Virus record (IMG/VR): IMGVR_UViG_3300043449_002191
Coordinates: 1 to 64,000 of that record
Length of the DNA stretch: 64,000 bases
Reading direction: 5' to 3' (one strand)
Origin: a virus
Part shown: in pieces, positions 1-64,000 of the stretch
How positions within the stretch are numbered: the stretch's first letter is position 1
Layout of the letters: each line of letters starts with the position of its first letter
Translations under genes and position numbers: made by a program
Notes under the pieces: generated by a model
Told to the model about the DNA's origin: nothing
The model's input: the letters and a program-made list of their open reading frames with translations, nothing else
The model's database searches: none

Positions 1-2
1 AT

Positions 3-3000
3 GTTAGAAAAGCAATAGCTTCAAACCCAAACCTTGATCCTGTACATCATGCTAAACTAGTTAATGATGCAAAGCCTGATGTTAGAGAAGCAATAGCTGA
101 AAATCCATCTTACATAAAATGGTTAGAAAACCAAAAAAACGAATCTCTAATTAAAATGTCTAGACCTAAAATCACATTCCCTCAAATGGGAGTTGGAACT
201 AGACCCGACCAAGAAGTTCAGTTGGTAGAGACTCCTAGACAAAAGAAGCTTTTTGCTCGCAAAGTTGCTCAACAAAAAATACCAGACAAAGTAGCTACAA
301 CACTTACTGCGGATTATCAACCTAAAGAAGTAAAAGTTTCTATGCAGGCTTCTAGAGATAGAGAAACAAAGAAACTCGTAAACACCCTTTCCGGCAGGAC
401 TTTAGGACTAAGTGCTACTACGCCTACAAAACCTTTTTCAGTTACTTTAGCCGGAAAAGAGCGCTCTAAGTTCGAAGAAGGCGATGAAGAGTACAAAAAG
501 AAATTAAGTGAACATGAACAAAAAACAAAAGCACTAAAGTTAGGCTATAAGCAAGCGTTAGATGAATGGTGGAATAAAAAATATCAAGCAACCCTCAGAG
601 GCGACCCTGGCGCTCTTACAATAGAAGAGTTAAAAACAACAAAGCCTGTAGAGCCCAAATACCCCAGGAGACCGTCTAAAAAGAAAGTTGACACTAGCAA
701 ACTTTCACCTGAGAAAATTAAAGCCCGTGGCCAATCAGTTGATTCAACCATACATCATGAAGCTTTCCATGATAGTTTAGCTAGAATTAAAGCAAAACAC
801 GGACAAAAGGCTTATTCTGGAGTACTCCAAGGGCTTTTGAGTCATTATGACAAAGACACTCTTACTCATGTAGGCACATTTATAAGCAAAGTCCTTGGGT
901 ATAAACCTAGAACCCCATCCTTTTCAGAAGAACTTGTTACCCATAGCAGAGATATTTTAGCAAACGATGCTAAAAGAAAAAAGTTCGTAGAATTCATTAA
1001 AAAGATGAATCCTGAAAAAGGTGAAGAAAAAGCTAAAGAAGTTATCCAAAAAATGAAAAAAGGCCATCAAAAGGCTTATGAGTGGTCACAAAAATTAAAG
1101 CCAGAAGATGTATTAAAGTCTATACTTTTGTCGGATAATCTCAACAAAGCAGAAGACTTAGAAAAAGGTGCAGCTAGACGTTTATATGGAAAATTTAATC
1201 CACAAAAAGAGCTGGAAGAAACTGACAACGAAATGTCAGATTGGGTTACTGGAAATAGTGAATCCCGTGAAAAAATCCCAGATCCATCGCCAAACGCTAA
1301 ATTAAGGATGATGAATAAGCTTTCATCAAAAGCTCAAGTAAGAATTAATCCACAAACAAAACAAAGAGAGTTTTTACTGCACAGACAAATGTCTGATTAT
1401 GAATATGATGAAAACGCAAAAAATGGCAGAATAAATCATAATCCGTCAACTGATAACAGCGGCCACACCTCTTGGAGTTCAAACTTGGACAAAATTTACT
1501 CTGGAATATATTCCAGAGATTCTTTTGATAAAGATGACAACCAAAGTTATAATCATATAGTTTCTGCATGGATTCCAGAATCTCATATAAAAACTATACC
1601 CATTCAATACGGTGCTGCAGGAACTCAAAGTCGCAAAAAAGAAAACGGACCCCCAACAAGCACTTCTCAGAAAGAGCAAGAAGTTATCGTGAATCCAGGC
1701 CATAATTCTGAAATACATGAAGTATATAAAGATACTGGCGCAGATCCTGAAAACTGGAATTGGCAGAAAACTTTCCAAAAATCAGAATCATTAGAAAAAG
1801 GCTTAAAAGGCGATTGGCAAAAAGAAGGCTACACAATGCAGCATTCCCATAATTCTGATTTAAACCAACACAGAATTACAGCTTTTACCCCAAAAGGCGA
1901 TGTAGCTGGCTCATTTATATTTGAGCAAGGTCCAACTGGATTTATGGCTACATCTGCCCACGTAAAACCAGAGCATCAGCGAAAAGGTCTTGCCTCATCA
2001 GCTTACCAGCTATTTGAAAATAGATCTGGACAAAAGTTGATGCCTCATACAGGCAGATTTGGTGAAAGTAAACAGTCCCCAGATGCTGAAGCACTATGGG
2101 CTAATCCAAATAAAACTTTCGGTAAATCAGAAGATTTTGGAAAAAACAATTATTCTTTTGTTGGAACTTGTATAGATATTGGCAAAGAAAATCACCAATT
2201 AACTAATATTGGCGATGCATCTGATTGGGACAGAATGACGACAGAAGAATCTGTACCTATTTCAAAACAAAAATTTGAAAACTATACAGGTAAAAAATAT
2301 AAAAATGCTATATCTTTTGGAATACATCCAGAACATAAATTTATATGGGCAGAACTTCCACATTCAGATGGGGTTGGGACAGTACATCATTATTATTTTA
2401 AAAACTTCGGTAAATCAGAAGATTTAATTAAAACAGAAACAAAGATTAAACAGCTAGCAAATCAGTATGCTACCAATAAAGGCATGAAGTTAAGCCATAA
2501 CTACCAAGTCAATCTTAATCCAGATCACGGTAAAGCTGTAGCTCATGCTTACGACCAAATGAAGCATGACCCAGAACATCCAGAAACAAAAGCCGCATAT
2601 AATGCCCTTATCGGTGAAACTGGTGACCAATTCCAGCATCTAATGAATAGTGGGCTTAAAATATCTAGAATGCAGCCTGGGCAGGAAAATCCATACAAAT
2701 CTTCTAAAGATATGCTACATGACCTCCATGTAAATAATCATTTATGGTATTATCCTACTGAACAAGGATTTGGAGATAGTGAACAAGAAAAGGCGCACCC
2801 CATGCTCCAAACTACTAAATTCTCTGACAACAAAAACCCACTTTTAGCTAATGATATTTTTAGAATTGTCCATGACGCTTTTGGACATGGATTAACTAAT
2901 TCTACTTTTGGGCCTAAAGGCGAACACGCTAGTTATTTAGCGCATAAAGAAATGTTTAGCCCTCTAGCTCAAAAGGCACTAACTACTGAGACTTTAGGCC

Positions 3001-3128
3001 AGAACAGTTGGGTAAACTTTGGACCTAAAGGTGAACATAACAGGAAAAATCCTGAGCAAACGATTTTCGCAGAACAAAAAGCCGGACTTTTACCTGAATC
3101 TATTTTAAAAGGTAAATGGCATGAATAG
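3..3128 (+). CDS. 5'-truncated polyvalent/polyprotein (LRV/HEAT-like repeats, HExxH module, ART-like, GNAT, unknown module, HDxFGH module); probable virion head cargo
   Basis: The frame is open from nt 3 (VRKAIASNPNLDP...VREAIAENP...QKNESLIK-MSRPK), so ATG156 is probably internal. Motifs: HHEAFH; LLHR..TSWSS..EQEVIV; VKPEHQRKGLAS; HDAFGH. Modules are separated by KxExLxK linkers. Confidence 0.75.
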   Translation, partial: VRKAIASNPNLDPVHHAKLVNDAKPDVREAIAENPSYIKWLENQKNESLIKMSRPKITFPQMGVGTRPDQEVQLVETPRQKKLFARKVAQQKIPDKVATTLTADYQPKEVKVSMQASRDRETKKLVNTLSGRTLGLSATTPTKPFSVTLAGKERSKFEEGDEEYKKKLSEHEQKTKALKLGYKQALDEWWNKKYQATLRGDPGALTIEELKTTKPVEPKYPRRPSKKKVDTSKLSPEKIKARGQSVDSTIHHEAFHDSLARIKAKHGQKAYSGVLQGLLSHYDKDTLTHVGTFISKVLGYKPRTPSFSEELVTHSRDILANDAKRKKFVEFIKKMNPEKGEEKAKEVIQKMKKGHQKAYEWSQKLKPEDVLKSILLSDNLNKAEDLEKGAARRLYGKFNPQKELEETDNEMSDWVTGNSESREKIPDPSPNAKLRMMNKLSSKAQVRINPQTKQREFLLHRQMSDYEYDENAKNGRINHNPSTDNSGHTSWSSNLDKIYSGIYSRDSFDKDDNQSYNHIVSAWIPESHIKTIPIQYGAAGTQSRKKENGPPTSTSQKEQEVIVNPGHNSEIHEVYKDTGADPENWNWQKTFQKSESLEKGLKGDWQKEGYTMQHSHNSDLNQHRITAFTPKGDVAGSFIFEQGPTGFMATSAHVKPEHQRKGLASSAYQLFENRSGQKLMPHTGRFGESKQSPDAEALWANPNKTFGKSEDFGKNNYSFVGTCIDIGKENHQLTNIGDASDWDRMTTEESVPISKQKFENYTGKKYKNAISFGIHPEHKFIWAELPHSDGVGTVHHYYFKNFGKSEDLIKTETKIKQLANQYATNKGMKLSHNYQVNLNPDHGKAVAHAYDQMKHDPEHPETKAAYNALIGETGDQFQHLMNSGLKISRMQPGQENPYKSSKDMLHDLHVNNHLWYYPTEQGFGDSEQEKAHPMLQTTKFSDNKNPLLANDIFRIVHDAFGHGLTNSTFGPKGEHASYLAHKEMFSPLAQKALTTETLGQNSWVNFGPKGEHNRKNPEQTIFAEQKAGLLPESILKGKWHE

Positions 3129-3675
3129 GCATAAAAGGTCTACCGAAGAGTATAAAAAAGAATTAAACCAAATGAATAGCGATCACACCTTATCTAAAGC
3201 GGCCCCTGATTATAAGACTCAGGCCAGCTCAGGAGTAATTGCTTACTATCCAGTTTCATTTCGTGGCAAAAAGCTTTCTGATGAAGGTGTCCCGTTCCAC
3301 ATGACTGTAAAATTTTTTGGACATAAAGACTCCCTAGATCTTAATGATGTTAAGCAAAGAGTGGAAAAACACAGAGCATTACTGTCCCAGCCTGTAGATG
3401 AAAAAGATATAATGGCTATTCCTCACAAGTTTAAAACTCAGACAGGCATCACTCATCACGTTTTATTGTTACATGGTGTTCCAGACCATGTTAAGCAAGT
3501 ATATGAAAACAATAAGGATATTGGAGCTACTTATAAAAGTTTTGCCCCACATATCACTGTTTCTGAAGAAATCTATAACCAATTAAACGGTAAACCAGCC
3601 AGAGCTACAGACTTAGGTATTAAGTTTCATCCTGCTGAGTTCAAGGTAGGCGACCAAGTACATAAGACTTTTTAG
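3121..3675 (+). CDS. 2H phosphoesterase (2'-5' RNA ligase / Acb1-like fold)
   Basis: Two HxT motifs (PFHMTVKF, APHITVS) about 84 aa apart; N-terminal leader ends in TLSK-A. Confidence 0.75.
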   Translation: MNRHKRSTEEYKKELNQMNSDHTLSKAAPDYKTQASSGVIAYYPVSFRGKKLSDEGVPFHMTVKFFGHKDSLDLNDVKQRVEKHRALLSQPVDEKDIMAIPHKFKTQTGITHHVLLLHGVPDHVKQVYENNKDIGATYKSFAPHITVSEEIYNQLNGKPARATDLGIKFHPAEFKVGDQVHKTF

Positions 3676-3679
3676 AAAC

Positions 3680-3688
3680 CCTAATCTT
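3680..3688 (+). promoter_or_regulatory. CCTAATCTT putative late promoter (first of 15 copies)
   Basis: Exact copies at 3680, 6736, 7625, 10522, 14199, 17875, 19882, 29572, 30699, 32810, 33731, 39703, 42370, 50852 and 53571, each within ~100 nt upstream of a + strand start. Confidence 0.85.
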
Positions 3689-3711
3689 TTTAATAGAATA
3701 TTGGGGAGCTT

Positions 3712-6700
3712 ATGGCTGAGCGTAAAGAAGAAAAGAAGATTTCTATTCCTAAAAAAGAATTAGTCCAGGAACACAAGCATTTAGTTAGTGTCCTTGAATC
3801 CCCTTCTCATAAAGATGATATTGCAGAAGCTACAAAGCAACGTAAAGAATTAAAGGGATATACTAAAAAAGCAGACCCACTTGCATCAGAACTTACATCT
3901 GAAAAAGGTGTTTCAGAATCTGGCATTGAAGCAAGAAGAGCCGACCCAAAACAAAAAGGTCTAGTGTCACATGGATATGCTAGAATTACTTCACCAGAAA
4001 AGCATGGCGAAAGAGCTAAAAACTATTTCAGGCAGACGTTAAATAAACTTAAAGCTCAAGCTAAGCCAAATCTCCCTAAATCTGAAGAAGCCATGGAAAA
4101 GTCTACAGCCCTAGAAAGATACCTTAAAGCAAAAGGTAAAAGTAAATGGGAAGCGAGAGCTAAAAGATCAGCAGGTACTCCAAAAGGTGTTCATACCCCC
4201 ACAAAAGTTAAAGGTGGAAATAGTGAAGCTGGTGATTTTGCTATAGGAAGAAAAGTTCCAGCAAACGATTACGATTTTTCTCCAAACAGAACAGCCGGAA
4301 AAGAAAAAGCAAGATCTTTACACGCAAACAAATTAAAAGAACTTCGCAATATGCCTAAGCCAAATCTACCTAAATCTGAATATGAAGATATTGATAATGA
4401 TGGCAAGAATGATGCACAAGAATCTCATGGCCAGATTAATAGAAAAAAAGCTGATTTAAATCAAGATGGCAAAATTACTCACAAAGAAGCTGTAAAAGCA
4501 TCTAGCATGAAAAAAGAAGAGCTAGACAAAAAAGATAGATGCTGGGATGGATATAAACCAGTCCCTGGTAAAAAGCCGTATGAAAAAGGTTCTTGCGCCC
4601 CAATTGAAAAGTCAGAAGAAGTTCCATGCACCTGTGGAGCTGAAGATATCAAAAAAGACGAAAAGCCTTTTCATGGGTACAATAAAGAAAAGCATTCAAA
4701 GTCTGGCGGATTAAATGATAAATACCGTAAAAAGTATAATCGTGAAACTGGCTCTAATTTACAACGTCCAAGTAAAGATAAAGACAATTCTAGGCATAAA
4801 TCATTTTGTGCAAGAATGTCTGGAGTAAAAGGTCCAACTTCAAAAGAAGGAAAACTTACCCCTAAAGGCGCAGCTTTAAAAAGATGGAATTGCTCTAAAA
4901 ACGATGACGCTAAAAATCTTACTAAAGATGAATCAGCAGCAACTGCCGTTGCACCAAAAATCTGGTCTATTAAGCATCAGCCAACAGAACAGGGCGGTTT
5001 TGTACATTTTTCTCATCCACAACACGGAACTGTAACAATTAAGAAAAACCCAAGACCTGGACTTGCTACTGAAAACCCGTATGTTGCTGTTCACAATGGA
5101 GCCCCTGTTGGTAGATATAAGGATATCCATACTGCGGTCCATGGTGTAAAAAATTATGTTAGTACTTTGGGTAAACAGACTAATACTAGAATGATTAACA
5201 GACCAGTTGCAAAATCTGAATATTTTAAGCTTAAGCTTGAATCATTAAAAAAAGCTGGGTGGGGATTTGGACTTGGCGGAACTTGGGGATTTCACACTAT
5301 TAATAATGATGAAAGCTCTAATAGATTTGGTAAAGATGATCAAGACCCTAAAGTTTGGCCAGAAGATCACCCAGACTACCGTCATCATTCAAAAAACGCA
5401 ACTCCATATACAGGAGCTGGAGTAACTCGTAATAGTCGTGGCGGAGCTAGCGTTTCAGTTGGTAGTAGAGGTCATTATATTGATGCAGATCAAGTTCCGC
5501 ATATAATTAACGCTCTTACTAGAGGTAAAAAGGCAACAGTAGAATCTAAAGGTTTTGGAAGAAAAGCTGAATACGGGCCAGAGCATCTTGAAGAGTTTAA
5601 GAAAGTTTTTTCTAAAAAGACAGAAGGCTTAGGTAAATCAGAAAAGCTAAAAAAAGATGAAGGCAGTTCATCTTATGTAGATGGCTATTTAAATAAGATG
5701 GACAAATCCCTAAAGACTTTTCTTTTACACAAAGACCGAAATGTTGATTCTATAGTTAATTCTGCATTAAATAAAGGGCAAAAAGAAAAAGCTTTACATA
5801 AATTAAAATCTCAAGAAAAATATTTAAGACGAGGATATGAATTTTCAAAATTTGTTAAAGATTCTAAAAATTCTCAAACGGGTCCTCAAATTAAAACTGG
5901 AACTTTAAGTGGAGCAAAATATAAAGATCGCCCAATTCCAAAATTCGGTATTGTCGCTGGCCATACTTGCCCACAAAAAGGTAATTGTTTTGGTACTTGT
6001 TATGCATTGCAAGGCCAATATGATATGAATAAAAATCTTATTACAAATAATGTCAATAATTGGGCTGCAGCAGAGAGAGATGATTTTGTACCTAAAATGT
6101 CAGAACATATTAGCAAAACTGTTCACCCAGGCTCTCTTTTTAGAATTCATGATTCTGGAGATTTTTATAGTCAAGATTACCTAGACAAATGGAGAGATAT
6201 CGCAAAAAACCATCCAGATAAAACCTTTTATGCATATACTAAATCATTAAATTTAAACTTTGATGATATCGATAAGCTTCCAAATTTTAAGATAATTAGA
6301 TCTATTGGAGGTCAGCAAGATGATAAGATTGACCCAAGTAAGCCCCATGCTGTAATTTTTCCTAATATAGAAGAGCTGCACAAGAACGGATACACCTATG
6401 TTGGCGATAACGATGCTTTAGCCGCAGATCCAAATGTCACAAAAATAGGACTAGTCCATCACGGTACTAAAGGTAGAGATTTTCATCCAAATATTTATTC
6501 ACATTTAGGGATAAATCTAGCTGATACAAAAGTTAGAAAAGCCCCTAAAGCAGATAAAAAACCTAAATTAAAACAAGAGTCTAGTCCAAGTTTTGATGTT
6601 AAACTCATTAAAAATGAAATAGCTAATAACCAAGAAAGTTTATCTGGACATACTTTAGACCAGCCAGATTTAATGAATAGACTTATGGATGATTATAAAT

Positions 6701-6750
6701 TGAATAATTATTTTAAAGCTAAATTGGCTAAAAACCCTAATCTTAAGTAG
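3712..6750 (+). CDS. Polyprotein with duplicated KPNLPKSE module, EF-hand-like loops, CWxGY motif, DUF6321-like module and Gp88-like (radical SAM-related) domain
   Basis: DIDNDGKND and DLNQDGKIT; CWDGY..GSC; GGLN..RKKYNRETGSNL..KSFCARM..RWNC; TCPQKGNCFGTCYA..RIHDSGDFY..FYAYTKS; many KSE/KKDE linkers. Confidence 0.65.
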   Translation: MAERKEEKKISIPKKELVQEHKHLVSVLESPSHKDDIAEATKQRKELKGYTKKADPLASELTSEKGVSESGIEARRADPKQKGLVSHGYARITSPEKHGERAKNYFRQTLNKLKAQAKPNLPKSEEAMEKSTALERYLKAKGKSKWEARAKRSAGTPKGVHTPTKVKGGNSEAGDFAIGRKVPANDYDFSPNRTAGKEKARSLHANKLKELRNMPKPNLPKSEYEDIDNDGKNDAQESHGQINRKKADLNQDGKITHKEAVKASSMKKEELDKKDRCWDGYKPVPGKKPYEKGSCAPIEKSEEVPCTCGAEDIKKDEKPFHGYNKEKHSKSGGLNDKYRKKYNRETGSNLQRPSKDKDNSRHKSFCARMSGVKGPTSKEGKLTPKGAALKRWNCSKNDDAKNLTKDESAATAVAPKIWSIKHQPTEQGGFVHFSHPQHGTVTIKKNPRPGLATENPYVAVHNGAPVGRYKDIHTAVHGVKNYVSTLGKQTNTRMINRPVAKSEYFKLKLESLKKAGWGFGLGGTWGFHTINNDESSNRFGKDDQDPKVWPEDHPDYRHHSKNATPYTGAGVTRNSRGGASVSVGSRGHYIDADQVPHIINALTRGKKATVESKGFGRKAEYGPEHLEEFKKVFSKKTEGLGKSEKLKKDEGSSSYVDGYLNKMDKSLKTFLLHKDRNVDSIVNSALNKGQKEKALHKLKSQEKYLRRGYEFSKFVKDSKNSQTGPQIKTGTLSGAKYKDRPIPKFGIVAGHTCPQKGNCFGTCYALQGQYDMNKNLITNNVNNWAAAERDDFVPKMSEHISKTVHPGSLFRIHDSGDFYSQDYLDKWRDIAKNHPDKTFYAYTKSLNLNFDDIDKLPNFKIIRSIGGQQDDKIDPSKPHAVIFPNIEELHKNGYTYVGDNDALAADPNVTKIGLVHHGTKGRDFHPNIYSHLGINLADTKVRKAPKADKKPKLKQESSPSFDVKLIKNEIANNQESLSGHTLDQPDLMNRLMDDYKLNNYFKAKLAKNPNLK

Positions 6751-6766
6751 GTAAAGAGGTAATAAA

Positions 6767-7366
6767 ATGGATAAAAAACAACTTTTAGAAATGACTAAAG
6801 CTTTACTTATTAAAGCTCAAAAAGATGGCCTTAAAAAAGATGATATGCCACATCCTGCTAATTCCCCAGAAGACAAGGCTCATGATATCGTAGAAGAGGA
6901 TGAAAGCATTAAGCAAGCCTTGGCTATCCTAGATACTCCTGAAAAACAAGCTAAAATGTTTGAACACCTCCGCTCTTTGTCTGATAAAGAAAGTCTCCGT
7001 TCACCTGAAAATCAAGAAGCAGGTAAGGAAATGGAAAAATCAGCAATTGAGATCGTAAAAGGATTGCTTAAGAAGTCCCAAGAAAACCCTGCTGAGTTTG
7101 AAGAAATGGCTAAGGCTTTGATGCCAGCCCCTGCTACACCCCCTGCTGCTCCAAAAGGCACCGCAAAAGCTCCTGCAGCTAAAATGCCTAAAGCACCTAA
7201 AATGCCTAAAAGTCCAGCTGCTCCTGCTCCTCAGATGATGAAAGAGGAAAAAAAGGAAAAAAAGGAAGAAATGGAAAAATGCGGTCCAATGAAGATGAGC
7301 AAAGAAGAGATTAAAGAAGATTTAAAGAAGGAATGGAAGCCTAAATTCAAAAAGGAATCTAAATAA
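6767..7366 (+). CDS. Charged, helical scaffold-like head protein
   Basis: Lys/Glu/Pro/Ala rich; repeated EMEKS, LKKS, EMAKA, EMEKC motifs; follows a CCTAATCTT box. Confidence 0.45.
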   Translation: MDKKQLLEMTKALLIKAQKDGLKKDDMPHPANSPEDKAHDIVEEDESIKQALAILDTPEKQAKMFEHLRSLSDKESLRSPENQEAGKEMEKSAIEIVKGLLKKSQENPAEFEEMAKALMPAPATPPAAPKGTAKAPAAKMPKAPKMPKSPAAPAPQMMKEEKKEKKEEMEKCGPMKMSKEEIKEDLKKEWKPKFKKESK

Positions 7367-7629
7367 TGTCACAAAAGAAACGTGAGATTAAAAAAGAATA
7401 TACCATTGTTGGCCAGAAAGCTGAAGAAAATCAAACTCTTACAGCTAATCAGCCACAGCCTATGCATATTCAAATTTCTTTTGATCAATGGTGGTTACAA
7501 ACGCAACAAAAATATAACTTTAAAACTGACCTTAAAGAGGCCCTGAAGAAACACTTTGAAGCCAAAGGTTTCATGGACGATAGTAGGAATTTCGATAAAG
7601 GGTTGAAAGATTTTGGGTTTAATACCTAA
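7366..7629 (+). CDS. Hypothetical virion protein
   Basis: TAATG-coupled to the previous ORF; lies just before the sheath gene. Confidence 0.6.
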   Translation: MSQKKREIKKEYTIVGQKAEENQTLTANQPQPMHIQISFDQWWLQTQQKYNFKTDLKEALKKHFEAKGFMDDSRNFDKGLKDFGFNT

Positions 7630-7658
7630 TCTTTTATATAGGCAGTGGAGGATTAAAA

Positions 7659-10433
7659 ATGGCTCAATCATTTACTAACGAAGACGGTATTACGCTGATA
7701 AATCCAGGTACTTATGTATCAGTATCTGTTAAATCTGGACAAGGAGCTATTGCTTCTGCCGGAGTTGTTACACTCATCGGTGAAGCTGATGAAGGAGACG
7801 GATTCCTTTCTGAATCTGATCTCGCTGATGTAGCATTTACCCCTGATCAATATGGTAAAGTATTGCTCAAGTACGGTTCTGGTCGCATCGTTGATGCCTT
7901 CAGAGCTATTGTTGCTGCTGCTAACGATCCTAATATCGCAGGCGCTGTAACACTAGTAAGAATTTTAAAAACAAACCAATCAACTGCTGCCTCTGCATTG
8001 ATGTCAAAAATCCAAGCTGACTACGCTGAACTTAAAGCTCGTAAAGCTGGTGCCCCTGGAAATACTATCCGCTTTAAATCAGAAGCTGTATCTGTAGAAG
8101 TTGCTCCTGAAACAGGAAAAATCTCTTACGCTCCTCTTTTGACTGGAAGCGCATCTTTGGGAGTTCGTGCTAACGGATTGATCAACTCTTCTATTTCTGT
8201 ATCTGCTAAACAATCTGCTGAAGCTCTTGTAGCTTCTATTGAAGATTTACAAAAAGGTATCCTAGCTAAAGGTGGGCAAGAAAAACTTATCTTGCCTGCT
8301 GCTGGAACTACAATTAGTTTAGCCGCTGCCGATGCATCTACAATTGTAATCACACTTGCTACTGGCTCTCAATGGACAGAAGTTCCTGAAGCTGGCGATA
8401 CTCTTGTTATCCCTGCTAACGGTGATTACTCTGCTGCTCAAGATTCTGCTATCTCTGGTGCTGCTGGAGAAAACGTAGGTACATACATCGTTCAAGATGC
8501 TACAAATACTTTGACTTCAGCTACTATCACTGCTAAGAAAATTTCTGCTGCAGGATCTCTTGCTGGAGATTCTGGCACAGTAAGTGTAGATAAGCGTGAT
8601 ATCGTTATCTACAAACAAATCGAAATCAAAAACCTTTCTGGTCAAGACCTTAAAGCCCTTGTAGGAGTCGATGGGTCTTACCAATCTACTCTCAATGATG
8701 GTGTTAACGCAAAAATCCAACTTCCTGCTGGAAAAGTTTTTGCAACTCAACCTAAAGCTGGAGACATTGCGGTATTAGAAGCTGCTTTCTGTTCTGTTGC
8801 TGCTGGTTTCTACCAAGTTGTTAGCGCTACAACTAACACTGTAACTTTAACTAGACTTTCAGAAGGAAGCTCTGGATCTACCACTTCTTCTGAAGCTGTA
8901 GCTGCTCCAGTAGAAGAAGCTACTCAACCTATGAAATTGATGCAAAAAGAGATCGATGGACTCGGTAAAACTCTTTGTATCGAAGGTGACGTAGAAGCTA
9001 TCTTCAAAAAAGCTGATGGGTCTGCTGCTGGACTTTCTAACAAACAACTTATTTCTGCTTCTGAATATAAGAACCAAATGACATACACTAAAGGTGATGC
9101 TTCTGAGTCTCTTAAAGCTGGCGGTGAAGTTGTACTCCTCGTTGGATGCTCTGAAGAAGATGCTACAATGGTTATCGATGATTCTAAAATTGACTTTAAA
9201 GTTGCATCTGTAACTAGATTTTCTGCCTCCTATAAAGACTTTAAAACACTTTCTGACCTTGCTTCTTATATCAGCTCTCAGACTAACTTCTCTGCGTCAG
9301 TTGCTTCTTCTAAGTACGCTGCAGCTAAACCTGCTGACTTAGATAACGGCACATTTGCTATCTCTGGACTTGAGTCTCATAAGAACGGAAGAATTAAGAG
9401 AGATGCTTCTGAGTGGGCTAAAGCAAACGCTGGGTCTACACTTGTAGCTGTTACTCTTAAGGCTGAAGCTGGTCTTCCTGTTACTTCTGCTGACAAGTTC
9501 TTGACTGGTGGAGCTAAGAACGGAACTACTTCTGCTCTTATCACTACAGCTATTGACGCTGCAGAAAAACTTGAAACAAACTTTGTTGTACCTCTTTTCT
9601 CAGTAGATGCTGATGCAGACATCGAGCAGAGCGAAACTGAAAGCTCTTCCACTTATACAATTGATGCCATCAATGCTTACGCTAAAGCACACGTCATCAA
9701 AATGTCTGCCATCAAAATGAAGAAAAACAGAGTAGCACTTCTTTCTAAAGAATCATCTTACGATGCTGCTAAGGAAGCTGCCGGAGAACTTTCTTCTTAC
9801 AGAACTTATCTCTGCGTACAAAAAGCTAAAAACGTATCTTCTACTGGTGAAATCAAGATGTACCAACCTTGGATGTCTGCAATTATCGCTGCTGGAATGC
9901 AAGCTGCTGCAGGTTACAAAGGTATTGTTAAGAAGTTTGCCAATGTAACTGGTATCGCTACTCCAGAAGGCGACTTCGACCCGAACCTCCCTGGTGATTC
10001 TGAAGATGCATTGAAAGCCGGAATCCTTTTTATGGAAAAAGTTCCAACTGGTGGATTCCGCTGGGTATCTGATCAATCTACATACAGCTTAGACAATAAC
10101 TTTGTCTATAACAGCTTACAAGCTGTCTATATCAGCGACCTTATCACACTTACTCTTATTGATCGTTTTGATAAGCTTGTTGTTGGTAAATCAGTTGCTC
10201 AAATGACTGCAAATGCCGCTCTTTCAATCCTTGAAGCTGAAATGTTTAACTTCCAGCGTCTACGTTGGATTGCTTCTTCCGATGATGCTCCTAAAGGATA
10301 CAAGAATGCAACTGCCACACTTAACGGTGGAGTAATGGAAATTGCTGTAGAAATCAAATTGGCAGGACTTATTTACTTTGTTCCTATCAGCCTTTCTATC
10401 AGTCAAGTTACTCAGACAGCGGCTCAACAATAA
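7659..10433 (+). CDS. Contractile tail sheath protein with large insertion
   Basis: N-term PGTYVSV..VVTLIGEADEG; C-term sheath domain (ALKAGILFMEK..RWVSDQSTY..YFVPISLSI); GGAGG SD. Confidence 0.9.
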   Translation: MAQSFTNEDGITLINPGTYVSVSVKSGQGAIASAGVVTLIGEADEGDGFLSESDLADVAFTPDQYGKVLLKYGSGRIVDAFRAIVAAANDPNIAGAVTLVRILKTNQSTAASALMSKIQADYAELKARKAGAPGNTIRFKSEAVSVEVAPETGKISYAPLLTGSASLGVRANGLINSSISVSAKQSAEALVASIEDLQKGILAKGGQEKLILPAAGTTISLAAADASTIVITLATGSQWTEVPEAGDTLVIPANGDYSAAQDSAISGAAGENVGTYIVQDATNTLTSATITAKKISAAGSLAGDSGTVSVDKRDIVIYKQIEIKNLSGQDLKALVGVDGSYQSTLNDGVNAKIQLPAGKVFATQPKAGDIAVLEAAFCSVAAGFYQVVSATTNTVTLTRLSEGSSGSTTSSEAVAAPVEEATQPMKLMQKEIDGLGKTLCIEGDVEAIFKKADGSAAGLSNKQLISASEYKNQMTYTKGDASESLKAGGEVVLLVGCSEEDATMVIDDSKIDFKVASVTRFSASYKDFKTLSDLASYISSQTNFSASVASSKYAAAKPADLDNGTFAISGLESHKNGRIKRDASEWAKANAGSTLVAVTLKAEAGLPVTSADKFLTGGAKNGTTSALITTAIDAAEKLETNFVVPLFSVDADADIEQSETESSSTYTIDAINAYAKAHVIKMSAIKMKKNRVALLSKESSYDAAKEAAGELSSYRTYLCVQKAKNVSSTGEIKMYQPWMSAIIAAGMQAAAGYKGIVKKFANVTGIATPEGDFDPNLPGDSEDALKAGILFMEKVPTGGFRWVSDQSTYSLDNNFVYNSLQAVYISDLITLTLIDRFDKLVVGKSVAQMTANAALSILEAEMFNFQRLRWIASSDDAPKGYKNATATLNGGVMEIAVEIKLAGLIYFVPISLSISQVTQTAAQQ

Positions 10434-10460
10434 TAAATAAAGCTCAATAAAGCGCAAATG

Positions 10461-10490
10461 ACCTATCCTATACTTTAGGGTAGGTTTTTT
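10461..10490 (+). terminator. Rho-independent terminator
   Basis: ACCTATCCTA-TACTT-TAGGGTAGGT followed by a T-run. Confidence 0.85.
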
Positions 10491-10565
10491 GTTTTTAAGG
10501 GTATAATTATAAGTGCAATAACCTAATCTTAATAGAGACAAACCTTGCTTATATAAGGGGGCAAA

Positions 10566-10907
10566 ATGGCTATTCTTAGTGGGTTATCTGGGGTACAAAA
10601 AGGCGAATTAAGTACAGTAACTCTGGATAAAGCTGCCTTATTTGCTTTGCCAGCAATTACAGGATATTACGCAGTTCAAGCAAATGTAAAAAAGGCAATT
10701 TTTTACTACAAAGAGACTACTGTAGGTCAAAAAGAAGTATTAACTTTTGATCTTTCACAAGCTACACCGTCTACTACAACTACATTTTCTTTAAAAGCTG
10801 AAAATCAATGGGAAATCTTTAAAATTATTCTAGAAGACTTCGATAGCGGCTTTTTTGTAATTGAGGGTAACGACCTACCTTCTGATATTGATATTAACTT
10901 TGTATAA
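10566..10907 (+). CDS. Small virion protein, stand-alone copy of the ~113-aa TLDKAxLFAL domain
   Basis: Clear paralogy with the N-terminus of 10926..13760 and with 13774..14124. Confidence 0.7.
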   Translation: MAILSGLSGVQKGELSTVTLDKAALFALPAITGYYAVQANVKKAIFYYKETTVGQKEVLTFDLSQATPSTTTTFSLKAENQWEIFKIILEDFDSGFFVIEGNDLPSDIDINFV

Positions 10908-10925
10908 GATTAAACGAGGACTAAA

Positions 10926-13760
10926 ATGACGATATTAAGCGGATTAAGTGCTTTAGAAAAAGGTCAACAAGGTACAGCTACTTTAGATAAGGCTGGACTA
11001 TTTGCCTTAGCTCCAATAGCTGCTGACCCATATTTTTCTGTACAATCAAACGTAGATAAAGCTTTATTTTTCTATAAAGCTACAAATTCTACCCAAAAAG
11101 AAATTCTGATTTTTGACTTAAGCCAAGCTCAACCAGAGGCTATAGCTAGTTTTTCAGAAACGGCACTAAATGATTGGGAAATTGAAAAAATTATTTTAAC
11201 TGATTTTGACGGCGGATCTTTTATTGTACAAAATGGTGATTTACCGACAGACATACAAATTCAATTACCTAACTTAGTGACATTTACTGAAACAATTTCT
11301 GGCGTATCTAAAATTAATGCTGTAGTAAGAACATCAGCAATCCAATCAGATGGTAAGATTTTATTGGGTGGAGATTTTACAAATTATGGAGGCACAATAG
11401 GCAGAAATAAGCTTATTAGATTAAATGCTGACGGTACATTAGATACAGCATTTTGTGTAAACGCTGTTGATGGATATAAATTTAGCAATATAGTTTGGGC
11501 AATAGCAGTTCAATCAGATGGTAAGATTCTTGTTGGTGGAGATTTTACAAATTATGGATTCACATCAGGTAGAGGCAGGCTTATTAGATTAAATGCTGAC
11601 GGTACATTAGATTTAGATACAAGTACTCCTAATGGTCAGCATTTTCATACTAATGCAGTTGATGCAACCAAGTTTAACAATACAGTTTACTCAATAGCAG
11701 TCCAGTCAGACGGTAAGATTCTAGTAGGCGGAAACTTTTCAAACTATGCAGGTACAACAAATAGAAATAGGCTTATTAGATTAAATGCCCATGGTACATT
11801 AGATTTAGATACAAATACCCCTAATACTGCACATTTTCATACTAATGCAGTTGATGCAGCTAAGTTTAGCAATACAGTCTGGACAATAGCAGTCCAATCA
11901 GATGGTAAGATTCTAGTAGGCGGAAGCTTTTCAAACTATGCAGGTACAACAAATAGAAGCTATTTAATTAGATTAAATGCCCATGGTACATTAGATTTAG
12001 ATACAAATACCCCTAATACTGCACATTTTCATACTAATGCAGTTGATGCAGCTAAGTTTAACAATACAGTTTACTCAATAGCAGTTCAATCAGACGGTAA
12101 AATTCTTGTTGGTGGAGATTTTTCAAGTTATGCAAGTACATCAGGTAGAAATAGACTTGTTAGATTAAATGCTCATGGTACACTAGACACATCATTTTGT
12201 GCTAATGCATCTGATTCGTTTAAAATTAATAATATAGTTTTCTCAATAGCAGTCCAATCAGATGGTAAGATTCTAGTAGGCGGAGACTTCACTAATTATT
12301 CTTTTGTATCAAACAGAAATAGACTAATTAAATTAAATGCCGATGGAAGCTTAAATACTGCATTTTGTGCTAATGCATCTGATGGAGATAAATTTAATGC
12401 CATAGTTTATTCAATAAAGGTTCGATCAGATGACAGTTTGGCAGTAAGCGGATTTTTTAATGGCGGCTACGATAAAAATACTCGCTTTACAATAATTAAT
12501 TCTGACGGAACATTTAATCAAACGACTTTAGAAATATCGGGAATTGGAGCTAAAGTTCCAGTTGGTACAATTTTGGCAATAGCAGTACAGTCAGACGGTA
12601 AGATTCTAGTAGGCGGAGCATTTCAACGATATGGGGGAGTATTAAACAGAAACTATTTAGTTAGATTAAATGCTGATGGTACATTAGATACAGCATTTTG
12701 CACTAATGCAGTTGATGGAGCCAAGTTTAGCAATACAGTCTGGGCAATAGCAGTCCAGTCAGACGGTAAGATTCTAGTAGGTGGATCATTTACAAGTTAT
12801 GGTACGGCAGGTAGAAACTATTTAATTAGGTTAAACTCCACTGGAACTTTAGATTTAGATACAAGTACTCCTAATAGTCAGCATTTTCATACTAATGCAG
12901 TTGATGGAGCCAAGTTTAACAATACAGTTTACTCAATAGCAGTCCAGTCAGACGGTAAGATTCTAGTAGGTGGAGATTTTATAAATTATGCAGGTACAAC
13001 AAATAGAAATAGGCTTATTAGATTAAATGCTCACGGTACATTAGATTTAGATACAAATACTTCTAATAGTCAGCATTTTCATACTAATGCAGTTGATGCA
13101 ACCAAGTTTAACAATACAGTTTACTCAATAGCAGTCCAATCAGATGGTAAGATTCTTGTTGGTGGAGCCTTTTCAAGTTATGCAGGTACAACAAATAGAA
13201 GCTATTTAATTAGATTAAATGCTCACGGTACATTAGATTTAGATACAAGTACTCCTAATAGTCAGCATTTTCATACTAATGCAGTTGATGCAGCTAAGTT
13301 TGGTGCAATAATTAGGACTGTATACGTACAGTCTGATGGAACAATTCTAGTAGGTGGAGACTTTTTTCATTATGGAGGCACAACAGGTAGAAGTAAGGTT
13401 GTTAAATTAAATGCTCACGGTACACTAGACACATCATTTTGTGCTAATGCAGTTGATGGATCTAAATTAAATGGAAGTATCTATATAGCTAAACCACAAT
13501 TAGATGGCAAAATTTTAATAGGTGGAGGGCTTATAAATTATGCAGGCGTAACAGGTAGAAACTACTTAGTTCGATTAAATGCTGATGGTACATTAGACAC
13601 AGCATTTTGCACTAGTGCAATTGATGTAGGAAAATTTAACAATCCGCCTTATACAGCAGTTGATCAATTAGATGGCAAATTGTTTATAGGTGGAGAATTT
13701 ACCACTTATGCAGGTAAATACGATAGATTAATCGTATTAAAAAATGGTCAAATATTTTAA
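10926..13760 (+). CDS. TLDKA anchor domain plus 14 Delta-60 (DUF5122-type) beta-propeller repeats; putative adhesin/decoration protein
   Basis: 14 copies of (I/A)AVQSDGKILVGGxF..RLNAxGTLD (copy 7 degenerate). Confidence 0.8.
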   Translation: MTILSGLSALEKGQQGTATLDKAGLFALAPIAADPYFSVQSNVDKALFFYKATNSTQKEILIFDLSQAQPEAIASFSETALNDWEIEKIILTDFDGGSFIVQNGDLPTDIQIQLPNLVTFTETISGVSKINAVVRTSAIQSDGKILLGGDFTNYGGTIGRNKLIRLNADGTLDTAFCVNAVDGYKFSNIVWAIAVQSDGKILVGGDFTNYGFTSGRGRLIRLNADGTLDLDTSTPNGQHFHTNAVDATKFNNTVYSIAVQSDGKILVGGNFSNYAGTTNRNRLIRLNAHGTLDLDTNTPNTAHFHTNAVDAAKFSNTVWTIAVQSDGKILVGGSFSNYAGTTNRSYLIRLNAHGTLDLDTNTPNTAHFHTNAVDAAKFNNTVYSIAVQSDGKILVGGDFSSYASTSGRNRLVRLNAHGTLDTSFCANASDSFKINNIVFSIAVQSDGKILVGGDFTNYSFVSNRNRLIKLNADGSLNTAFCANASDGDKFNAIVYSIKVRSDDSLAVSGFFNGGYDKNTRFTIINSDGTFNQTTLEISGIGAKVPVGTILAIAVQSDGKILVGGAFQRYGGVLNRNYLVRLNADGTLDTAFCTNAVDGAKFSNTVWAIAVQSDGKILVGGSFTSYGTAGRNYLIRLNSTGTLDLDTSTPNSQHFHTNAVDGAKFNNTVYSIAVQSDGKILVGGDFINYAGTTNRNRLIRLNAHGTLDLDTNTSNSQHFHTNAVDATKFNNTVYSIAVQSDGKILVGGAFSSYAGTTNRSYLIRLNAHGTLDLDTSTPNSQHFHTNAVDAAKFGAIIRTVYVQSDGTILVGGDFFHYGGTTGRSKVVKLNAHGTLDTSFCANAVDGSKLNGSIYIAKPQLDGKILIGGGLINYAGVTGRNYLVRLNADGTLDTAFCTSAIDVGKFNNPPYTAVDQLDGKLFIGGEFTTYAGKYDRLIVLKNGQIF
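11330..13740 (+). repeat. Intragenic tandem repeats of ~160-185 nt (Delta-60 blades)
   Basis: Near-identical DNA units, e.g. repeated cattttcatactaatgcagttgatg. Confidence 0.9.
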
Positions 13761-13773
13761 TTAGGAGATTAAA

Positions 13774-14124
13774 ATGGCATTGATAAATGGAATAAATTCC
13801 GTAACAAAAGGCTCATCAGCGTCTTTGACTTTAGATAAAGCAGTCTTATTTGCACTACCCTCAGTAGTGGCTAGCGCACATTTTAGCGATCAGACAAATG
13901 TTAAGTTGGTAAAAATTAAATATAAATCTAGTCCAGGTAACCAAACCAAAGTCTTGACTTTTGAAGCTTCTCAGACTACCCCATCTGCGTCAATTCTTTT
14001 TTCTCTTAAGGCTAGAGATTTATTTCAAGTAGAAGAAATTATTCTCGTTGACTTTGACGATGCCTTTTTGTTAGTACAAAGTGTCGATATTCCTACTGGA
14101 TTAAATATTGAATTTGGACCATAA
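13774..14124 (+). CDS. Small virion protein, third TLDKA-domain paralogue
   Basis: MALINGINSVTKG..LTLDKAVLFAL..ILVDFD. Confidence 0.7.
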   Translation: MALINGINSVTKGSSASLTLDKAVLFALPSVVASAHFSDQTNVKLVKIKYKSSPGNQTKVLTFEASQTTPSASILFSLKARDLFQVEEIILVDFDDAFLLVQSVDIPTGLNIEFGP

Positions 14125-14228
14125 ACATTAATAAAATTAAATAGATAGAGTGCCTAAAAATATTCTATTTATTTTCCTACCCATAACACATTAAAAAACC
14201 TAATCTTTTCAGTATATAGGAGTTAATC

Positions 14229-14705
14229 ATGGCTAAAGCTCAAATTTTAACAGGTGCGAGGGCAAAAATCCTAATCAACGGTAACCCCGTCGGCCTTTTT
14301 ACACAATGCAGCTGGTCTATCAGACAAGATAAACAACCTGCTTTTATTCTTGGCAGACACAATCCTGCTGAACTTGTACCTACATCACAAGAGCCTGTTT
14401 CTATCAGCTTAACTGGCTACAGAGTTATAGATGCTGGACCTTACAAAGTTGCTAATGCTACACTTTTAAGAAATCTTTTAAATGAAGAAGATTTTACAGT
14501 TGAAATTATTGATCGTCAAACTGGTAAGCCAATTTTTAAAGCTGAAGGTTGTCGTGTTACTGGATGGTCTTCTGGTGTTGCTGCAAGGTCTACTAGCGAT
14601 ATCCGTGTAGATATTACTGCAATCAGAGCCGAAGATGAGTATGGCTCTTCTGTAGGTGGAGATGACGAAACTAATAGCGCATCTAACCTAAGCGATGGAA
14701 CGTAA
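14229..14705 (+). CDS. Tail tube protein
   Basis: ILTGARAKILING..ILGRHNPAELVP..FKAEGCR; 158 aa; downstream of the sheath; late box upstream. Confidence 0.85.
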   Translation: MAKAQILTGARAKILINGNPVGLFTQCSWSIRQDKQPAFILGRHNPAELVPTSQEPVSISLTGYRVIDAGPYKVANATLLRNLLNEEDFTVEIIDRQTGKPIFKAEGCRVTGWSSGVAARSTSDIRVDITAIRAEDEYGSSVGGDDETNSASNLSDGT

Positions 14706-14732
14706 TTAGTTACAATAAACAATTATTAAATC

Positions 14733-14759
14733 AAAAGGGTGCCTAACGGTGCCCTTTTT
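14733..14759. terminator. Bidirectional terminator between convergent genes
   Basis: AAAAGGGTGCC-TAAC-GGTGCCCTTTT. Confidence 0.8.
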
Positions 14760-14762
14760 AGT

Positions 14763-15095
14763 TTAAAGCAGCAAATCTTTTAAAAACTTAGTTAATGCTG
14801 CATCTATTTTAGAGCTTTTTTCTCCCACAGATTCAGATTGTTTAATATGATTTAATACAGATAATACATCATACAGACTAACGTCTTTGCCACTATCTAT
14901 TAATCCACCGCCTGGGCCACGAATAACAGTAACTAAACCATTTTTAGCCAATAATCTTACTGTTTTATGTAGAAAAAACTTAGTGGTCCCAATTTTAGCT
15001 GCTAAAGCATCAACATTCATTGGTTTACCAGTAGTATCATTTTTGAGTATCTCAAGCAGCTCTATAGATATTTTAACATCTTGAGGAATTTTCAT
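14763..15095 (-). CDS. Rrf2-family winged-HTH regulator lacking Fe-S cysteines
   Basis: LAAKIGTTKFFLHKTVRLLAKNGLVTVIRGPGGG..VSLYDVL. Confidence 0.8.
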   Translation of the reverse strand: MKIPQDVKISIELLEILKNDTTGKPMNVDALAAKIGTTKFFLHKTVRLLAKNGLVTVIRGPGGGLIDSGKDVSLYDVLSVLNHIKQSESVGEKSSKIDAALTKFLKDLLL

Positions 15096-15949
15096 TTAGA
15101 ATCCTTTTTAATATAAAATCTTCCAGTAGCCCATTTAGGGTCTGCAGGATAAAAATTTCTAGGGGCATCTAAACTAGCATAGGCTAAGGTTTTGTCTATT
15201 TCATATTTATCTACATCAGGATATTGACGTTTAATCCAATCAATAGACGCCTTTTCAAAAGCCTTCCGCTCTTTTCTTGTCCATAAAAGACTATCATATA
15301 ATGCCTGAGCTTTTTCTTTATCTCCCTTACATAGGCTAATGACTTTTTTCTGAAGCTGATCTAAAGGGCTTAAATCTTTAGTTACTGCATACCTAATACC
15401 TATCTTAACTTCTATGTAATCATTAGCTTTTAATAAAGCTAATTCATCTCTTAGAAGCTTAGCTTTTACGGCTTTAATAGCCTTATAATACGAAGGATAA
15501 AGCTTTTTATGTTGTTCTATTGTGTATACTCTAGGAACTCCAGTAATATCTAAATAAAATTGATTAGGTGCAGTCACAACATTACCTTTTAAGTCTTTAG
15601 TCTTAAGGGGTTGTTCTAGTAGTTTAATTTTTACAGCAGAAATCATAGCTACATAATCTTTTAGCTTGGGAGAATGCTCTCTATCAAAGCGAGCATCACT
15701 TTCATATAAAACATAAACTTCGCAGCCAATCCTTTGAGATAAATCCATTAGATCCAAATAATCATTTGTAAGGTTGAGGTCACCGTACCAGATTTTCCCA
15801 TGATCTTCAGTACATACGTTTGCATTAAAAACAATCAAATCTTTAGGATTTTCTTTTCTATATCTGCCCTTAGAATAGCAGATCAATCGACCCAAGTGAC
15901 CTAACAGTAGATTTGCGGTTTCTAAAGCTTCTTTTCTTGTAACTAACAT
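15092..15949 (-). CDS. Hypothetical phage protein
   Basis: 285-aa ORF with GGAGG SD; IVFNANVC..KIWYGDLNLT motif. Confidence 0.65.
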   Translation of the reverse strand: MLVTRKEALETANLLLGHLGRLICYSKGRYRKENPKDLIVFNANVCTEDHGKIWYGDLNLTNDYLDLMDLSQRIGCEVYVLYESDARFDREHSPKLKDYVAMISAVKIKLLEQPLKTKDLKGNVVTAPNQFYLDITGVPRVYTIEQHKKLYPSYYKAIKAVKAKLLRDELALLKANDYIEVKIGIRYAVTKDLSPLDQLQKKVISLCKGDKEKAQALYDSLLWTRKERKAFEKASIDWIKRQYPDVDKYEIDKTLAYASLDAPRNFYPADPKWATGRFYIKKDSK

Positions 15950-15985
15950 ACATCCTCCACAGGTATATTATACCACAAAAATAGA

Positions 15986-16816
15986 CTATACACTAACTTT
16001 TCCCCCAAGGGACGGGTGAGATTCATAGCCTTCCAATTGAATATCTTCCATTTTAAAATCATCAATATTTTTAACATCAGGATTAAGTTTTAATTTACAC
16101 ATAGGAAAAGGCTTCCTGGCCATCTGCTCTTTAACTTGATCAATATGATTAGTATAAATATGAGCATCGCCAATTACATGAACAAAATCGCCTACCTCTA
16201 AACCGCAGACTTGAGCTATCATATGAGTTAATAAGGCGTAGCTAGCTATATTAAATGGAACTCCTAAGAATATGTCACCACTACGCTGATAAAGTTGACA
16301 GCTAAGTTTATTGTCACGAACATAGAACTGAAACATAGTATGACAAGCAGGCAGGCTTTGTTTGCTTAGGTCTGCAGGATTCCATGCACTTACAATTAAT
16401 CTGCGAGATTCAGGATTAGTTTTAATTTGCCCTATAACCTGAGCAATTTGATCAATAGTGCTGCCATCGGGAGATTGCCATGAACGCCATTGTTTCCCAT
16501 AAATGGGACCTAAGTCACCATCTTCTTTAGCCCATTCATCCCAAATGTTTACGCCCAGAGCTTTTAAATCATTATTGTTTGTGGAGCCAGACAAAAACCA
16601 AAGAAGCTCACCTTTAATACCTTTAAAAAATACTTTTTTTGTTGAAAGTAAAGGAAAGCCTTCACTTAGAGGAAACCGCATTCTTACCCCAAACAGACTA
16701 AGGGTTCCAGTGCCAGTCCTGTCCTTAGACTCTATTCCATGAATTAAAATTTCATTACATAAGTCTAGGTATTGATCATCAGCAATATTTATATCAAATT
16801 CGTAATCGTTAAACAT
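15986..16816 (-). CDS. thyA: Thymidylate synthase
   Basis: [56 protein letters not shown]. Confidence 0.98.
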
Positions 16817-16823
16817 AAAACCC

Positions 16824-16940
16824 TCAATTCATTACCCACCATAAAATTTCAAGCCATTTCCAGATGCCAAAACAAAGAGTTACAAACATTAACGCTATGT
16901 GAGGTACAAGTAAATATTTTCTATAAAACAATCGACTCAT
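16824..16940 (-). CDS. 38-aa membrane peptide (not in ORF track)
   Basis: [38 protein letters not shown]; ATGA overlap with the upstream gene. Confidence 0.55.
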
Positions 16941-17149
16941 ACTATAAACAACTTTCTTAGGTTTTTAGGAACAAGACTCATAGCTTTAGTTCTTTTTTTA
17001 ACTATAGGAGCAGTTTCTTCAACGATTCTTTCAATTTGAATCCTCATTTGCTCACAAAGTTCTTTATCTTTTGATTCCTTACCTTTTTTGTAATATTTTA
17101 CAAAGTGAGATAAAAGACTCATTTTAAAAATAAAATCTCGCTTACTCAT
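16937..17149 (-). CDS. Hypothetical protein
   Basis: Start re-assigned to MSKRDF after a GAGG SD. Confidence 0.6.
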   Translation of the reverse strand: MSKRDFIFKMSLLSHFVKYYKKGKESKDKELCEQMRIQIERIVEETAPIVKKRTKAMSLVPKNLRKLFIV

Positions 17150-17156
17150 AAATACC

Positions 17157-17387
17157 TCACATATCATCCAAAGGGGTTTGTTCTATAGCTTTTTTAGGAG
17201 TATCAACTAGCTCAAATGGGACTTCAATACCCTTAGTTTTTAAGAACTCTTCCAATCCTGAGATAATCAAAAAAACTTGATTATTACGACTATTGTCGTA
17301 TGGAAGTGCAATATGTTCATTAAAAACCGATTGTGCTGCATCTGATATTTTAATGATATCAGACATTGTGATAGCTAATTTACTCAT
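17157..17387 (-). CDS. Hypothetical protein
   Basis: AAGGA SD; part of the minus-strand operon. Confidence 0.6.
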   Translation of the reverse strand: MSKLAITMSDIIKISDAAQSVFNEHIALPYDNSRNNQVFLIISGLEEFLKTKGIEVPFELVDTPKKAIEQTPLDDM

Positions 17388-17405
17388 TTTGTATCCTTAT
17401 ATAAG

Positions 17406-17494
17406 ATCTTTAGGGCGGATTCGCACCGCCTGCTCGGTTATTAGCCGAACTTGCCACTTTTAAGGCCGCAGAGTTCCTACCTCTGTGCTAAAGA
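17406..17494 (-). ncRNA. Atypical tRNA-like RNA (AAT in anticodon-like loop, extra 5' arm)
   Basis: Acceptor TCTTTAG/CTAAAGA; T-arm GGCGG-TGCGAAT-CCGCC; arm GTTCGG-CTAATAA-CCGAGC; two further hairpins; no CCA. Confidence 0.7.
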
Positions 17495-17499
17495 AAGTT

Positions 17500-17790
17500 T
17501 TAAGCCACTTTTTTTATCTTTGCCTTAACATCTAATTTAACATAAGTAGACTTAGTAATCAAGTCTAATTCTGTACATTTTACAATCCCAACACGCTCTA
17601 ATAAAGTATCAGCTCCAACTACTCGATTTTGCTCGATTTCTTTAAGAATTACAGCAAAACCTTCTGTTTCCATAGAACCTAAAGCCTTCAAAGTCGAGGC
17701 TATCTCTTCTTTTTTAGTCTCCAAAAGCTTAATTTGATCTCGCAATTGCATATATTGTTCACACATTTCGTTTATTTGACTTAATTTCAT
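17500..17790 (-). CDS. Hypothetical early protein (N-terminal coiled coil)
   Basis: GGAGG SD and sigma70 promoter upstream. Confidence 0.65.
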   Translation of the reverse strand: MKLSQINEMCEQYMQLRDQIKLLETKKEEIASTLKALGSMETEGFAVILKEIEQNRVVGADTLLERVGIVKCTELDLITKSTYVKLDVKAKIKKVA

Positions 17791-17813
17791 ACCTACCTCC
17801 TAATTACAAAACC

Positions 17814-17842
17814 AGGATATCAAGTAATACTTTAAAAGTCAA
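17814..17842 (-). promoter_or_regulatory. Sigma70-type promoter
   Basis: TTGACT-17 nt-TATCCT. Confidence 0.65.
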
Positions 17843-17932
17843 CTATTTGTCTCATTTCAATACTTTGGCTATATCCTAATCTTATTGTAGATACTTACAG
17901 TATTATAGCTTTAAAAAAAATAAAGGTACAAA

Positions 17933-19846
17933 GTGTCTAAATTGCCTACAATTTTTCAGACTAAATGGCCGTCCGTTCTTTTGGGGCCTATTTCTGTATC
18001 TAACTATATAGTTACAGTCCCATCTACTTATGGATTAGCTGTTAATCAAATCGTAGTATTAAGACTTGGCACAAAAGCTAAAGAATTTGAAATTAAACGA
18101 GTATTATCTGACACAGAGCTTCAACTTGGCCAAACAAACTCAGGTTTAAAAACTTTTCTGAATCCCACTGAATTTGATGGTGGAACTTTGGAAATGTCAG
18201 AACAGGAAAGAAATAAGCTAGGGTTTGAATACGTGCTTAGGGCTGTTTATCAAGAAGAGCCTGCAGTTGCACTTAGAAGCATTTTAGTTGACTGGATGGG
18301 TCAACATTACAGCGAAACTAATCCACTACCTGTTTCCGGCTCTCTTACTGTTGATATAGGAAATGAAGTAGAAATTAAAAATGACAGCGGTAATCCTGTA
18401 CCTGTATCTGGTGAAGTTTCAATTAGTTCCTTGCCTGAAGTAGAAATTAAAAATGACATTAATAATCCAATTCCATCTAGCATTTATACTCCAGACGGTA
18501 ATCCAAACGCATCTACAAATCCTGTTTGGGTTACTGGTGAAATGAACGCAAATATTACAAGCGGATTTAGTTTAGACGCATTTTCTAGACTAAGAGTTAG
18601 TGAGCCCTTTACTTTAGGTGATTACAAGCATTTATATGGAATTGACCCTAACTTTAATGATAATTTAATTAATGGTGGAACTGCAGTATACAATGCAAAT
18701 AAGGCTTCAGCCACATTATCAACCTCAAGTGATCCGAGTTCAAGAGCTACCCACCAAACTAAAATGTATCACCATTATCAGCCTGGAAAAAGCCAACTAA
18801 TACTTTCATCTGTAGTTTTTGGCCATGCTCAGCAAAACGTAACAAAGCGAACAGGTTATTTTGACGATAAAAACGGTATATTTTTTGAGCAAGTTGGAAG
18901 CAGTATATCAGACAATACAGACAATGGTACATTGAATTGGGTAATACGCTCCTATACTTCTGGCCTTGCAGATGAATCTGATATAGGCACATATAAAAGG
19001 CGAGTTCCCCAATCTGAATGGAACGTAGATAAATGTGACGGAACTGGGCCATCTGGTTTTAATATTGACACTTCAAAAACACAGTTAATCTGGACAGACT
19101 TTCAATGGTTAGGAGTTGGACGAGTAGAATGCGGTTTTGTTCATGACGGTAAATTTGTTTTAGCTCATAGATATTATCACTCAAATATATTGCCAGAAGT
19201 GTATTTAAGCAACCCCAATTTGCCAGTAAGATGCGAAATACTTAATACGGGAGCTACCACAGGTGGTTCTATGGATCAAATTTGCTCTACTGTTGCTACT
19301 GAAGGTGGATATATTGAAAGCGGTATTGATTTTTCTGTGTACTCCCCAATAAGAGCTACAATTGGCAATGGGCAAACAACATTTCCTTTAATGGCCGTTA
19401 GACTAAAAAATTCATTTAATGGATATGATAATAGAGTAAGTGCTAGAGCCAACCAAACAAGTTTTTACGTGGAAAACAATAGTATAGTGTATGAGATTAT
19501 AAAATTACCATCAGCGGCCAGCCTATCTACTACTTTAAACGGTGGCGTACTTACATGGGTTTCTGCAGATGCCTCTAGTGCAGTAGAATATTGCGTAAAT
19601 GCCACAGATTTTGTTAGTGTTGACGCTGATAGGCTTTCGTCTGGCTTTGTTCCATCTGGAGCTAGTCAAAATAGTTTATCCCCAGTTGCAAGCGGATCTA
19701 TATCTTCAGCTAAAAAGAATGTTATATCTCAAAACTTTGATAGCACAAGCTCGGAAGTATACGTTATTGTTGTCAGTACTGTCCTTGCTGGTAACAACCT
19801 ATCAGCAAACGTAGCCTGTGCCTTTCAATGGAGAGAAATCTATTAA
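17933..19846 (+). CDS. Virion structural protein with lectin/ConA-like beta domain
   Basis: DAFSRLRVSEP, YQPGKSQ, TDFQWLGVGRV, PNLPVRCE motifs; EVEIKND repeats; GTG start. Confidence 0.6.
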   Translation: MSKLPTIFQTKWPSVLLGPISVSNYIVTVPSTYGLAVNQIVVLRLGTKAKEFEIKRVLSDTELQLGQTNSGLKTFLNPTEFDGGTLEMSEQERNKLGFEYVLRAVYQEEPAVALRSILVDWMGQHYSETNPLPVSGSLTVDIGNEVEIKNDSGNPVPVSGEVSISSLPEVEIKNDINNPIPSSIYTPDGNPNASTNPVWVTGEMNANITSGFSLDAFSRLRVSEPFTLGDYKHLYGIDPNFNDNLINGGTAVYNANKASATLSTSSDPSSRATHQTKMYHHYQPGKSQLILSSVVFGHAQQNVTKRTGYFDDKNGIFFEQVGSSISDNTDNGTLNWVIRSYTSGLADESDIGTYKRRVPQSEWNVDKCDGTGPSGFNIDTSKTQLIWTDFQWLGVGRVECGFVHDGKFVLAHRYYHSNILPEVYLSNPNLPVRCEILNTGATTGGSMDQICSTVATEGGYIESGIDFSVYSPIRATIGNGQTTFPLMAVRLKNSFNGYDNRVSARANQTSFYVENNSIVYEIIKLPSAASLSTTLNGGVLTWVSADASSAVEYCVNATDFVSVDADRLSSGFVPSGASQNSLSPVASGSISSAKKNVISQNFDSTSSEVYVIVVSTVLAGNNLSANVACAFQWREIY

Positions 19847-19960
19847 TGATATCAAATATTTGCAAAAAAATGGCAAATAATCCTAATCTTAGAATTGATG
19901 TGTCTCGTTACATAAATGGGAAAAACATAAATAAACTTAACACTTTAGGGGTGGAAATAG

Positions 19961-20635
19961 ATGAGTAGAGTTAGATTAGAAAAGATATCTGCATCTTTGA
20001 TTCCTATTCCACCTACCGGAAAAGCTAGTTTATTTTTAGATGGCTTAGATGGAAATTTAAAGCTTAAATTAGATGATGGTAATACTATCATCCTAAATAG
20101 CAGTGAAGAGTATATCCAGGACTTAGTTGCTAACTTTTTTGCAGATTCAGCTAGCTTGGAAGTATCTTATGATGATTTGGGCGACTCCATTTCTATCAAT
20201 ATTAAGCCAAATGTTATAAATGATTATTATGTGGACAAAATTAGTCCAGTAAAAATAACTGATACCCAGAATGGAAGGTATCAAAGCTCGTTGACAACAA
20301 CGAATAGTACACCAACATTGATTCAAAGCATATCTTGTGCTGTAGATGGGTCGTGGATGGTAGAAGCGAGGGTTACGTGTAGGAGAATAGGCGGTTTATC
20401 GGGGTCTGCAGGAGATTCTGCAGTATTTAAAAGGAGCTTTCGAATCAAGTCCGAAGGTTCAACGGTAACAGTGCATGACATTCAGGCTGACTATACATCG
20501 AGAGACTTACCTAATATGCAAACTACTGAGGTAAGTATTTCTGTAAGCAGTACGAATGTTAACATTTCTGTAGTCGGGATTAGTGATACCGACCTTAAAT
20601 GGAATGCTGATACGATAACAAATATTAATACATAA
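19961..20635 (+). CDS. Virion fibre-associated protein
   Basis: C-terminal beta domain (IQADYTS..W) shared with 20653..24471. Confidence 0.6.
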   Translation: MSRVRLEKISASLIPIPPTGKASLFLDGLDGNLKLKLDDGNTIILNSSEEYIQDLVANFFADSASLEVSYDDLGDSISINIKPNVINDYYVDKISPVKITDTQNGRYQSSLTTTNSTPTLIQSISCAVDGSWMVEARVTCRRIGGLSGSAGDSAVFKRSFRIKSEGSTVTVHDIQADYTSRDLPNMQTTEVSISVSSTNVNISVVGISDTDLKWNADTITNINT

Positions 20636-20652
20636 TAGGGGAGAAATAAATT

Positions 20653-23600
20653 ATGGCTATTATTTTATCACAAATTACAATAGGCGATCATAGAATAATG
20701 ATCACCGACAGCGCACCAAATACAGGCGCTGGAATTACAGCTGAAATTGGTTCAATGATCATCGTTTCAGGAGTTGCTCCTGAAGGTGCTATTTGGCTAA
20801 AAACTGGATCTAACGATACAGACTGGAAAGTTAGTACAGTTGATAAAGCAGCATTAGATCTACAAATTCTTGGCATAGAAAATGACATTGCTCAAGAAAT
20901 TCTTGATCGTGTTGCTCAAGATGCTGCCACATTAGCTTCTGCAAATTCTTACACAGATGGTGAAATTGCTCAAGAAGTAATTGACAGGAATGCTGCTATT
21001 GCTGCAGGTGATGCTGCCACATTAGCTTCTGCAAATTCTTACACAGATGGTGAAATTGCTCAAGAAGTAATTGACAGAAACGCTGCTATTGCTGCAGTAA
21101 GCCTTGATCTTACCGCATTGCAAGGAGATCTTGACGCATTAGACGGTAGAGTTATTTCTGTTGAATCTGATCTTGCTCAAGAAATTCTTGATCGTGCTGC
21201 AGATGTAGATGCTGAAGAATCTGCTCGTATTGCTGCAGATAACGCATTAGATGGACGTTTGGACATTATCGAAGGCATTGGTGAAGGTTCCGTAGCTAAA
21301 GCAGAACAAGATGCCAAAGACTATGCAGATGCTGCCGTACTAGTAGAAACTAATGCTCGTATTGCTGCTGACGATGCTCTTGATGGCCGTCTTGATGTTA
21401 TCGAAGGCATTGGTGAAGGTTCCGTAGCTAAAGCAGAACAAGATGCCAAAGACTATGCAGATGCTGCTGTAGCAGTAGAAGCTGGTGATAGAGCCGCAGA
21501 AGATCTCACATTCTTAAAACTTGACGGTTCTAGACCAATGACTGGTGCCCTTAATATGGGTAACCATAAAATTGAGTTTCTTCATGCTCCAGAAAATGCA
21601 TCTGATGCAGCTACTAAAGAGTACGTTGATGACTTGCTTGCTGGTCTTTCATGGAAAGAAGCAGTACACTCTGCTACAGTTGCTAGCGAAAACATTAACA
21701 TTGCTAATCCTGGTACAGCTACAATTGGTGGACATTTGTTGGAGCAGGGTCAAAGAGTTCTCCTTAAAGATCAAACTGACCTTAGCGAAAATGGTATCTA
21801 TATCTTTGATACTTCTTCTACAGCTTTAGTTCGTTCTTCAGACGCTGATGTTTGGGCTGAGCTTGAAGGTGCAGTTGTGTACGTTCAAGAAGGTACAAAT
21901 GCTGGCGGTAAGTTTGTTGCTACCATTCCTCCAACTGGAGTTGTTGGTGTAGACGACATCACATTTACAATGTTTTCTGCTGCAAGTGCCCTTGATGGTG
22001 TTGGAACTGCTGATACCGTCGCTATCTGGACAGATGTCCACACTCTTGGTTCTTCTCTAGTTACTACTCAAGAACTTGAATATGTTTCTGGCGTAACTTC
22101 TGGAATTCAGGCGCAAATCGATGCTGAAGAATCTGCTCGTATTTCTGCAGATAACGCATTAGACGGTAGACTTGATATTATTGAAGGTGCTGATACAGTT
22201 GAAGGTTCTGTCGCTAAAGCAGAAAAAGATGCTAAAGACTATGCAGATGCTGCAGTTGCTCAAGAAGTTATTGACAGGAATGCTGCTATTGCCGCAGGTG
22301 ATGCTCTTAAAGTAGACAAAGCTGGCGATACAATGACTGGCAACTTAGTTGTGGATAGCGGAACTGGATCGTCCTCTACTCTTAGCACATCCAGTTTATC
22401 TATTTCAGGAATGTTTGGCCCGACTTCTGAATTGTCAGATGGTGCCTTATCTATAGCCGATTCAATGCTGGGATCTTTGGGGCAATTACAGGCTGGAAGT
22501 TTAAATTTATCAAATCTTCCACAAGGTAAAAATATTACGTTAGCTGGTGGGGAAATTGAAACTTCTATACGGCAATTAGACCTTACATTTAATAAAATAA
22601 GTACAGATAATGGAAAAATCCGTTTATATAATTATAATGGATCTACTTATACCCCTATTCTTCCAACTCAACCAGAACACGTTACTACTAAATCATATGT
22701 TGATGCTGCTGATTCTGCGCTTGATGCCCGTTTAGATCTTCTTGAAGCTGACGATGTAACTAAGACTTATGTTGACAGCCAAGATGCTCTTAAAGTATCT
22801 AAAGCTGGCGATACAATGTCTGGTGATCTAATTGTTGATCTTGGCGCTGGCCAAACTTCAACTGTTGGACAAAATGTTGTTGTGACAGCTTCTGATGGAA
22901 GCAGTAGTACAGTAGATGCCTTATCTAATACGATTGCTGCTGGCGATGGGCTATCTGAAAGTTCTTTATCTTCTAACTCATTAACAATGTACCTTGATGA
23001 CGGTACAGGCGATTATGACGCAGTTGATATTTACACTAATGCAATTAAACTTTACCATTGGGATGGTTCGGCTCAAACGCCAATCATGCCTGTTAATGAT
23101 GAAGACGTTACTGTAAAAAAGTACGTTGATGACTCTATTGCTGCTCTTGGATCTGGCTCTCTTACTGCTATCCAAAACGAACTTGATGCTACTCAATTAG
23201 GTGCTGGTCTTGGAACAGGTGGTTCCTACATCCCTCATATTGGTACTAATTATATTGATGGACAGTCTTCTTTAGATGCTGCTGACGTTGCTTTAGACCA
23301 AGCATTAAAAGCTGAAGAAACTGCCCGTATCGCTGGTGATGCTGCTTCTCAAAGCTATGCCGATGGGGTAGTAGCTGCTGAACAGTTAAGAGCTTTAGCT
23401 GCAGAAGGTGTATTGCAAGATAATATCGATGATGAAGCTTCTGCACGTGCCCTTGCTGACGGACTTCTTCAAGGTGAAATTGATGCTATTCAAGATGACT
23501 ATGGTGCTGCTAATGGTCTAGCTACTCTTGATGGTGGTGGAAAAGTTCCTTTGAGTCAGTTGCCTAATTCTATTATGCAATATCAAGGCGTATGGGATGC

Positions 23601-24471
23601 TTCTACTAACACTCCTGCTTTGGCAGATGGTGCTGGAAACGCTGATGAGGCTATCGGTGATGTATACAGAGTAAGCGTTGCTGGCTCTCATAACTTAGGA
23701 TCTGGATTAATTTCATTTGAAGTTGGCGATTATGTAATCCTTAATGCTTCTAAAGTGTGGGAAAAGTCTGATACTACAGATGCAGTTGCCACTGTAAATG
23801 GATACACTGGAAACGTAGTTCTTGACGCTGCAGATTTGCTTATGGTTTCTAAACCAGCTCAAACTGTTGAATCTGAACTTGTTCAGTTGCAATTAAATAT
23901 CGATGCAGAAGAAGCAAGAGCTTTAGCTGCAGAAGGTGTACTGCAAGGTAACATTGACGCAGAAGAAGCTGCTCGTATTGCCGCTGACTTGTTGAAACTT
24001 GATCTTGCTGGCGGAACAATGTCTGGCGACATCAACATGGGAAGCAATGACCTTGTTAATGCTTCTAGCGTAGTTGTCGGTGCTGCTTCTGGCGATAGCA
24101 TTTTCCAATTGCAAGAAAACAACGTCAAATACAACGTATCTGCGCATGCTGCACAGACTACTGATGGAACTCAGATTACTATGTTCTCTGAGACTCCAGC
24201 TGATAACTCTGTTGGATTATACAAAGTAATGGTTACTGGTATTGATGCTGCAAACAATGACTCAGTTGCTTACGAAAGAACTGTCCGTGTTAAGAAAGTT
24301 AGTGGAGTAGTTTCTCTTGGAACTATTCAGGCCGACTATACTAGCGAAGACCCTTCTTTGAGTCAGTGTAGTATTGATATTCAAGGTGTTAGCGGAACAG
24401 TTGCAGTTAAAGTTGCAGGTGTTAATACTAAAACTATTAACTGGAAAGCTGTACTTGAAAAAGTAAGATAA
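20653..24471 (+). CDS. Long fibre protein (coiled-coil repeats, KAGDTMxG knots)
   Basis: Repeats EESARIAADNALDGRLD, GSVAKAEQDAKDYAD, AQEVIDRNAAI; RVLLKDQT..ENGIY module; NGLATLDGGGKVP. Confidence 0.75.
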   Translation: MAIILSQITIGDHRIMITDSAPNTGAGITAEIGSMIIVSGVAPEGAIWLKTGSNDTDWKVSTVDKAALDLQILGIENDIAQEILDRVAQDAATLASANSYTDGEIAQEVIDRNAAIAAGDAATLASANSYTDGEIAQEVIDRNAAIAAVSLDLTALQGDLDALDGRVISVESDLAQEILDRAADVDAEESARIAADNALDGRLDIIEGIGEGSVAKAEQDAKDYADAAVLVETNARIAADDALDGRLDVIEGIGEGSVAKAEQDAKDYADAAVAVEAGDRAAEDLTFLKLDGSRPMTGALNMGNHKIEFLHAPENASDAATKEYVDDLLAGLSWKEAVHSATVASENINIANPGTATIGGHLLEQGQRVLLKDQTDLSENGIYIFDTSSTALVRSSDADVWAELEGAVVYVQEGTNAGGKFVATIPPTGVVGVDDITFTMFSAASALDGVGTADTVAIWTDVHTLGSSLVTTQELEYVSGVTSGIQAQIDAEESARISADNALDGRLDIIEGADTVEGSVAKAEKDAKDYADAAVAQEVIDRNAAIAAGDALKVDKAGDTMTGNLVVDSGTGSSSTLSTSSLSISGMFGPTSELSDGALSIADSMLGSLGQLQAGSLNLSNLPQGKNITLAGGEIETSIRQLDLTFNKISTDNGKIRLYNYNGSTYTPILPTQPEHVTTKSYVDAADSALDARLDLLEADDVTKTYVDSQDALKVSKAGDTMSGDLIVDLGAGQTSTVGQNVVVTASDGSSSTVDALSNTIAAGDGLSESSLSSNSLTMYLDDGTGDYDAVDIYTNAIKLYHWDGSAQTPIMPVNDEDVTVKKYVDDSIAALGSGSLTAIQNELDATQLGAGLGTGGSYIPHIGTNYIDGQSSLDAADVALDQALKAEETARIAGDAASQSYADGVVAAEQLRALAAEGVLQDNIDDEASARALADGLLQGEIDAIQDDYGAANGLATLDGGGKVPLSQLPNSIMQYQGVWDASTNTPALADGAGNADEAIGDVYRVSVAGSHNLGSGLISFEVGDYVILNASKVWEKSDTTDAVATVNGYTGNVVLDAADLLMVSKPAQTVESELVQLQLNIDAEEARALAAEGVLQGNIDAEEAARIAADLLKLDLAGGTMSGDINMGSNDLVNASSVVVGAASGDSIFQLQENNVKYNVSAHAAQTTDGTQITMFSETPADNSVGLYKVMVTGIDAANNDSVAYERTVRVKKVSGVVSLGTIQADYTSEDPSLSQCSIDIQGVSGTVAVKVAGVNTKTINWKAVLEKVR

Positions 24472-24489
24472 TTATTCAAACTATGGTAG

Positions 24490-24517
24490 GCCGCTTCTCT
24501 GATGGGGAGGCGGCTTT
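24490..24517 (+). terminator. Probable terminator/attenuator hairpin
   Basis: GCCGCTTCTC-TGATG-GGGAGGCGGC-TTT. Confidence 0.65.
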
Positions 24518-24540
24518 CCTCTTAACTTTAGGACTTACAT

Positions 24541-26151
24541 ATGGCTGTGTTAGGTACTTTAACTCTAAATGAAATTGTAATCTATGAAGTGGATGAAAAT
24601 CCTACAATAGCCGGATTAGAGGCAGCTTCTGGATCACTAGCTATTATGACCGATGGGTCAGCTATTTTTCATAAAGGAGAAGGGGATCAATTTAACTGGG
24701 TAAACCATTCAGTTAGTGATCACGGAAATCTAAGTGGTCTTAGCGATGACGACCACATACAATACTTATTAACTGACGGCACAAGACAAATGAGCGGCTC
24801 ATTAGATATGGGCAGTAATGATGTTACCAATGCTGGTGACTATAATGGAGTGACTGTCGAGGCTCATGCTTCTAGACACTTACCAGATGGCGCTGACCCT
24901 TTAGCGACATCAACCCCAGTTTCTACTGGAGTAGAAAATTCAGAAGGATCAGCAAATTCTTTTGCTAGAGCTGATCATATTCATAAAACTTTAATAAATT
25001 CAAATTTTATTTTTATAAACACAAAAACAGATTTTCCTGCGGCAGTTGGCGGAGTAATTACTCTTGCTAATAATACCACATATTTTATAACTACTGCTAT
25101 CGATCTTACTGGCGATAGGTTAGTTGCAGGACAAAATACTACTATTATCGGCGGTTCGTCCGAAAACTGTTCAATAACATCAACTGGACTAAGCTCAAGT
25201 ACGGCGCTAATCACATCTAACTACTCTTTACCGATGAGGAATATATCAATTACCCATGGAAAAGCATTAGATCTTGATGGTACTGGTAATGCGTCAGCGG
25301 CTTTAGATTGGTTTGGAGTAAACTTTGTTAATTGTGCAACAGTTGGAACAATCAAAACTTATACAAACTTTATTATGACTGATTGTGCATTATTAAATTC
25401 AGCTAATATGACATTTGATGGCACAATTCAAACCGTAGGATTTATCAGCTGCTTGTTTTCTGGAATAGCAGGACAAACAACCTTAAATTTTCCGTCAACA
25501 TTAACAATTACTAGAAGAATACGAGCAGTATTTTCATCATTTGTCGCATTTGGCGGAGCAACAGCAATATACGTAGATCCAGCCGTTACATTTAGTGCTG
25601 GCGCAGAAAACTACATTTTAATTACTTGTAACTTTAGCGGTGGTGCTACCTATGTAGGTGGTACAAATTACACAAGCAATAACGCATTATTCCAAAACTG
25701 TAGGGGGATAACCAATTCAGCCAATGTTGGTCAAATGTATTTTATAAATGATGCTACCCCAAATTCAATTGCCTCTCAAGGGGTATTTGAAAAGATCGAG
25801 GGCACTACTATAGCATCCTCGATTAATCAAAAATTCTCACATTCATTGAATAGATTGACTTATGTAGGCGGTTTAACAAAAGAATTCGTCATAACAGCAT
25901 CATGTTCAGCCAATTCAGTAACAACTCCTTCAGCAGTTCTTCTTGTTAGAATAGCAAAAAATGGCGCTACTATAGCCGAATCTGAATCACAAGTTACTAC
26001 GTCTAACATAGGGAGAAACGAAAACTTTTACTGTCAAGCAATAGTAAATCTTGCCCCAAATGACTATATTGAACTTTTTATTGCAAACGATACAAGTACA
26101 AATAGCGTAATTGTAACAGATTTAAATCTTTTAGCAAGAGCGTCAGGATAA
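24541..26151 (+). CDS. Fibre/spike protein (His-rich shaft, beta-helix-like middle, C1q/BclA-like tip)
   Basis: DHGNLSGLSDDDHIQY, HASRH, RADHIH; C-term VNLAPNDYIELFIAN. Confidence 0.65.
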   Translation: MAVLGTLTLNEIVIYEVDENPTIAGLEAASGSLAIMTDGSAIFHKGEGDQFNWVNHSVSDHGNLSGLSDDDHIQYLLTDGTRQMSGSLDMGSNDVTNAGDYNGVTVEAHASRHLPDGADPLATSTPVSTGVENSEGSANSFARADHIHKTLINSNFIFINTKTDFPAAVGGVITLANNTTYFITTAIDLTGDRLVAGQNTTIIGGSSENCSITSTGLSSSTALITSNYSLPMRNISITHGKALDLDGTGNASAALDWFGVNFVNCATVGTIKTYTNFIMTDCALLNSANMTFDGTIQTVGFISCLFSGIAGQTTLNFPSTLTITRRIRAVFSSFVAFGGATAIYVDPAVTFSAGAENYILITCNFSGGATYVGGTNYTSNNALFQNCRGITNSANVGQMYFINDATPNSIASQGVFEKIEGTTIASSINQKFSHSLNRLTYVGGLTKEFVITASCSANSVTTPSAVLLVRIAKNGATIAESESQVTTSNIGRNENFYCQAIVNLAPNDYIELFIANDTSTNSVIVTDLNLLARASG

Positions 26152-26155
26152 TAAA

Positions 26156-29100
26156 ATGAAAAAAATTAACGTATATGTAAATTCAGTTTTAAGATGGGAA
26201 GCTTTTAAAGATGAAGATGAATATCAGGCATGGCTTGACTCCTGTATAGCAGCCAATATCTGGGGTGCCCCTGGGACTTATACCTATGAAGTTTTAGATG
26301 GAAACGCAGAGTGGGCACAGGTAGTTTTAAAGAATGAAGTAATCACTAAGATATACGCTGACGAGAACTACTATAAAAAGAGTGACATCCTTGGGGCTGT
26401 TTCAACAATTGTTGAAGATAACTTACCTCTTGATAAAGCGTTAATCTCAAACTCACAGGGAAAAGTTGCAGCATCTTCAACAACTTCATCTGAAATTGGA
26501 CATTTGTCTGGTGTTACTTCAGCTATTCAGACTCAAATTGACTCTAAAGAGCCAACAATTACATTGACAACTAACAGAGCTGTTGTTTCAGATACAAATG
26601 GTAAGGTTTCAGCGTCTACTGTTACCTCATCTGAATTAGAACATTTGTCGGGTGTTACTTCAGCTGTTCAAACTCAAATTGACTCTAAAGCAAACCATAC
26701 CAATCCTACGTTAACAGGAACTATTAACTGGAGAAGTGATGCGCTAGAAGACACCGTTGATATCTCTGAGTTAATTTCTTTTACTTCTACAATGGGCTTA
26801 CTTGAGGGCGGTCAAATTACTGTTAATAGTGGTCTAACTATAAATGTAGCTAGAACTATTGGATATGCTTCTAATAGTGAAGATTACGCAACTCAGTTGT
26901 TAAAGAAAATTGATGCTGCTGCCACAACACTACTTTTACCTGCTAATTCAAATGTTTATATTTACTATACTGCTGGATCAGTCCTTAGTTATAACGTGAC
27001 AATGCCTAATGGAAGATCTAATGTTATCCTTGGAAGAGTTGTTACAAATGCAACGGATGTTGTTTATATTGAAAAAAGTGAAGTAGACGCTCACCATTGG
27101 TCAAACCATGCTGACATTATGCTTAAAGATGCATTTGGTCCTATATTTTCTAGCGGTTCAATTATCACTGAAAACGGTACAAACGCTAGACAGTTAGATA
27201 TGACTAACGGTGTTTATTTTTATGGTGAGCATCGTTTAACTTTAGCTGAAGAAACTAGCCTATCATTTAATGCTTATTACAGTAATGGCTCTGGCGGCTA
27301 TACTGTTGAATCAGCTTCGTCTACCGTGTCTAACTCTCTCTATGATGATGGTTCAGGTACATTGGCATCAATTCCAACAGATAAATATGTAAAACATTTA
27401 CTGGTAGCTATCAAAGAGCAAACTGGAACTCAGAAGTTCTTACTGTTTTACGGTGATTCAAACTGGACTACTGAAGCGGAAGCTTTGGCTGCAAATCTAC
27501 CAGCTACGCCAGACTTTATTAAAAACACATTTGTTCGTTTGGCTAGTATTGTTGTAAAGCAGGGTGTAAGTGCTATCCAGCAAATAGTCGATGAAAGACC
27601 AAGAGTCGGCTTTTCTCCAAGTGCTGTTTCTGCAGCAGTTGTTACCGACCACGGCGCTCTTTCTGGCTTATCTGACGATGACCATATTCAGTACTTTCTT
27701 GCTAATGGCTCTAGGGCTATGAGTGGCAATCTTGATATGAACGGAAATGATATTATCTCACTTGATACGGTAAACGGTGTTGTCGTTGAGGCTCATGCAA
27801 GTAGACATCAGCCAGGAGGCGCAGATGCTATCCCAACAGCTACAGCAGTCTCTATAGCTACCGCTAACGCTGAAGGAACTTCAACTTCACTTGCAAGGGC
27901 TGACCATACCCATAAAATTGATGATAGTTTTATTACAAGTTCAATGCTTGCTGGGTCTATTGATGCCGCAAAAATTGCATCTGGGGCTGTATCAAATACT
28001 GAGTTTGAATACCTTGATGGTGTTACATCAGCTATTCAGACTCAGATAGATAGTAAAGAGCCAACAATTACTGGAGCTGCGACATCAATAACATCCTCAG
28101 ACCTTACCGCTTCTAGAGCATTAGCTTCAGATGCTTCAGGTAAAGTCGCTGTATCAGCTACAACCTCAACTGAATTAGGATATGTTTCTGGAGTTACTTC
28201 TGCCATCCAAACTCAACTTGACGGAAAACAAGCAACTATTACTGGTGCAGCTACGACTATTACTAATTCAAATTTGACTGCAAGCAGAGCTGTGGTATCC
28301 GATGCAAGCGGTAAGATTGATATATCCCCAACAACTTCAGATGAAATTGCATTTGTATCGGGCGTTACTTCAGCTATTCAGACTCAACTTAATGGTAAAC
28401 AGGCGACTATAACAGGTGCTGCTTCTACAATAACAACGGCAAATTTGTCTAACGATAAGGCATTAGTTTCAGATGCAGGCGGTAAGGTTTCGGCTTCTGC
28501 TGTAACTTCTACAGAACTTGGATATGTTTCTGGAGTTACTTCTGCCATCCAAACTCAACTTGACGGAAAACAAGCAACTGGAAATTATATTACTGACCTG
28601 ACTGGTGATGTAACTGCATCAGGCCCTGGATCTGCTGCTGCAACATTGGCAAATTCTGGAGTTGTTGCTGGTACATATAGCTTAGTTACAGTAGACGCCA
28701 AAGGCCGTGTAACGGATGGCTCTAATTCTGGCTCAATAACTCGGTACTCTTATTTTACTTCAGCGTCAACATCCTCAACATCTACTACATACGCAACGGT
28801 AACGGGGCTTACTACAATCAGTCTTCCAACTGGTTTATATAAAATTAAAGTTTTAGGTAAAGCTCAAACGGCGTCAACAACCAGTGGTCTTGGATTAAGA
28901 ATAGCTGCTGGAACAGCTACAATATCAAATGTTGGCGTAGCATGGTCTTTTTCTCAAGGTGCTAACGGTGTTTCTAAAGATTTTAGATATGACCAGACTG
29001 CTACAGCAGATAACATTACTTCAGCGTCAACACAAGCAGCTAACACGGATTTTATGGTTAGAGGTGAGGGTTTTATTAGAGTGTCAGTTGCTGGAACTGT

Positions 29101-29179
29101 TGTTGTACAATTTAGATCAGAAAGCACTACTGCAGCTACGCTACAAGCCGATACATCTTTTATTTTGGAGTTAGTGTAA
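26156..29179 (+). CDS. Fibre protein with SGVTSAIQTQ repeats
   Basis: About six ELxxxxGVTSAxQTQxxxK repeats; His-rich module; VTVDAKGRVT. Confidence 0.7.
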   Translation: MKKINVYVNSVLRWEAFKDEDEYQAWLDSCIAANIWGAPGTYTYEVLDGNAEWAQVVLKNEVITKIYADENYYKKSDILGAVSTIVEDNLPLDKALISNSQGKVAASSTTSSEIGHLSGVTSAIQTQIDSKEPTITLTTNRAVVSDTNGKVSASTVTSSELEHLSGVTSAVQTQIDSKANHTNPTLTGTINWRSDALEDTVDISELISFTSTMGLLEGGQITVNSGLTINVARTIGYASNSEDYATQLLKKIDAAATTLLLPANSNVYIYYTAGSVLSYNVTMPNGRSNVILGRVVTNATDVVYIEKSEVDAHHWSNHADIMLKDAFGPIFSSGSIITENGTNARQLDMTNGVYFYGEHRLTLAEETSLSFNAYYSNGSGGYTVESASSTVSNSLYDDGSGTLASIPTDKYVKHLLVAIKEQTGTQKFLLFYGDSNWTTEAEALAANLPATPDFIKNTFVRLASIVVKQGVSAIQQIVDERPRVGFSPSAVSAAVVTDHGALSGLSDDDHIQYFLANGSRAMSGNLDMNGNDIISLDTVNGVVVEAHASRHQPGGADAIPTATAVSIATANAEGTSTSLARADHTHKIDDSFITSSMLAGSIDAAKIASGAVSNTEFEYLDGVTSAIQTQIDSKEPTITGAATSITSSDLTASRALASDASGKVAVSATTSTELGYVSGVTSAIQTQLDGKQATITGAATTITNSNLTASRAVVSDASGKIDISPTTSDEIAFVSGVTSAIQTQLNGKQATITGAASTITTANLSNDKALVSDAGGKVSASAVTSTELGYVSGVTSAIQTQLDGKQATGNYITDLTGDVTASGPGSAAATLANSGVVAGTYSLVTVDAKGRVTDGSNSGSITRYSYFTSASTSSTSTTYATVTGLTTISLPTGLYKIKVLGKAQTASTTSGLGLRIAAGTATISNVGVAWSFSQGANGVSKDFRYDQTATADNITSASTQAANTDFMVRGEGFIRVSVAGTVVVQFRSESTTAATLQADTSFILELV

Positions 29180-29180
29180 T

Positions 29181-29306
29181 ATGACAATTAATGGAATTGA
29201 AATACAATCATTAGAGCATTTAGAAGATATAATAAAGGATATGGACGAAGATAGCAAGATTCACTTACGACTTATTTTTAATCAATATCAACTAAACGGA
29301 AATTAA
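29181..29306 (+). CDS. 41-aa protein (not in ORF track), possible fibre chaperone
   Basis: MTINGIEIQSLEHLEDIIKDMDEDSKIHLRLIFNQYQLNGN; GGAG SD; fills the gap between genes. Confidence 0.55.
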   Translation: MTINGIEIQSLEHLEDIIKDMDEDSKIHLRLIFNQYQLNGN

Positions 29307-29576
29307 ATGTCTATAAGCTTTAAAGAAGTAGATCACGCAAAGAAAAATTTGAATTCGATACATTTAACCGCAACTATAGAAGCCAAATACGACTTTCTTG
29401 TGGTTACAGGGGAAGACAGACAGTTTGTGGTTCAAGCTGAAAAATATTCAGAAGTAGGCCAAGCCATAGAAGATGCTGTTAGAATGATTTTTGAGGATGA
29501 AAGCATACTTTTTGTAAAAACTGCTATAATTACGGAGACTTTCGTTGTTATAGAAATTGCACTAGACGTAGCCTAA
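29307..29576 (+). CDS. Hypothetical protein
   Basis: Abuts the previous ORF; its stop lies inside a CCTAATCTT box. Confidence 0.6.
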   Translation: MSISFKEVDHAKKNLNSIHLTATIEAKYDFLVVTGEDRQFVVQAEKYSEVGQAIEDAVRMIFEDESILFVKTAIITETFVVIEIALDVA

Positions 29577-29596
29577 TCTTATTATTGAGGGTAGTC

Positions 29597-30043
29597 ATGG
29601 ATGATAAACTGAATATGATTTTAGATCAAATAGCTGATACGCAAGATAAACAAGCATCTTCGATTGAAGCCCTTAAAGAAAGCGTTATCCGTCAAGAGAT
29701 TTCGCTAGAGACTCATATTGATCAAACTCGTCAAATGAATTCTAAAATCTCTGATATTAACGATAGACTTAGTGAGTATAATGCTCAATTACAAATCCAC
29801 ATTGCAGGCGTACAGCAATTAAAGGAAATGAATACTCTTATCCGTGAAGAGCTTAAGCAAAGAGAAAAAGAGCTTGAAATTAAGCTTTCTGAGGCTCATG
29901 AAAAAATCAATTCTAGACTTGAAGTTGCAGAAGAGCCAATTAAATGGCTTAAAACAGCAGGCGTTTATGCTAAATGGGTAGGTAGTATCGGTAGTGCCAT
30001 AGGAATGATTTACGTTTTAGTTAAGTTTTTAGCAGCACTTTAG
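29597..30043 (+). CDS. Coiled-coil protein with C-terminal TM helix (holin/XhlA-like)
   Basis: Heptad-rich with hydrophobic C-terminus; ATG29597 follows GAGG. Confidence 0.5.
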   Translation: MDDKLNMILDQIADTQDKQASSIEALKESVIRQEISLETHIDQTRQMNSKISDINDRLSEYNAQLQIHIAGVQQLKEMNTLIREELKQREKELEIKLSEAHEKINSRLEVAEEPIKWLKTAGVYAKWVGSIGSAIGMIYVLVKFLAAL

Positions 30044-30660
30044 TCTGTATGCTGTAAATCACACTCAACGACATCTTCTAAGCGATTAGCTCTATTTGCA
30101 GGCAATTGAAGCATAGGTCCTTGATAGTTAAATAATTCATTGATGTAGTATTCATAACTACCTTCAAAAACATCTCTTTTTAGAGCAAATTGATACATCA
30201 AGCTTTTAGGCACAAAAGGGTCTGTGAAATAATACCCAAAGTGAGGTCTAAGCTGAGCGCAATGACCCAATTCATGATAAATAATAAGCTCCCTACGACT
30301 TTGACTTGATGCATAAAACTTGTCACGATTAACAAAAACAACATTTTGACCATTCCGCAAAAAAGCACAAAAGGCCAATACCTTGGACCCTCTCCAATCT
30401 GTATCCCCAAATGTTACCACCACGTTTTGTGTGTTAATATTTTTACCAAAATCTGCAGCATAGTTTAAATATTTAATAAAGTAAGGCATTAATTCTAAAG
30501 AATTTTCAAACTCAATGTTAATAGGAGCGATCTCTTTTTTAGGAGTCTTAACTATGCCTTCAGAATCTTCAGGTAAATTTTCAGGGTCATAATTGGGATT
30601 ATGAAGTTGTTGACAGGCGGCATTTAATACTAATAGTAGGGTCAAAATTAAGTTTTTCAT
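30040..30660 (-). CDS. Lipoprotein zinc metallopeptidase (zincin)
   Basis: Lipobox-like LNAAC; IYHELGHCAQLRPH; downstream SLM Met-turn-like motif. Confidence 0.75.
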   Translation of the reverse strand: MKNLILTLLLVLNAACQQLHNPNYDPENLPEDSEGIVKTPKKEIAPINIEFENSLELMPYFIKYLNYAADFGKNINTQNVVVTFGDTDWRGSKVLAFCAFLRNGQNVVFVNRDKFYASSQSRRELIIYHELGHCAQLRPHFGYYFTDPFVPKSLMYQFALKRDVFEGSYEYYINELFNYQGPMLQLPANRANRLEDVVECDLQHTD

Positions 30661-30713
30661 GATTTAAATATCTCATAGTATGGCCAATAAGTCAATAGCC
30701 TAATCTTATATAT

Positions 30714-31016
30714 ATGAAATTCTTAACAGCATTAAAACAGTCTATAAGCGAAAAAGGCTTAAAATTGCCACTAGCCTATGATCCAGTGACAAAAAAGGCT
30801 TCTATTACTATTTTATTTGCTTGGGTATCCTTTGCGTTAGCGCTATCGAGTATCATTTTGTTACACAAATTCCAGTCTATTCTTCCTGCTACAATAATGT
30901 CAGTTATTTTTTGGGTCATTTCAACTATATTCTATCTTATCAGAAAAATACAAAAAGCCAAAATTGACCTAGATGACAAAAGTATTGACATTGAAGGTGA
31001 AGAAAGTAAAGACTAA
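30714..31016 (+). CDS. Two-TM membrane protein, putative holin
   Basis: Two hydrophobic helices, charged C-terminal tail, late box upstream. Confidence 0.5.
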   Translation: MKFLTALKQSISEKGLKLPLAYDPVTKKASITILFAWVSFALALSSIILLHKFQSILPATIMSVIFWVISTIFYLIRKIQKAKIDLDDKSIDIEGEESKD

Positions 31017-31447
31017 TCCTTTTTCTTTTTTCTACCTTTTCGGCTACCAGAATTTTTATTAGATTCTTCAATAACTTCAGCCATAACTTGAGCAGCATCC
31101 TCTAAGGGCCTAACTTGTCGAAAAGCTACTCGTTCGGTAGGCAAGCATACTAACAAAGGCACACCTTCTTCGATTGATACTTCCCCATCAAGCGCCATGA
31201 AAGAGGCAGTAATACGACTTGCGTCTTTGTATGCACCGAGGAGAATAACCCCGTTTTCTGCAAGCATTCTTGAAGGTTTAAAATCTAAATCCATATTCCC
31301 ACCTGAAATGGGCTTAATAGCAAAATCAAAAGTTAAAAGAGTTACCTTCCCATCAGACATTGTAACAGGATTGCTTTGGCTCAAAGTAAACTCAGTGCCG
31401 CCATCTTCCTTAATTGCTTTGCTTTTTTCAAATACTACTAATCTCAT
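31013..31447 (-). CDS. Hypothetical protein, possibly a degenerate dUTPase fold
   Basis: PVTMSDGKVTLLTFDFAI..FKPSRMLAENGVILL..IEEGVPL parallels the dUTPase pattern without catalytic motifs. Confidence 0.45.
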   Translation of the reverse strand: MRLVVFEKSKAIKEDGGTEFTLSQSNPVTMSDGKVTLLTFDFAIKPISGGNMDLDFKPSRMLAENGVILLGAYKDASRITASFMALDGEVSIEEGVPLLVCLPTERVAFRQVRPLEDAAQVMAEVIEESNKNSGSRKGRKKKKD

Positions 31448-31456
31448 TGTGTCCTC

Positions 31457-32326
31457 CTATGTCCAATCAACTGTTCCAACTGCAACATTTGTGCTGTTTA
31501 GCTCTACTCTATCATATAAGGAATTAAATTCAAGCTTTTTAAAAACTTTTTTCAATTCTTCTTTTGATTGGTCCACTTTCATTAAAGGTACTTCAATATT
31601 TAATGATTTTTCCATAGTAACTAAATCTTTAGCTAAGAATACTTGATCATGACTTTTGATTAATTTTTCTTTAGTTTTTCCAACTGTATGGTCTATATTT
31701 TTATATATAGCATTTAAAGAACCGAAATCGTTTAGCAACTTAACAGCGCCTTTAGGACCAATTCCATCAATCCCTTTAATATTGTCAGAAGTATCTCCGA
31801 CTATAGCCAAATAATCAATAAATTGTTCTGGACTTATGCCATACTTAATATAAACATCAGATGGACCAATAAGAGTATCCTTGGAAATATCATAAATTTT
31901 AACAGTATTTGACACTAGTTGATTAAAGTCTTTGTCGCCGGATACAATATATACCTCATTATTTTCTTTATACTTTTCACATAACGAGGCAATTACATCA
32001 TCCCCTTCATACCCATCTACTGAAATAGCTGGATAGCCAAAACCAGACAAAAGTTCAGGAAGCATATTCAATTGAGTTTTAAGGTCTTCAGGCAACTCCT
32101 GTCTGTTGGCTTTATAGGCAGAGCTTTTTTGCTTTCTTAAATTTTTGGTTTTAGACTCCAAAGCAAATATTACTAGGTCAGGTTTATGGTCATCTAAAAT
32201 CATGTACACCATCTTGCAAAAACCATAAAGACCTTGGACTGGCAATCCATAAGAAGTTTTTAAAGGCTCGTTGCCCCAAAAAGCTCTGTGGAATAAATTC
32301 ATAGTATCTATCAAATATACCTTCAT
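31457..32326 (-). CDS. 5'-3' exonuclease / flap endonuclease (PolI N-terminal / T4 RNase H family)
   Basis: YLIDTMNLFHRAF, YKANR, EGDDVIASL, SGDKDFNQL, GDTSDNIKGIDGIGPKGA. Confidence 0.95.
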   Translation of the reverse strand: MKVYLIDTMNLFHRAFWGNEPLKTSYGLPVQGLYGFCKMVYMILDDHKPDLVIFALESKTKNLRKQKSSAYKANRQELPEDLKTQLNMLPELLSGFGYPAISVDGYEGDDVIASLCEKYKENNEVYIVSGDKDFNQLVSNTVKIYDISKDTLIGPSDVYIKYGISPEQFIDYLAIVGDTSDNIKGIDGIGPKGAVKLLNDFGSLNAIYKNIDHTVGKTKEKLIKSHDQVFLAKDLVTMEKSLNIEVPLMKVDQSKEELKKVFKKLEFNSLYDRVELNSTNVAVGTVDWT

Positions 32327-32778
32327 GAAAGCACTTCTCTTTGAATCTTTTCAATTTCTTCAGATGTATACAAATACTTCGAGGTCTTTTCAATATATTC
32401 TTTGATTTCTTTAAGATATCTTTCAACCAAATCTCTATCGTCACTTGATAAATAGTTAGAAGAAGAGTGATATTCTTCAACTGCAGTTTTAATTATACCC
32501 ATCATTGGGGCCTTAGCAAGAAACATCTTAGTTTTACTGCCTTTTCTGTACCAATTATCTCTTGTGCATAATAGGTCTAAAAAATCATTATATCTATTAA
32601 ACATACGCAGCACTATATCTGACTTAGAAGTATAATTCTTTTCAATGTCTTCGCCAAGCTCAAGCCTAGTAATAGTGCGGTCAATATAGCCACTCATAGT
32701 GTTAAACAGTAAGCATCTAAGCACGACTTGATGTATAGGACGTAAGACTAGGCAATGTGTATCTAATTCTTCTTGCAT
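32323..32778 (-). CDS. Hypothetical protein
   Basis: GAGG SD; extended -10 TGGTATAAT upstream. Confidence 0.6.
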   Translation of the reverse strand: MQEELDTHCLVLRPIHQVVLRCLLFNTMSGYIDRTITRLELGEDIEKNYTSKSDIVLRMFNRYNDFLDLLCTRDNWYRKGSKTKMFLAKAPMMGIIKTAVEEYHSSSNYLSSDDRDLVERYLKEIKEYIEKTSKYLYTSEEIEKIQREVLS

Positions 32779-32909
32779 TCTGCACCTCTATCGAATTATA
32801 CCACTTTTACCTAATCTTATTATTATCCCACCTTAAAAAATCAAAAAAATGCTATAATAACATTGAAGCATTCAAAAATATGCTTAATAATACATATAGG
32901 AGTTAAGCA

Positions 32910-33299
32910 ATGGAAACTACTGTAAAAGTTGATTTTCACGAAATTGGGTCTGACACAGGACAAGTTTATGAAGGCCAGTTTGTAATTAAAACCTTGCTTT
33001 CACGCAGAGATCTTTTTATGGCTGATGAACGCCGCCGCCTAGTTATCGGATCTCTTGGTGAATCAGCGCCATCAATGATTAATGGCGAAGCATACATGAT
33101 CGGACAGCTTGCCGTAAGAATTGTGGATGCACCTAAATGGTTTAAAGAGTCGGACTTAGGTCTTGAGCTTAAAGATGAAAACATCATTCCAATGCTTTTT
33201 AAACTATGTATGGATAAAGAACAAGAGCGTAAGGATGAAATTAAAAAGAAATCTGAGGAAAGCTTAAAAAAGCTGTCTAAAAAGATCGAAAAAGCCTAG
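32910..33299 (+). CDS. Tail assembly chaperone (gpG-like)
   Basis: Two genes upstream of the tape measure; YEGQF..IVDAPKWF. Confidence 0.65.
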   Translation: METTVKVDFHEIGSDTGQVYEGQFVIKTLLSRRDLFMADERRRLVIGSLGESAPSMINGEAYMIGQLAVRIVDAPKWFKESDLGLELKDENIIPMLFKLCMDKEQERKDEIKKKSEESLKKLSKKIEKA

Positions 33300-33310
33300 T
33301 AGAGTTTAAT

Positions 33311-33796
33311 ATGATGGACTTTGAGTTGTTGAGTGCTATTCGTATGATAGCACTCCATGATGCAATTGAAGGGAATTATGAGGCTTTCTACAGAAAAACC
33401 TGTAGATGGTACTCTAAGACATTTTATACCCCTCTAAAAGAAGTCATGGAAATGGCCGATGAAGAAGTTTTAAGGGTATATTTCGAGGAAACCATTCAAA
33501 CTATGAAGTCTCTAGGTGACGAAAAATTTGATGAATATGTCAAAGAAGTAGTCCAGCAAGAGCTAAATAAAAACAAAGATGAAGAAGAATTGGCAGCAGA
33601 AACTGCAGATGATGACGACTGGTACAAAGAAGAGCTTGAAAGGCTTAAAAAAGAAGATAGCAAGAAATCAAAGACTAAAAAATCCAAATCTACTAAAAAA
33701 GCCAATAAAAACGAAGATATAGATGAAAAGCCTAATCTTTTAGGTACAGACGATAGTGGCACATTTTATTTTAATGGCGAAGATAATATTGAATAG
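33311..33796 (+). CDS. Tail assembly chaperone second part (gpT-like)
   Basis: RWYSKTFYTPLKEV; in the -1 frame relative to the upstream ORF; precedes the tape measure. Confidence 0.55.
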   Translation: MMDFELLSAIRMIALHDAIEGNYEAFYRKTCRWYSKTFYTPLKEVMEMADEEVLRVYFEETIQTMKSLGDEKFDEYVKEVVQQELNKNKDEEELAAETADDDDWYKEELERLKKEDSKKSKTKKSKSTKKANKNEDIDEKPNLLGTDDSGTFYFNGEDNIE

Positions 33797-33807
33797 CAAG
33801 GTATATA

Positions 33808-36000
33808 ATGGCTAAGCTTACTTTTGAAGCCCAGATGAAGGGCTTTGAACAACTTAATGATATGTTCAAAAAAATCGAAGAAAGTCTTTACGATGTTTCT
33901 CATGCAGGAAACAAAGGCTTCGATGAAATGAACAGCAAAGTAAAAGCTTTGCATGATACCCTCGGCAATCTAACAAAATCTCAAGATTCAATTGGAAGAA
34001 TACTAAAAGAGTACACTAACGTAGGTGATGATACTATTGGTATCGTTAGAGATATGAACAAAGGTATTGTAAGTGCCATGAAAGAAGGCACAGCAGCCCT
34101 TAAAAACGAAATTTCTAATATTAGATCAATGATTAGAGATGAGCAGAACAATTTAGCCACATTAAAAGCTAATTCTAAGCTATTCACAGAAGAAGAGCGC
34201 CAACAAATGCATGGCGAAATCTCTAAAAGAATTACCACTTTACAGGGAATGCAAGTCACAGCAGCAACTTCAGTTGCTGATGCAGAACGCCAACAAGCTT
34301 ACAAAGCGTCTTTTGTTGGTAAAATGGGCGATTATTTGGGCACAAAAGTAAATTTGCCTTTTGGCGCTCAAATGACTAGAGGTGCATTGATAGGTGGAGC
34401 GGCTGCACTTCCTGGAGCTGTACTTGGAATATCTAGCTATGCAGTAACTGAACAGATGAATCCCCAAAGAACTTTTATGGCTCAAAGAGATTTAGCAATG
34501 CAAACTGCCGGAAGAGCTATGGAAGGCGACCCTACGTTATACATGATGCAGCAAATGGGTTTAGGGGCGGCTAATGCTACTGAACAGTCTATGGCATTTA
34601 AAGCTAAAACTTCTATGCAATTCTTAATGCAAAATCCTCTTGGCGGAGCCGTTATGGGAGGATTGGCAGGCTTTAAACTTGGTGGTCCATGGGGTGCGCT
34701 TGCAGGTGCTGCAGCAGGTGCTTTTGCTGCTCCGAATAAAACTTACGATACCGTATTAGCGGAAGCAAAAATGCAACTAAGAGAAGAAGATCAAAGAATG
34801 GGTGAAACGGTTTTTAAAACCGCAAGCGAAGGTTATAGAAGTGAATCCAGAAACTTAGACCTTGCACAAAGATCTATGGGTCGTGAAGAAGCCCAGCGTC
34901 TTACTAGAATTGGGTACAGAGCAGGTCTTTTATCTGAAGAAACCGCAGATGAAATAAATGCTATAGCAGGACTTGGCGCTTCTCCTTATATGTCAGCAAA
35001 TTATCTTAAATTAAGAAGACGTTACGGTGTATCTGGTGCTATGATGGATAGATTAAACCAGACAACAGCTCTTTCTGGAAATTCTGAAGTTGCAAGACAA
35101 GATATACTGCAAATGTATGCAAATGCTGGTATGTATGGATCAGAATCATATGGCTCTAGAATGGAGCTTTCTAACTTCATGGCCAGCATGATGCAAGGTC
35201 GTGGACCTGGAACTTCTGCAGCAGATGTTGGCGGCACAGTATCAACATTGATATCCCAAGGAACTGGGAATATCGGTCTTAGAACTAAATCTGCAATTCA
35301 AGCAGTTTCAACTCTTAATGAAATGAAAAAAGGCCCTACGGCTTTAAATGCCCTTGAAACATCTACCTTAATGAGCATGGGTATTACAGACCCATTTATT
35401 ATTCAGAGCCTTATTCGAAGAGGCTTAGGCACAAAAGAAGTCCAGCAAGATATAGCTAATGCTACAGGAATTCCTTTACCAGATGTTCAAGCAAAAATTG
35501 GCGGCATTAATACTACCATGTTAGAACAAGCTAAGAATTTTGGAACAGAGACATCTAGACAGCAAGCAGCTAAAATGAAAAGAGACTATGACACCATGGT
35601 ATTTATGGGGGATGAAGCTGCAGAAAGAGCGGCTCAAGGAGTAGGATATACCTATAAACAAACCCTTGCAGCAGAATATGGGACCAAAAGCGCAGGTAAA
35701 TTTAATTTAGTCCAAGAAACTTATAGTCAAGCAGATGTCCAAGCTGCCGGAAAAGCTTCGGAAATCGAAGCGTCTTATAAAAATATGGAAAAAATGATTA
35801 GCGAAGTTGGTGGAGATTTATCAAAAACTGTTATTCAAGCTATAAACGAATCAATTTCTTTTGGGTTTAATCAAGCAGTTATGCAGATGGATTTAACTAC
35901 AAAACAACTTTTAAGCGAAAAGAAAAGAGATCAGGCTAGTAAGAGTAAAGTTGAAGCTGAAGAAATCAAATATAATGCTCTTGATAAAACTCGATATTAA
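33808..36000 (+). CDS. Tape measure protein
   Basis: Ala/Gly/Met-rich helical protein with GGPWGALAGAAAGA hydrophobic segment; synteny. Confidence 0.75.
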   Translation: MAKLTFEAQMKGFEQLNDMFKKIEESLYDVSHAGNKGFDEMNSKVKALHDTLGNLTKSQDSIGRILKEYTNVGDDTIGIVRDMNKGIVSAMKEGTAALKNEISNIRSMIRDEQNNLATLKANSKLFTEEERQQMHGEISKRITTLQGMQVTAATSVADAERQQAYKASFVGKMGDYLGTKVNLPFGAQMTRGALIGGAAALPGAVLGISSYAVTEQMNPQRTFMAQRDLAMQTAGRAMEGDPTLYMMQQMGLGAANATEQSMAFKAKTSMQFLMQNPLGGAVMGGLAGFKLGGPWGALAGAAAGAFAAPNKTYDTVLAEAKMQLREEDQRMGETVFKTASEGYRSESRNLDLAQRSMGREEAQRLTRIGYRAGLLSEETADEINAIAGLGASPYMSANYLKLRRRYGVSGAMMDRLNQTTALSGNSEVARQDILQMYANAGMYGSESYGSRMELSNFMASMMQGRGPGTSAADVGGTVSTLISQGTGNIGLRTKSAIQAVSTLNEMKKGPTALNALETSTLMSMGITDPFIIQSLIRRGLGTKEVQQDIANATGIPLPDVQAKIGGINTTMLEQAKNFGTETSRQQAAKMKRDYDTMVFMGDEAAERAAQGVGYTYKQTLAAEYGTKSAGKFNLVQETYSQADVQAAGKASEIEASYKNMEKMISEVGGDLSKTVIQAINESISFGFNQAVMQMDLTTKQLLSEKKRDQASKSKVEAEEIKYNALDKTRY

Positions 36001-36046
36001 TAATTAATTATCTAAAATTATAGCTCATTGAGGTATAATATAACGT

Positions 36047-38275
36047 ATGAGCGCTAAAAAAACAGGTAAAAAACCTACTAAAACTCAAGATAAACCTAAA
36101 GGATCTCCTGGTCATCCATCGGTTTATTTAACACAAAATCAGTCTGATTCTCATCAAAGAAATCCTAGCTGGTGCGTTGCTTTTATTAGATTTAATGAAG
36201 TATCTGCGATGCATACGACTTCTTCAGATTTATTTGCTGAAAAAAAAGCGCTTATTATAGAAAACGATTGTGTAGGAGTTTCAATAAATAATCCAAAAGG
36301 ATCATTTGCAAAGACCTGCTCTTTAAGCATGAAAGTCGGTGAAATCTGGTATCAAAATGCAGTTTCTTGCGGTGATTGGGTTTTTGTTTGGATGTCTGAC
36401 AGTCAAGACCATATTGATAGAATTGTAGAAGCTTTATACGGTTCTGGGAAGGAGTCTTTGAATGGTTTTAATTCTGGCCTTAAATTTATAGGGAGAGTGA
36501 TTAGCACCGATAACTCTGATGTTATTGACTCAACTGGACATAGAACCATTTATCAAAATGTACATTGCCAAGCCTTTTTAGAAATGAATACTTCTATTTA
36601 TTACACATTCTTATCTCAATCTGTAATCGAAGCAAACAACAAAGAAAACCAAGTATCAGGTAATATTAATTTTGTAAAAAAATCTATTTCAGATATACAG
36701 AAAAGCAATGGAATGGGGGCAGCATTAACAAAACTTGGCGAAATTTTTGACAACTATTATAAAAATAGTGCGGATACAGCACCAGAAACAATCATAGGGA
36801 TGCTTTTTACTCTTATAATGGGCATCGAAAAAGAAAAAAATCTAGCAAATTCACTTGGAGATATAAAAGGATCTTTTTCTGATGCTATTGGAATACCAAA
36901 AACCGTAGCTAATATAATGGGTATTCCAGAAGCAACTAAACTTTGGGAACTTTATACTTTATACCTTGGTCTGCAAAAATATTCTAGTAAAAGAAATACG
37001 CTTGCTGGTAATTTAAGTCCAGATTTTTCATCAGAAACTGATCAAGCACCAAATTCAGTTTTTTATAGAACACCTTATCCTACAAAAGGATACGTGCCTT
37101 TTTATATGCCCCCAATCTGGGATAATAATACATTTTGGGGAGTTTTAAGCCAATTTGTGCATCCAATTGTAAACGAAATGTACACAGCACTTAGAATTAA
37201 TAAAGATGGTCAAATAAGACCTACCCTTATAGTTAGGGAACAACCTTTTAGTACTGGACTATATAATTATCTATACCAAAAGGCCCCAGAAATAATAAAA
37301 GTAGACTCTCTAAGTAGCGCACCTCCAAACGCAAAAGCTGGAGAAACAAACCAAAAACAAAGCGCTCAAAGTGCAATAAAAGAAAAAATTCAAAAAGCTC
37401 AATCATCAGGTAATAAAACAGAAAGTATTGTTTCATATGACGAAAAATCATCCTTAAAAAAAGATACGATTCCATCTGCGCCAGGTCCAAAGTATGATAA
37501 TGATAGAAGAACTTTTTTTCATAATTTACCTAGATGGGTAGTAGACGAAAGCGCTCTACACTCCATAAATGTTAGCACTGATGAAGGTGCCCGTGTAAAT
37601 TTTGTCCAAGTTTGGGGTAGATCTCAGGGTTTAGAGTTTAATCAAGCAAAAATTGATCAAGAGCAGTGGAAGATAATCCAGTTTATGTCACCAAACTATG
37701 TTTCTGATGATAGAGATATTAAAAGACACGGACTTAGGGCTGATATATCTGAATCACAATTTGATATGCCTTCAAATGATGCAGGTACATTGACACATCT
37801 GTTTTGCAGAATGAGAGCAGATTGGCTTTTTAATGGGCATTTAAAATTAAATGGTACAGCCAGTCTTCATGGTATTGTGGAACCTATAGTTGAGGGAGAC
37901 AATGCTCAAATCCGTGGGGTCCTTTATCATATTGAAGGCGTATCTCATAATGGTGTTTTAGGTGTTAATGGGCAAAAAACCTTCACAACCACATTGCAAT
38001 TATCTAGAGGGGTTCTTGCAAACGAATTTGATAAAGATTCTAGTCTTCCACGGTATGCCAAAGATTTGCCAGAAAGCCGAGCTGGTATGGATACTCAAAA
38101 AGGATTCAATCTACCAGGAAGCACAGATTTACAGGCAACTTCTTCTAGAAAAGGCCGTGACGTTGCTACTGGTGAAAAAATAAAAGCTCCAGAGAATACT
38201 GGTAAAAAGAAAAAGAAGAACCCTTTAGAAAAACTAAAAAAAGCATTACCTAAAGCTAAAAGGAAGGGCAAATAA
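36047..38275 (+). CDS. Baseplate hub protein
   Basis: Follows the tape measure; KRHGLR..LNGTASLHG..YHIEGVSH..FTTTLQLSRG. Confidence 0.7.
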   Translation: MSAKKTGKKPTKTQDKPKGSPGHPSVYLTQNQSDSHQRNPSWCVAFIRFNEVSAMHTTSSDLFAEKKALIIENDCVGVSINNPKGSFAKTCSLSMKVGEIWYQNAVSCGDWVFVWMSDSQDHIDRIVEALYGSGKESLNGFNSGLKFIGRVISTDNSDVIDSTGHRTIYQNVHCQAFLEMNTSIYYTFLSQSVIEANNKENQVSGNINFVKKSISDIQKSNGMGAALTKLGEIFDNYYKNSADTAPETIIGMLFTLIMGIEKEKNLANSLGDIKGSFSDAIGIPKTVANIMGIPEATKLWELYTLYLGLQKYSSKRNTLAGNLSPDFSSETDQAPNSVFYRTPYPTKGYVPFYMPPIWDNNTFWGVLSQFVHPIVNEMYTALRINKDGQIRPTLIVREQPFSTGLYNYLYQKAPEIIKVDSLSSAPPNAKAGETNQKQSAQSAIKEKIQKAQSSGNKTESIVSYDEKSSLKKDTIPSAPGPKYDNDRRTFFHNLPRWVVDESALHSINVSTDEGARVNFVQVWGRSQGLEFNQAKIDQEQWKIIQFMSPNYVSDDRDIKRHGLRADISESQFDMPSNDAGTLTHLFCRMRADWLFNGHLKLNGTASLHGIVEPIVEGDNAQIRGVLYHIEGVSHNGVLGVNGQKTFTTTLQLSRGVLANEFDKDSSLPRYAKDLPESRAGMDTQKGFNLPGSTDLQATSSRKGRDVATGEKIKAPENTGKKKKKNPLEKLKKALPKAKRKGK

Positions 38276-38994
38276 TGACTAATTTTAATCAAACTTTTTT
38301 TGGTCAAATCAAAGAAATTATAGCTCCTGACCATCCCAAAAATCCAACTAAATATCAATACTTATATCTAGTTGTAATTTCTGCTGGTGGATATTCACAA
38401 ATTACGGCACCGTGCATTAGAAATGACCCTTTTGGTGAAATTGATAACTACCAAGATTCAATTTTAAATGTAGGCGATAAAGTGTTTATATTATTCCCTA
38501 AAGGCGATAAGTCTATGGGTCTGATCATTGGCGGTGGTAGATACTATTCTAAGCCACAAGATAAGGCAAAAGGTAAATACTTTTTAAGACGTTTCAATAA
38601 AGTAGAGACATATATTGATTCTGCGTTTAATTACAGTGTTAAGTCTGATTCTGGACCTAACTTCCAATTAATGGTAGATAAAATCATTTTAGACGATTCA
38701 GTTGGTGAAAAGATTGTTTTAGATAAAAACGCTAAATCTATTACTATTGGGACTAAAGACCTGACAATTGATGCCAAAGGTAAAGCGAATATTACTGTAA
38801 AAGGTAATTTGACTATAAATGTGTCTGGCAATGCTGATATAAAAGTATCCAAAAATGCTAACATTAAGGCTAAAAAGATAGCCCTTAACGGTGAAAAGTC
38901 TGGTATTACAACTGAAATGTCCCATCAAGGTGTAATAGATTTGATCACAGGTGTACCAGTTAAAGCAAGTAAAACGGTTTTAGGTGACGTGTAA
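38275..38994 (+). CDS. Baseplate central spike (gpV/gp5-like)
   Basis: OB-like N-term (VGDKVFILF..LIIGG) and beta-helical repeats (ITVKGNLTINVSGNADIKV). Confidence 0.75.
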   Translation: MTNFNQTFFGQIKEIIAPDHPKNPTKYQYLYLVVISAGGYSQITAPCIRNDPFGEIDNYQDSILNVGDKVFILFPKGDKSMGLIIGGGRYYSKPQDKAKGKYFLRRFNKVETYIDSAFNYSVKSDSGPNFQLMVDKIILDDSVGEKIVLDKNAKSITIGTKDLTIDAKGKANITVKGNLTINVSGNADIKVSKNANIKAKKIALNGEKSGITTEMSHQGVIDLITGVPVKASKTVLGDV

Positions 38995-39707
38995 TGCCAG
39001 CAGTTCCAGCGGCTTTAATTTCAATGATAACTAAAAATGTTTCTGATAACATCAAAAAGTTATCTGGAAAATCACCATTGGAAACAAAAGCTGCTCCATA
39101 TTTTACTCAAATGTGTAAAGCCATAGGAATGGGTATCGCAAGTGGAACCCAAACATTAACTTTTGAAACTAAAGATCAAGGGTTTAAAGGTGAGCCCCCA
39201 GTTCCTGGGGTTGGTATGGGTATGGGGTTAGAAGTTGATGCAGATTATATGTCAGAAAAGATATATACAAACATTAGAAAAAGCATACTAAAAAGGTATA
39301 AAAAAACATCGCATAATCCATGGCCCCCAGAAAGCGAAAATTCTGGGGAATTCCTAAAGGCTTTCTCGGACGGAATAGCTAAAGCTGTAAAAGAGCATTA
39401 TAAGACTAGTTGGGTTTTAAACTCTAATCACCCATTGATCTATAGTGGAAGTGCCAAATGCGATAAGTTTAAAGGGGTACAAGCCCCTGCAGTTAAAAGT
39501 ATTATACTTGCAAATAAAGGCTCATTAAAAGGGCCATTTTTTGCGGATTTTGCAGAAGGTGTAGCTAAAGGCTATCAAGATACTATTGAAAAAAAGACCA
39601 CTGGAAAAGTAACAATTACGGGCATTTGTATAATTATTGTGCCTCCAGCAGGTTTCCAAATGTGTGGTATACCAGCAACTGGTAAAAGTACTGGCATAGC
39701 ATCCTAA
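38994..39707 (+). CDS. Baseplate-region virion protein
   Basis: TAATG-coupled to the spike gene. Confidence 0.6.
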   Translation: MPAVPAALISMITKNVSDNIKKLSGKSPLETKAAPYFTQMCKAIGMGIASGTQTLTFETKDQGFKGEPPVPGVGMGMGLEVDADYMSEKIYTNIRKSILKRYKKTSHNPWPPESENSGEFLKAFSDGIAKAVKEHYKTSWVLNSNHPLIYSGSAKCDKFKGVQAPAVKSIILANKGSLKGPFFADFAEGVAKGYQDTIEKKTTGKVTITGICIIIVPPAGFQMCGIPATGKSTGIAS

Positions 39708-39752
39708 TCTTATTAGTATCTATATATCTGCCGATTCAGGAGCATATTGTAA

Positions 39753-42368
39753 ATGTCTATTCCAAAAAAGTCTATTCCAAAATCAGTATCTGACAAGATG
39801 CCATCTTCTGTTACTGAAAGTTTAAATAAAGCCCAAAAAGCAGTGACTTCTTCTATAGTAGATATATTAAAAGCTCAGACACAAGCTGCTATTGACTCAA
39901 ACTTAATGTCTAATTTTTCTCGATTAAAAAACACTGATTTTAATGCAAGTGTTAATGAAGATTTTTTTGTCAGATGGGAAGCTTTAGATAAAATTGATTA
40001 TAACGCCTCTTATTCTTATGATCTTCTTATTGTAGATAATGATACAAGCAAAATTAAGCATTCCTATACTTTCCCCATAAATCCTTCGTCAATAAGTATT
40101 AATGTACCAAGTGCGTCAAGTATTGAAACAACAATGAAGGGTATCGTGGTAACTGAAAATGGAGCGCCTCTCAGACAGATATCAATTAGCGGAACTACAG
40201 GTACAGCACCAGTTAGAAACTTTGGTACAACAGGGGCTGATAAAAGTGAAACAGAAAAAACATTAAATTATCTGTTTAAAAATACTATTAAAGCGGTAGA
40301 TACACTTAAAGAAACCTATAAAAAAGCTCAATCTGTCGGAAGTCAACCAAATGGAGGGTTTGAAGGCCCCTTAAATTTAGAATTCTCAGAAACTTATAAA
40401 ATATCTGTTACTGGATATGAAAGTATACACGATTTAGCCAGATTTTTAGATATTTATATGGCTCTTAAAAAACAATCTCAATACAGATCTTATAGGCTTA
40501 TTTTGGCCATGCATAAAGATCAAATGTATTATAAATGTAAATTAGACAATTATTCTATTACCAAACAGGCCGGAACATTAGAATATAGCTATAACATTAA
40601 TTTCACAGCTTTCCAAAGATTGCCAAATATAAATGAGTATATTGGTAAAAATGGAAGAAAGCCAAAGAATGGTTTAGGGGATTCAAGAAATGCATTAAGC
40701 GCAATAAGTCAGGCATTTGCTTCAATTAAAAAAACTAGACAAATACTTGCAGACGCTCGAAATGTTTTAAAAGGTATAAGAGGCGATATCAATGATAGTA
40801 TTATACAGCCAATGAGTGATATGAATTTAGCCTTAAAAGACATACTAGGGATTGCAATGGATGCATCTGATTTCTATAATCACGGTACAGCTCAGTTTAA
40901 TAATGCTATAATTCACGCCTTAGCTACAAATCAGGCTTTTACAGCAGAAGGTGTTCAAGGTGAGGATACTATCGGTGGAACTCCTAGTATGATAGGTTCT
41001 GCAAAAGAAGATTTAGATAATAAAAGAGCTGAAAATACCCCAGATGTGGAAGAATCCAGAACACCAAATGCAAGTCCGACTCAAATCATAAAACAAGACC
41101 CACTGGCATTTCAAAGGCTTCTAGAAAAGATTGATTTAGACACATTAGAGCTAACCGAAGAAACTAAAGATTTAATAGACCAAAGGCTGGATGAAGTTAG
41201 AGCATTAACTTCTGTTGATTTCATGCAAAGGCGTGAATTAGTAGCCGATTGCGTTAGATCTATATCTGAAGCTTTTGGCGGTGGTTCTACTACATATAAT
41301 AGAATCATGGGCGTAGAAGAGCCTAAATTTACATATAAAAAACTTACAGTTGATGACATTATCCTATTAAAATCCTTAAATGACGCTGTACTGGCATTTG
41401 ATTCTTTTTGTGCCCATCTAGAAGAAGCTGAAAATGAAGTACAGGAAGACTATTATAGTTTTTACCAAGACTATGCTATTTCTGCAGGAATTCCATTTGA
41501 AACTAACTCATCCAGATTCTTTGTGCCGTTTCCATATGAAGCCACATTAGAGCAAGTAGCCTCACAATATTTGGGTGACCCTGAAAGATGGATTGAAATT
41601 GCAGCAGTGAATGGATTGAAGGCACCATATATAGACGAAATTGGTATAGAAATACCAGTCACAGCTAGTTCGGGCGGCAATACCTTAACAGTCTCTTCAG
41701 ATTTAGGGTTTTACGTAGGACAAGTTGTACAAATATTCTCTGATACTCAAAAGACTATTAGACGAAAAGTCAGGTCATTAGATGTGTTTTCTGCAATAGA
41801 AACCATTATAACTTTTGAAGAATCAGACGATAGCGTTAATTTAAGCCTTTATAAACCTTCTCAAAACGCTAAAATCAGGCGATATGCACCTAATACGGTT
41901 AATTCTAATATGCTAATTGCTATTCCATCAAATACACCTGCTACATTTAAGAACATTAAAACTTCACCTGAAATATCTCAATTAAATGGGCTAGCTCGGA
42001 TGGCCGGAATAGATATGATGTTAAGCAGCTCAGGAGATATCATTTTAATGGGTGGTGGTGAAGTCAAAATGGCAACTGGACTAACTAATATAATTCAAGC
42101 GGCTATGCTGAAATTAAACACAAAGCTTGGTTCCATGATTCAGCATCCAGACTATGGTAATGGCATAGAAGCAGGCAACCCTACATCGGAAGTTGACTTA
42201 AATAGCGTTATTCAAGATATTAATAACTCATTTGGCGATGATGAAAGATTTAGCGATATAATAGGCGTAGAGGTTAAAAAAGAAGGCCCAAGTCTATCAG
42301 TCTCGATCTTAGTAGGGCTTAGTGAAACTGATGTAGTTTTACCTATTTCAGCACAAGTTCCGATTTAA
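39753..42368 (+). CDS. Fused tube-initiator / LysM-like / gp25-like baseplate protein
   Basis: FPINPSSISI..ISISGTTG; TLEQVASQYLGDPERWIEIAAVNGL; LKLNTKLGSMIQHPDYG..DERF. Confidence 0.7.
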   Translation: MSIPKKSIPKSVSDKMPSSVTESLNKAQKAVTSSIVDILKAQTQAAIDSNLMSNFSRLKNTDFNASVNEDFFVRWEALDKIDYNASYSYDLLIVDNDTSKIKHSYTFPINPSSISINVPSASSIETTMKGIVVTENGAPLRQISISGTTGTAPVRNFGTTGADKSETEKTLNYLFKNTIKAVDTLKETYKKAQSVGSQPNGGFEGPLNLEFSETYKISVTGYESIHDLARFLDIYMALKKQSQYRSYRLILAMHKDQMYYKCKLDNYSITKQAGTLEYSYNINFTAFQRLPNINEYIGKNGRKPKNGLGDSRNALSAISQAFASIKKTRQILADARNVLKGIRGDINDSIIQPMSDMNLALKDILGIAMDASDFYNHGTAQFNNAIIHALATNQAFTAEGVQGEDTIGGTPSMIGSAKEDLDNKRAENTPDVEESRTPNASPTQIIKQDPLAFQRLLEKIDLDTLELTEETKDLIDQRLDEVRALTSVDFMQRRELVADCVRSISEAFGGGSTTYNRIMGVEEPKFTYKKLTVDDIILLKSLNDAVLAFDSFCAHLEEAENEVQEDYYSFYQDYAISAGIPFETNSSRFFVPFPYEATLEQVASQYLGDPERWIEIAAVNGLKAPYIDEIGIEIPVTASSGGNTLTVSSDLGFYVGQVVQIFSDTQKTIRRKVRSLDVFSAIETIITFEESDDSVNLSLYKPSQNAKIRRYAPNTVNSNMLIAIPSNTPATFKNIKTSPEISQLNGLARMAGIDMMLSSSGDIILMGGGEVKMATGLTNIIQAAMLKLNTKLGSMIQHPDYGNGIEAGNPTSEVDLNSVIQDINNSFGDDERFSDIIGVEVKKEGPSLSVSILVGLSETDVVLPISAQVPI

Positions 42369-42406
42369 TCCTAATCTTATAACTATATAAACCAAGAGAT
42401 TAAAGC

Positions 42407-45400
42407 ATGGCAAATACACCTGATTTACGTTCACAAGAACAGATTACGGCTCAAATTGTAGACTCATTCTTAGCTCGTTTAGGAAAAGACATTGATCTTA
42501 ACAAAGGTTCAGTCATTTCTCAATTAATCGAAGCTTTTGGTCGTAATATGTTTACATCTACTGCAGATATTATCATGATGATTGATGCATTGTCTGTAGA
42601 TAGAGCTGAAGGTGAATCACTCCAAAGATTAGCAAGAGATAAGAATGTACCAATCTTACCAGCTTTATCTTCTACTGGAAAAGTAACAGTAACTGATACT
42701 TCTTTCCAGAAAATCTCTAGTAGCGTATATGCTGGTCAACCAGCTCCAGTTGCAGGCAGCTTAAAGATCTATGTTTCAGATGCTTCTAAAATGCCAGATG
42801 CTGGTTCTATTTACTTAGGTCGTGGAACTAAAAACATTGAAGGTCCACTCGAATACACATCTAAGACTTCTGAAGCAAGCGGTGCATACTGGTCATTAAC
42901 TTTAGCTCCAACTTCCCCAACCACAAAGTTCCATAACATTGGTGAGCTAGTTATTTTAGCTCAAGGTGGTAACAGGGAAATTGCAATCGGTACAACTGTA
43001 CAAACTCCACAAGGTTCTGCTGCATCGGCTGTTGTTTTTACTACTACTTCAAAAGCTGTTATATTAGATGGTGAAACTACAGTCACCAACATCCCAGTCA
43101 AGTGTAAACAGCTTGGCTCAGTTGGTAACGTACCTAAAGGCGCAATTAAAGACGTAGTTGGTCTACCTTTCGAAGCATCTGTTACTAACGACTTTGCCTT
43201 TTCTAATGGTAGAGAAGCTGATACAGATGATGACATCAGAACACGTATTAAATTATATGAACAAGCTAAAGCAAAAGGTACTGAACTTGCTATTCAATAT
43301 GCAACTATCGGTGCATTTGCTAAAGACGAACTTAAAAAAGTTAAATCATCCTCGATAGTTCGTTATACTGATAACTCTACTGCCATTGTTTTTGATGATG
43401 GTAGCGGATATGAGCCTAATTATCAAGGTTCTACTTACGAAGTTATTATTGATTCCGCAGTAGGCGGAGAACGTGAAGTCCAGTTAAGACAAAAGCCATT
43501 AGCTCAGGCTAGAACTAAGTCTATCAATGCTGGACCTTATCCGATGACTGAAGGTTCATACATTGCCTGCGTCATTAATAATGTATACTCTGAGCATTTG
43601 TTTCAATTATCAGATTTCAAAGTCCCAAGCTCAGCTACAGTTGAAGAGATTGCTGCATCTATTAATGGTGACGTTAATTGTAACTTTCTCTGTTCTACAG
43701 CAGAAAACAGAACCAAGCTAGTTCTTTACCCTAAAGACAGAGATGCCAATAATATTAAAGTTGTTGTGCCATCTGACAGTAAACCAAATGCAAATGAAGT
43801 CTTAGGATTCTCAGCTGCAGAAGAAGTTACTATTAGACTATATATCAATGATGTGCCATTATTTCAAGATGGTCTATACGCTAAAGTTACTACTTTACCT
43901 AAGTCTGAGTGGGGAGTTATCATTGAAGGCGAAACACTTTCATACATTGTTGATGGAACTACTGAAGTTTCTGTTACATTTATGGATTCGCATTTCCAAG
44001 CAGTAGACTCAAATGCTACGGCAAGTTCTTTGACTGATATTGAAACATGGGCTCAAGTTATGACTAACTTGATGCCTGGGGTTACTGCAAACGTGGTAGG
44101 GGATAAGATTGACCTTATTTCCAACAAAGCCAATGATGATTCTGCGGCTATTGAAATCACAGGCGGAACTCTTAGGAATCTTGTGTTCTCAGTAGATGAA
44201 ACACTATACCAAACTGGTAGAACTCCTGACTTCACATTAAATAAACAAACTGGCCAAATTGCTTTCAAGAATCCCTTGTCAACAAAAGATAAGCTTACTG
44301 CAGGTTCACAGTTCACTAGAGCAAACGTATTTACTTCATCGCTTCCAGTAGGTGCTGGTTCTGATGGAAGATTCTGGGCAGTAATTGATGGCGATGCTAA
44401 ATCTATCAATAACACTTTAAAGCCCACTACTCAGTTAACCTTTGGAAAAATTGGCACTAAACTTACACTTACAGCCACTACACCTGGCCTTGATCCAGAA
44501 GGTTTTGATGATGTGCAAAAAGGCGACTGGCTACTTGTTTGGGCCAATTCTACTGATAACTCAGCCCTTATTGCTAACCAAGGTTTTTGGCGAGTAGAGT
44601 CTACTCAAGTTGGCGAGATCATTGTTGATGATGGCATCACACCTAGATCATCTTTGCTTACTTCTTTCAATTCTATTTCTAGCCGCATTGTTATTGTTAG
44701 ATCTACTGCACCTATGCAGAAAGTGACATATACTTCAGGCATGACTTTACCACAACTTAGAGCCCATATTGAAGATACTTTAATTGGGTCTGAAGTTGAT
44801 ATCGTAGGGTCTAAGCTTAGAATTAGCACTAAATCATATGACTCAAACGGCGAAGTGTTTATTGTTGCTGCAGATCTTGGTGGAGAAGCTTTAGGTCTAA
44901 CTCTTTCAACAGCATATAAAAACGTAACTTCGCATTATGCTTATATCACTCAATCTGCCGAAGCTAACGTAAATACATTTACCCATGGCGCATTTGGTCC
45001 AGCTATTTCTTATACTGAATTTAAAGATCTTAATTATGAGAATATTGGCGGAACTGCTGATGACATTATAACTATCCTACCTAAGCATGATTTAGCAAAC
45101 GATACCTTTTTACCTGAAACTAATGAAAAACGTAGAGCATTTGTTACAAGTTTTGAGAAACAATCTCTTACAGACTATCGTCTAAGCTTAAAGGTTCCTA
45201 ACTTTCTAAACAGTGAAGGAAGCGTAATCCAAGAGGACGACAGGTATTATCTAAGATCTGCATATAAATTTGATTCAAGGGACAATACAACTATAGTAAT
45301 TGACGGAGACAATGTAACTAAAGCTTACTCCTTACCAGTTTCTAGAAAGTTATATGTATCTGACCACTCAACTCCTACACCTAATGACTTCAGTGCCGCT

Positions 45401-48400
45401 GACCTAGAATCCAGTCTAGACCTTAATGATCAAGCTTCATTTTATGATTTTGATTTCTCTAACTTTAAAGTTCATAGACAAGCTTCTCAGATTTTAACTG
45501 ACGGTACATACTCTATTAAGTTTAAATCAGCTGAGTTTGGACCTGTTGGTAACTCGATGAGAGTTGGATTCGTCTATCCATCATCTACAGCACAGCAAGA
45601 ACTTTCCCACTCATTCAGCGTAAGTGATGCGATTGATACCTCGATTGTTTTGCCTGTTACCGAAGATAAAACAGCTACATGGGATTCAACCAGTTCTTTC
45701 ACTGTAGAAGTATTATCCACTTCAGGTGGTAAAGATGCTGTTAAATTTACATGGAGAGCAGGCACCGAGCCAGACTTTTCTTCAACAGGAACAGCTGCAC
45801 AAGAAGGCGATATTCTTATTATTACAGACCTTGCCAACTTTTTAGAAGCCAATAAAGGTATCACCGCTAAGATTACTGAAGTTAATCCTACGTCATTAAC
45901 TATTGAAATGCCTACAGGAAAAGCCCAGACTGATAATATGTCTGCTTCAAGTATGGTAAACTATAATGGCAAAATCACTATTACTTTCGCATCTGCCCAT
46001 AATATAATAGATGGCCAAAGAGTAGGACTTTGGAACACTTCTTCGCCAAACGGTGCTACATTTCCATTTAATCAAAGCTATGTAGCTAAAGTTTTAAACG
46101 CTACACAAATTGAACTTCAGACTCCATTGTCAACTCCAGGTGGTTCAATTGCAACTATTTCTAGAACTAGCAATATTGTTACAGTTAAAACAAACCAAGA
46201 TCATGGTCTAGCTGCTGGCAATATTATTAATATCAGCGGATTAAGCGATAACTCATTAAATGGAACTGTATCTGTATTTTCAGTTTCAATTACCGACCCA
46301 CAGGTATTCAAGTATATCAAATCTGGCTCTAATACAGCTTTCACTAACACTGGACGCTTTGATTATCAGTCTTATGTAGACGGAACTACTTCTGCAGTTA
46401 TCAGTACAGTATCTAAGTCTGGAACTACAGTCACAGCAACTACCGCAGCAAATCATGGCTTTCAAATCGGTGATTTAGTTAAAATTCAGAATATCACTAT
46501 TGGTGCATGGAACAATGCAACGTCTTATGCTATTGATGATGTCGTGTCTACAGCTGGAAATAATTATATAGCTAGGGCCGCAAATACAAACTCTGACCCA
46601 TTATCAAATCCAGCAATCTGGGATATTACAACAATAGACCTAACTGGTACATTTATTGTTGAAACTACTCCAGCATTAAATCAATTTACATATTTCTATG
46701 GATATAGTGGAGCCGCAACTGGTACAGGAGGCTCGGCTACTGAACAAGTATCTTCTGCTTCTGTGGCTAGATCATTAGGCGCTGCAGTTACTTCTAATAT
46801 GCAAATTGGTGCAGTAGGAACTACGGTTCAAGAAGTTATTGATTATTGTGCATCTAATATCAGTGATAAGCTTTTGGCAGAACTTGGTTCAGGGTCTGCT
46901 TTAGCTACAATCAGTGAGTCTACTGCAGATACCTTGGGACTTGCTAGTGACTATATTTCTACTACTATTTCAAAGATTAAAACTGTCCAAAATAGCCGTA
47001 AAGCAAGTTTTGTTACAGCAGATCTTATCCTAAAAGGTTCGTCTATCACAGTGACTGGTCTAGCTACTTCAAGCTACAACAATACTTATACTGTACTAGA
47101 TTCGTATATTGATCCATTGACTTCTGAAAAAATTGCAGTAGTTCAAACAACTGTTACTGGAGCATTAACTCAAACTATTACTGATGTAGGCTCTGTAGGT
47201 GGAACGACTCCGATGCTGATGCTTGAGGATGGTGAGAATTCAATCGAATCTAATAATCTCACTACTTTATCCGGCATCCCAATGTTTTACGTTAAAACTC
47301 CTTGGAAGTCTGCTCCTACTATTAGTGATGAAATTAGGCTTGTAGCTAAAACTAATGACCATATCAATAGACTTTGGAACAAGCTTATTGTAACTGGATT
47401 AAGCAATATCGCTAAAGTTGATCAGTCTAAGTATGATGAAAGCTTACAGCTAACCACTAAACTTTTTGGTGGTGCAGGTAGCATTGAAATGGTTGGCGGT
47501 ACAGCAAACACTTTGAATCTGGCTCTTTCATCTGCAGGTAAAGAGTATAATGGCAAATTCGGTCAAATCCAAGTTCCTTACGAGATCCGCAGAGGTCTAG
47601 TCAATGGCCAATGGATTAATATCAATAATACCGTTAAAAATAATAAGAGTCTTGGTCTTAGCACAAATACGGCTATTACATTGACTGGCTCTACCGCTGC
47701 TATCGCATCAGGCACTGGCACTTTCCAAACTATTAGAGCTTCTACTCACACTGCTGCAACTAAAGTTAAGTTTGAAAAGCAAGGCGACTTTGTTGCTATC
47801 ATTGCAGTCGATGGACCTACTTTTGGTTTTAGCTCTGCTGGCATCAAAGAGGGTGACTGGCTCAGAATTGATAATGAGGCTGGTTTAAATACTTCAGGAG
47901 ATTCTACTGGACTTTGGTCTTCCAGCACTACTTATCCATTAAGCGCAAGAATTAAGTACAACAATACTTATTACATCAGCCTTCAGAATGGTAACCTTAA
48001 TAAAAATCCTGCAGCATTTCCTGCTTATTGGGAAGTCAATGAAGTCAGCGCTAATAATGAGGGTATCTTCCAAGTCGTAAGAGTTTTTGGTGATGACACT
48101 GTATATATTCAGATAAGCAATCCTGTTGAAGAAATAGTTGAGCTTGGCCACGTAGATGCATTGACTTTTTACAGCTATGACTCTGTAATGCCTGGAGATA
48201 AACTGATCATAAGTACTAATGCTTTTGGTGTACAAAATACTGGCACTTATACTGTAGCGGATTTTAATATCCAATCAAGCAACTTGACTTCAACCGTAAT
48301 TACCTTGGACGATGTTGTCCCTAATCCTCCTACAGGTTCAGTTGGGTTAGCTGGAGACTTTGGTCAATTCAACGTGGAGGCTAAGAGCTTTGTTTCCTTG

Positions 48401-48979
48401 TGGAAGCGTATCGCAGCTATGGGGCCATCGCTTAACAATGAGCTTATTATTTTACTTGATAGCCCTGAGTTAACTGATCGTGTTGGTGAAAACTTCGGTT
48501 CATACTTGTCAGGTAAGTCTAAGCTTGAGTTCCCTGAGTCTATCGCAGTTGGTGTTGACGCTTATAACTACTACAAAGGTCTAATCAAAGAATTGAATAA
48601 AATCATTTACGGAGATTCTACCGATTCAGTCAACTATCCAGGCGTTCGTGCTGCAGGAACTTACATCGACATCAAGCAAGCAATCTTGAAGCGTATCAAA
48701 GTATCCTTCTCAGTAAGACTTAAAACTGGTATCCCATTTGTGGAAGTCCGTGAGCGTATTAAAGCAGCCGTTGCAGGATATGTAAATAACTTAGACGTTG
48801 GTGAATCTGTATCTATTTCTAGAATGATTTCAGCAGCTAATACAGTTGTAGGCGTTATCGCAGTTGCCGTAACTTACCCTACTTACGATGCATCAAATGA
48901 TTTGATCACTGTATCACCGGACGAAAGAGCGTATATTCTTGATACAACGTCCGACATTACCGTATCTGTTATCGAATAA
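42407..48979 (+). CDS. Giant baseplate wedge protein (baseplate J / gp6-like) with a large insertion
   Basis: N-term AEGESLQRLA..GSVGNV..GREADTDDDIRTRI; C-term RAAG..YVNNLDVGESV..VVGV. Confidence 0.85.
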   Translation: MANTPDLRSQEQITAQIVDSFLARLGKDIDLNKGSVISQLIEAFGRNMFTSTADIIMMIDALSVDRAEGESLQRLARDKNVPILPALSSTGKVTVTDTSFQKISSSVYAGQPAPVAGSLKIYVSDASKMPDAGSIYLGRGTKNIEGPLEYTSKTSEASGAYWSLTLAPTSPTTKFHNIGELVILAQGGNREIAIGTTVQTPQGSAASAVVFTTTSKAVILDGETTVTNIPVKCKQLGSVGNVPKGAIKDVVGLPFEASVTNDFAFSNGREADTDDDIRTRIKLYEQAKAKGTELAIQYATIGAFAKDELKKVKSSSIVRYTDNSTAIVFDDGSGYEPNYQGSTYEVIIDSAVGGEREVQLRQKPLAQARTKSINAGPYPMTEGSYIACVINNVYSEHLFQLSDFKVPSSATVEEIAASINGDVNCNFLCSTAENRTKLVLYPKDRDANNIKVVVPSDSKPNANEVLGFSAAEEVTIRLYINDVPLFQDGLYAKVTTLPKSEWGVIIEGETLSYIVDGTTEVSVTFMDSHFQAVDSNATASSLTDIETWAQVMTNLMPGVTANVVGDKIDLISNKANDDSAAIEITGGTLRNLVFSVDETLYQTGRTPDFTLNKQTGQIAFKNPLSTKDKLTAGSQFTRANVFTSSLPVGAGSDGRFWAVIDGDAKSINNTLKPTTQLTFGKIGTKLTLTATTPGLDPEGFDDVQKGDWLLVWANSTDNSALIANQGFWRVESTQVGEIIVDDGITPRSSLLTSFNSISSRIVIVRSTAPMQKVTYTSGMTLPQLRAHIEDTLIGSEVDIVGSKLRISTKSYDSNGEVFIVAADLGGEALGLTLSTAYKNVTSHYAYITQSAEANVNTFTHGAFGPAISYTEFKDLNYENIGGTADDIITILPKHDLANDTFLPETNEKRRAFVTSFEKQSLTDYRLSLKVPNFLNSEGSVIQEDDRYYLRSAYKFDSRDNTTIVIDGDNVTKAYSLPVSRKLYVSDHSTPTPNDFSAADLESSLDLNDQASFYDFDFSNFKVHRQASQILTDGTYSIKFKSAEFGPVGNSMRVGFVYPSSTAQQELSHSFSVSDAIDTSIVLPVTEDKTATWDSTSSFTVEVLSTSGGKDAVKFTWRAGTEPDFSSTGTAAQEGDILIITDLANFLEANKGITAKITEVNPTSLTIEMPTGKAQTDNMSASSMVNYNGKITITFASAHNIIDGQRVGLWNTSSPNGATFPFNQSYVAKVLNATQIELQTPLSTPGGSIATISRTSNIVTVKTNQDHGLAAGNIINISGLSDNSLNGTVSVFSVSITDPQVFKYIKSGSNTAFTNTGRFDYQSYVDGTTSAVISTVSKSGTTVTATTAANHGFQIGDLVKIQNITIGAWNNATSYAIDDVVSTAGNNYIARAANTNSDPLSNPAIWDITTIDLTGTFIVETTPALNQFTYFYGYSGAATGTGGSATEQVSSASVARSLGAAVTSNMQIGAVGTTVQEVIDYCASNISDKLLAELGSGSALATISESTADTLGLASDYISTTISKIKTVQNSRKASFVTADLILKGSSITVTGLATSSYNNTYTVLDSYIDPLTSEKIAVVQTTVTGALTQTITDVGSVGGTTPMLMLEDGENSIESNNLTTLSGIPMFYVKTPWKSAPTISDEIRLVAKTNDHINRLWNKLIVTGLSNIAKVDQSKYDESLQLTTKLFGGAGSIEMVGGTANTLNLALSSAGKEYNGKFGQIQVPYEIRRGLVNGQWININNTVKNNKSLGLSTNTAITLTGSTAAIASGTGTFQTIRASTHTAATKVKFEKQGDFVAIIAVDGPTFGFSSAGIKEGDWLRIDNEAGLNTSGDSTGLWSSSTTYPLSARIKYNNTYYISLQNGNLNKNPAAFPAYWEVNEVSANNEGIFQVVRVFGDDTVYIQISNPVEEIVELGHVDALTFYSYDSVMPGDKLIISTNAFGVQNTGTYTVADFNIQSSNLTSTVITLDDVVPNPPTGSVGLAGDFGQFNVEAKSFVSLWKRIAAMGPSLNNELIILLDSPELTDRVGENFGSYLSGKSKLEFPESIAVGVDAYNYYKGLIKELNKIIYGDSTDSVNYPGVRAAGTYIDIKQAILKRIKVSFSVRLKTGIPFVEVRERIKAAVAGYVNNLDVGESVSISRMISAANTVVGVIAVAVTYPTYDASNDLITVSPDERAYILDTTSDITVSVIE

Positions 48980-49058
48980 AGCGGAGTGGACTGGAAGTAG
49001 TGCCAGCTCAGGCTCATAACCTGAATTCATGGAGGTGCAAGTCCTCCCTCCGCAACCA
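48980..49058 (+). tRNA. tRNA-Met(CAT), probably initiator type
   Basis: AGCGGAG/CTCCGCA acceptor with 1:72 mismatch; TCAGG-CTCATAA-CCTGA; T-arm GGAGG-TGCAAGT-CCTCC; encoded CCA. Confidence 0.9.
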
Positions 49059-49069
49059 ATTTATGGCCT

Positions 49070-49228
49070 TTACCCTCGTAGACCTGAAATGTAAGAAATT
49101 GATACATTATCATAGCCTAATTTTTTTAATTCTTTTCTGATTTTACTTACAGACCAAGTATTTGTTGCAAAAAACTTTACTGAAACGGGGGAATACTTTT
49201 TTGAATAAAACTCTACATAAAAATTCAT
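49070..49228 (-). CDS. 52-aa hypothetical protein (not in ORF track)
   Basis: MNFYVEFYSKKYSPVSVKFFATNTWS..; GGAGG SD; own promoter. Confidence 0.6.
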   Translation of the reverse strand: MNFYVEFYSKKYSPVSVKFFATNTWSVSKIRKELKKLGYDNVSISYISGLRG

Positions 49229-49248
49229 AAAAGCCTCCTGATATATAA

Positions 49249-49277
49249 ATCTTACTAAATAATGCTGTATAAGTCAA
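49249..49277 (-). promoter_or_regulatory. Sigma70-type promoter
   Basis: TTGACT-17 nt-TAAGAT. Confidence 0.65.
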
Positions 49278-49295
49278 TAGTCTAGGTTAATTTTG

Positions 49296-49304
49296 TGCTA
49301 TAAT
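49296..49304 (+). promoter_or_regulatory. Extended -10 promoter for the ncRNA cluster
   Basis: TGCTATAAT directly before the GGA hairpins. Confidence 0.65.
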
Positions 49305-49309
49305 ACTTC

Positions 49310-49385
49310 TATCAGGATGATACTTGACTTAGGATGAGTCCCCAGGGAAGAGTGTTCTCCAAGCTTATGGAAGAGCTTATTTTTG
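49310..49385 (+). ncRNA. CsrA/RsmA-sponge-like sRNA (GGA-loop hairpins)
   Basis: TATC-AGGAT-GATA; GACTT-AGGAT-GAGTC; CAGGGAAG; AAGCTT-ATGGAA-GAGCTT followed by a U-rich run. Confidence 0.6.
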
Positions 49386-49398
49386 TTTGTATTATTTT

Positions 49399-49637
49399 GA
49401 GACCAAGGCGTGAAGTCGCTGTGGACGTAAAGATCGGTATAGCCATTAAAATTCGTGACAGGCACAATACCCCACTGGGACACGCAGAGAGAAGACAATA
49501 CTCGGAGCCGAATGCGAGGGTAATCGGTGGTGCCTCTTTCGTAAGGTTAACTTTTGCGTCCGGTGCGTAATAGCATAGGATAGCAGCCACTTGAACCTCA
49601 GTACGCTCATAGCCGTGGTAGCGTACGGCTGGTCTCG
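49399..49637 (+). ncRNA. Large tRNA-like structured RNA, copy 1
   Basis: GAGACCA/TGGTCTC closing stem; GCCGT-GGTAGCGT-ACGGC arm; GCTGTGGAC and CCACTGGGACACGCA blocks. Confidence 0.7.
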
Positions 49638-49654
49638 CTTTGTTTATTTTATAT

Positions 49655-49856
49655 GTGGTAGCGGCATGGAGAGCTGTGGACGATAGTGAAGTTGAAATAT
49701 GACCCAAACGAAATCCACTGGAGACACGCATGGAGAATACGGAAGCAGCGATTTACACTAACAGTGCAGGTATCTGAGGTGTATTTTTAGCGGAAGCAGA
49801 CCGACAGTCCGTAGGGGATACGACTATGGAGCCAGAGTAGCGACTGGCCTACCACG
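49655..49856 (+). ncRNA. Large tRNA-like structured RNA, copy 2
   Basis: GTGGTAG/CTACCAC closing stem; GCCAG-AGTAGCGA-CTGGC arm; GCTGTGGAC and CCACTGGAGACACGCA blocks. Confidence 0.7.
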
Positions 49857-49873
49857 CTTTTTTAGGAGGATTT

Positions 49874-50179
49874 ATGACTGAACGAGAATATGAAATTGTA
49901 GAAGAAACCGTTGTCCATTTTGAAGAAGAAGGCGGTTGGGCTATAGCTGTCACAAAACAAGAAGCGATTGTTCTCTATAAATACCTTAAAACTTACCTTA
50001 AGTTCACTGAAACAAATAAGCACAAAGGCCGACCAGTCCTAATCAGTAAGAAGAAAAACGCCGTATTACCTAAAAAAGTTGGCGTTAAAGTCTATAATTG
50101 CTTATATAATGATTATAAAGACCTTGCTGATAGCACCTATGTTAAATTAAATGGATTTATTAGTGAATGGGAAAACTAA
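49874..50179 (+). CDS. Hypothetical protein
   Basis: AGGAGG SD. Confidence 0.65.
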   Translation: MTEREYEIVEETVVHFEEEGGWAIAVTKQEAIVLYKYLKTYLKFTETNKHKGRPVLISKKKNAVLPKKVGVKVYNCLYNDYKDLADSTYVKLNGFISEWEN

Positions 50180-50322
50180 TAGTAGGACTTTTATTGTTAC
50201 ACTGGTTAATTATTGTGTTTAAATGGAGCCCATTTGAATACTGCTCTGCTATAAATCCCGACAACATGAACGCAGCAGTAAGCTGCATGGAAAGCCCATT
50301 CTGGCTTTGGAGGAGGTACTAA
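50167..50322 (+). CDS. 51-aa membrane peptide (not in ORF track)
   Basis: MGKLIVGLLLLHWLIIVFKWSPFEYC..; TAATG-coupled to the next gene. Confidence 0.55.
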   Translation: MGKLIVGLLLLHWLIIVFKWSPFEYCSAINPDNMNAAVSCMESPFWLWRRY

Positions 50323-50633
50323 TGAAAATCGTTATTGGAGATTTTATTAAACATAAAAGCTTTATGGACGTTTGTCTAGAAGTTAAAAAAGTATATGATT
50401 ATGGCCATGGAATCGAAGTGTCAGGCATTTGGTGGAATTTAGCTTATGTTAACAGCTTTTGTATTAATGAAAGGCAAAAAATTAATATAGCTAAAACAAA
50501 AGAAAGCATTAAACCAGAGAGCCAAAGGACCACAGACTTAAGCGAATGGGAAGTTTTGAGCAAAGAATGCCGTACAGACAATTGCTTTAGATACTCTTCT
50601 TGGTTCCCAATTAAAAGTGAGCCACTATTATAG
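50322..50633 (+). CDS. Hypothetical protein
   Basis: Start at MKIVIGDF after GGAGG. Confidence 0.65.
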   Translation: MKIVIGDFIKHKSFMDVCLEVKKVYDYGHGIEVSGIWWNLAYVNSFCINERQKINIAKTKESIKPESQRTTDLSEWEVLSKECRTDNCFRYSSWFPIKSEPLL

Positions 50634-50671
50634 TAGCCTAAAAATGACAAAAACCTTCACATTGGACTAAT

Positions 50672-50848
50672 ATGTTACCTCAAAAAAGAAATACTCAAGC
50701 CCCAGCTGCTAAAATAAAAGAAGTGTACATTTTAGAAGACTATGATTTTACTCCTGAAAACTCTACCAAAACAGTAGAAGATGATTCTTGGGTAGGGTTT
50801 GAGGTCATTCCTTTCCTGAAAGAATTGGCCAAAAATACAGAGAAATAA
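50672..50848 (+). CDS. 58-aa hypothetical protein (not in ORF track)
   Basis: MLPQKRNTQAPAAKIKEVYILEDYDF..; fills the gap. Confidence 0.5.
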   Translation: MLPQKRNTQAPAAKIKEVYILEDYDFTPENSTKTVEDDSWVGFEVIPFLKELAKNTEK

Positions 50849-50891
50849 GAGCCTAATCTTATTAATATCTAAAATATTCCCATAGGTATCA

Positions 50892-53114
50892 ATGGACAAG
50901 GTTAAAGCACTCAGACAATATATATCAAATTTTGTAAAAGGTGAAAACGTAGATGCCCTTTTAGGTGCATTAGGGGATTCATTACAATCTTTAGAAGATT
51001 TGTCTATTGCCGTTAACGATCAGCTAACAATTTCAACAGCTTCCGGCGTTTATTTAGATAAAAGATTGTCTGAACTTGGCATCACTAGACCTGCAGAACT
51101 TGGTATGGATGACCTTGCCTTCAGAAAAATGGGTATCCAAATCAATGCTCAAAAGCAAGTAACTGAGGCAATTCATACTGTACTCGGTACATTTTATGGT
51201 GAAGAGACTGTTAGAGCTTTCACTACATCTAGCATTGCTGGACCATACTTTCTGGAAGATGGCGACGACTTAATTTTTGAACTTGAAGACGGCGTACAGC
51301 AAACTATCGTAATCAATGAAGCAGATTTTTTAAACGTACAAGAAGCTACTGCAGAAGAATTAGCTGATGTAATTACTCGATCAATTAGAGCAGTCGGATA
51401 TGACAGCTATGCGCTAGTATATTTAGATATGGATACAGGTTTAAAGTATATTAGATTTTTTGGTGGAGCCAAAGGTCCGTATTCATTTATTAAGATCTTA
51501 GGCGGTAAACTTCAGTCTAAGTTAGAGTTCCCAGATATGCGTGGAACTTTTGTGCCAAATCTTATCAATACTCCAATCATTTGGCAAATCACTAGAACTA
51601 CTGGTTCAACTCACAGATTCAGATGGGTAGGTGGACCACAACCTGCATTGGATAAAGTTTCCCCTGAAGATTCAGTTCTAATCTATGGCCAACAATTGGC
51701 ATCAATCGGTATTGAAGGTACATTTACTGTGACAGGTGTTAGGCCTGCTCAACCGTTTGTTAGTCCTGATGCTGGTTATTTTGAAATAGAACTTGAAGGT
51801 TACGGCGCACTTAAATCTAGCACTCCAGACCTTATTCCACCAACTAATACCCCCACTGACACTTTCAGTATTGATATTAGTCAAGCTTACCATGATGACC
51901 TAAAATTCTTTTTGCCTAAGAAAAATACTCCTTATTCAAATACTAGGTATGCGCTTGCTTGGGAACCAGCTATAAATCTTTTGAGAGTTTATATGCCAGC
52001 TACAACTAAAGTTGTTCGCAGGGAAATCATTGGCGCTGCTCACTTACATTTGCTTTATTTGAATAATGAACTTAATGGCTCTTTCACAGATATTGAGATT
52101 CTTTCTGATAGATCATTCAGATACCCACAAAATGGCTACGATGTTATTGCAAGCGGTGGAACTGTTACGCATGGCTCTAATACCTATGATATAGAGTACA
52201 TTTTCAGGGAAAACTTCATGACTACAGTAGTATTAACCCCTGAGACTACACATAGTCTAACTGGAACGCTAGATGAATTCGGTAGACTAATGTCAACTGA
52301 AGTTGTAAGTATTTCTGTGCCTGATATGCCACAAGATGACTACTCTAATCCTTACAAAGGTCCTTACATCCTAGATCCGGCAGCAGAATATACGCTTACT
52401 GATAAGTTTGTAAAATTGAGAGAAGATGTCATTGGCGGCCAAACTAAAAACACAATTGTAGTAGAAGGCGTATTGCCAAACGAAGCTGGAATACTATTAT
52501 TCTCCTTAAACAAAGACGATCAAGAAGGTCCTGTCAGGTATTTAGCCACACAAACTGCCTCTGATGCTTTACCAAATCCAATCGTAAGTATTTCACAGTT
52601 TGGCACTACTGTAACAGTTACCACAACCACACCACATGGCGCAGCTGTAGGCGAAATGGTCGTAATTGCTGGCACTGCTAATTTCGATGGCTCATGGGAA
52701 GTTACTAGTACTCCTAGTTCAACAGTTTATAAGTTTATTAAAACTCCTGCTGCTACATTGTTTGAAAATACTGGTACATCAACTACTGTTGTCAATGGAG
52801 TTCTAAGCACACTTGTACTAGACCCTAGCTATGTTTTCCAGAATACCCACAGAATAAATGACGATGTTACCCTTATTTCTGATGATAAAGTTTATGAGCC
52901 TAGAGCAGATGGCTCAGACTATGGTCCATATGTTACAGGGACTGCAGAAGGCCAAGCTTTTGCTGAAAAATTGATTAAACAAATCACAGCTCTTGGAATT
53001 AACCTTGAAATAGTCATAGTATATCCAGATGATATCGGCTTAGGAAATGAGGGCGGTTCAGCTTCATTATCCGAACCACCGACTTCTGATAAGCTATTTG
53101 TTTGGGGCGTATAA
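50892..53114 (+). CDS. Baseplate wedge protein (gpI / gp7-like)
   Basis: ISTASGVYLDKRLSELGITRP..MDDLAFRK; C-term LIKQITALGI. Confidence 0.75.
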   Translation: MDKVKALRQYISNFVKGENVDALLGALGDSLQSLEDLSIAVNDQLTISTASGVYLDKRLSELGITRPAELGMDDLAFRKMGIQINAQKQVTEAIHTVLGTFYGEETVRAFTTSSIAGPYFLEDGDDLIFELEDGVQQTIVINEADFLNVQEATAEELADVITRSIRAVGYDSYALVYLDMDTGLKYIRFFGGAKGPYSFIKILGGKLQSKLEFPDMRGTFVPNLINTPIIWQITRTTGSTHRFRWVGGPQPALDKVSPEDSVLIYGQQLASIGIEGTFTVTGVRPAQPFVSPDAGYFEIELEGYGALKSSTPDLIPPTNTPTDTFSIDISQAYHDDLKFFLPKKNTPYSNTRYALAWEPAINLLRVYMPATTKVVRREIIGAAHLHLLYLNNELNGSFTDIEILSDRSFRYPQNGYDVIASGGTVTHGSNTYDIEYIFRENFMTTVVLTPETTHSLTGTLDEFGRLMSTEVVSISVPDMPQDDYSNPYKGPYILDPAAEYTLTDKFVKLREDVIGGQTKNTIVVEGVLPNEAGILLFSLNKDDQEGPVRYLATQTASDALPNPIVSISQFGTTVTVTTTTPHGAAVGEMVVIAGTANFDGSWEVTSTPSSTVYKFIKTPAATLFENTGTSTTVVNGVLSTLVLDPSYVFQNTHRINDDVTLISDDKVYEPRADGSDYGPYVTGTAEGQAFAEKLIKQITALGINLEIVIVYPDDIGLGNEGGSASLSEPPTSDKLFVWGV

Positions 53115-53569
53115 TGAGATCAATTGCTTTAACTAGTGCAAGTTTATTGTTAAAAGTAGCTTACGAAGACGGTAAAGAGAAAGTCATCGGGTTCGCCAAA
53201 GGTCTAAGTGTTGCAGTCTCCCAAGGCCATAAAAACACTTTTGTAGTAGATAGCCCGTTTCCAGCTGAAATGGCTCAAGGCACCCAACCGATGATCGTAA
53301 AAGGCTCACTTACCACTTATTTACCTAAAGGTTCTACGCCAGAATCATCAGGTCTAGTTCCATATAGACTAAGCTTGAGGAATGATGAAAATGCCTCAAC
53401 TTCTAAATTTATGCATCTTCGGGTATACGATAGAACGACAGATACCTTAGTTTTTTCTGCCGATTATTGTAAAGTAACGAGCTATAATATAAATATGATG
53501 GCCAGAGGCATAGTCGAGGTCCAGTTCCAATTTGACGGGATGTACCTGACCCCTGGAAATACTGTTTAA
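53114..53569 (+). CDS. Tail tube-like paralogue
   Basis: ALTSASLLLKV..VIGFAKGLS..VVDSPFPAEM..FSADYCKV parallels the tube at 14229; ATG53114 overlaps the upstream TAA. Confidence 0.65.
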   Translation: MRSIALTSASLLLKVAYEDGKEKVIGFAKGLSVAVSQGHKNTFVVDSPFPAEMAQGTQPMIVKGSLTTYLPKGSTPESSGLVPYRLSLRNDENASTSKFMHLRVYDRTTDTLVFSADYCKVTSYNINMMARGIVEVQFQFDGMYLTPGNTV

Positions 53570-53600
53570 ACCTAATCTTATTAGTACAACGGAGTATTAA

Positions 53601-56600
53601 ATGTCAGTCAAAAGACGCTTAAGTTTTTATAGTGGAATGCGTATAGATATCCCACACATAAGATCATTAGAATCTTCTGTGTCACATGACTTTGATATGA
53701 TGGCCAGAGGTTTAATTACAGGCCTAAATAATCCGTATTTAATCAGAGGTTTCAAAATCTCTATCCCTACCGCAGCCGTTAATGCTTCCTCACTTAGTAT
53801 TGAAGTTGCTGACTCCGCACTTTTACATTCTTCCGCAACTGAGTCCGGCACTATCCTTTTGATTGATCCTACAGAGCCATTACAGGTTTTAGATAGCACC
53901 AATACAAAAGTTATTGGTTCATTCCAGCCTAATACAGTTAACTATATCGGCTTGGATTACCGCAGAGTTTCCGACACTACCACGCTTGATCAAACGGCAG
54001 GGTGGTCTGCATCCCAAAATCTAGAATACCAAAGGTCAGTCCCAATCGGGAGAATCTTAGACTACAGATTTGTAGTATCTACTAACGGATTCGGGAAGAA
54101 TCTGCCTTTATATTTAGTAAAAACGACCTCAACTAATGCGGTAGAATGGATATCGAAAGCTTCCCCAAATTTGTTCAGGCTGGGTAGTGGCGGAGCTAAT
54201 CCTGATCCTTATCATTCATTTAATTTTGGTGTAGAGCCACTTTCAGGCGAACGCTCTGAATATTTATCTACTAATCCTAATCATCCAAATCCAGTAACAA
54301 CTGGACCTAATCCAGATTCGAATGTTTTTGAGTATGGCGATTTTGCTATCAAGAATTTGAAAGAGTGGATGGATGCCGTAATGACCAGATTCAAAGAAAT
54401 TGGTAACTCCACTTTCTGGTACAAGTCTAGTCTTTTACCTGATTCGGCTGCAAATACTTCTGATATCTGGAATGATGCCCTTGGTTCAGTTTTAACTGGT
54501 GTTGGTAACTTATCGTACAATCTTATTTTAGAATCTTCATTGCCATCAACTGGTGCCTTTCAGTCAAGAGTTAAATACCCAGATATTTCTGCTGGAGATG
54601 TCTTTGTTAAAGGGTTAACTTCTAGTGCCAAGGCAACTCTATCATCTTACTCTAACGGCAAGCTTGTTGTAAATAGCTTGACTGGCGGCACATTTATCTA
54701 CAATGAAGATCTTAAAACATACAGATCATTGAATCCTGATAAGAATTTGTTTGAAATCATGGATGCTAACTGGAATGGTAGTAAATTTGCCCACATGAGA
54801 ATGCTTGAGCCTACGCCTTCCACTTTAAGCAATATTGTATCTTGGTCATATGAAAATATGACAGATTCTGATGAATTCAGCTTTTCTGTTATTAAAGCTA
54901 TTGTAACTGATGCATCAGCTATGCAAGCTGGTGACCTGATGTTTGTAACTGGGCTATTACTTCCAGACCCTGAATATCATATCGAAAACGTAGTACAGCT
55001 ACAGGAAGTCAATACTTCTACAAATGAAGTTACATTTATTTGGGGTGAGCATTTATACTTAAGTTCAGGTGTCCCCACTGTTGAGTCTGGAAACTCATTA
55101 GGACCAGCATCCCATTCAAGTGTTTACCCTTTTATGCCTAGATTCTTAGTAGATTCTTGGGAACTTGATGGAACTAATGCTAAAATTACCACCAATGGTC
55201 AGCACAATATCAGACCTATCAGAACATATGTCTGTGACACTAACTTAGGCTCAAACATTATCACTACAGTTTCTACAGCAGAGTTGGTTCCTGGTGATGT
55301 CATCGTAGGTGCAGGTATTGCTGATTACTCAGTTGTAGCAACAGTTGATAGTTTGACTCAATTTACTATCAACAAAAATGCTACTGCTACAGCTTCAGGC
55401 GTTACTTTAGAGGCTCGTCACAGAATTTTAGTTTCTGGACTTGAGACTAGCAATAGCGATTTCCCTAAAACATCCTGGTTTGACGCTGATGTTGACTCAG
55501 AAAACTATGTTATTATTGATGTAGGTAGTGCTAGCGGTACACCACAAGTTGCTTCAGGCGCTCACATTAAATCTGTTTTCCATAAGTCTGAGATCTCTGT
55601 TTTTGAGGCAACTCCGTCTGAATACTCAGTTGGCTCCCAAGCATTGTACTTAATGGGTGAGACTGCTGGTGTTTACTACGTAGGTCCAGATACATTACCT
55701 GTACTTAACCAAGCTTCTGGTCCATACTATATGGAAGTTGTGGTAGCTGAATCAATCGTACAAGATCCAGCTAAAGTTTCTACTATTTCTAACGCAGCTT
55801 CTGGTTGGTGGTCTTCTACCTATGCTAATCCTGAGTATATTAAAGTAGAAATAGAGCCTGGGCATTCACATAACTTGTCCACTAGCGGCAGCGGATTTAC
55901 CTCCTCTGTTACAATTTACGGTGATAGCACTAAGTCTGTATTTATTAAATCTTACAGCAACGTAAATATTATTGTTATAGATTCTGAGCATTTTATCATT
56001 CAAGATCAGGCTGTTACTTCAGTTCAAGCCGATTACACTAATTCTGGCTTAGCTGATTCTACTTTCGTGAATTTTGCTGATAACCCATACTCTGGTCCTA
56101 TTGCTTGGGATGCAGACATGGTAATCAAGTCTATTGTAGGCGATAAGCGTGTAGTTATCCCTGCTACTGCAACTTGTTATGATTCTACAGTTGAAAACCA
56201 AAGTTCTGCAGCTAACCAGTTCAATATCAATGGTATCACAGGAACTGCTTACCTACAAGATGGCGAAGTTGCTTACATTATTCTCGATAGAAATAAAGTG
56301 GTCAGTAGCGGAGCTTATTGGTCTGTAAACGAAGCTAGCAATACCATTATCGGCTCTACTTTGGCTTTAGATAAAGATAATTTGCCACTTGAAGAAGGCG
56401 ACTTCGTTAAATTTGAAGATGAAGATGACTCTAAATGGATTAGAATTTCTAGTGTTGGCGCAACTAGCATCAGTATAACTACCGACGATAATCAAACTCC
56501 TACAGCCTTGCAACGTCCAGCTAAGAGCGGCAGACTTGTTTATGCTAAGGGAACTTACAACAAGCTTTATGTTAAGCCTCACCATGCAGTAGAACCATCA

Positions 56601-58397
56601 GCTGATGTTTATTGGCTAGCCGTTCGTCGTGATAACTATGGGTATAAATCTAAAGTTTATTTCCGTGGTCTTGAGCTTACTATCGGGGAAGTCCGTGAGA
56701 TCAGTGCCCCTACATCTAGCAATATCCTATTATACATTGGTGCGGAGTCAGAAGCTTCTGTTAATCCGACTTATACAGCTATCGACAGCTCTGGTGATTA
56801 CAAGTATTCTGAAGACTTCTTGATCACACAGATTGATAATGCTACTAAAATGGTTACATTGAATAACCCAGTTCCGCTTGGACCTCAAGTTCAAGATAGA
56901 ATTGTTAAAATTACTGGTACAACTGAGCAAGTCTGGACAATCAAACATTTAGTGACCTCTAAGACTTTTATTGTAACTGAGGATACAGCCGATCTTTCTG
57001 CTGGAGATGCAGTTAAGTACAGACAAATGAACCAAAACATTCAAGATTCTGACAACCTTACTTTGGCTATCAGAAAAGAAGATCGTAATCTTGGTTCAGT
57101 ACAAACAGCCTTATCTAAGCCTGTTTATGATGAAAGCGTTTATATACAACAGATCATTTTAACTTCAGGTGATAACGTAAAATCTGGCAGCTATATCTAT
57201 CAAGGCCCACAATATAATCCTACTGCTCTTGCATGGGTGTTACATGGAAACCAAACTGGACAAACAGATACAGTTGAGGGAGCAAGCTTAGCACTTCCAG
57301 GCGGACATCCTAGTCTTCCTACCGATGCAGCTTTAATCCATGTTTATTCTGGCACATTTTCTAGCGGAGATGTAGTTTACCAAAATAGTTCTGCTGTAGG
57401 TACAATTACTGGCTCAATTACTGCCCCTGCCCTTTACGGCAACACGACTGCTGGTGGAGTAGAGCTTATTTTACCTCCTAATAGAAGAACAGAAGTCAAA
57501 GGCTCTGGCGGATACGTGACTTTCGGTACTCATTCTTTCTATAAAGCTAGCGAAGAGGAGACTTTAGCTGGCGAAGAATTGATGGTATTTGTTAATGATA
57601 CTGCTCGCCAAGCTGCTGTTGATTACGATGAAACTTTCGGTGGTCCTAAAGCTAAGATCAGACTCAGAAGAACTACCCCTCCAAACACTAGAATGCGTTT
57701 CCGTGTAATGTCATCTTTTGGTAGCGTAGTTGCTGCTAAAGCTGGTGATGTCACTCTGCAATCTGCTTATAACTCAGGTGCCACTATTGGCACATCTGCT
57801 GGAAGACCTGTAACTATTACTTCTAATGATACTGCTTCAGGTGCTGTTGGACAATTGATTAGAGGCTCCCTGCAAATTAACGGCGGTGTCAATCAACTTG
57901 GTGGTATCTATAATGAAACAGGCGCAGGTGATCAGACTTTTGTCGTAGGTAATGAAAACGATAAGCCTAAAGAAGTTTGGTCTGGCTTAGAGGCAGTTAA
58001 AACCCACACTTCGCACCCAGGTTCTGCTTGGATTCGTAAGACTGCAGCTCAGATCGTTATTGGTGACGCTGCTACTGCTATTACTGGCTCAGCTATTACT
58101 CTTGAAGATAATACAACCTACAGAATTAAAATTAGTGCTGTAGGCCGTAGGTCGGATGGAACTTTTGGTGCTGGATCTTTCAGCATCGAAGGTACATTCT
58201 ACAGAAGTCTAGGCGGTTCAGCTCAAGCTGCTGGAATGCCAGTCTCTTACATTATCGGTGCTGATGGCGATGGCCAAAACTGGGCTATTGTTTTCGGTGT
58301 AAGCGGTAACGATGTGACTATGATGGTTTACGGCTCAGCAGGTGCAACAATCCAATGGGTTTGCTCTATTGATTACCAAGCCGTAGCTTCGACTTAA
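53601..58397 (+). CDS. Large baseplate/tail-fibre attachment protein
   Basis: 1598 aa, beta-rich; VTLQSAYN; C-terminal domain related to those of 19961 and 20653. Confidence 0.7.
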   Translation: MSVKRRLSFYSGMRIDIPHIRSLESSVSHDFDMMARGLITGLNNPYLIRGFKISIPTAAVNASSLSIEVADSALLHSSATESGTILLIDPTEPLQVLDSTNTKVIGSFQPNTVNYIGLDYRRVSDTTTLDQTAGWSASQNLEYQRSVPIGRILDYRFVVSTNGFGKNLPLYLVKTTSTNAVEWISKASPNLFRLGSGGANPDPYHSFNFGVEPLSGERSEYLSTNPNHPNPVTTGPNPDSNVFEYGDFAIKNLKEWMDAVMTRFKEIGNSTFWYKSSLLPDSAANTSDIWNDALGSVLTGVGNLSYNLILESSLPSTGAFQSRVKYPDISAGDVFVKGLTSSAKATLSSYSNGKLVVNSLTGGTFIYNEDLKTYRSLNPDKNLFEIMDANWNGSKFAHMRMLEPTPSTLSNIVSWSYENMTDSDEFSFSVIKAIVTDASAMQAGDLMFVTGLLLPDPEYHIENVVQLQEVNTSTNEVTFIWGEHLYLSSGVPTVESGNSLGPASHSSVYPFMPRFLVDSWELDGTNAKITTNGQHNIRPIRTYVCDTNLGSNIITTVSTAELVPGDVIVGAGIADYSVVATVDSLTQFTINKNATATASGVTLEARHRILVSGLETSNSDFPKTSWFDADVDSENYVIIDVGSASGTPQVASGAHIKSVFHKSEISVFEATPSEYSVGSQALYLMGETAGVYYVGPDTLPVLNQASGPYYMEVVVAESIVQDPAKVSTISNAASGWWSSTYANPEYIKVEIEPGHSHNLSTSGSGFTSSVTIYGDSTKSVFIKSYSNVNIIVIDSEHFIIQDQAVTSVQADYTNSGLADSTFVNFADNPYSGPIAWDADMVIKSIVGDKRVVIPATATCYDSTVENQSSAANQFNINGITGTAYLQDGEVAYIILDRNKVVSSGAYWSVNEASNTIIGSTLALDKDNLPLEEGDFVKFEDEDDSKWIRISSVGATSISITTDDNQTPTALQRPAKSGRLVYAKGTYNKLYVKPHHAVEPSADVYWLAVRRDNYGYKSKVYFRGLELTIGEVREISAPTSSNILLYIGAESEASVNPTYTAIDSSGDYKYSEDFLITQIDNATKMVTLNNPVPLGPQVQDRIVKITGTTEQVWTIKHLVTSKTFIVTEDTADLSAGDAVKYRQMNQNIQDSDNLTLAIRKEDRNLGSVQTALSKPVYDESVYIQQIILTSGDNVKSGSYIYQGPQYNPTALAWVLHGNQTGQTDTVEGASLALPGGHPSLPTDAALIHVYSGTFSSGDVVYQNSSAVGTITGSITAPALYGNTTAGGVELILPPNRRTEVKGSGGYVTFGTHSFYKASEEETLAGEELMVFVNDTARQAAVDYDETFGGPKAKIRLRRTTPPNTRMRFRVMSSFGSVVAAKAGDVTLQSAYNSGATIGTSAGRPVTITSNDTASGAVGQLIRGSLQINGGVNQLGGIYNETGAGDQTFVVGNENDKPKEVWSGLEAVKTHTSHPGSAWIRKTAAQIVIGDAATAITGSAITLEDNTTYRIKISAVGRRSDGTFGAGSFSIEGTFYRSLGGSAQAAGMPVSYIIGADGDGQNWAIVFGVSGNDVTMMVYGSAGATIQWVCSIDYQAVAST

Positions 58398-58993
58398 CGG
58401 GTCATTGATTCGTAAGTTTCTGTAGCCCATACACTTGAGGGCAAGGCAGTTTTCTTATCAAGGTATGTCTGATATGAGAACCAAACTTGAGCCTTGCCCG
58501 TGAACATATTTTCAACCAACCCATCCCAATACTTAGCGTAAATTCTCTGATAATAAGTACTTGATACTAAGTATGAGTATGTTGACATAATCTTTTCAAT
58601 TTCATTGCCTTCAATAAGTACCCCACTATCGTCATGATCAGCATTACGTACACAATGATCTAACTCATGATATATTAAAGTATATTTACCGATCTCCTTA
58701 AATCTATCCCAATAGTCAGTACTGATAGTGACAGTCTTTATAACTTTAGAAGTAGCTGTAATTCCTTCCATAGATCGTTCTTCACCGAGTACACATTGAC
58801 CTAAACGGTTTTCAGGCAACTTACCACTTTTAATTATAAGGTTTTCGGTATCAATACGTTTGCCGTAAGATGCAGCATCAGTGAAGTAAGCCTTAGCGTA
58901 TTTTTTGTACTTTTCTTCCATTTTAGGGTTGAAAGTAACTTCTTTAGAGCAGGCTGAGAGTAAAAGCAATAAAACAACAAATAAAAGTCTCAT
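58394..58993 (-). CDS. Lipoprotein zinc metallopeptidase (paralogue of 30040..30660)
   Basis: Lipobox LSAC; LIYHELDHCVRNADH; KIM Met-turn-like motif. Confidence 0.75.
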   Translation of the reverse strand: MRLLFVVLLLLLSACSKEVTFNPKMEEKYKKYAKAYFTDAASYGKRIDTENLIIKSGKLPENRLGQCVLGEERSMEGITATSKVIKTVTISTDYWDRFKEIGKYTLIYHELDHCVRNADHDDSGVLIEGNEIEKIMSTYSYLVSSTYYQRIYAKYWDGLVENMFTGKAQVWFSYQTYLDKKTALPSSVWATETYESMTR

Positions 58994-59002
58994 AATTACT
59001 CC

Positions 59003-59161
59003 TTACGACAAAATAAAAGTTAAGATTGCAGGTAAAATTACAGTTGAGATAACCATAATTAAGCCCATAGCGAACATGACATTGCCTTGGGGCGTAGAGA
59101 TATAAGTATTGCCGTTTTCGTCCGTGAACACGTAATCTTCGGGTTTACATTCTTTAAACAT
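59003..59161 (-). CDS. 52-aa membrane protein (not in ORF track)
   Basis: MFKECKPEDYVF..MGLIMVISTVILPAILTFILS; GGAGG SD. Confidence 0.6.
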   Translation of the reverse strand: MFKECKPEDYVFTDENGNTYISTPQGNVMFAMGLIMVISTVILPAILTFILS

Positions 59162-59181
59162 AAAAGCCTCCATACACATAC

Positions 59182-59210
59182 AGATTAACGTGCTTAGAGG
59201 CTATTGTCAA
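59182..59210 (-). promoter_or_regulatory. Sigma70-type promoter
   Basis: TTGACA-17 nt-TAATCT. Confidence 0.7.
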
Positions 59211-59240
59211 TAATAAATATAACAATGTATCGGTTTGATA

Positions 59241-59483
59241 CTATTCTTCGTGGTAATCGGTTCTAAAAGTGGTTTTTACTCTTGTTAAGAGTTCTTTTGA
59301 TTCTAGGTAAAATTCGTCTTTCCATTCAACTTGATAGCTATCTGCTGTTTTTTGAGACACAGGTCTAGTATGAGTCACCATTCTGAGCATGGATAATATT
59401 TGCCCAAATCTTCCATCAGGAAATTTTTCCACTGCTTCAGTCAGGATTTTAAGTAGCTCTCTATTTGCTTCTAACCTAGTCAT
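59241..59483 (-). CDS. Hypothetical phage protein
   Basis: KFPDGRFGQIL..FYLES motif; coupled ORFs. Confidence 0.65.
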   Translation of the reverse strand: MTRLEANRELLKILTEAVEKFPDGRFGQILSMLRMVTHTRPVSQKTADSYQVEWKDEFYLESKELLTRVKTTFRTDYHEE

Positions 59484-59713
59484 TAAAATCGCCCACTGTT
59501 AAGTTTTAGCAAAGCTTCCATAGTCCTGATTTCTTTCTTGATGGGCTCGTAATACCCTACGAAATAAGGTTTGCTGTTAAAGTAATAATACGGGCCAGGG
59601 ATCTCAACCACATTGATCTTTGCGTACAATGCGTAATAATTTCTAAAACCCAGGTCAGCCAAAAGCTTTTCTCGTACCTCTTCATTGCAAAATATATCGT
59701 AAGGCTTACTCAT
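59483..59713 (-). CDS. Hypothetical protein
   Basis: Coupled ORF in the minus-strand operon. Confidence 0.6.
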   Translation of the reverse strand: MSKPYDIFCNEEVREKLLADLGFRNYYALYAKINVVEIPGPYYYFNSKPYFVGYYEPIKKEIRTMEALLKLNSGRF

Positions 59714-59714
59714 A

Positions 59715-59939
59715 TTACTGTCCTTGTGTTACTGTATATACAATAAACTGAGAACGACTTTTAGTGTTAGTCTTTTTAAAGATATTAGTCAAATGAAATT
59801 TAACTGTTTTCTCCGAGACATAGAGCTGACTGGCAACTTCCTTGTTAGAAAGCCCAGTTGCAACTAGTTGTGCAACTTCCAATTCACGTCCACTTAGTCC
59901 TGCCGTCCTTAAAAGATCTGTAGCTTTTTGTGTTAGCAT
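59715..59939 (-). CDS. Stand-alone LuxR/GerE-type HTH regulator
   Basis: LSGRELEVAQLVATGLSNKEVASQLYVSEKTVKFHLTNIFKK..SR. Confidence 0.92.
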   Translation of the reverse strand: MLTQKATDLLRTAGLSGRELEVAQLVATGLSNKEVASQLYVSEKTVKFHLTNIFKKTNTKSRSQFIVYTVTQGQ

Positions 59940-59990
59940 AATTTCCTCCTATATTAGTATTATACCTCAAAAACTAAACTTTAATCTAGA

Positions 59991-60203
59991 TTAATCACCA
60001 TTTCCATGGATTTCTTCCAAAACTTCATCACCAATTTCTGTAACGCTAATTATTCTTTCGTAAATCGGTGGATACATAAGCTTTTTTACACCGTCACCGA
60101 TTCTTGGTGCATAGCGTTTATCACCAACTGAAACTGTTAAACTCTTAGTATATGCCTCTTGGCCTTCTTGGGTCACTTCTATTGTTATATGATACTTTGC
60201 CAT
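59991..60203 (-). CDS. Hypothetical protein
   Basis: Start re-assigned to MAKYHIT, just after the ATPase stop. Confidence 0.55.
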   Translation of the reverse strand: MAKYHITIEVTQEGQEAYTKSLTVSVGDKRYAPRIGDGVKKLMYPPIYERIISVTEIGDEVLEEIHGNGD

Positions 60204-60204
60204 A

Positions 60205-61092
60205 TTATCTACGCCTTCTGCCAATCTTTTTGTATGAAAAGTTGTTACCATTATAGTCGTCGTCATCTTTAGGTGGAGCTTCAACTCTAGTATTCAAAAG
60301 GCGTTCGATAGTTTCCTCTAAATCTTCGTTTAAAATAAACACGGCCTGGATAATTTCCTTTAATTCATCTACAGTCAAGCCTTCGGTGCGGTCTGACCAT
60401 AAGTCCAAATCCTTGAATTTTTCGCCAAGTTTTTGTTTGAAATAGCTATACCTAACATCTCTTGATGGATAAGTGACACATACCACTGAGGACATACGTC
60501 CAGGTCTCACTAAGCGTTTGGGGATTTCTTCAAAATAGTTAGTAGTAGCTAAAAAGATCACGTTATTGCGTTGTATTTGGCCATCTAGCAACAACAGTAA
60601 ATCTTCCTCATCTTCTTGCGCCAATCTGTCAAACTCTTCGAAAACCACTACCAGCAATTGGTCTGGCTGACTTTGATTCAAGTGTTCATACGCTTTCTTT
60701 AAAGCAGAGATATTATCCACAAATAAGCAGATGGCCTTATTTTTAGTTACGGCGTGTTCAACAATCCTATTTACTAGAATAGTCTTACCTGAGCCTGGAG
60801 GTCCATACAAAAGAACCCCACGTTTATATAGGAAATCTAAATCATCAAACTTTTTTCTTGTCTCATCTGACATAAAGAGTTCCATTTGATTGATAATAGT
60901 CATGTACTCTTTTGAGGGAAGGGATAGGATTTTATCGTTTTTAAAAGTAACTTCATCAAAAAGAAGGATGTCCTTCATTCCGTCATAAAAAAGTTTATAA
61001 ATACCGGAAGCAAGAGTATCTGTAGCAATAGCTGGCGATGTTTCTACGATAACTTTGGAGCCAATTTTAATGTAAGATAGTTTAGTTTTCAC
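60205..61092 (-). CDS. AAA+ ATPase
   Basis: Walker A GPPGSGKT; Walker B VVVFEE; ATTN; RPGR; probable GTG start at 61092. Confidence 0.92.
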   Translation of the reverse strand: MKTKLSYIKIGSKVIVETSPAIATDTLASGIYKLFYDGMKDILLFDEVTFKNDKILSLPSKEYMTIINQMELFMSDETRKKFDDLDFLYKRGVLLYGPPGSGKTILVNRIVEHAVTKNKAICLFVDNISALKKAYEHLNQSQPDQLLVVVFEEFDRLAQEDEEDLLLLLDGQIQRNNVIFLATTNYFEEIPKRLVRPGRMSSVVCVTYPSRDVRYSYFKQKLGEKFKDLDLWSDRTEGLTVDELKEIIQAVFILNEDLEETIERLLNTRVEAPPKDDDDYNGNNFSYKKIGRRRR

Positions 61093-61270
61093 TTTTCTTC
61101 TCCAATTCTTCCACACGTCTTTTTACTTGCATTAACTCCTCAATTAGCGCAGGAATAAGCAGTGATTCCATTTGCGTGAGTAATTCTGGCTTCATTCTAC
61201 TGATAGCAAGCTGGAATGGTGTATTTTCTGCTAACAAAACATCGTCGTATTTTTGATTTTCGTCCAACAT
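61082..61270 (-). CDS. Hypothetical protein
   Basis: GGAGG SD. Confidence 0.6.
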   Translation of the reverse strand: MLDENQKYDDVLLAENTPFQLAISRMKPELLTQMESLLIPALIEELMQVKRRVEELEKKSEN

Positions 61271-61281
61271 AGCTGCCCTCC

Positions 61282-61479
61282 TTAAAGTAAATCAGTCTTT
61301 TTAATCTTAGGCATCATGCTGCCATTTTCATACAAAACGATTTCTACTTGGGCTTCATATTTATCCAGAGTAGAAACAGTTAACTTATTGTCACCCATGT
61401 ACAAGTTAACGGACTCAGAGTGAGTATTTGCTTCAAGCCACTGCAATGCCTTTTTAAGATCTTTTATATCAATTTTCAT
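61282..61479 (-). CDS. Hypothetical protein
   Basis: ORF in the early-gene array. Confidence 0.6.
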   Translation of the reverse strand: MKIDIKDLKKALQWLEANTHSESVNLYMGDNKLTVSTLDKYEAQVEIVLYENGSMMPKIKKTDLL

Positions 61480-61497
61480 ACGTTTGCCCTTTATTTT

Positions 61498-61653
61498 TTA
61501 GATATTTAAAAGTCCAATCCCATAGCCGATAGCCCCACCAACAAGTCCAGCTATTAAATGTCTAGAAATGGCAGGAATATTGAATTCTTTGCCTAGTTGG
61601 TGGATTGCCTGCCCTGTAACAAACGCTAAAAATAATGCTAAAGCCAGTTTCAT
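61498..61653 (-). CDS. 51-aa glycine-zipper membrane peptide (not in ORF track)
   Basis: MKLALALFLAFVTG..AGLVGGAIGYGIGLLNI; GGAGG SD. Confidence 0.6.
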   Translation of the reverse strand: MKLALALFLAFVTGQAIHQLGKEFNIPAISRHLIAGLVGGAIGYGIGLLNI

Positions 61654-61691
61654 ACATCCTCCGAGCCTTTAATCTATTATATCGCAAAACC

Positions 61692-61919
61692 TTAGTCCTG
61701 ATTTAGCTTTTCTAAATCTTTTTTAGCTTCATTTAATTCTGCGATAATTTTGTCGATACTCAGAATAACGCCGTTTAAAACGTCTTCTTTGCTGAATCCA
61801 TAAACGTAATCTTTAATAAGTATGTGCCCATCCAGTGATGTATCTTTACCTTTGCCATCATCTTCTATGCGTACACTAACAGGACTATTGTATTGTTTTT
61901 TATTTTCCCAGACTTTCAT
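61692..61919 (-). CDS. Hypothetical protein
   Basis: AGGAGG SD. Confidence 0.6.
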   Translation of the reverse strand: MKVWENKKQYNSPVSVRIEDDGKGKDTSLDGHILIKDYVYGFSKEDVLNGVILSIDKIIAELNEAKKDLEKLNQD

Positions 61920-61984
61920 CTTGGCCTCCTATTCATTTTAATCTACTATTCATTATAAAGTGAATAGACCAATTAATATGCTTT

Positions 61985-62200
61985 TTAGTAATAATACACC
62001 TCAGAACTAGTAGACTCCCCTTCAGGCTTTTCAAACAAATCTAAGCAATCCAAAAAGCACTGATGTATGCTCATATGTTTTTGCTTAGTTTCTTTGTTTA
62101 ACTTTTTGACAGTTGCACTAATATGATCTATAGATGTGTAAATTTGCTTATCTTTTTGCTTCCATTCCCCATTATCGAATACTATCACGACCCATTTCAT
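61985..62200 (-). CDS. Hypothetical protein
   Basis: ATGA-coupled. Confidence 0.55.
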   Translation of the reverse strand: MKWVVIVFDNGEWKQKDKQIYTSIDHISATVKKLNKETKQKHMSIHQCFLDCLDLFEKPEGESTSSEVYYY

Positions 62201-62394
62201 TCAGGCTCCCAGTCATTTGCCCATTCCAGCCACGAAAATTCATGGACTGCTTTCCTAATTTGACGTTTAGGTGCTTCCATCTTAACATTTTGCTCCATAA
62301 AGTCAAGGATATTTTCTAATACCTCTTCTCTTACGTCTACATTATTATTACTAAGATGCGCTTTTAGCTGTTTAATTGCTTCACTTCGTTTCAT
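62197..62394 (-). CDS. Hypothetical protein
   Basis: ATGA-coupled; MKRSE..WEPE pattern. Confidence 0.6.
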   Translation of the reverse strand: MKRSEAIKQLKAHLSNNNVDVREEVLENILDFMEQNVKMEAPKRQIRKAVHEFSWLEWANDWEPE

Positions 62395-62648
62395 CGTTGA
62401 CCCCTCATTTCTTTAATTTGATCTTCTAATTCGCTAATGGTATTTAATAAAACCGAAATAATTCTGTAATTTGAAGGAGGTGTATCTAGCCATTCAAATT
62501 CATAGCCCTTACACTTAGATTGTAAATCAATTTTTAGCCATGTATAATTTGAACTTGCGCGGCACCCTAAAAATTTGCCATCCTCACTTATAACCATGCC
62601 AAAACAATTATCATGGTCTGGTGTCATCGGAAATCCATATGCTTTCAT
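62391..62648 (-). CDS. Hypothetical protein
   Basis: AGGAG SD; coupled. Confidence 0.6.
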   Translation of the reverse strand: MKAYGFPMTPDHDNCFGMVISEDGKFLGCRASSNYTWLKIDLQSKCKGYEFEWLDTPPSNYRIISVLLNTISELEDQIKEMRGQR

Positions 62649-62773
62649 TTTAATCTCCTGACAAAATAATAAGTTAGCCCAAACCAGCGAACGGATGGTT
62701 TATCTGCATTAAGGATAATAATTTTACCGCTGGGGGTTTTGTATAGTGATCTGGCGGCCTTTAGGTCATTCAT
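62645..62773 (-). CDS. 42-aa hypothetical protein (not in ORF track)
   Basis: MNDLKAARSLYKTPSGKIIILNADK..; overlaps both neighbours. Confidence 0.55.
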   Translation of the reverse strand: MNDLKAARSLYKTPSGKIIILNADKPSVRWFGLTYYFVRRLK

Positions 62774-63044
62774 GAACAATCCTCCTGATAGCCTTCCAGC
62801 AGATATACCCAGCCTCACCATTCACATCATCGGTATTATGGTATTCAGATGCTTCCTCCAGTGCCTCAATAGCAAGGTCTAGTTTTTTCTGTAATTCTTC
62901 ATAGGCGGAATATTCAATAACGTGAATAGCATTGCCACGGAACTTTTCAGTATCTTGTTCGTAAATATATGCAGATTTAACAGAGGGGTTGTCTACATTT
63001 AAAATGCTGTCAATCCAAAACTGTTCAGGCTTTTGATTGCTCAT
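62766..63044 (-). CDS. Hypothetical protein
   Basis: HVIEYSAY..KLDLAIEALE. Confidence 0.6.
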   Translation of the reverse strand: MSNQKPEQFWIDSILNVDNPSVKSAYIYEQDTEKFRGNAIHVIEYSAYEELQKKLDLAIEALEEASEYHNTDDVNGEAGYICWKAIRRIVHE

Positions 63045-63252
63045 CTTCAGATTCTCCTCTATTGGCTGTTAATATTTTAAGGAAATTGTCTGCTGCGGTA
63101 TTTGCTAAGTCATACTGGTCTGGGAGCTTATAGCCTCTTTTAGACAACTCATCAACAAATGCCACGGCAATATTTGACTGCCAAGCAAACCAATACCCAA
63201 TATCTTTTTTCAATTCAGCAGATAAATGATCTATAGCTTCTTTAGTTTCCAT
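63025..63252 (-). CDS. Hypothetical protein
   Basis: YWFAWQSNIAVAF motif. Confidence 0.6.
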   Translation of the reverse strand: METKEAIDHLSAELKKDIGYWFAWQSNIAVAFVDELSKRGYKLPDQYDLANTAADNFLKILTANRGESEDEQSKA

Positions 63253-63505
63253 CTTTAAGCTCCTTTAAAACAATTCTAGCTAATTTTCCACCATACATCA
63301 TGTAGCTATCATGGGGCTCAAGGTCTCTATTTGTGATGTTTTTGTACACGTCTTTCCAGTTAGGGGTAAGACCACCCTCAGCAACTAGCTCCCCTCGGTC
63401 ATTGTACATTCCATTATAGTTCCAATTGTTTTTGTCTGCATAGAATTCTAACGCTTCAATAGCTTTTCGTAGTTTAAATTTAAGATCTTTAGTAGAATCG
63501 GGCAT
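63242..63505 (-). CDS. Hypothetical protein
   Basis: AIEALEFYADKNNW..GGKLAR. Confidence 0.6.
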   Translation of the reverse strand: MPDSTKDLKFKLRKAIEALEFYADKNNWNYNGMYNDRGELVAEGGLTPNWKDVYKNITNRDLEPHDSYMMYGGKLARIVLKELKDGN

Positions 63506-63717
63506 TATCTACCTGCCTTTTTAAGGATTTCTCGTAAATCATGCTGTAAGTCCTTGTATTTACTGTAAACTTCCTTATATTGAGCAATAAATGTATCATC
63601 CAATTCGATGCCATATTCTTCTAAATAGTCTTCGCCAAACATTTCAATAACTTCTTCTTGATCTTTTAGGTACAGCTTAAACCTATCTTCTTCATTTATA
63701 ACGACTTTACGTTTCAT
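63505..63717 (-). CDS. Hypothetical protein
   Basis: Likely start MKRKVV after GGAG. Confidence 0.55.
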   Translation of the reverse strand: MKRKVVINEEDRFKLYLKDQEEVIEMFGEDYLEEYGIELDDTFIAQYKEVYSKYKDLQHDLREILKKAGR

Positions 63718-63925
63718 CTTTATACTCTCCACCAGTCATTAAAAAGCCAATTTGATTGGCAAGTTTAGTATTGCCAGCTCTAATTAATGAGTTAATTAGA
63801 GCCACTGAACTATACTCTCGTCCAGTTCTCTCGGCATCATATCTATCTAAAACAGATTGTGCCTCCTCATCAGTGTAGCTTTTTTGAATAACATAGTCAA
63901 GTAAAATTTGTTCAGGTGTTTTCAC
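63707..63925 (-). CDS. Hypothetical protein
   Basis: AGGAG SD, GTG start. Confidence 0.55.
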   Translation of the reverse strand: MKTPEQILLDYVIQKSYTDEEAQSVLDRYDAERTGREYSSVALINSLIRAGNTKLANQIGFLMTGGEYKDET

Positions 63926-64000
63926 GGTCTAGCTCCTGTAAATAAAAACTAATAAACGAAAATGCGAGAAGAGGTGACATTATCGCAAGGATTCCTAAAT

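Follow-up and report, generated by a model that had tools for sequence, protein, structure and literature searches.

HK97 encodes the gp4 protease, and its gp5 capsid protein is cut after a Lys residue. The T4 prohead protease gp21 cuts the capsid and scaffold proteins as well as internal proteins (IPI-III, Alt, gp67 and gp68, with capsid-targeting leaders). Ejection then delivers enzymes cut in this manner, such as the Alt ADP-ribosyltransferase, to the host, as reviewed for T4 (PMC9026906). In phages phiKZ and SPN3US, gp175 and gp245, respectively, process head and ejection proteins; many head-internal proteins there are cut at one protease motif and then ejected, the propeptides may hold several sites, and the protease also cuts itself (PMC10052503, PMC5694885). 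Polyvalent proteins, as defined by Iyer et al. 2017 (PMC5512222), combine 2-15 unrelated effector-type domains in a phage late or virion-gene context, and some of them contain an assemblin-like peptidase; a term search of that paper gave 0 occurrences of 'linker' and revealed no description of an inter-domain motif.

The window analyzed here comprises 64,000 nucleotides (positions 1 to 64,000 of IMG/VR record IMGVR_UViG_3300043449_002191) and belongs to a 157-kb Mx1-like myophage, whose closest isolate is Myxococcus phage Mx1 and whose proteome consists of 178 ORFs with 50,834 aa. Four ORFs at 3..7366, on the + strand like all features given below for the window, belong to the late-transcribed head block, in the interval between capsid and sheath, with the tail sheath gene (7659..10433) closing this head/cargo block. 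A 9-nt late box, CCTAATCTT, is common to head and tail genes and precedes ORF1, the 1012-aa ORF, the 199-aa ORF, the protease, the sheath and other late genes, being found at 3680..3688 (23 nt upstream of the 1012-aa ORF), at 6736..6744 (upstream of the 199-aa ORF) and at 7625..7633 (upstream of the sheath gene). The assignment of these ORFs as late genes in the first-pass annotation is hence borne out in silico and its boxes are real, but three of the four ORFs lie behind such boxes, not two as had been counted.

ORF1 (3..3128) encodes the last 1041 aa of a polyvalent protein of 1688 aa; its 5' part is missing at the start of the record, and the complete gene begins at genome position 155335, crosses the 68-bp terminal repeat and wraps around the circular genome. 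The full protein contains a NUDIX domain and approximately ten LRV-like repeats of 26 aa, both outside the window, followed by linker-joined modules. Linker J1 (KNESLIK, 135..155, then M-SRPKITFP, with the Met kept in 26 of 27 homologous junctions) precedes module 1 (156..1145), a zincin-like module whose HExxH (HHEAFH, nt 753-770) is conserved in all its homologues. Linker J2 (KAEDLEK, 1146..1166, then GAARR) is followed by module 2 (1167..1778), which has no assigned function and shuffles independently in relatives, and J3 (KSESLEK, 1779..1799, then GLKGDW) by a small GNAT acetyltransferase module (1800..2123), a paralogue of which occurs with the same flanking linkers in an 860-aa protein (genome 144917-147499). 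An ~86-aa module without assigned function (2145..2411) is enclosed by J4 (KSEDFGK, 2124..2144) and J5 (KSEDLIK, 2412..2432), and the C-terminal module (2433..3125), likewise without assigned function, corresponds to phrog_3170, which thousands of metagenomic proteins carry anywhere along the chain. All five linkers are exact and lie where they had first been placed. With its NUDIX domain, repeats, zincin-like, GNAT, small, phrog_3170 and unassigned modules, its position between capsid and sheath and its late box, ORF1 shows both the domain number and the gene context of polyvalent proteins. At least two of the four ORFs, plus three similar proteins encoded outside the window, are polyvalent proteins, and their enzyme modules comprise NUDIX, zincin-like, GNAT, kinase, DUF6321, GP88 and several unassigned ones. 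Hallmark Pfam domains of such proteins (ART-PolyVal, MPTase-PolyVal and the LPD families) did not exceed the threshold in this phage, and ART, initially named among the effector domains, was not detected in it, whereas the Mx1 homologue does carry ART-PolyVal.

The 1012-aa polyvalent protein (3712..6750) contains DUF6321 (nt 4693-4887), GP88 (nt 5923-6444) and unassigned modules. Of the linkers listed for it previously, one is strict (KSEKLKK, 5635..5655) and two are near-matches, namely KSEEAMEK (4078..4101), which lies within KPNLPKSEE.MEK and is conserved in relatives G001 and G002, and KSEYFKLKLESLKK (5212..5259), which includes E-S-L-K-K↓A (the arrow denoting the putative cut) and is followed by AGWG; KKEELDK and LTK↓D fall outside the motif and are background-like. 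The 184-aa ORF (3121..3675), whose start overlaps the ORF1 stop, has two H-x-T-x motifs (HMTV and HITV) and Pfam matches to Acb1 (E 0.012) and LigT (E 0.064) that are both short of the cut-offs, with no match in a PDB sequence search; these features weakly suggest a 2H/Acb1/LigT-like phosphoesterase. The 199-aa Lys/Glu/Pro-rich protein (6767..7366) has an N-terminal part of 93 aa that is conserved in relatives, in two of which it is joined to larger proteins. Neither of these two ORFs has a linker above chance: TLSK↓A in the former and EMEK↓S and LKK↓S in the latter, earlier read as linkers, are outside the motif and do not differ from the Lys/Glu-rich background.

Using the strict motif K[SAN]E.[LFM].K, with expectations obtained from 2000 per-protein shuffles, 12 copies were found in the whole proteome as compared to 0.82 expected and a shuffle maximum of 5, and ORF1 alone contains 5 (0.04 expected). 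The head block holds 11 of the 12 copies and no reversed one, and the confinement to head proteins that had been put forward for a proteome-wide check is thereby upheld. For the minimal form E.L.K[TGASM], the head block has 19 copies (2.7 expected, z 9.6), the tail block 4 (1.4 expected) and the rest of the genome 6 (2.9 expected), as compared to 6 for reversed or shifted controls. An independent replicate with Mx1 revealed three strict sites in the head block (0.09 expected) and none elsewhere. The linker, with the consensus [F/L/V]-[G/K]-K-S-E-x-L-x-K and then a small residue, is thus a specific, directional motif confined to the head block.

The location of the linkers at domain boundaries is substantiated by the comparison with relatives, in which ORF1 modules are found in other orders or as separate ORFs, with BLAST block edges matching the ORF1 linker sites. 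Relative G005 has such modules as small ORFs, each built as leader, linker and module. Among the best 150 metagenomic homologues, out of module homologues numbering in thousands, there are 65 strict sites, with a median distance of 10 aa to a block boundary. Junction alignments place L-x-K directly before M-SRP, G-AARR and G-x-x-GDW, and the linker Lys directly precedes the position at which certain standalone homologues start, in agreement with the boundary as originally drawn behind this residue. Three ORF1 linkers fall in stretches with pLDDT<66 between confident domains in the AF2 model, which gives the motif short helical turns. The extended linker is also found at module junctions in Mx1 and many metagenomic relatives, and the peptide motif is kept across phage genomes of 35%, 37% and 55% GC.

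A gene for a prohead protease-kinase fusion is located outside the window (genome 123467-125173), behind a late box and following the portal and a 295-aa gene, in the same order as in Mx1. The protein matches the phrog_1028 head maturation protease profile (E 1.7e-12); the Pfam Peptidase_S78 and S77 models have no match anywhere in the genome, and one remote homologue carries PF04586. Its His42 (NWEH) and Ser119 (GFSIEG) occur without exception in 55 sequences, residues 1-160 are modeled by AF2 with pLDDT >90, and the best Foldseek matches in the PDB are all herpesvirus assemblins (probability 0.99-1.0, with E only ~2e-3); as judged by this model, the protease is an assemblin-fold Ser/His enzyme. 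Homologues of it duplicate the capsid N-arm (L-x-K↓TLTAGMGN) and form fusions with GNAT, DUF6321, GP88 or kinase modules. Putative cut sites of the type E-x-L-x-K↓small are present just behind the catalytic domain of the protease (E-D-L-N-K↓T-L-T-A-G), three times in the scaffold (for example A-E-V-L-A-K↓S) and at the conserved capsid N-terminus (E-T-L-V-K↓T-L-E-A-G-N; in Mx1 E-E-L-R-K↓AMEAGN), where a variable leader of 8-20 aa precedes a highly conserved, mature-looking start. The capsid precursor, for which the motif had been anticipated, has this shorter form.

On the basis of sequence, it is fairly likely that the linkers are prohead-protease cleavage sites, cut after the last Lys. Probably, therefore, the multi-enzyme proteins travel in the head and are split into individual enzymes, which reach the host cell along with the DNA. 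According to this model, the polyproteins would co-assemble into the prohead, where the protease would recognize the linker and cut behind its last Lys, as it would at the sites of the capsid N-terminus and the scaffold and at the one that follows its own catalytic domain, and the freed modules would remain in the head and exit with the DNA; from their domain types, they might serve as anti-host or anti-defense effectors. The packaged-polyprotein reading of the first-pass annotation gains from the late genes and the junction linkers, but several of the linkers listed are at chance level, and the candidate protease is an assemblin-fold kinase fusion encoded outside the window. Certain observations count against cleavage by the prohead protease. 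Strict sites are fewer in relatives than in this phage. Linker copies share part of their DNA sequence exactly, which marks some of them as recent, non-independent duplicates. The FGK often found ahead of S-E represents the GNAT C-terminus, and L-x-K-G could be part of the N-terminus of the same domain. Also, the likeness of the linker to the capsid, protease and scaffold sites comprises only three fixed positions (E, L and K) and a small P1' residue. The absence of Pfam Peptidase_S78 and S77 matches, the modest Foldseek E-values and the zincin-like module of ORF1, which could itself perform the processing, point the same way.

Alternatively, the linker could be a conserved joint that is left uncut, serving as a spacer (flexible or a short helix) or as a short linear motif bound by the scaffold, the portal or the capsid interior, which would target each module to the prohead, with the polyproteins packaged or acting at full length. 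Full-length large polyvalent proteins are indeed known from the virions of other phages: proteomics identified Phi24B gp47, for which no cleavage was described, and the N4 vRNAP is packaged unprocessed (PMC5512222); the helical turns predicted for the linker would also suit such a joint. We nevertheless regard this as unlikely, since seven positions fixed in phages of 35-55% GC are more than a mere spacer needs, E-x-L-x-K↓small behind the variable capsid leader is a pattern typical of processing sites, and standalone homologues start exactly behind the Lys. That the linkers are cut with no involvement of the prohead protease, by the zincin-like HExxH module of ORF1 (MPTase-type autoprocessing) or by two ClpP-like proteases (genome 141635-143574), seems distinctly improbable. 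The conserved HExxH would fit a processing enzyme, autoproteolysis of polyvalent proteins by embedded metallopeptidases has been predicted by Iyer et al. 2017 (PMC5512222), and the ClpP-like genes have 'head maturation protease' PHROGs as their best matches. However, G005, a complete genome (terminal repeats, 100% complete), has six strict linkers with neither a module-1 homologue nor a ClpP match in the 68-kb block searched, the ClpP-like genes are preceded by a terminator and a host-type TATAAT promoter instead of a late box, the 860-aa, 617-aa and 1012-aa proteins and the scaffold carry linkers without a zincin module, and the linker resembles the capsid and protease sites.

The linker might also act mainly at the DNA level, as a short sequence aiding in-frame recombination and cassette shuffling, with the peptide motif as a by-product. 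An exact 20-nt repeat (2118-2137 and 2406-2425) flanking the ~86-aa module, a 25/26-nt repeat at 4061 and 4355, the 83% nucleotide identity between the GNAT junctions of ORF1 and the 860-aa protein and the shuffling of modules exactly at linkers are in line with such a role. As the main explanation it appears very unlikely, given that the peptide motif persists over a range of GC contents at which nucleotide identity cannot last, is directional in protein and confined to head proteins, and is also found in single-domain settings (scaffold, short leaders). A contribution of the DNA is, however, compatible with prohead-protease cleavage and not opposed to it.

The proposal amounts to head-protein processing of the T4/phiKZ type in a form that appears to be new, with polyvalent proteins as the substrates. 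We tentatively suggest, as a possibility short of an even chance, that the S-E-x-L-x-K↓small specificity of a clade of assemblin-type proteases has been recruited to serve as a universal 'cut-here' joint for shuffled, head-loaded cassettes. In this scheme, cassettes would recombine in frame at the linker, aided by conserved linker DNA as the exact 20-nt repeats suggest, and a single chain, at times fused to the protease, would be loaded, with separate enzymes entering the cell along with the DNA. If true, this would constitute a plug-and-play cargo system across Mx1-like phages and metagenomic relatives.

As with T4 gp21, an assemblin-fold head protease is accompanied by a short motif common to capsid, scaffold and, here as candidates, internal proteins. 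However, cleavage is established in T4, whereas the sites here are candidates known from sequence; T4 removes one short N-terminal leader per protein at L/I-x-E↓, whereas S-E-x-L-x-K↓ lies between every module here. Glu is the last residue of the SPN3US motif (A-x-E class) and Lys that of the present linker; cuts identified in SPN3US concern N-terminal propeptides only, besides self-cleavage of the protease, in contrast to the strings of functional domains described here, and phiKZ and SPN3US are jumbo phages unrelated to this capsid lineage. The assemblin fold, the Ser/His dyad and a capsid-targeting protease tail are shared with HK97 gp4 and herpesvirus assemblin, and the putative cut after Lys in the N-terminal region of the capsid with HK97 gp5; unlike in HK97, there is no delta domain but a short leader of 8-20 aa and a separate scaffold, and the protease tail, which duplicates the capsid N-arm, bears a kinase. 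The polyvalent proteins of Iyer et al. 2017 (PMC5512222) are similarly multi-domain products of late genes, predicted to be packaged and with much domain shuffling, and NUDIX, GNAT, zincin, ART (in Mx1) and DUF6321 are common to both repertoires. The assemblin domain is described as C-terminal in those proteins, but is N-terminal here with effectors fused behind it, and autoproteolysis via embedded peptidases is proposed there, whereas a separate prohead protease is proposed here. The arrangement further recalls the polyproteins of eukaryotic RNA viruses, in which one protease acts on a fixed short site between units, as in picornavirus 3C sites; this is an analogy without homology, and the products here would be virion cargo and not replication proteins.

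The strict linker motif K[SAN]E.[LFM].K occurs in 12 copies in 178 ORFs (50,834 aa), as compared to 0.82 expected by shuffling (2000 per-protein shuffles, with a maximum of 5 copies). Eleven of the 12 are located in the head block, namely five in the polyvalent protein ORF1 (0.04 expected), two each in the 860-aa and 617-aa proteins and one each in the 1012-aa protein and the scaffold, so that the motif was not found to be equally frequent elsewhere. Its reversed form has no copy in the head block, and hence composition or amphipathic-helix periodicity is not the explanation. The five ORF1 linkers lie exactly where the first-pass annotation had placed them, and from its list for the 1012-aa ORF KSEKLKK is strict and KSEEAMEK and KSE…ESLKK are near-matches kept in relatives; its further candidates KKEELDK, LTK/D, TLSK/A, EMEK/S and LKK/S (slash, proposed cut) are indistinguishable from background. 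For the minimal form E.L.K[TGASM], the head block contains 19 copies versus 2.7 expected (z 9.6), the tail block 4 versus 1.4 and the remaining genome 6 versus 2.9, with 6 copies for the reversed and shifted controls. In Myxococcus phage Mx1, the nearest isolate, the strict motif is found three times in the head block (0.09 expected) and nowhere else in 91 kb, and the minimal motif eight times versus 1.8 expected, with the capsid N-terminus among them. A PSSM built from the genome's own sites was set aside as circular, and support for the motif is drawn instead from the shuffles, the controls with the reversed motif and the replication in Mx1. The GNAT module with both its flanks is common to ORF1 and the 860-aa protein, with linker DNA identical over 20 nt, and some of the linker copies are apparently recent duplicates.

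Among GenBank phages, Megablast with the region gave no match, and a viral-contig pattern scan with ORF1 gave no close relative; nine related viral contigs were reached via the capsid protein. In the three examined, the modules of ORF1 are distributed among different ORFs and in altered order, and the linkers mark the places where BLAST blocks begin or end, which bears out the earlier placing of linkers at domain boundaries. In the related contig G005, the GNAT and the C-terminal module constitute separate small ORFs, each composed of a 68-137-aa leader followed by linker and module. When the window part of ORF1 was used as a HMMER query, more than 5000 cluster representatives were returned. 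Among the best 150 of these (149k aa), 39 proteins contain 65 strict sites between them, with a median distance of 10 aa to a block boundary. Strict sites are fewer in relatives than in this phage. The extended consensus from homologues is [F/L/V]-[G/K]-K-S-E-x-L-x-K-[G/A/M/S/T], with A-A-S-E replacing K-S-E in one lineage, and in junction alignments the [L/M]-x-K directly before the module is the most constant part. At the junction K-M-SRP(R/K)ITFP the Met is kept in 26/27, like a fossil start codon; other junctions read K-G-AARR and K-G-x-x-GDW, and some standalone module homologues begin exactly at the residue after the linker Lys. It is possible that the GNAT fold itself includes part of FGK and L-x-K-G. 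Residues 1222-1688 of ORF1 (467 aa) were modelled with AlphaFold2 (mean pLDDT 83.5); the model comprises three confident domains, and the three linkers in it fall in stretches of pLDDT <66 between them, hence not inside predicted folded domains. Together with the motif counts, this means that neither of these two observations, both named at first pass as speaking against the polyprotein reading, was made. Foldseek against PDB yielded no clear match for the C-terminal phrog_3170 module and a weak one for the GNAT part alone. Four strict linkers occur in a 2470-aa homologue encoded on a more distant contig having the same capsid family (A-D-L-M-K/A-L-E-A-G), and for P0059, a homologue without linkers, the recovered contig is without a capsid gene.

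At the DNA level, an exact 20-nt repeat of linker-coding sequence (window 2118-2137 and 2406-2425) and a 25/26-nt repeat (window 4061-4086 and 4355-4380) each bracket a single module, a pattern pointing to in-frame duplication or recombination that took place recently at linkers. In contig G001 (block ORF 14507), linker and zincin module follow a 75-aa leader, to which the first 80 residues of a 163-aa protein (genome 148524-149015, outside the window) are homologous; this leader may be a module used in common for head targeting.

The prohead protease resides in a 568-aa protein (genome 123467-125173), which over its first 235 aa matches phrog_1028 (head maturation protease; E 1.7e-12); its His42 and Ser119 are shared by all of 55 homologues. 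Its AF2 model has pLDDT >90 across residues 1-160 and its top Foldseek matches are all herpesvirus assemblins (probability 0.99-1.0); a PDB sequence search with the protease domain found no match. The segment immediately behind this domain, E-D-L-N-K/T-L-T-A-G-M-G-N-V-A-P-S-Q-L-V-G-G-A-A-L, is evidently a copy of the capsid N-terminus (capsid N-arm), …L-E-T-L-V-K/T-L-E-A-G-N-Y-N-V-A-P-S-Q-L-V-Q-G-S-A-L, and Mx1 as well as many protease homologues retain this copy together with the L-x-K before it. Ten related capsid proteins have a variable 8-20-aa leader ending in L-x-K (P5 is E or Q in 9/10), followed by a nearly invariant [T/A]-[L/M]-E-A-G-N, so that the leader looks like a short propeptide that is cut off. 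The scaffold contains A-E-V-L-A-K/S at residue 23-30, kept in G001 and G005, and two more E-x-L-x-K sites. The similarity between linker and capsid sites extends over few positions. The Mx1 equivalent is a 1239-aa "putative prohead protease" of the same protease/N-arm/kinase architecture with a large insert, and other relatives have GNAT, DUF6321 or GP88 modules in place of the kinase as fusion partner of the protease. The true counterpart of this Mx1 protein is the 568-aa protease-kinase; the 2068-aa protein (genome 125771-131977), a candidate by position, was rejected for lack of similarity, and it has no PDB, Pfam or PHROG match.

The 157,341-bp IMG/VR virus record, of which the window covers the first 64 kb, carries a 68-bp terminal repeat and is therefore a circular assembly, in which the complete ORF1 starts at genome 155335, extends across the terminal repeat into window 3..3128 (+ strand) and encodes 1688 aa, arranged as a NUDIX domain, a ~280-aa region, about ten 26-aa LRV-like repeats and the linker-joined modules. 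These tandem 78-nt LRV/HEAT-like repeats (AxNPNLDPVHHAKLVN.., window 1-107 and genome 156663-157341) cross the record junction, and their assembled number may be unreliable. Overlapping the ORF1 stop codon is the start of a 184-aa ORF (3121..3675) with two H-x-T-x motifs and a weak 2H phosphoesterase match, for which a PDB sequence search gave no match. It is followed by the 1012-aa ORF (3712..6750; DUF6321 and GP88 domains), a Lys/Glu/Pro-rich 199-aa protein (6767..7366) and the tail sheath (7659..10433). Within the 1012-aa ORF, two EF-hand/dockerin-like loops, DIDNDGKND and DLNQDGKITHKE (window 4384-4470, ~residues 225-253), flanked by two KPNLPKSE repeats, may be calcium-binding. The head block upstream, outside the window, encodes terminase and portal, the head maturation protease fused to a PI3K/HipA-like kinase, the late 2068-aa protein between protease and scaffold, the scaffold-like 288-aa protein and then the major capsid protein, two paralogous ClpP-like genes (genome 141635-142246 and 142807-143574), the 860-aa GNAT+kinase protein, an SLT-domain protein and the 617-aa protein. 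Gene order is identical in Mx1 (capsid identity 54%). Counted over the genome, the 9-nt late box CCTAATCTT has 26 + strand copies and only 2 - strand copies. Each + strand copy is followed, at a distance of 4-91 nt, by a gene that in nearly every case belongs to the head or tail block; among these genes are ORF1, the 1012-aa ORF, the 199-aa ORF, the protease-kinase and the sheath. Copies in the window (all +) are at 3680-3688, 6736-6744, 7625-7633, 10522, 14199, 17875, 19882, 29572, 30699, 32810, 33731, 39703, 42370, 50852 and 53571. A T/A-rich stretch usually comes after the box, which probably serves as a promoter element for late transcription by a phage-encoded system; a sigma factor is annotated in Mx1.

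As to the enzyme that would cut the linkers, the assemblin-fold protease is favoured with moderate confidence, because it occurs in all, belongs to the late genes and has the site in its own sequence. Alternatively, ORF1 could be an autoprocessing polyprotein, since an embedded metallopeptidase (MPTase) has been proposed by Iyer et al. for autoprocessing of polyvalent proteins (PMC5512222) and ORF1 module 1 has a conserved HExxH (HHEAFH, window 753-770), invariant in 26 homologues. This module appears to be a zincin-like metallopeptidase, unrecognised by Pfam. However, G005, a complete genome, is without the zincin module and keeps six strict linkers. The ClpP-like pair was also considered and rejected as the processing protease, owing to its host-type promoter, the absence of a late box and the absence of a match in the fetched 68-kb G005 block, in which the six strict linkers remain. 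The pair forms a host-type (TATAAT) transcription unit within the late block, conserved in G001 and G002, with a terminator hairpin and the TATAAT-type promoter preceding its first gene.

With the assemblin-fold protease as the cutting enzyme, the polyproteins would be synthesized late and enter the prohead, possibly by means of N-terminal leaders, repeats or fusion to the protease (the kinase in this phage; GNAT, DUF6321 and GP88 in relatives), where cutting after the linker Lys would free modules that stay in the head and are ejected with the DNA. Prohead entry, cleavage, retention and ejection are here postulated from the precedent of T4 and phiKZ/SPN3US. The enzyme types in this phage, comprising NUDIX, GNAT, kinases, a possible 2H phosphoesterase and an SLT domain, with ART, SAM-lyase-like, mCpol-like and cyclase domains additionally in Mx1, would fit early host-takeover or counter-defence roles; PADLOC gave no useful match. 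If the linker is a prohead-protease site, the long-predicted processing of polyvalent proteins into separate effectors becomes directly testable, with a defined site, a defined enzyme and a cultivable model (Mx1). For many uncultured phages of a large group, sequence alone could then suffice to predict virion cargo, the free shuffling of counter-defence enzymes by such phages would be explained, and the motif could act as a handle to load foreign proteins into capsids of this lineage when phages and hosts are studied in the laboratory.

The head protease of T4 processes internal proteins, and such processing in T4 and phiKZ/SPN3US is akin to what is proposed here. In SPN3US, all identified cleavages concern N-terminal propeptides, except the self-cleavage of the protease (PMC10052503, PMC5694885). 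Packaging of polyvalent proteins is likewise already known as a kind (PMC5512222). In the literature, neither a conserved inter-domain linker of polyvalent proteins matching the capsid/scaffold sites of the same phage nor a verified Lys-Ser cut in SPO1-like capsids was found. Thus, the kind of system is known, and what appears to be new here is a defined linker in polyvalent proteins that resembles the phage's own capsid and scaffold sites.

Follow-up and report, generated by a model that had tools for sequence, protein, structure and literature searches.

Repeated linker DNA delimits exchangeable modules in the polyvalent proteins of an Mx1-like myophage

The window analysed here comprises the first 64,000 nucleotides of an IMG/VR virus record that is 157,341 bp long and has a 68-bp terminal overlap, so that the open reading frame at its left edge, ORF1, wraps around the contig ends (Table 1). 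The virus is an Mx1-like myophage, a relative of Myxococcus phage Mx1; its major capsid protein (MCP) is 54.5% identical to the Mx1 MCP, the gene order is the same, and Mx1 also has a 1,479-aa "NUDIX hydrolase" and a "kinase" between its capsid and sheath genes. ORF1 lies between the MCP and tail sheath genes, a structural neighborhood of phage type, and is made up, in order, of a NUDIX-like N-terminus, repeats, domain A, a GNAT module, a module called X here and a C-terminal domain (C-domain). When it is split at the linker motif discussed below, domain A comprises 211 aa, GNAT 115, X 96 (one linker included) and the C-domain 235. The ORFs from capsid to sheath are multi-domain, and here and in their homologs they include NUDIX, GNAT, PI3/4-kinase-like, SLT, GP88, VTC, mCpol and ART-PolyVal domains. 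They belong to the class of "polyvalent proteins", giant and very mosaic polypeptides with unrelated effector domains that occur in phages and conjugative elements (Iyer, Burroughs, Anand, de Souza and Aravind 2017, PMC5512222); the number of unrelated effector-type domains that ORF1 carries in one phage polypeptide falls in the range of 2–15 for this class. A Pfam scan of ORF1 found no domain, and neither Pfam nor PHROG scans detected a peptidase domain, MPTases included, in ORF1 or ORF2.

Table 1. Features of the locus (window positions unless marked as genome positions)
Feature	Position	Strand	Remarks
ORF1 (polyvalent protein, 1,688 aa), last 1,041 codons	3..3128	+	start at genome 155335
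Linker LNKAEDLEKG, start of domain A	1140..1169	+	1150-1169 identical to genome 145743-145762 (20 nt exact)
Linker FQKSESLEKG, between domain A and GNAT module	1773..1802	+	
GNAT-like acetyltransferase module (HQRKGLASSAY)	1790..2117	+	absent from the ortholog in relative G001
Repeat copy 1, FGKSED linker	2118..2137	+	native tail of the GNAT cassette family, ..PN[KR]xFGKSE
Module X, autonomous domain, predicted alpha/beta, ~89 aa	2138..2405	+	
Repeat copy 2, FGKSED linker, joins X to C-domain	2406..2425	+	missing from stand-alone X homologs
C-domain, phrog_3170 family	2426..3128	+	
Linker/tail AKPNLPKSE, second polyvalent ORF, copy 1	4061..4086	+	
Linker/tail PKPNLPKSE, second polyvalent ORF, copy 2	4355..4380	+	25/26 nt identical to copy 1
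Linker LGKSE (LGKSEK), next ORF	5629..5643	+	GGTAAATCAGAA in common, at 5632
Tail sheath	7659-10433		
Large terminase (TerL), portal, putative head maturation protease (phrog_1028)	genome 117.5-125.2 kb		
MCP	genome 133932-135320		

The GNAT motif given in Table 1 can be set beside the acetyl-CoA motif Q/R-x-x-G-x-G/A, and the module falls below Pfam thresholds; a paralog at genome 145751-146083, 34% identical to it, matches PF00583 at 4.5e-6. Homologs of the C-domain are present in at least 582 polyvalent proteins, at an N-terminal, internal or C-terminal place. In a set of 121 proteins, made up of 120 homologs and the protein of the window, 20 have it at the N-terminus, 57 inside the chain and 44 at the C-terminus, and the 150 aa upstream of it fall into 36 clusters among 101 proteins. 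In Rhodococcus phage E3 a homolog carries the label of a structural protein, and in a Planktothrix phage that of a "large polyvalent protein".

The 20-nt sequence TTCGGTAAATCAGAAGATTT occurs on the + strand exactly at both ends of module X, and each copy is read in frame within ORF1, which ends at 3128, as F-G-K-S-E-D. The copies are 288 nt (96 codons) apart, the 268 nt that they enclose encode (F)GKNNYSFVGTC...HHYYFKN, and from positions 2111 and 2399 the pair is identical at 25 of 27 nt. No further match with up to three mismatches is present in the 64-kb window; shuffled windows are expected to hold 0.01 matches, and none of 100 shuffles reached two copies. The initial annotation, which had reported this exact repeat as linker DNA bracketing a module of ~86 aa, with its core recurring near 5632 in the next polyprotein, is borne out on each of these points: the repeat is real, in frame and not a chance event at the DNA level, the module it brackets exists elsewhere in its own right (see below), and GGTAAATCAGAA is found in the next ORF as part of LGKSEK. 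The genome-wide count that it had called for gives two exact copies, and the third copy matches at just 18 of 20 positions; this copy lies at genome position 146084, 13 kb away across the contig junction, directly after the GNAT paralog.

Other linkers of this genome behave in the same way. The linker at the start of domain A shares 20 exact nt with the linker preceding the paralogous GNAT cassette, so that the same DNA stands before unrelated domains, and the KPNLPKSE pair of the second polyvalent ORF brackets a 98-aa module. In a survey that left out the 78-nt tandem repeats of ORF1, all isolated exact repeats of at least 17 nt in the polyprotein genes are at linkers. Tandem duplication was considered as the origin of the repeats and rejected at both pairs, as X is unrelated to its neighboring modules and the modules flanked by the PNLPKSE pair are no more alike than shuffled sequences.

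Module X has a C, several H and a D as invariant residues. When 1.84 billion cluster representatives were searched exhaustively, three true homologs with 50–64% identity came up, all of them stand-alone proteins of 97–130 aa in phage-like small-gene contigs. Two of the three terminate in ...HHYYFVN and ...HHYFFRD, exactly at the end of the module before the second FGKSED. Two further candidates (P0008 and P0009) were dismissed as repeat-rich, compositional matches. Besides these and the window protein, X is present in one of 242 other compared proteins (P0199, 53% identity), which has the architecture protease - LKKSE - X - FIKSE - GNAT and adjoins the portal gene of another Mx1-like phage. 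Since X is found on its own, fused to a protease and within ORF1, and is bounded by linkers whenever it is fused, its distribution indicates that it is an autonomous domain. An AF2 model of X has a pLDDT of 69, and a fold search of PDB and viral structures gave no match. The GC3 of X is 0.146, and a foreign origin was judged weakly indicated by this value, which lies at the 3rd–6th percentile.

Variable module content at the linkers is seen directly among the relatives. The syntenic ortholog in relative G001 (P0003; 1,267 aa, with the same flanking genes) is collinear with ORF1, having the NUDIX N-terminus and the C-domain in common with it and differing by module indels. It matches domain A at 50% and the C-domain at 75%, joins these two by a single ...WQKIFGKSEDLQK... 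linker (FGKSED), and its two alignment blocks overlap by 11 residues, which lie on the linker. The window protein has exactly 211 extra residues relative to it, namely GNAT (115) and X (96). Other relatives place other segments before the C-domain: 402 aa with a LIKSN linker (P0004), a VTC module with an IEKSE linker (P0011), a GNAT-...-GNAT-136-aa module-LGKSE arrangement (P0010), or a GNAT followed by a different segment of ~75 aa (P0012). In three more (P0046, P0074 and P0114) the GNAT tail ..PNRPFGKSE is fused straight to the C-domain, a layout that by sequence corresponds to that of the window minus X. Module shuffling at linkers is thus shown by these relatives, and the in-frame cassette exchange proposed in the initial annotation is supported by the ortholog that lacks GNAT and X exactly at the linker, by relatives with other modules or none, and by the stand-alone and protease-fused forms of X. 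The comparison of orthologs for whole-module alleles, which that annotation had recommended, is one among relatives of at most ~75% amino acid identity, and it favors cassette-like exchange; no closer genome was found in the collections searched, megablast of positions 1-7000 gave no match to GenBank phages, and a protein-seeded metagenome scan for close relatives found nothing.

The rarity of X and its lack in the syntenic orthologs favor a gain in the lineage of the window; conceivably, it was instead lost in the other lineages when linkers standing as direct repeats recombined and deleted it. In the fullest version of the latter, X (with or without GNAT) would be ancestral here, the relatives would have lost it by deletion and the linkers would have been made identical by gene conversion, with no recent insertion at all. 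Direct 20-nt repeats 288 nt apart would indeed be a natural substrate for precise in-frame deletion, the P0199 protein likewise has X next to a GNAT of this family, and the identity of the linkers is uncoupled from the age of the adjacent domain (see below). We nevertheless regard an ancestral X as doubtful, as X is found neither in G001, G002 and G003 nor in any of the 242 other proteins but P0199, its position and partners differ between that protein and ORF1, and, with three stand-alone representatives among the 1.84 billion clusters, many independent losses would be needed.

The peptide at the joints, FGKSED, is one case of hydrophobic-x-K-[S/A]-E, a motif after which x-hydrophobic-x-K frequently stands; other cases are FQKSESLEKG, LNKAEDLEKG, FGKSEDLIKT and LPKSEEAMEK. 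The ORFs from capsid to sheath contain 27 such sites in 11,948 aa, where 3.5 are expected from composition, and all remaining ORFs contain eight in 34,186 aa (6.7 expected), an enrichment of about 8-fold in head-module proteins (Fisher p=3e-10). Four of the sites are in an acidic scaffold-like protein encoded just upstream of the capsid gene. Mx1, despite a GC content of 55%, again has the motif in proteins of both kinds, scaffold-like and polyvalent, and lacks it in the sheath. It is, then, a recurrent short motif restricted to head/core proteins, as is expected of prohead-protease substrates.

A candidate for such a protease is encoded between the portal and capsid genes. The protein, encoded at genome 123467-125173 and with its protease domain in residues 1-240, matches phrog_1028 (E=1.7e-12), and His42 and Ser119 of its N-domain are invariant in 30 homologs. 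Its AF2 model (pLDDT 75.5) has as top Foldseek matches the HCMV, EBV, KSHV and PRV proteases (probability 0.97–1.0) together with T4 gp21, at TM-scores that are modest (0.3–0.4). The N-domain has no PDB sequence match and no Pfam protease match, and its assignment as a head protease is one made from fold and PHROG evidence; on this evidence the phage is predicted to encode an assemblin-fold head maturation serine protease. Certain relatives have the protease joined to cargo modules by linkers of this same kind. From the head-specific 8-fold enrichment of the motif and the presence of this protease gene we infer, with good reason, that the linker is the predicted cut site of the head protease. 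In T4 and phiKZ-like phages the prohead proteases cleave packaged proteins behind the Glu of a short motif (PMC10052503), which is L/I-x-E for T4 gp21 and A-x-E for phiKZ and SPN3US gp245 (PMC10052503, PMC5694885); by analogy with T4 gp21 and SPN3US gp245 the scissile bond here could follow the E, or it could follow the K.

The linkers might instead be flexible spacers, or tags for capsid targeting or packaging, that are kept in the mature proteins. Linker residues have low confidence in the AF2 prediction and are probably disordered, as a spacer would be, and the motif leaves P1 as either Glu or Lys. This is nonetheless unlikely, given that the acidic scaffold-like protein beside the capsid gene is rich in the motif, which is restricted to the head-module ORFs, is conserved across the clade including the cultured phage Mx1, and joins the protease itself to cargo in some relatives; Glu-specific prohead proteases are, moreover, known to cut ejection proteins (PMC10052503).

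It remains to account for the identity of the linkers at the DNA level. Given the codon usage of the genome, the probability that two FGKSED linkers share all six codons is 0.011, so the pair alone has a chance probability of ~1%, which is not negligible; that three FGKSE linkers share all five codons has a probability of 7e-4, and the shared codons include the minor codons TTC (19%) and TCA (25%). Eight pairs of linkers have at least five residues in common; four of these eight have all codons identical, and three differ at one codon. In the cores of the GNAT paralogs the codons are identical at 15 of 36 identical residues, where 17.3 are expected, and synonymous sites there are fully saturated, whereas in the linkers that flank them 11 of 12 codons are identical (6.2 expected), an excess of synonymous identity. 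In an independent contig (L019) a 33-nt exact repeat makes up the tails of two GNATs, with 13 of 13 codons identical, and these GNATs share few residues outside the conserved N-terminal linker and tail. A pooled test of codon identity over all 27 linkers gave no significant excess (p=0.10); genome-wide homogenization of all linkers is rejected on this result, and homogenization must be limited to sub-families of linkers. Nor is identical DNA a general feature of these linkers, since relative G002 has four PKPNLPKSE linkers with varied codons and the linkers on either side of X in contig L023 differ in DNA. By these patterns identical linker DNA appears to mark lineage-specific recombination, duplication or copying, or gene conversion among particular linkers. 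One claim of the initial annotation is not supported as worded: it had taken identity at synonymous positions to suggest a recent insertion of X, and the identity is equally high at the third linker, beside an anciently diverged GNAT paralog with saturated synonymous sites in its core, so it does not, taken alone, date the insertion.

Two other accounts of the identity were weighed. FGKSED might be conserved for function and the same codons used by chance, with no recent event at the DNA level; the genome is AT-rich with strong codon bias, relatives keep the linker peptides with varied codons, and the pooled test is, as noted, not significant. Coincidence is still improbable, in view of the values for the pair and the trio and their use of minor codons, the recurrence of the pattern in two more linker sub-families of this genome and in an independent contig, and the match of linker codons beside GNAT cores that are at random expectation. 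Least likely is that the 20-mer is a functional DNA or RNA signal that merely overlaps the coding sequence: AAATCAGAA is used in all eight FGKSE-coding matches in four genomes, at least one of which (on the opposite strand, in G002/G003) is outside called ORFs, but other K-S-E linkers freely use TCT, AGT, AAG and GAG, the exact 20-mer was found in no other IMG/VR contig, and its single metagenome match is a chance one inside a bacterial glycosyltransferase (PF00534/PF03808). This free codon use, the varied linkers of G002 and L023 and the null pooled test together indicate that the linkers are under no nucleotide-level constraint.

The explanation that we consider probable is that linkers of the type hydrophobic-x-K-[S/A]-E(-x-hydrophobic-x-K) separate the modules of virion-associated polyvalent (multi-effector) proteins, that they are probable protease sites, and that copying of linkers moves modules in frame. 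The assemblin-fold head protease would most likely cut the polyvalent proteins at these linkers into single-domain cargo. Because every linker has the same codon phase and resembles the others in sequence, recombination, duplication or gene conversion at them would move whole modules in frame. X, in itself a complete small domain of phage proteins, would then have the native FGKSED tail of GNAT on one side and on the other a further copy of this tail as its present joint with the C-domain, and the identity of these two copies and the third would reflect recent copying or homogenization of linkers in this lineage rather than codon bias or a nucleotide-level function. The suggestion in the initial annotation that the linker might serve as both cleavage site and recombination joint thus fares differently in its two halves: in-frame exchange at linkers is seen among the relatives, and cleavage is made plausible by the motif enrichment and the protease. 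A bolder form of the idea, which we put forward as a tentative possibility, is that the linkers are a dual-purpose code, in which ~20–30 nt would act both as protease cut site and as phase-locked recombination joint in a protein-level analogue of exon shuffling; Mx1-like phages would then keep exchanging effector modules between their polyproteins, the protease gene itself and genes that stand alone, and so diversify their anti-host effectors.

Should the head protease cut at the linkers, strings of enzymes would be packaged and released as separate effectors, unlike the processing by embedded peptidases that has been proposed for polyvalent proteins, and for hundreds of uncharacterized giant phage proteins the motif would show directly in the sequence where modules begin and end. 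If they are preferred crossover points, the extreme architectural diversity of these proteins without disruption of frame would be explained, and natural, tolerated fusion points would be marked. As the same motif is present in the cultured Myxococcus phage Mx1, both ideas are open to bench testing.

Polyvalent proteins and their mosaicism are already known, as is the cleavage of ejection proteins by prohead proteases in T4 and phiKZ-like phages. The proteins described here resemble polyvalent proteins as previously described (PMC5512222) in having NUDIX, GNAT, truncated PI3/4-like kinase, ART-PolyVal, mCpol and VTC domains, here and in relatives, and in being encoded beside virion genes. That study already raised cassette-like recombinational variability for kinase-containing loci, and it ascribes the processing of polyvalent proteins to embedded zincin-like MPTase domains; an embedded MPTase or autopeptidase is frequent in them and not universal, and the word "linker" does not occur there (PMC5512222). 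The present proteins differ from that description in that a uniform short linker motif delimits the modules and is found in the scaffold-like protein too, in that the linker DNA itself is repeated, and in that no MPTase was detected and the motif points to a separate head maturation protease.

The resemblance to T4 gp21, phiKZ and SPN3US gp245 lies in a predicted assemblin-fold serine protease encoded between portal and capsid and in a short Glu-containing motif in scaffold and packaged proteins, with cargo that is delivered to the host. The cuts made in ejection proteins by T4 and phiKZ-like prohead proteases mostly remove N-terminal propeptides (PMC10052503), whereas the motif here lies between every pair of modules, which implies a beads-on-a-string release that is read from sequence, and its form, hydrophobic-x-K-[S/A]-E, is unlike the gp21 and gp245 motifs.

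Three aspects appear to be new: a uniform linker motif that delimits every module and is common to the scaffold-like protein, the implied release by a head protease of many effectors from one chain, as the sequence would suggest, and linker DNA that is duplicated or homogenized, with module indels exactly on the linkers. Conserved short boundary sequences that flank variable modules are familiar from cassette exchange in polymorphic toxins and from the modular theory of phage evolution. A silent array of cassettes was not identified for the present modules in this genome. As in those systems, short conserved crossover points preserve function and frame; unlike them, the joints described here are intragenic and protein-coding, and they probably double as protease sites.

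Five K-S-E linkers divide the second polyvalent ORF of the window into modules 79–368 amino acids long. A repeat of linker-tail DNA is also found outside the window, in L019, a contig of another phage, where 33 nt (CCAAATCGCCCTTTTGGTAAATCAGAAGAATTA) are exactly repeated in two GNAT modules that have few residues in common beyond the conserved N-terminal linker and the tail. This phenomenon, seen in an independent genome, matches the linker-DNA finding in the window.

The head maturation protease is itself fused to a PI3/PI4-kinase-like domain (PF00454, 1.6e-6), an arrangement conserved among well over 100 homologs; the protease of other relatives has as its partner either module X (the ∼89-aa domain lying between the two exact linker copies in the ORF1 polyvalent protein) plus GNAT, or polyvalent modules with the C-domain (the phrog_3170 family domain that terminates ORF1) at the end. 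In the 483-aa protein on L023, a second contig used for comparison, X adjoins the same GNAT family as in the window, in reversed order.

Features of the window, the rest of its genome and the compared contigs
Feature	Location	Details
Second polyvalent ORF	window 3712-6750	DUF6321 + GP88 (PF17338) domain
Head maturation protease	genome 123467-125173, outside window	assemblin fold, His42/Ser119
483-aa single protein	L023:9001-10452	protease - LKKSE - module X - FIKSE - GNAT; freshwater Mx1-like phage
33-nt exact repeat	L019:570-1560	tails of two GNAT modules, 954 nt apart
ORF1 tandem 78-nt repeats	genome 156660-157341 + window 1-110	exact matches 29-67 nt
944-aa protein	window 10926-13760	13 DUF5122 beta-propeller repeats
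ACCTAATCTT copies	window 7624, 10521, 14198, 32809, 53570	+ strand, 5/5

The motif ACCTAATCTT is present five times in the window (0.24 copies expected), and four of these precede the start of an ORF by ∼30–45 nt (that of the sheath gene at 7659, and those at 10566, 14229 and 53601); extended common forms are present in the rest of the genome as well. Judging from sequence, it is a candidate late-promoter-like motif.

The gene for the DUF5122 protein, directly downstream of the sheath region, contains numerous long exact DNA repeats with a period of 192 nt. The N-terminal half of ORF1 carries ∼9 tandem 78-nt (26-aa) repeats (..NPNLDPVHHAKLVN..), which are similar to the LRV/HEAT-like repeats annotated in the homologous proteins P0059 and P0063.

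Follow-up and report, generated by a model that had tools for sequence, protein, structure and literature searches.

A tRNA-shaped RNA, very probably non-decoding, in an operon of Mx1-like phages

What is the 89-nt tRNA-like element in a protein operon of an Mx1-like phage, and can it read codons? The element lies in the first 64 kb of a complete phage contig of 157,341 bases, and this whole stretch of 64,000 nucleotides is referred to here as the window. The major capsid protein of the phage shows 54% identity to the protein of Myxococcus phage Mx1 and 81–83% to those of several IMG/VR contigs, and the freshwater metagenome with the best read match may be its source sample. The minus-strand operon that holds the element forms a short insertion between virion genes, and comprises in order the 96-aa ORF, the element, two 76-aa ORFs, the thymidylate synthase gene (thyA), a 285-aa ORF, and a Rrf2-type regulator. 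We searched for a function of the flanking proteins and could assign none. The original prediction for this locus was a rearranged tRNA with an additional arm 5′ of the D position and an AAU anticodon, possibly acting as a decoy or a processing signal.

The five helices, the sequence, and the strand were as first described. Reading the minus strand from 17494 to 17406, the acceptor is paired at 7/7 positions and encloses arms of 5, 3, 6, and 5 bp; a U follows it directly, and there is no CCA. The minimum free energy is −34.2 kcal/mol (z −2.9 with flanks, −3.9 without), none of 200 shuffles was equally stable, and helix pair probabilities are at least 0.99, except for the terminal pair (0.83). 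When 25 windows of 64 kb were shuffled locally, a five-arm descriptor gave a single comparable match, defined as four hairpins, closed, and no weaker than −25 kcal/mol. The fold is real. Default ARAGORN did not call the element, no Rfam family matched at gathering score or meaningful E-value in the window or seven homologous loci, and the Rfam tRNA model (RF00005) did not match the window copy at E ≤ 1. At an 85% threshold, at which shuffled genomes yield 6–14 calls each, ARAGORN reported a “possible pseudogene” tRNA-Leu(TAA). A cobalamin riboswitch, considered because of the T loop and a UAANA string, was discarded: Rfam gave no match and the closing acceptor stem does not suit it.

With acceptor, D, anticodon position, long variable arm, and T in normal order, the element is a class II tRNA body rather than a rearranged one. 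The supposed extra arm is the D arm itself, and the CU-AAU-AA loop, formerly read as an anticodon loop, caps the variable arm, which is separated from the T arm by a single base in the window copy. It is therefore extremely improbable that the third arm is the true anticodon arm of a rearranged tRNA, with AAU reading AUU: the loop does have 7 nt and the CU-NNN-AA pattern, but the same loop is a 6-nt NUWANA loop without a fixed triplet in 8/8 counterparts (described below), and two arms before the loop with 1 nt to the T arm are the geometry of a variable arm. A U-turn in a hexaloop of the NUWANA type would explain its anticodon-loop look. The AGGA thought to be exposed by the D-like loop is not kept either, since the D loops of the counterparts are 3–9 nt long and unrelated in sequence.

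Table 1. Features of the element and its surroundings in the window, with the positions of counterparts and associated ORFs in related phages
Feature	Position	Strand	Remark
tRNA-shaped RNA, 89 nt, five-way junction, 7/5 acceptor branch, U73, no encoded CCA	17406..17494	-	
Acceptor stem, 5′ strand; pairs 7/7 with 17407-17413	17488..17494	-	
D-like arm, 5 bp, loop GUAGGAA	17469..17485	-	“Extra arm” of the original prediction
Anticodon-position arm, 3 bp and 8-nt loop	17453..17466	-	Preferred register
Long variable arm, 6 bp; loop CUAAUAA at 17438-17444	17432..17450	-	Loop was the “anticodon” of the original prediction
T arm, 5 bp, loop UGCGAAU with G55	17414..17430	-	tRNA-Met of the genome likewise has G55
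U-rich trailer (CUUAU) and ribosome-binding site of next ORF	17388..17405	-	
Upstream 96-aa ORF	17500..17790	-	Ends 5 nt before the RNA
Downstream 76-aa ORF	17157..17387	-	Its family has 92 representatives and marks this slot in relatives
Sigma-70-like promoter match (extended -10)	17814..17842	-	Consensus match only; head of operon through the RNA to thyA
Counterparts of the element	L162:10119, L173:12562, L182:11172, L187:1991, L191:534, L198:1810, L199:2039, L235:779		
Zinc-ribbon-like ORF	L173:12669-13004, L182:11290-11691, L198:1918-2253, L199:2170-2544, L235:887-1276		

Counterparts could be found only by synteny, because blastn of the region against five related genomes returned only short chance matches; among 50,697 phage records, the window copy had no blastn match. 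Via the flanking proteins, we reached related Mx1-like phages and recovered from this operon slot eight counterparts, all distinct (Table 1). In six of them a homologue of the upstream 96-aa ORF ends 4–11 nt before the RNA. In L182 and L199 this ORF is absent, and a sigma-70-like promoter ends 4–5 nt before the RNA 5′ end. On one more contig, 113 nt separate the same two ORFs. There is one RNA copy per genome in G000, G001, G003, G004, and G006, and a search with our model R1 found no copy in Mx1, G002, G005, or G010. The flanking ORFs are present without the RNA in L202, L234, G002, and G010, and therefore the RNA is a separable unit that is not needed by those genes.

Pattern scans added no members, although they were strict and do not bound the size of the family. 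A Leu-type pattern gave 0 matches, a relaxed one gave three, all chance, and a T-arm pattern gave 91, mostly tmRNA-like 3′ ends and ordinary tRNAs. The family pattern recovered three known members and nothing else in viral contigs; its match L207 in metagenomes falls inside a coding gene, and its genome match L211 has no fold. In the other genome match, L212, which adjoins a tRNA and a YrlA-like match, the five-arm closure was not seen. This locus (L212:2670-3100, minus strand, on a 142-kb contig of a Bacteroidota MAG, just upstream of the YrlA-like match and the tRNA) holds a hairpin pair resembling the variable and T arms of the family at 32.7 bits, a score that is biased because the locus was selected by the search pattern. 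Short of a one-by-one comparison with the 10,006 candidate viral RNAs listed in PMC10690425, we found no description of the family in Rfam or in the literature searched.

Across all nine copies, 239/247 stem positions are paired (with registers set by hand), while the counterparts are only 36–52% identical to the window copy. In a MAFFT alignment of the 3′ half, comprising the variable and T arms, 95.7% of cells are paired, six of the nine pairs changed on both sides, and the pairing is far above that of shuffled and slid controls. As an out-of-sample check, L235, which had been located by its upstream protein, reached 45.8 bits against a model that did not include it. The stems are thus kept by compensatory change across the counterparts. 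In this respect the original idea of a tRNA-like RNA is borne out, though not that of a rearranged tRNA with an AAU anticodon.

The natural variation of the family shows which parts matter and which do not. RNA length ranges from 81 to 111 nt, and acceptor and T stem together span 12 positions in 9/9 copies, divided 7/5 in the window and 8/4 in the eight counterparts; the first acceptor pair is mismatched in four copies, all of the 8/4 form. After this branch come one base (N73) and a U-rich trailer, which begins with C in 7/9 copies, and CCA is encoded in none of the nine. Also kept are an RGU-C linker before the variable arm, a variable stem of 4–6 bp, and its NUWANA loop, whereas this linker-plus-loop motif was found in 0/15 class II tRNA calls among the loci examined. 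The version of the loop in L187, GUAAUA, also occurs in rRNA, as a hexaloop closed by a G.A pair (10.1101/354332). The T loop is closed by GG/CC in the family and is of the U54/A58 type in most copies. In contrast, the arm at the anticodon position is unconstrained, with stems of 2–10 bp and loops of 4–26 nt, C-rich ones among them and a GAAA tetraloop in L162. The D loop and T-loop positions 55–57 are free as well, the discriminator is A in three copies, U in four, and C and G in one each, and G18G19 and UUC are absent in most counterparts. Covariation between D loop and T loop, judged by eye, fits only about half of the copies.

Two further observations concern the loops. At the anticodon position, L173 (12586-12604) and L235 (803-821) carry the loop AGGAC on a 7-bp stem; GGA in a loop is the kind of motif bound by CsrA/RsmA proteins. 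Separately, C-rich loops in L182, L187, and L199 (at the anticodon position in L182 and L187) resemble an anti-Shine-Dalgarno sequence; the likeness could be chance, or these loops could pair with the ribosome-binding site further downstream.

The window copy, with its 7/5 branch and 7-nt variable loop, is the outlier of the family, being both the most tRNA-like and the most divergent. A 3′-half model built from the other eight copies, in whose alignment two rows were off by one in the T arm, did not find it, even with filters off at E ≤ 10, and for this reason its membership rests on position and architecture. It occupies the same slot as the rest of the family, directly behind a 96-aa ORF family member and ahead of one of the 76-aa ORF family. 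The match of its linker and loop to the family profile is weak (joint p ~0.02). Given the exact position and the shared architecture, it is quite probably a member. A low-depth contig of a related strain from the same sample shows 85% identity over 17230–17455 and then diverges exactly at the anticodon-position loop, continuing with a C-rich string. This divergence fits a free loop, but is a hint only, as it involves just ten letters at the contig end. Reads of the sequencing runs X2–X4 did not cover the element, and none of the read holders listed was an RNA run.

Regarding decoding, a divergent tRNA-Leu was initially favoured because TTA is the commonest Leu codon of the phage (38%) and because of the ARAGORN call. 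In the Leu register, the anticodon-position arm shows CU-UAA-AA at 17458–17464. However, this register needs a G.G and a G.U pair in the anticodon stem, leaves no position 26, and costs 3.8 kcal/mol (−29.7 versus −33.5 kcal/mol for the preferred fold), with a pair probability of 0.001 versus 0.995. The window copy lacks the canonical 5-bp anticodon stem with a 7-nt loop (it has 3 bp and 8 nt), and in the counterparts this arm varies over 2–10 bp and 4–26 nt. The window copy does have the 7/5 acceptor branch and the D-anticodon-variable-T order of class II tRNAs. The class II core bases (U8, A14, R15-Y48, G18G19, U55C56) are not kept, as it carries C8, A48, and G55. E. coli LeuRS needs A73, G18:U55, and G19-C56 (PMC9976931); this combination of A73 and D/T elbow pairs was not found, the window copy having U73 and only 3/9 copies A73. 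The weakness of the register, together with C8, A48, and U73, which speak against Leu identity, makes tRNA-Leu(UAA) an improbable reading.

The wider proposal that the window copy alone is a working, odd class II tRNA, be it tRNA-Leu(UAA), a species that, like some allo-tRNAs, is charged with serine but bears a Leu anticodon, or one whose 8-nt loop reads four bases, appears improbable to us on the same grounds, to which the missing RF00005 match adds. Codon usage and the low-threshold call favour it, as do the 7/5 branch, the GG in the D loop, C56, A58, and the fact that the leave-out model does not tie this copy to the family; moreover, Ser is inserted by allo-tRNAs that combine UAA anticodons with U73/G73 and a long variable arm (PMC5389517). 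Yet the window copy lies 5 nt behind the same ORF as its non-decoding counterparts, and the related-strain contig diverges exactly at the loop that would have to decode, for what its ten terminal letters suggest. At the level of the family, a 2-bp GAAA hairpin or a 26-nt loop at the anticodon position leaves no room for codon reading, and a freely varying discriminator argues against charging by one synthetase. Judged by sequence, the family cannot decode, as its anticodon-position arm varies freely, and the mimic is probably uncharged. We therefore regard the element as very likely a non-decoding tRNA-shaped RNA.

If it does not decode, it could have no function at all or act where it is transcribed. 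A decaying tRNA pseudogene or a chance fold would fit the “possible pseudogene” label, the weak anticodon-position arm, and the patchy presence among relatives, but is highly improbable in view of the fully paired acceptor, D, variable, and T stems of the window copy, the compensatory change across very divergent copies, and the single comparable match in the shuffled windows. A cis-acting role deserves more weight, even if we consider it rather unlikely. The element would then be tRNA-like punctuation or a 5′ stabiliser, an RNase P/Z cut or 5′ shielding would determine how much downstream mRNA (zinc-ribbon ORF, 76-aa ORF, and thyA) is present, and the excised RNA would have no job. In line with this, the element is always in the same operon, in L182 and L199 it lies where the transcript is predicted to begin, and a 12-position branch is what processing enzymes are known to measure. 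This role stays in contention mainly because a Shine-Dalgarno-like motif, weak in L191, follows within 6–13 nt of the 3′ end in 9/9 copies. However, tight packing is usual in phage genomes anyway, the same ORFs do without the RNA in the four cases given above, and cleavage needs the acceptor and T arms only, which leaves the conserved variable-arm loop unexplained.

On balance, we lean towards the view that the element encodes a tRNA mimic of Mx1-like phages that does not decode and acts in trans as a decoy or ligand. We infer trans action because the neighbouring genes do without the RNA elsewhere and because a processing signal needs no conserved variable-arm loop; the decoy or ligand job taken by itself is proposed tentatively. 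The RNA would be part of the minus-strand operon transcript or, in L182 and L199, be made from a promoter of its own. The constant 12-position branch, N73, and the U-rich trailer are the features recognised by RNase P, by RNase Z or E, and by the CCA-adding enzyme, and the RNA is therefore probably released by host tRNA-processing enzymes. RNase P, measuring the 12-bp branch, would generate the 5′ end, and RNase E/Z with exonucleases the 3′ end, perhaps with CCA addition; no gene for a CCA-adding enzyme was found in G000–G004, and the window phage itself has none. Given its variable discriminator and elbow bases, the released RNA would remain mostly uncharged and would never read codons. Its shape might then make it a decoy for, or a ligand of, a protein that binds class II tRNAs by their upper half and variable arm, the most plausible target being a host effector of defence that attacks tRNAs. 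We found no partner protein or defence link for the element, and the case for tRNA mimicry is weakened because most counterparts have no canonical D/T elbow.

Decoy and processing signal, both put forward in the original prediction, thus remain the leading ideas, but the RNA is unlikely to be an anticodon-nuclease decoy in the strict sense, as conservation is lowest in the anticodon-position loop, the part that was given up. A more specific scheme, which we find unlikely as it stands, is a dedicated class II mimic that has exchanged its anticodon arm for a free cargo hairpin, uses NUWANA as the docking site of a partner, and titrates in trans a defence effector recognising the upper half of Ser/Leu-type tRNAs. 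If that were true, the window copy, with its 7/5 branch and residual UAA string, would represent a near-ancestral state linking the family to tRNA-Leu.

Among the closest known RNAs are the (8/4) allo-tRNAs and inactive allo-tRNA-like species (Mukai et al, 2017, PMC5389517; reviewed in PMC7609411); some allo-tRNAs are unused in translation, and many are charged and decode in E. coli (PMC5389517). The family partly resembles them, in the 12-bp branch, which is of 8/4 or 9/3 form in allo-tRNAs and 8/4 here (in eight counterparts, four with a mismatched first pair), in the long variable arm (9/9 copies), in the extended D stem, in often having U73 (U73 or G73 in 5/9 copies, the window copy included), and in being missed by standard finders. 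It differs in the 7/5 branch of the window copy, in the variable discriminator, and in the unconstrained anticodon-position arm, whereas allo-tRNAs keep their anticodon stem and anticodon and lie near toxin-antitoxin genes or in tRNA clusters. Neither their long anticodon stem with an anticodon nor their Sec-like D stem with a tetraloop was found, the D loops being of 3–9 nt. Thus, the 8/4 branch of allo-tRNAs also occurs in RNAs without an anticodon. Arm order, length, long variable arm, and the U54/A58-type T loop of most copies are shared with class II tRNA-Leu/Ser (RF00005), and the window copy also has the CU-UAA-AA string of tRNA-Leu; the absence of a stable anticodon arm, C8, and the loss of Leu identity elements set it apart. 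Low-threshold tRNA calls in phages, here Leu-TAA, can therefore mislead.

Non-decoding tRNA look-alikes of phages are not new in themselves. In T4, rnaC and rnaD are stable tRNA-shaped RNAs of the tRNA region. These species 1 and 2 RNAs are listed as small phage non-coding RNAs of unknown function (PMC12685909), and such look-alikes have been known for decades without a function being assigned. We liken the element to them by description, not by sequence or structure; they measure ~138 and ~118 nt and belong to a tRNA cluster, while the element stands alone in a protein operon. The YrlA Y RNAs (RF02553; PMC4201824) are another non-decoding tRNA mimic found in phages, for which RNase P cleavage and receipt of CCA are possible. 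In contrast to the normal order of the element, they are permuted, with the T arm before the D arm, and have an acceptor closed by a loop and a Ro60-binding stem. RF02553 did not match the window or the seven homologous loci, and no TROVE (Ro60) gene was found in the five genomes G000–G004, in which a very divergent Ro60 could escape detection. On the features tested, the element is neither a canonical tRNA nor an allo-tRNA nor a YrlA RNA, and most likely it is one of a small family, so far undescribed, of class II tRNA mimics that do not decode. Being small (81–111 nt), single-copy, and outside a tRNA cluster, this family offers a compact test case for distinguishing a decoy from a processing signal.

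Other tRNA-shaped RNAs were seen along the way. Unrelated phage contigs (L117:3327, L129:4078, L133:8536, L226:1460-1549) hold serine-type tRNAs in which the T stem is short or the D stem extended (8/4-like), one of them with the anticodon ACT. The window phage itself encodes three longer tRNA-shaped elements of another type (window 49398-49637 and 49654-49856, plus strand; genome 72044-72234, minus strand), in which a tRNA-Leu-like D-arm frame carries unrelated inserts, an acceptor-like stem closes the structure, and the trailer is U-rich. Two of them are then followed by a ribosome-binding site, and 49398-49637 holds a GUAAUA hairpin loop like the variable loop of the family; model R1 did not match any of the three.

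The content of the island also varies. A zinc-ribbon-like ORF with two CxxC motifs lies 3′ of the RNA in most relatives (Table 1) and is missing in the window, and in other relatives thyA is swapped for thyX (Thy1) or a uracil-DNA glycosylase-like gene is present. In Mx1 (L213:10220-18172, OR576727.2), a large tRNA cluster directly behind the tail tube gene takes the slot that the minus-strand island with the element occupies in the window phage, and a TROVE (Ro60) gene and a peptidyl-tRNA hydrolase gene are found further on. The only standard tRNA of the window genome is a Met(CAT) tRNA (window 48980-49058, plus strand), whose 5′ end directly follows the stop codon of a 2190-aa ORF. Its CCA is encoded, its first pair is A.A (initiator-like), its D arm is unusual, and its T loop carries G55.

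What the first reader, a model, noticed from the sequence alone, without database searches (positions are those of the whole stretch)
49399..49856. Tandem pair of large tRNA-shaped ncRNAs with a conserved scaffold and variable loops
Two GC-richer units (239 and 202 nt) are separated by a T-rich spacer and share one architecture. Each has a 7-bp acceptor-like stem with different but fully paired sequence (GAGACCA/TGGTCTC vs GTGGTAG/CTACCAC), then G. An adjacent 5-bp T-like arm has a conserved RGTAGCGW loop. An extended D-like arm GCRTG..GCTGTGGAC-[unrelated 30-45 nt]-CCACTGG(A)GACACGC follows the 5' strand, and the anticodon position holds an enlarged domain opened by AATAC. The compensatory changes argue for selected structure. 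There is no CCA and no G3:U70. I do not recognise the family. The constant scaffold with variable loops could mean guide/antisense RNAs, or tRNA decoys matured by RNase P (inference).
Basis: partly seen in the sequence, partly recalled or inferred. Interest (0 to 1): 0.85.

Follow-up and report, generated by a model that had tools for sequence, protein, structure and literature searches.

The report
Phage tRNA-shaped RNAs with rewired elbow
This phage carries genes for RNAs that keep the top half of a transfer RNA but cannot read codons, lock their corner with a new pair of base contacts, and hold exchangeable folded inserts; more than 150 different copies occur in other phages, including four cultured ones, and their job is not known.

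Summary
Observation confirmed and extended. The two units (49399-49637, 49655-49856) and a third copy elsewhere in this 157-kb phage genome belong to a large phage RNA family (at least 158 distinct copies) with no Rfam match. Fixed parts: a 7-bp acceptor and 5-bp T-stem (all 12 pairs covary), a tRNA-Leu-like D-arm, no anticodon arm. New here: the universal G18G19/TPsiC elbow is replaced by a D-loop GC that pairs with an 8-nt T-loop AGUMGCGH; D19 and T-loop position 5 switch together (C-G 113, U-A 28, G-C 1). An L-shaped fold is therefore under selection. Inserts are modular: unit 1's insert recurs in eight other phages, one module occupies either slot, and an orthologous unit 2 has an unrelated insert. 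No self-targets, so not guides. Best reading (0.5): a natural tRNA scaffold, cut out by host tRNA-maturation enzymes, carrying small structured RNAs. Expression and processing are untested. This scan reported anticodon-less tRNA-Leu "chassis" RNAs in other phages before; whether those share this elbow I could not check.

The parts
49296..49304 (+). Extended -10 promoter-like site (TGn + TATAAT); probable start of the transcript about 49311
   Evidence: Seen in sequence; not picked up by the two-hexamer scan; function inferred
49311..49385 (+). Leader with four GGA motifs (CsrB-like); probable 5' leader of unit 1
   Evidence: 4 GGA vs 2.2 expected, p 0.08; not significant
49399..49637 (+). Unit 1, whole RNA including the base after the acceptor stem
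   Evidence: ortholog in relative G001
49399..49405 (+). Unit 1 acceptor 5' strand, pairs with 49630-49636
   Evidence: 7/7 pairs; family covariation
49408..49485 (+). Unit 1 D-arm: stem 49408-49412 with 49481-49485; elbow dinucleotide GC at 49418-49419; optional D-loop insert about 49420-49478 closed by helix 49421-49424 with 49472-49475
   Evidence: insert helix changes on both sides in the ortholog
49486..49611 (+). Unit 1 cargo in the anticodon slot: conserved module with two covarying helices, a GAA/AGUA (bulged-G-like) loop and a variable distal stem
   Evidence: homologs in 8 other phages, always inside the chassis
49612..49629 (+). Unit 1 T-like arm, 5 bp and 8-nt loop; loop positions 5-6 (49621-49622) are the predicted partners of 49418-49419
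49638..49654 (+). 17-nt U-rich spacer: trailer of unit 1 and leader of unit 2
   Evidence: same length class in G001
49655..49856 (+). Unit 2, whole RNA: acceptor 49655-49661 with 49849-49855
49664..49729 (+). Unit 2 D-arm: stem 49664-49668 with 49725-49729 (one A-C mismatch); elbow GC at 49673-49674; D-loop insert about 49675-49721
49730..49830 (+). Unit 2 cargo, 101 nt, no homolog in any fetched locus; three ANGGA motifs
   Evidence: (p 0.037, uncorrected)
49831..49848 (+). Unit 2 T-like arm; loop positions 5-6 at 49840-49841
49857..49876 (+). U-run, ribosome-binding site (49864-49869) and start codon of a 101-aa gene without a confident family
48980..49058 (+). Ordinary tRNA-Met(CAU) gene with encoded CCA, 340 nt upstream; context, not part of the family

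Best explanation
A natural tRNA scaffold. SHOWN by covariation: each unit folds as the top half of a tRNA (7-bp acceptor on a 5-bp T-stem, D-arm docked on the T-loop through a non-standard Watson-Crick contact), with no anticodon arm; two slots (D-loop, anticodon position) take inserts; inserts are discrete modules that move between phages and between slots. INFERRED: the units are transcribed inside longer phage transcripts, the fixed 12-bp helix and closed elbow let host RNase P and 3' tRNA-trimming enzymes cut them out, and the closed ends protect the insert from decay. INFERRED, weakest step: the inserts are the effectors (protein-binding or regulatory RNAs that differ between phages), and the altered elbow and missing aminoacylation identity keep the RNA out of translation.
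For: Acceptor and T-stem covary in all 12 pairs. D19 with T-loop 5 is the top non-helical pair by corrected mutual information: C-G 113, U-A 28, G-C 1 of 156; two-way anchored scans give 34/34 GC when the T-loop is fixed and 28/28 A when D19 is U; one AU/AU variant changes both pairs (L314, L328). Inserts fall on either side of the elbow dinucleotide and never remove it. Unit 1 cargo is kept with two-sided changes in 8 other phages; a module in the anticodon slot of L193/L202 sits in the D-loop slot of L296 (78-81% over 91-94 nt); the L274 cargo is a mosaic of two modules found separately; the ortholog of unit 2 has the same acceptor and an unrelated cargo. 43 of 111 units start within 30 nt of a same-strand stop codon against 6.6% of random positions, leaving no room for a promoter; tandem pairs 17-18 nt apart recur. 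RNase P and RNase Z measure from the elbow along the acceptor/T stack, not by sequence (PMC4919913). The same design works as an engineered expression device (PMC3753655).
Against: Most cargos are unique (only 5 sharing groups among 111 by BLAST) and only modestly structured (median z -0.66), which also fits tolerated filler. In 35 of 131 members flanks extend the acceptor by 6 or more of the next 8 pairs, which would change or block tRNA-type maturation. No cargo matches a known functional RNA. Members are not independent, so the pair counts overstate the number of events; I could not build a reliable tree.
Confidence: 0.5

Rival explanations
1. Cis-acting punctuation: the tRNA shape is a cutting, stabilising or (anti)termination signal for the phage message, like mascRNA; the released RNA and its inserts matter little.
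For: 43/111 directly follow a stop codon and 31/111 are followed by an RBS and start within 40 nt; U-runs follow the stem; boxA-like sites upstream in 9/111 vs 1.6 shuffled, mostly in members with a clamped stem.
Against: No conserved neighbouring gene; tandem copies are redundant as punctuation; conserved, covarying cargo modules need a function of their own; some units have a -10-like site right upstream (9/111).
Confidence: 0.2
2. The chassis itself is the effector: a decoy that binds a host tRNA-shape reader (a defence nuclease or sensor, RNase P, CCA enzyme, a modification enzyme or the ribosome), with inserts as tolerated bulk.
For: The chassis is far better conserved than any insert, including unpaired T-loop and D-loop bases; up to three copies per genome; spread over lytic and temperate phages of different hosts.
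Against: A decoy would be expected to keep the canonical elbow, not replace it; anticodon nucleases have no loop to bind; no partner or defence gene is linked.
Confidence: 0.18
3. Guide or antisense RNAs (P1 C4 / P4 CI type) whose variable loops pair with targets.
For: Constant frame with variable middles; C4 and CI RNAs are RNase P-matured phage RNAs (own knowledge).
Against: Longest matches of all six variable segments to this genome are 11-13 nt, as for shuffles; lengths range from absent to 207 nt; segments are self-paired; Rfam gives no hit. Host targets could not be tested because the host genome is unknown.
Confidence: 0.05
4. An aminoacylated, non-decoding tRNA-Leu derivative (CCA added by the host; leucyl-tRNA synthetase ignores the anticodon).
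For: Tidy 7/5 acceptor branch; Leu-type D-loop ends; A is the commonest base after the stem (50/131).
Against: That base is A, U, C or G (50/40/29/12), CCA is encoded in 4/131 and G3:U70 in 2/131; this genome's real tRNA has an encoded CCA and the three units do not; the G19-C56 pair read by LeuRS (own knowledge) is inverted.
Confidence: 0.05

Closest known systems
Phage T5 RNA1 and RNA2 (NC_005859 misc_RNA, 'tRNA-like stable RNA with unknown functions') and T4 species 1 RNA (rnaC, NC_000866)
   Same: Phage RNAs of 120-145 nt with an acceptor/T top half and a folded middle in place of an anticodon arm; T5 RNA1 has a Leu-type D-arm. T4 RNA C carries the loop AGUAGCGU twice in internal positions.
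   Different: T5 RNA1 keeps the D-loop GG and all three keep a UUCRA T-loop; they lie in tRNA clusters. This family replaces both elbow halves, has a 5-bp D-stem, a second insert slot, and is dispersed among protein genes.
Class II tRNA-Leu (Rfam RF00005)
   Same: 7/5 acceptor branch, two-base linker, D-loop opening GAA and closing AGA before the stem, T-stems of ordinary tRNA type.
   Different: No anticodon arm, no G18G19, no UUCRA, 8-nt T-loop, free discriminator, no CCA; not detected by ARAGORN or Rfam.
Engineered tRNA scaffold (Ponchon and Dardel; PMC3753655)
   Same: Acceptor, D and T arms kept; foreign RNA inserted at the anticodon position for processing and stability.
   Different: Man-made, canonical elbow, one slot. 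Here natural, elbow rewired, two slots; processing not yet shown.
Bacterial and phage Y RNAs, YrlA (PMC4201824)
   Same: Non-decoding tRNA mimics, found in phages, RNase P substrates.
   Different: YrlA has a closed, permuted acceptor on a Ro60-binding stem, canonical T-loop and an adjacent Ro60 gene; this genome has no TROVE gene.
allo-tRNAs (PMC5389517) and tmRNA tRNA-like domain
   Same: Unusual tRNA-like folds with a 12-bp acceptor branch.
   Different: allo-tRNAs are 8/4 or 9/3 and decode; tmRNA has G3:U70, CCA and a tag frame. None applies.

Membership tests
canonical tRNA (RF00005) | 7-bp acceptor on 5-bp T-stem | tested here: met
canonical tRNA (RF00005) | anticodon stem-loop (5 bp, 7-nt loop) | tested here: not met
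   cargo of 30-207 nt with no common hairpin; ARAGORN and Rfam negative
canonical tRNA (RF00005) | D-loop G18G19 and T-loop UUCRA | tested here: not met
   GC or GU in the D-loop, AGUMRCGH in the T-loop
canonical tRNA (RF00005) | 3' CCA and aminoacylation | tested here: inconclusive
   encoded in 4/131; addition after transcription cannot be tested
T4 RNA C / T5 RNA1-2 tRNA-like stable RNAs | tRNA top half with a folded non-anticodon middle | tested here: met
T4 RNA C / T5 RNA1-2 tRNA-like stable RNAs | canonical UUCRA T-loop; position in a tRNA cluster | tested here: not met
   one tRNA 340 nt upstream in the window
T4 RNA C / T5 RNA1-2 tRNA-like stable RNAs | accumulates as a stable RNA in infected cells | not testable with these tools
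YrlA / Y RNA | Ro60 (TROVE) gene within 4 kb | tested here: not met
   no TROVE in the complete genome; none among recurrent neighbours tested
YrlA / Y RNA | GNCGAAN0-1G motif near the 5' end | tested here: inconclusive
   an internal match lies in the unit 1 cargo and 3 of 8 homologs, not near the 5' end, not in units 2 or 3
tmRNA | G3:U70, CCA, tag reading frame | tested here: not met
   G3:U70 2/131, CCA 4/131; ARAGORN finds no tmRNA
allo-tRNA | 8/4 or 9/3 acceptor branch with an anticodon | tested here: not met
   7/5 by covariation; definition from PMC5389517
C4 / CI phage antisense RNAs | loops complementary to sites in the same genome; Rfam model match | tested here: not met
CsrB/RsmZ-type sponge (unit 2 cargo and leader) | several GGA motifs in loops that bind CsrA | tested here: inconclusive
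   3 ANGGA in the cargo, p 0.037 uncorrected; leader p 0.08; binding untested

The most novel reading that the evidence does not exclude
Phages maintain a natural, modular tRNA-scaffold system with an orthogonal elbow: host enzymes mature it like a tRNA, translation ignores it, and it delivers a library of exchangeable functional RNAs (some acting against host regulators or defences) from two insertion slots.
Probability: 0.3. Interest if true: 0.9.

Novelty: new variant of a known kind. Interest (0 to 1): 0.74.

Why it matters
The G18G19/TPsiC elbow is among the most conserved features of tRNA and of most tRNA mimics; a widespread family that rebuilt it, with compensatory switches as proof, shows which part of the shape its readers need. 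T4 and T5 tRNA-like RNAs have been annotated 'function unknown' for decades; a family with over 150 varied copies, a predicted tertiary pair to mutate and copies in cultured phages (Pseudomonas phages Persinger, PotUPM1, vB_PaeS-D14H; Ochrobactrum phage POI1126) makes the question testable. If the cargos are effectors, this is an unannotated reservoir of phage small RNAs and a ready-made expression scaffold.

Tried and rejected
Rfam at gathering and E-value level: no match to any unit in the window or in 20 + 12 loci. First pattern scan was too loose: 2 real records among 117. BLAST of the window units against cultured phages found only the tRNA-Met; a minimal member was needed. No match in E. 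coli genomes, one in plasmids. The extended subtype gave two small MAG contigs in 185,579 genomes, probably phage DNA; the minimal subtype was not scanned there. Burkholderia phiE202-type BLAST hit is not a unit. Myxococcus phage Mx1, the closest cultured relative by portal (46%), has no unit by model or descriptor. No TROVE, CsrA or CCA-adding enzyme in the genome. Resemblances recalled from memory (SRP helix 8, 5S loop E, 23S helix 78, K-turn, riboswitches, ribozymes) were dropped once minimal members showed the motif to be a D-loop plus insert. The invariance of the D-insert helix in the first alignment was an artefact of my search pattern; T-arm-anchored scans corrected it. Model R1 covers only the extended subtype and missed unit 1. 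Literature searches found no description; the 8,495 unnamed IMG/VR models of PMC10690425 could not be inspected, so the family may be among them.

Full report
SETTING. The window is bases 1-64000 of a complete 157,341-base phage genome with direct terminal repeats. The finding lies between baseplate genes, 340 nt after a tRNA-Met. The closest cultured phage by portal protein is Myxococcus phage Mx1, 46% identity; the host is unknown.

OBSERVATION. Both units are as described. Neither folds better than shuffles on its own and Rfam has no match. A third copy lies at 72044-72233 on the minus strand. A descriptor of the fold finds exactly these three in the genome.

THE FAMILY. Scans anchored on the D-side motif returned 52 distinct copies from viral and metagenomic contigs. 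In 38 aligned copies 98.4% of cells pair; all 7 acceptor pairs and all 5 T-stem pairs change on both sides; no shuffle reaches the score and slid controls pair 28-40%. Because those scans fixed the D-side sequence, I repeated the search anchored only on the T-like arm. 82 of the distinct hits were clear family members with a complementary acceptor upstream. In total 158 distinct units were parsed. Four cultured phages carry an unannotated copy: Persinger, PotUPM1, vB_PaeS-D14H and POI1126.

WHAT THE 'EXTENDED D ARM' IS. The T-anchored set shows a minimal form: a 5-bp D-stem closing the 9-nt loop GAAAGCAGA (22 of 29 minimal members). It opens with GAA and closes with AGA like the D-loop of tRNA-Leu and of T5 RNA1, but has GC where tRNAs have GG. 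The window's units carry an optional helix inserted 3' of this GC; its pairs change on both sides in several members and in the ortholog of unit 1. A few members carry the insert 5' of the GC instead. These are the two places where tRNA D-loops tolerate length change (own knowledge), and the GC survives in both.

THE ELBOW IS REWIRED. I predicted that the D-loop GC pairs with the GC in the T-loop and tested it with a scan that forbids C at D19. With the T-loop fixed as GC, 34 of 34 minimal members have D-loop GC (two listed as AG there are parsing offsets). With D-loop GU, 28 of 28 have A at T-loop position 5. A D-loop GG member has C there (L317; one exception, L349), and two near-identical D-loop AU members have A and U at positions 5 and 6, so both pairs change. 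Over 156 chassis rows this is the strongest non-helical covariation; most rows off the diagonal are parsing offsets or G-U. A weaker second signal links D-loop position 14 with the base before the T-stem. The copies are related, so counts are not events, but four states imply at least three compensatory switches. Conclusion, about 0.9: these are RNAs with an L-shaped top half held by a non-standard two-pair contact. All three units of this genome have the GC/GC form.

THE MIDDLES ARE MODULES, NOT GUIDES. Variable segments match the genome no better than shuffles. Cargo length runs from 30 to 207 nt and folds modestly better than shuffles (77% below zero, median z -0.66). The unit 1 cargo recurs in eight other phages, always within the chassis, with two covarying helices around a GAA/AGUA loop and a distal stem of 12-118 nt. 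One module sits in the anticodon slot in L193 and L202 and in the D-loop slot in L296; the L274 cargo is a mosaic of two modules that occur apart. A related phage has the orthologous tandem pair with identical acceptors: unit 1 keeps its cargo core, unit 2 has an unrelated cargo. Most cargos, including those of units 2 and 3, have no detected homolog.

ENDS AND CONTEXT. CCA is encoded in 4 of 131, G3:U70 in 2, and the base after the stem is free, while this genome's true tRNA has an encoded CCA; charging is unlikely. 43 of 111 units begin within 30 nt of a same-strand stop codon (random 6.6%), 31 are followed by an RBS and start, 9 have a -10-like site right upstream. No neighbour gene is conserved. 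A subset of 35 in 131 has the acceptor prolonged by flank pairing, some with a boxA-like site upstream. There is no Ro60, CsrA or CCA enzyme in the genome.

HOW IT PROBABLY WORKS. Shown: fold, elbow contact, two slots, module exchange, no anticodon. Inferred: excision from longer transcripts by RNase P and 3' tRNA nucleases, which measure from the elbow along the 12-bp stack (PMC4919913), about 0.6; cargos as effectors protected by the frame, as in engineered tRNA scaffolds (PMC3753655), about 0.5 overall. Rivals: cis punctuation 0.2, chassis as decoy 0.18, guide 0.05, charged tRNA 0.05. No expression data were available.

COMPARISON AND NOVELTY. It works like a tRNA scaffold and resembles T5 RNA1/2 and T4 RNA C, but fails their canonical elbow and fails tRNA, tmRNA, YrlA, allo-tRNA and C4 membership. 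Ten literature searches found no description; one catalogue of unnamed viral RNA models could not be checked. This scan has reported anticodon-less tRNA-Leu chassis RNAs with swappable middles in at least ten other phage genomes; I took the Leu comparison, the T5 lead and the word chassis from those notes and tested them only on my own set. Verdict: real, new variant of a known but unexplained kind; interest 0.74.

Noticed in passing
window 49296-49385 and 49664-49830: Extended -10 site followed by a leader with four GGA motifs; unit 2 has four ANGGA motifs, one created by an A-C mismatch in the D-stem seen in 1 of 49 members. A CsrA-sponge role is possible but the counts are marginal (p 0.04-0.09).
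   Followed up: partly
window 48980-49058: tRNA-Met(CAU) starts at the base after the baseplate gene's stop codon, has a mismatch at 1:72 (initiator-like) and an encoded CCA; missed by the whole-window Rfam scan, found in the local one.
   Followed up: no
L190 909-1047 (T4 rnaC): T4 species 1 RNA contains AGUAGCGU, the same octamer as this family's T-loop, twice, once as a clean hairpin loop closed by G-C; it may be a reusable docking loop.
   Followed up: partly
L268 1886-1950: The cargo of this member is a whole canonical-looking tRNA cloverleaf (Rfam 42 bits); UUCRA-type hairpins occur in 9 of 111 inserts against 1.8 expected.
   Followed up: no
L237, L240, L243, L246, L256, L260, L261 flanks: Acceptor prolonged to 15 or more pairs by leader-trailer pairing, with a boxA-like CTTTAA[AC]A 15-25 nt upstream, as in rRNA or lambdoid early leaders.
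   Followed up: partly
L135, L151 downstream; L122, L156 upstream: A different structured element clamped by GAATGAAC and GTTCCTTGA abuts the units; in L135 it separates two units.
   Followed up: no
L120, just after 1605: A second GC-rich structured element with a GUCGCGC hairpin loop follows the unit before the next RBS.
   Followed up: no
L148, L153, L156, L144: A metallophosphoesterase-family gene lies within 50-290 nt of the unit in four loci, the only recurrent close neighbour.
   Followed up: partly
L307 1495-1590 (phage Persinger): The unit starts about 12 nt after the integrase stop codon and is followed by a terminator hairpin.
   Followed up: no
family-wide, T-loop position 4: C at this position occurs almost only in members with the 3' D-loop insert (43 vs 3), and the GU/AC elbow only in minimal members; could be structural coupling or shared ancestry.
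   Followed up: partly
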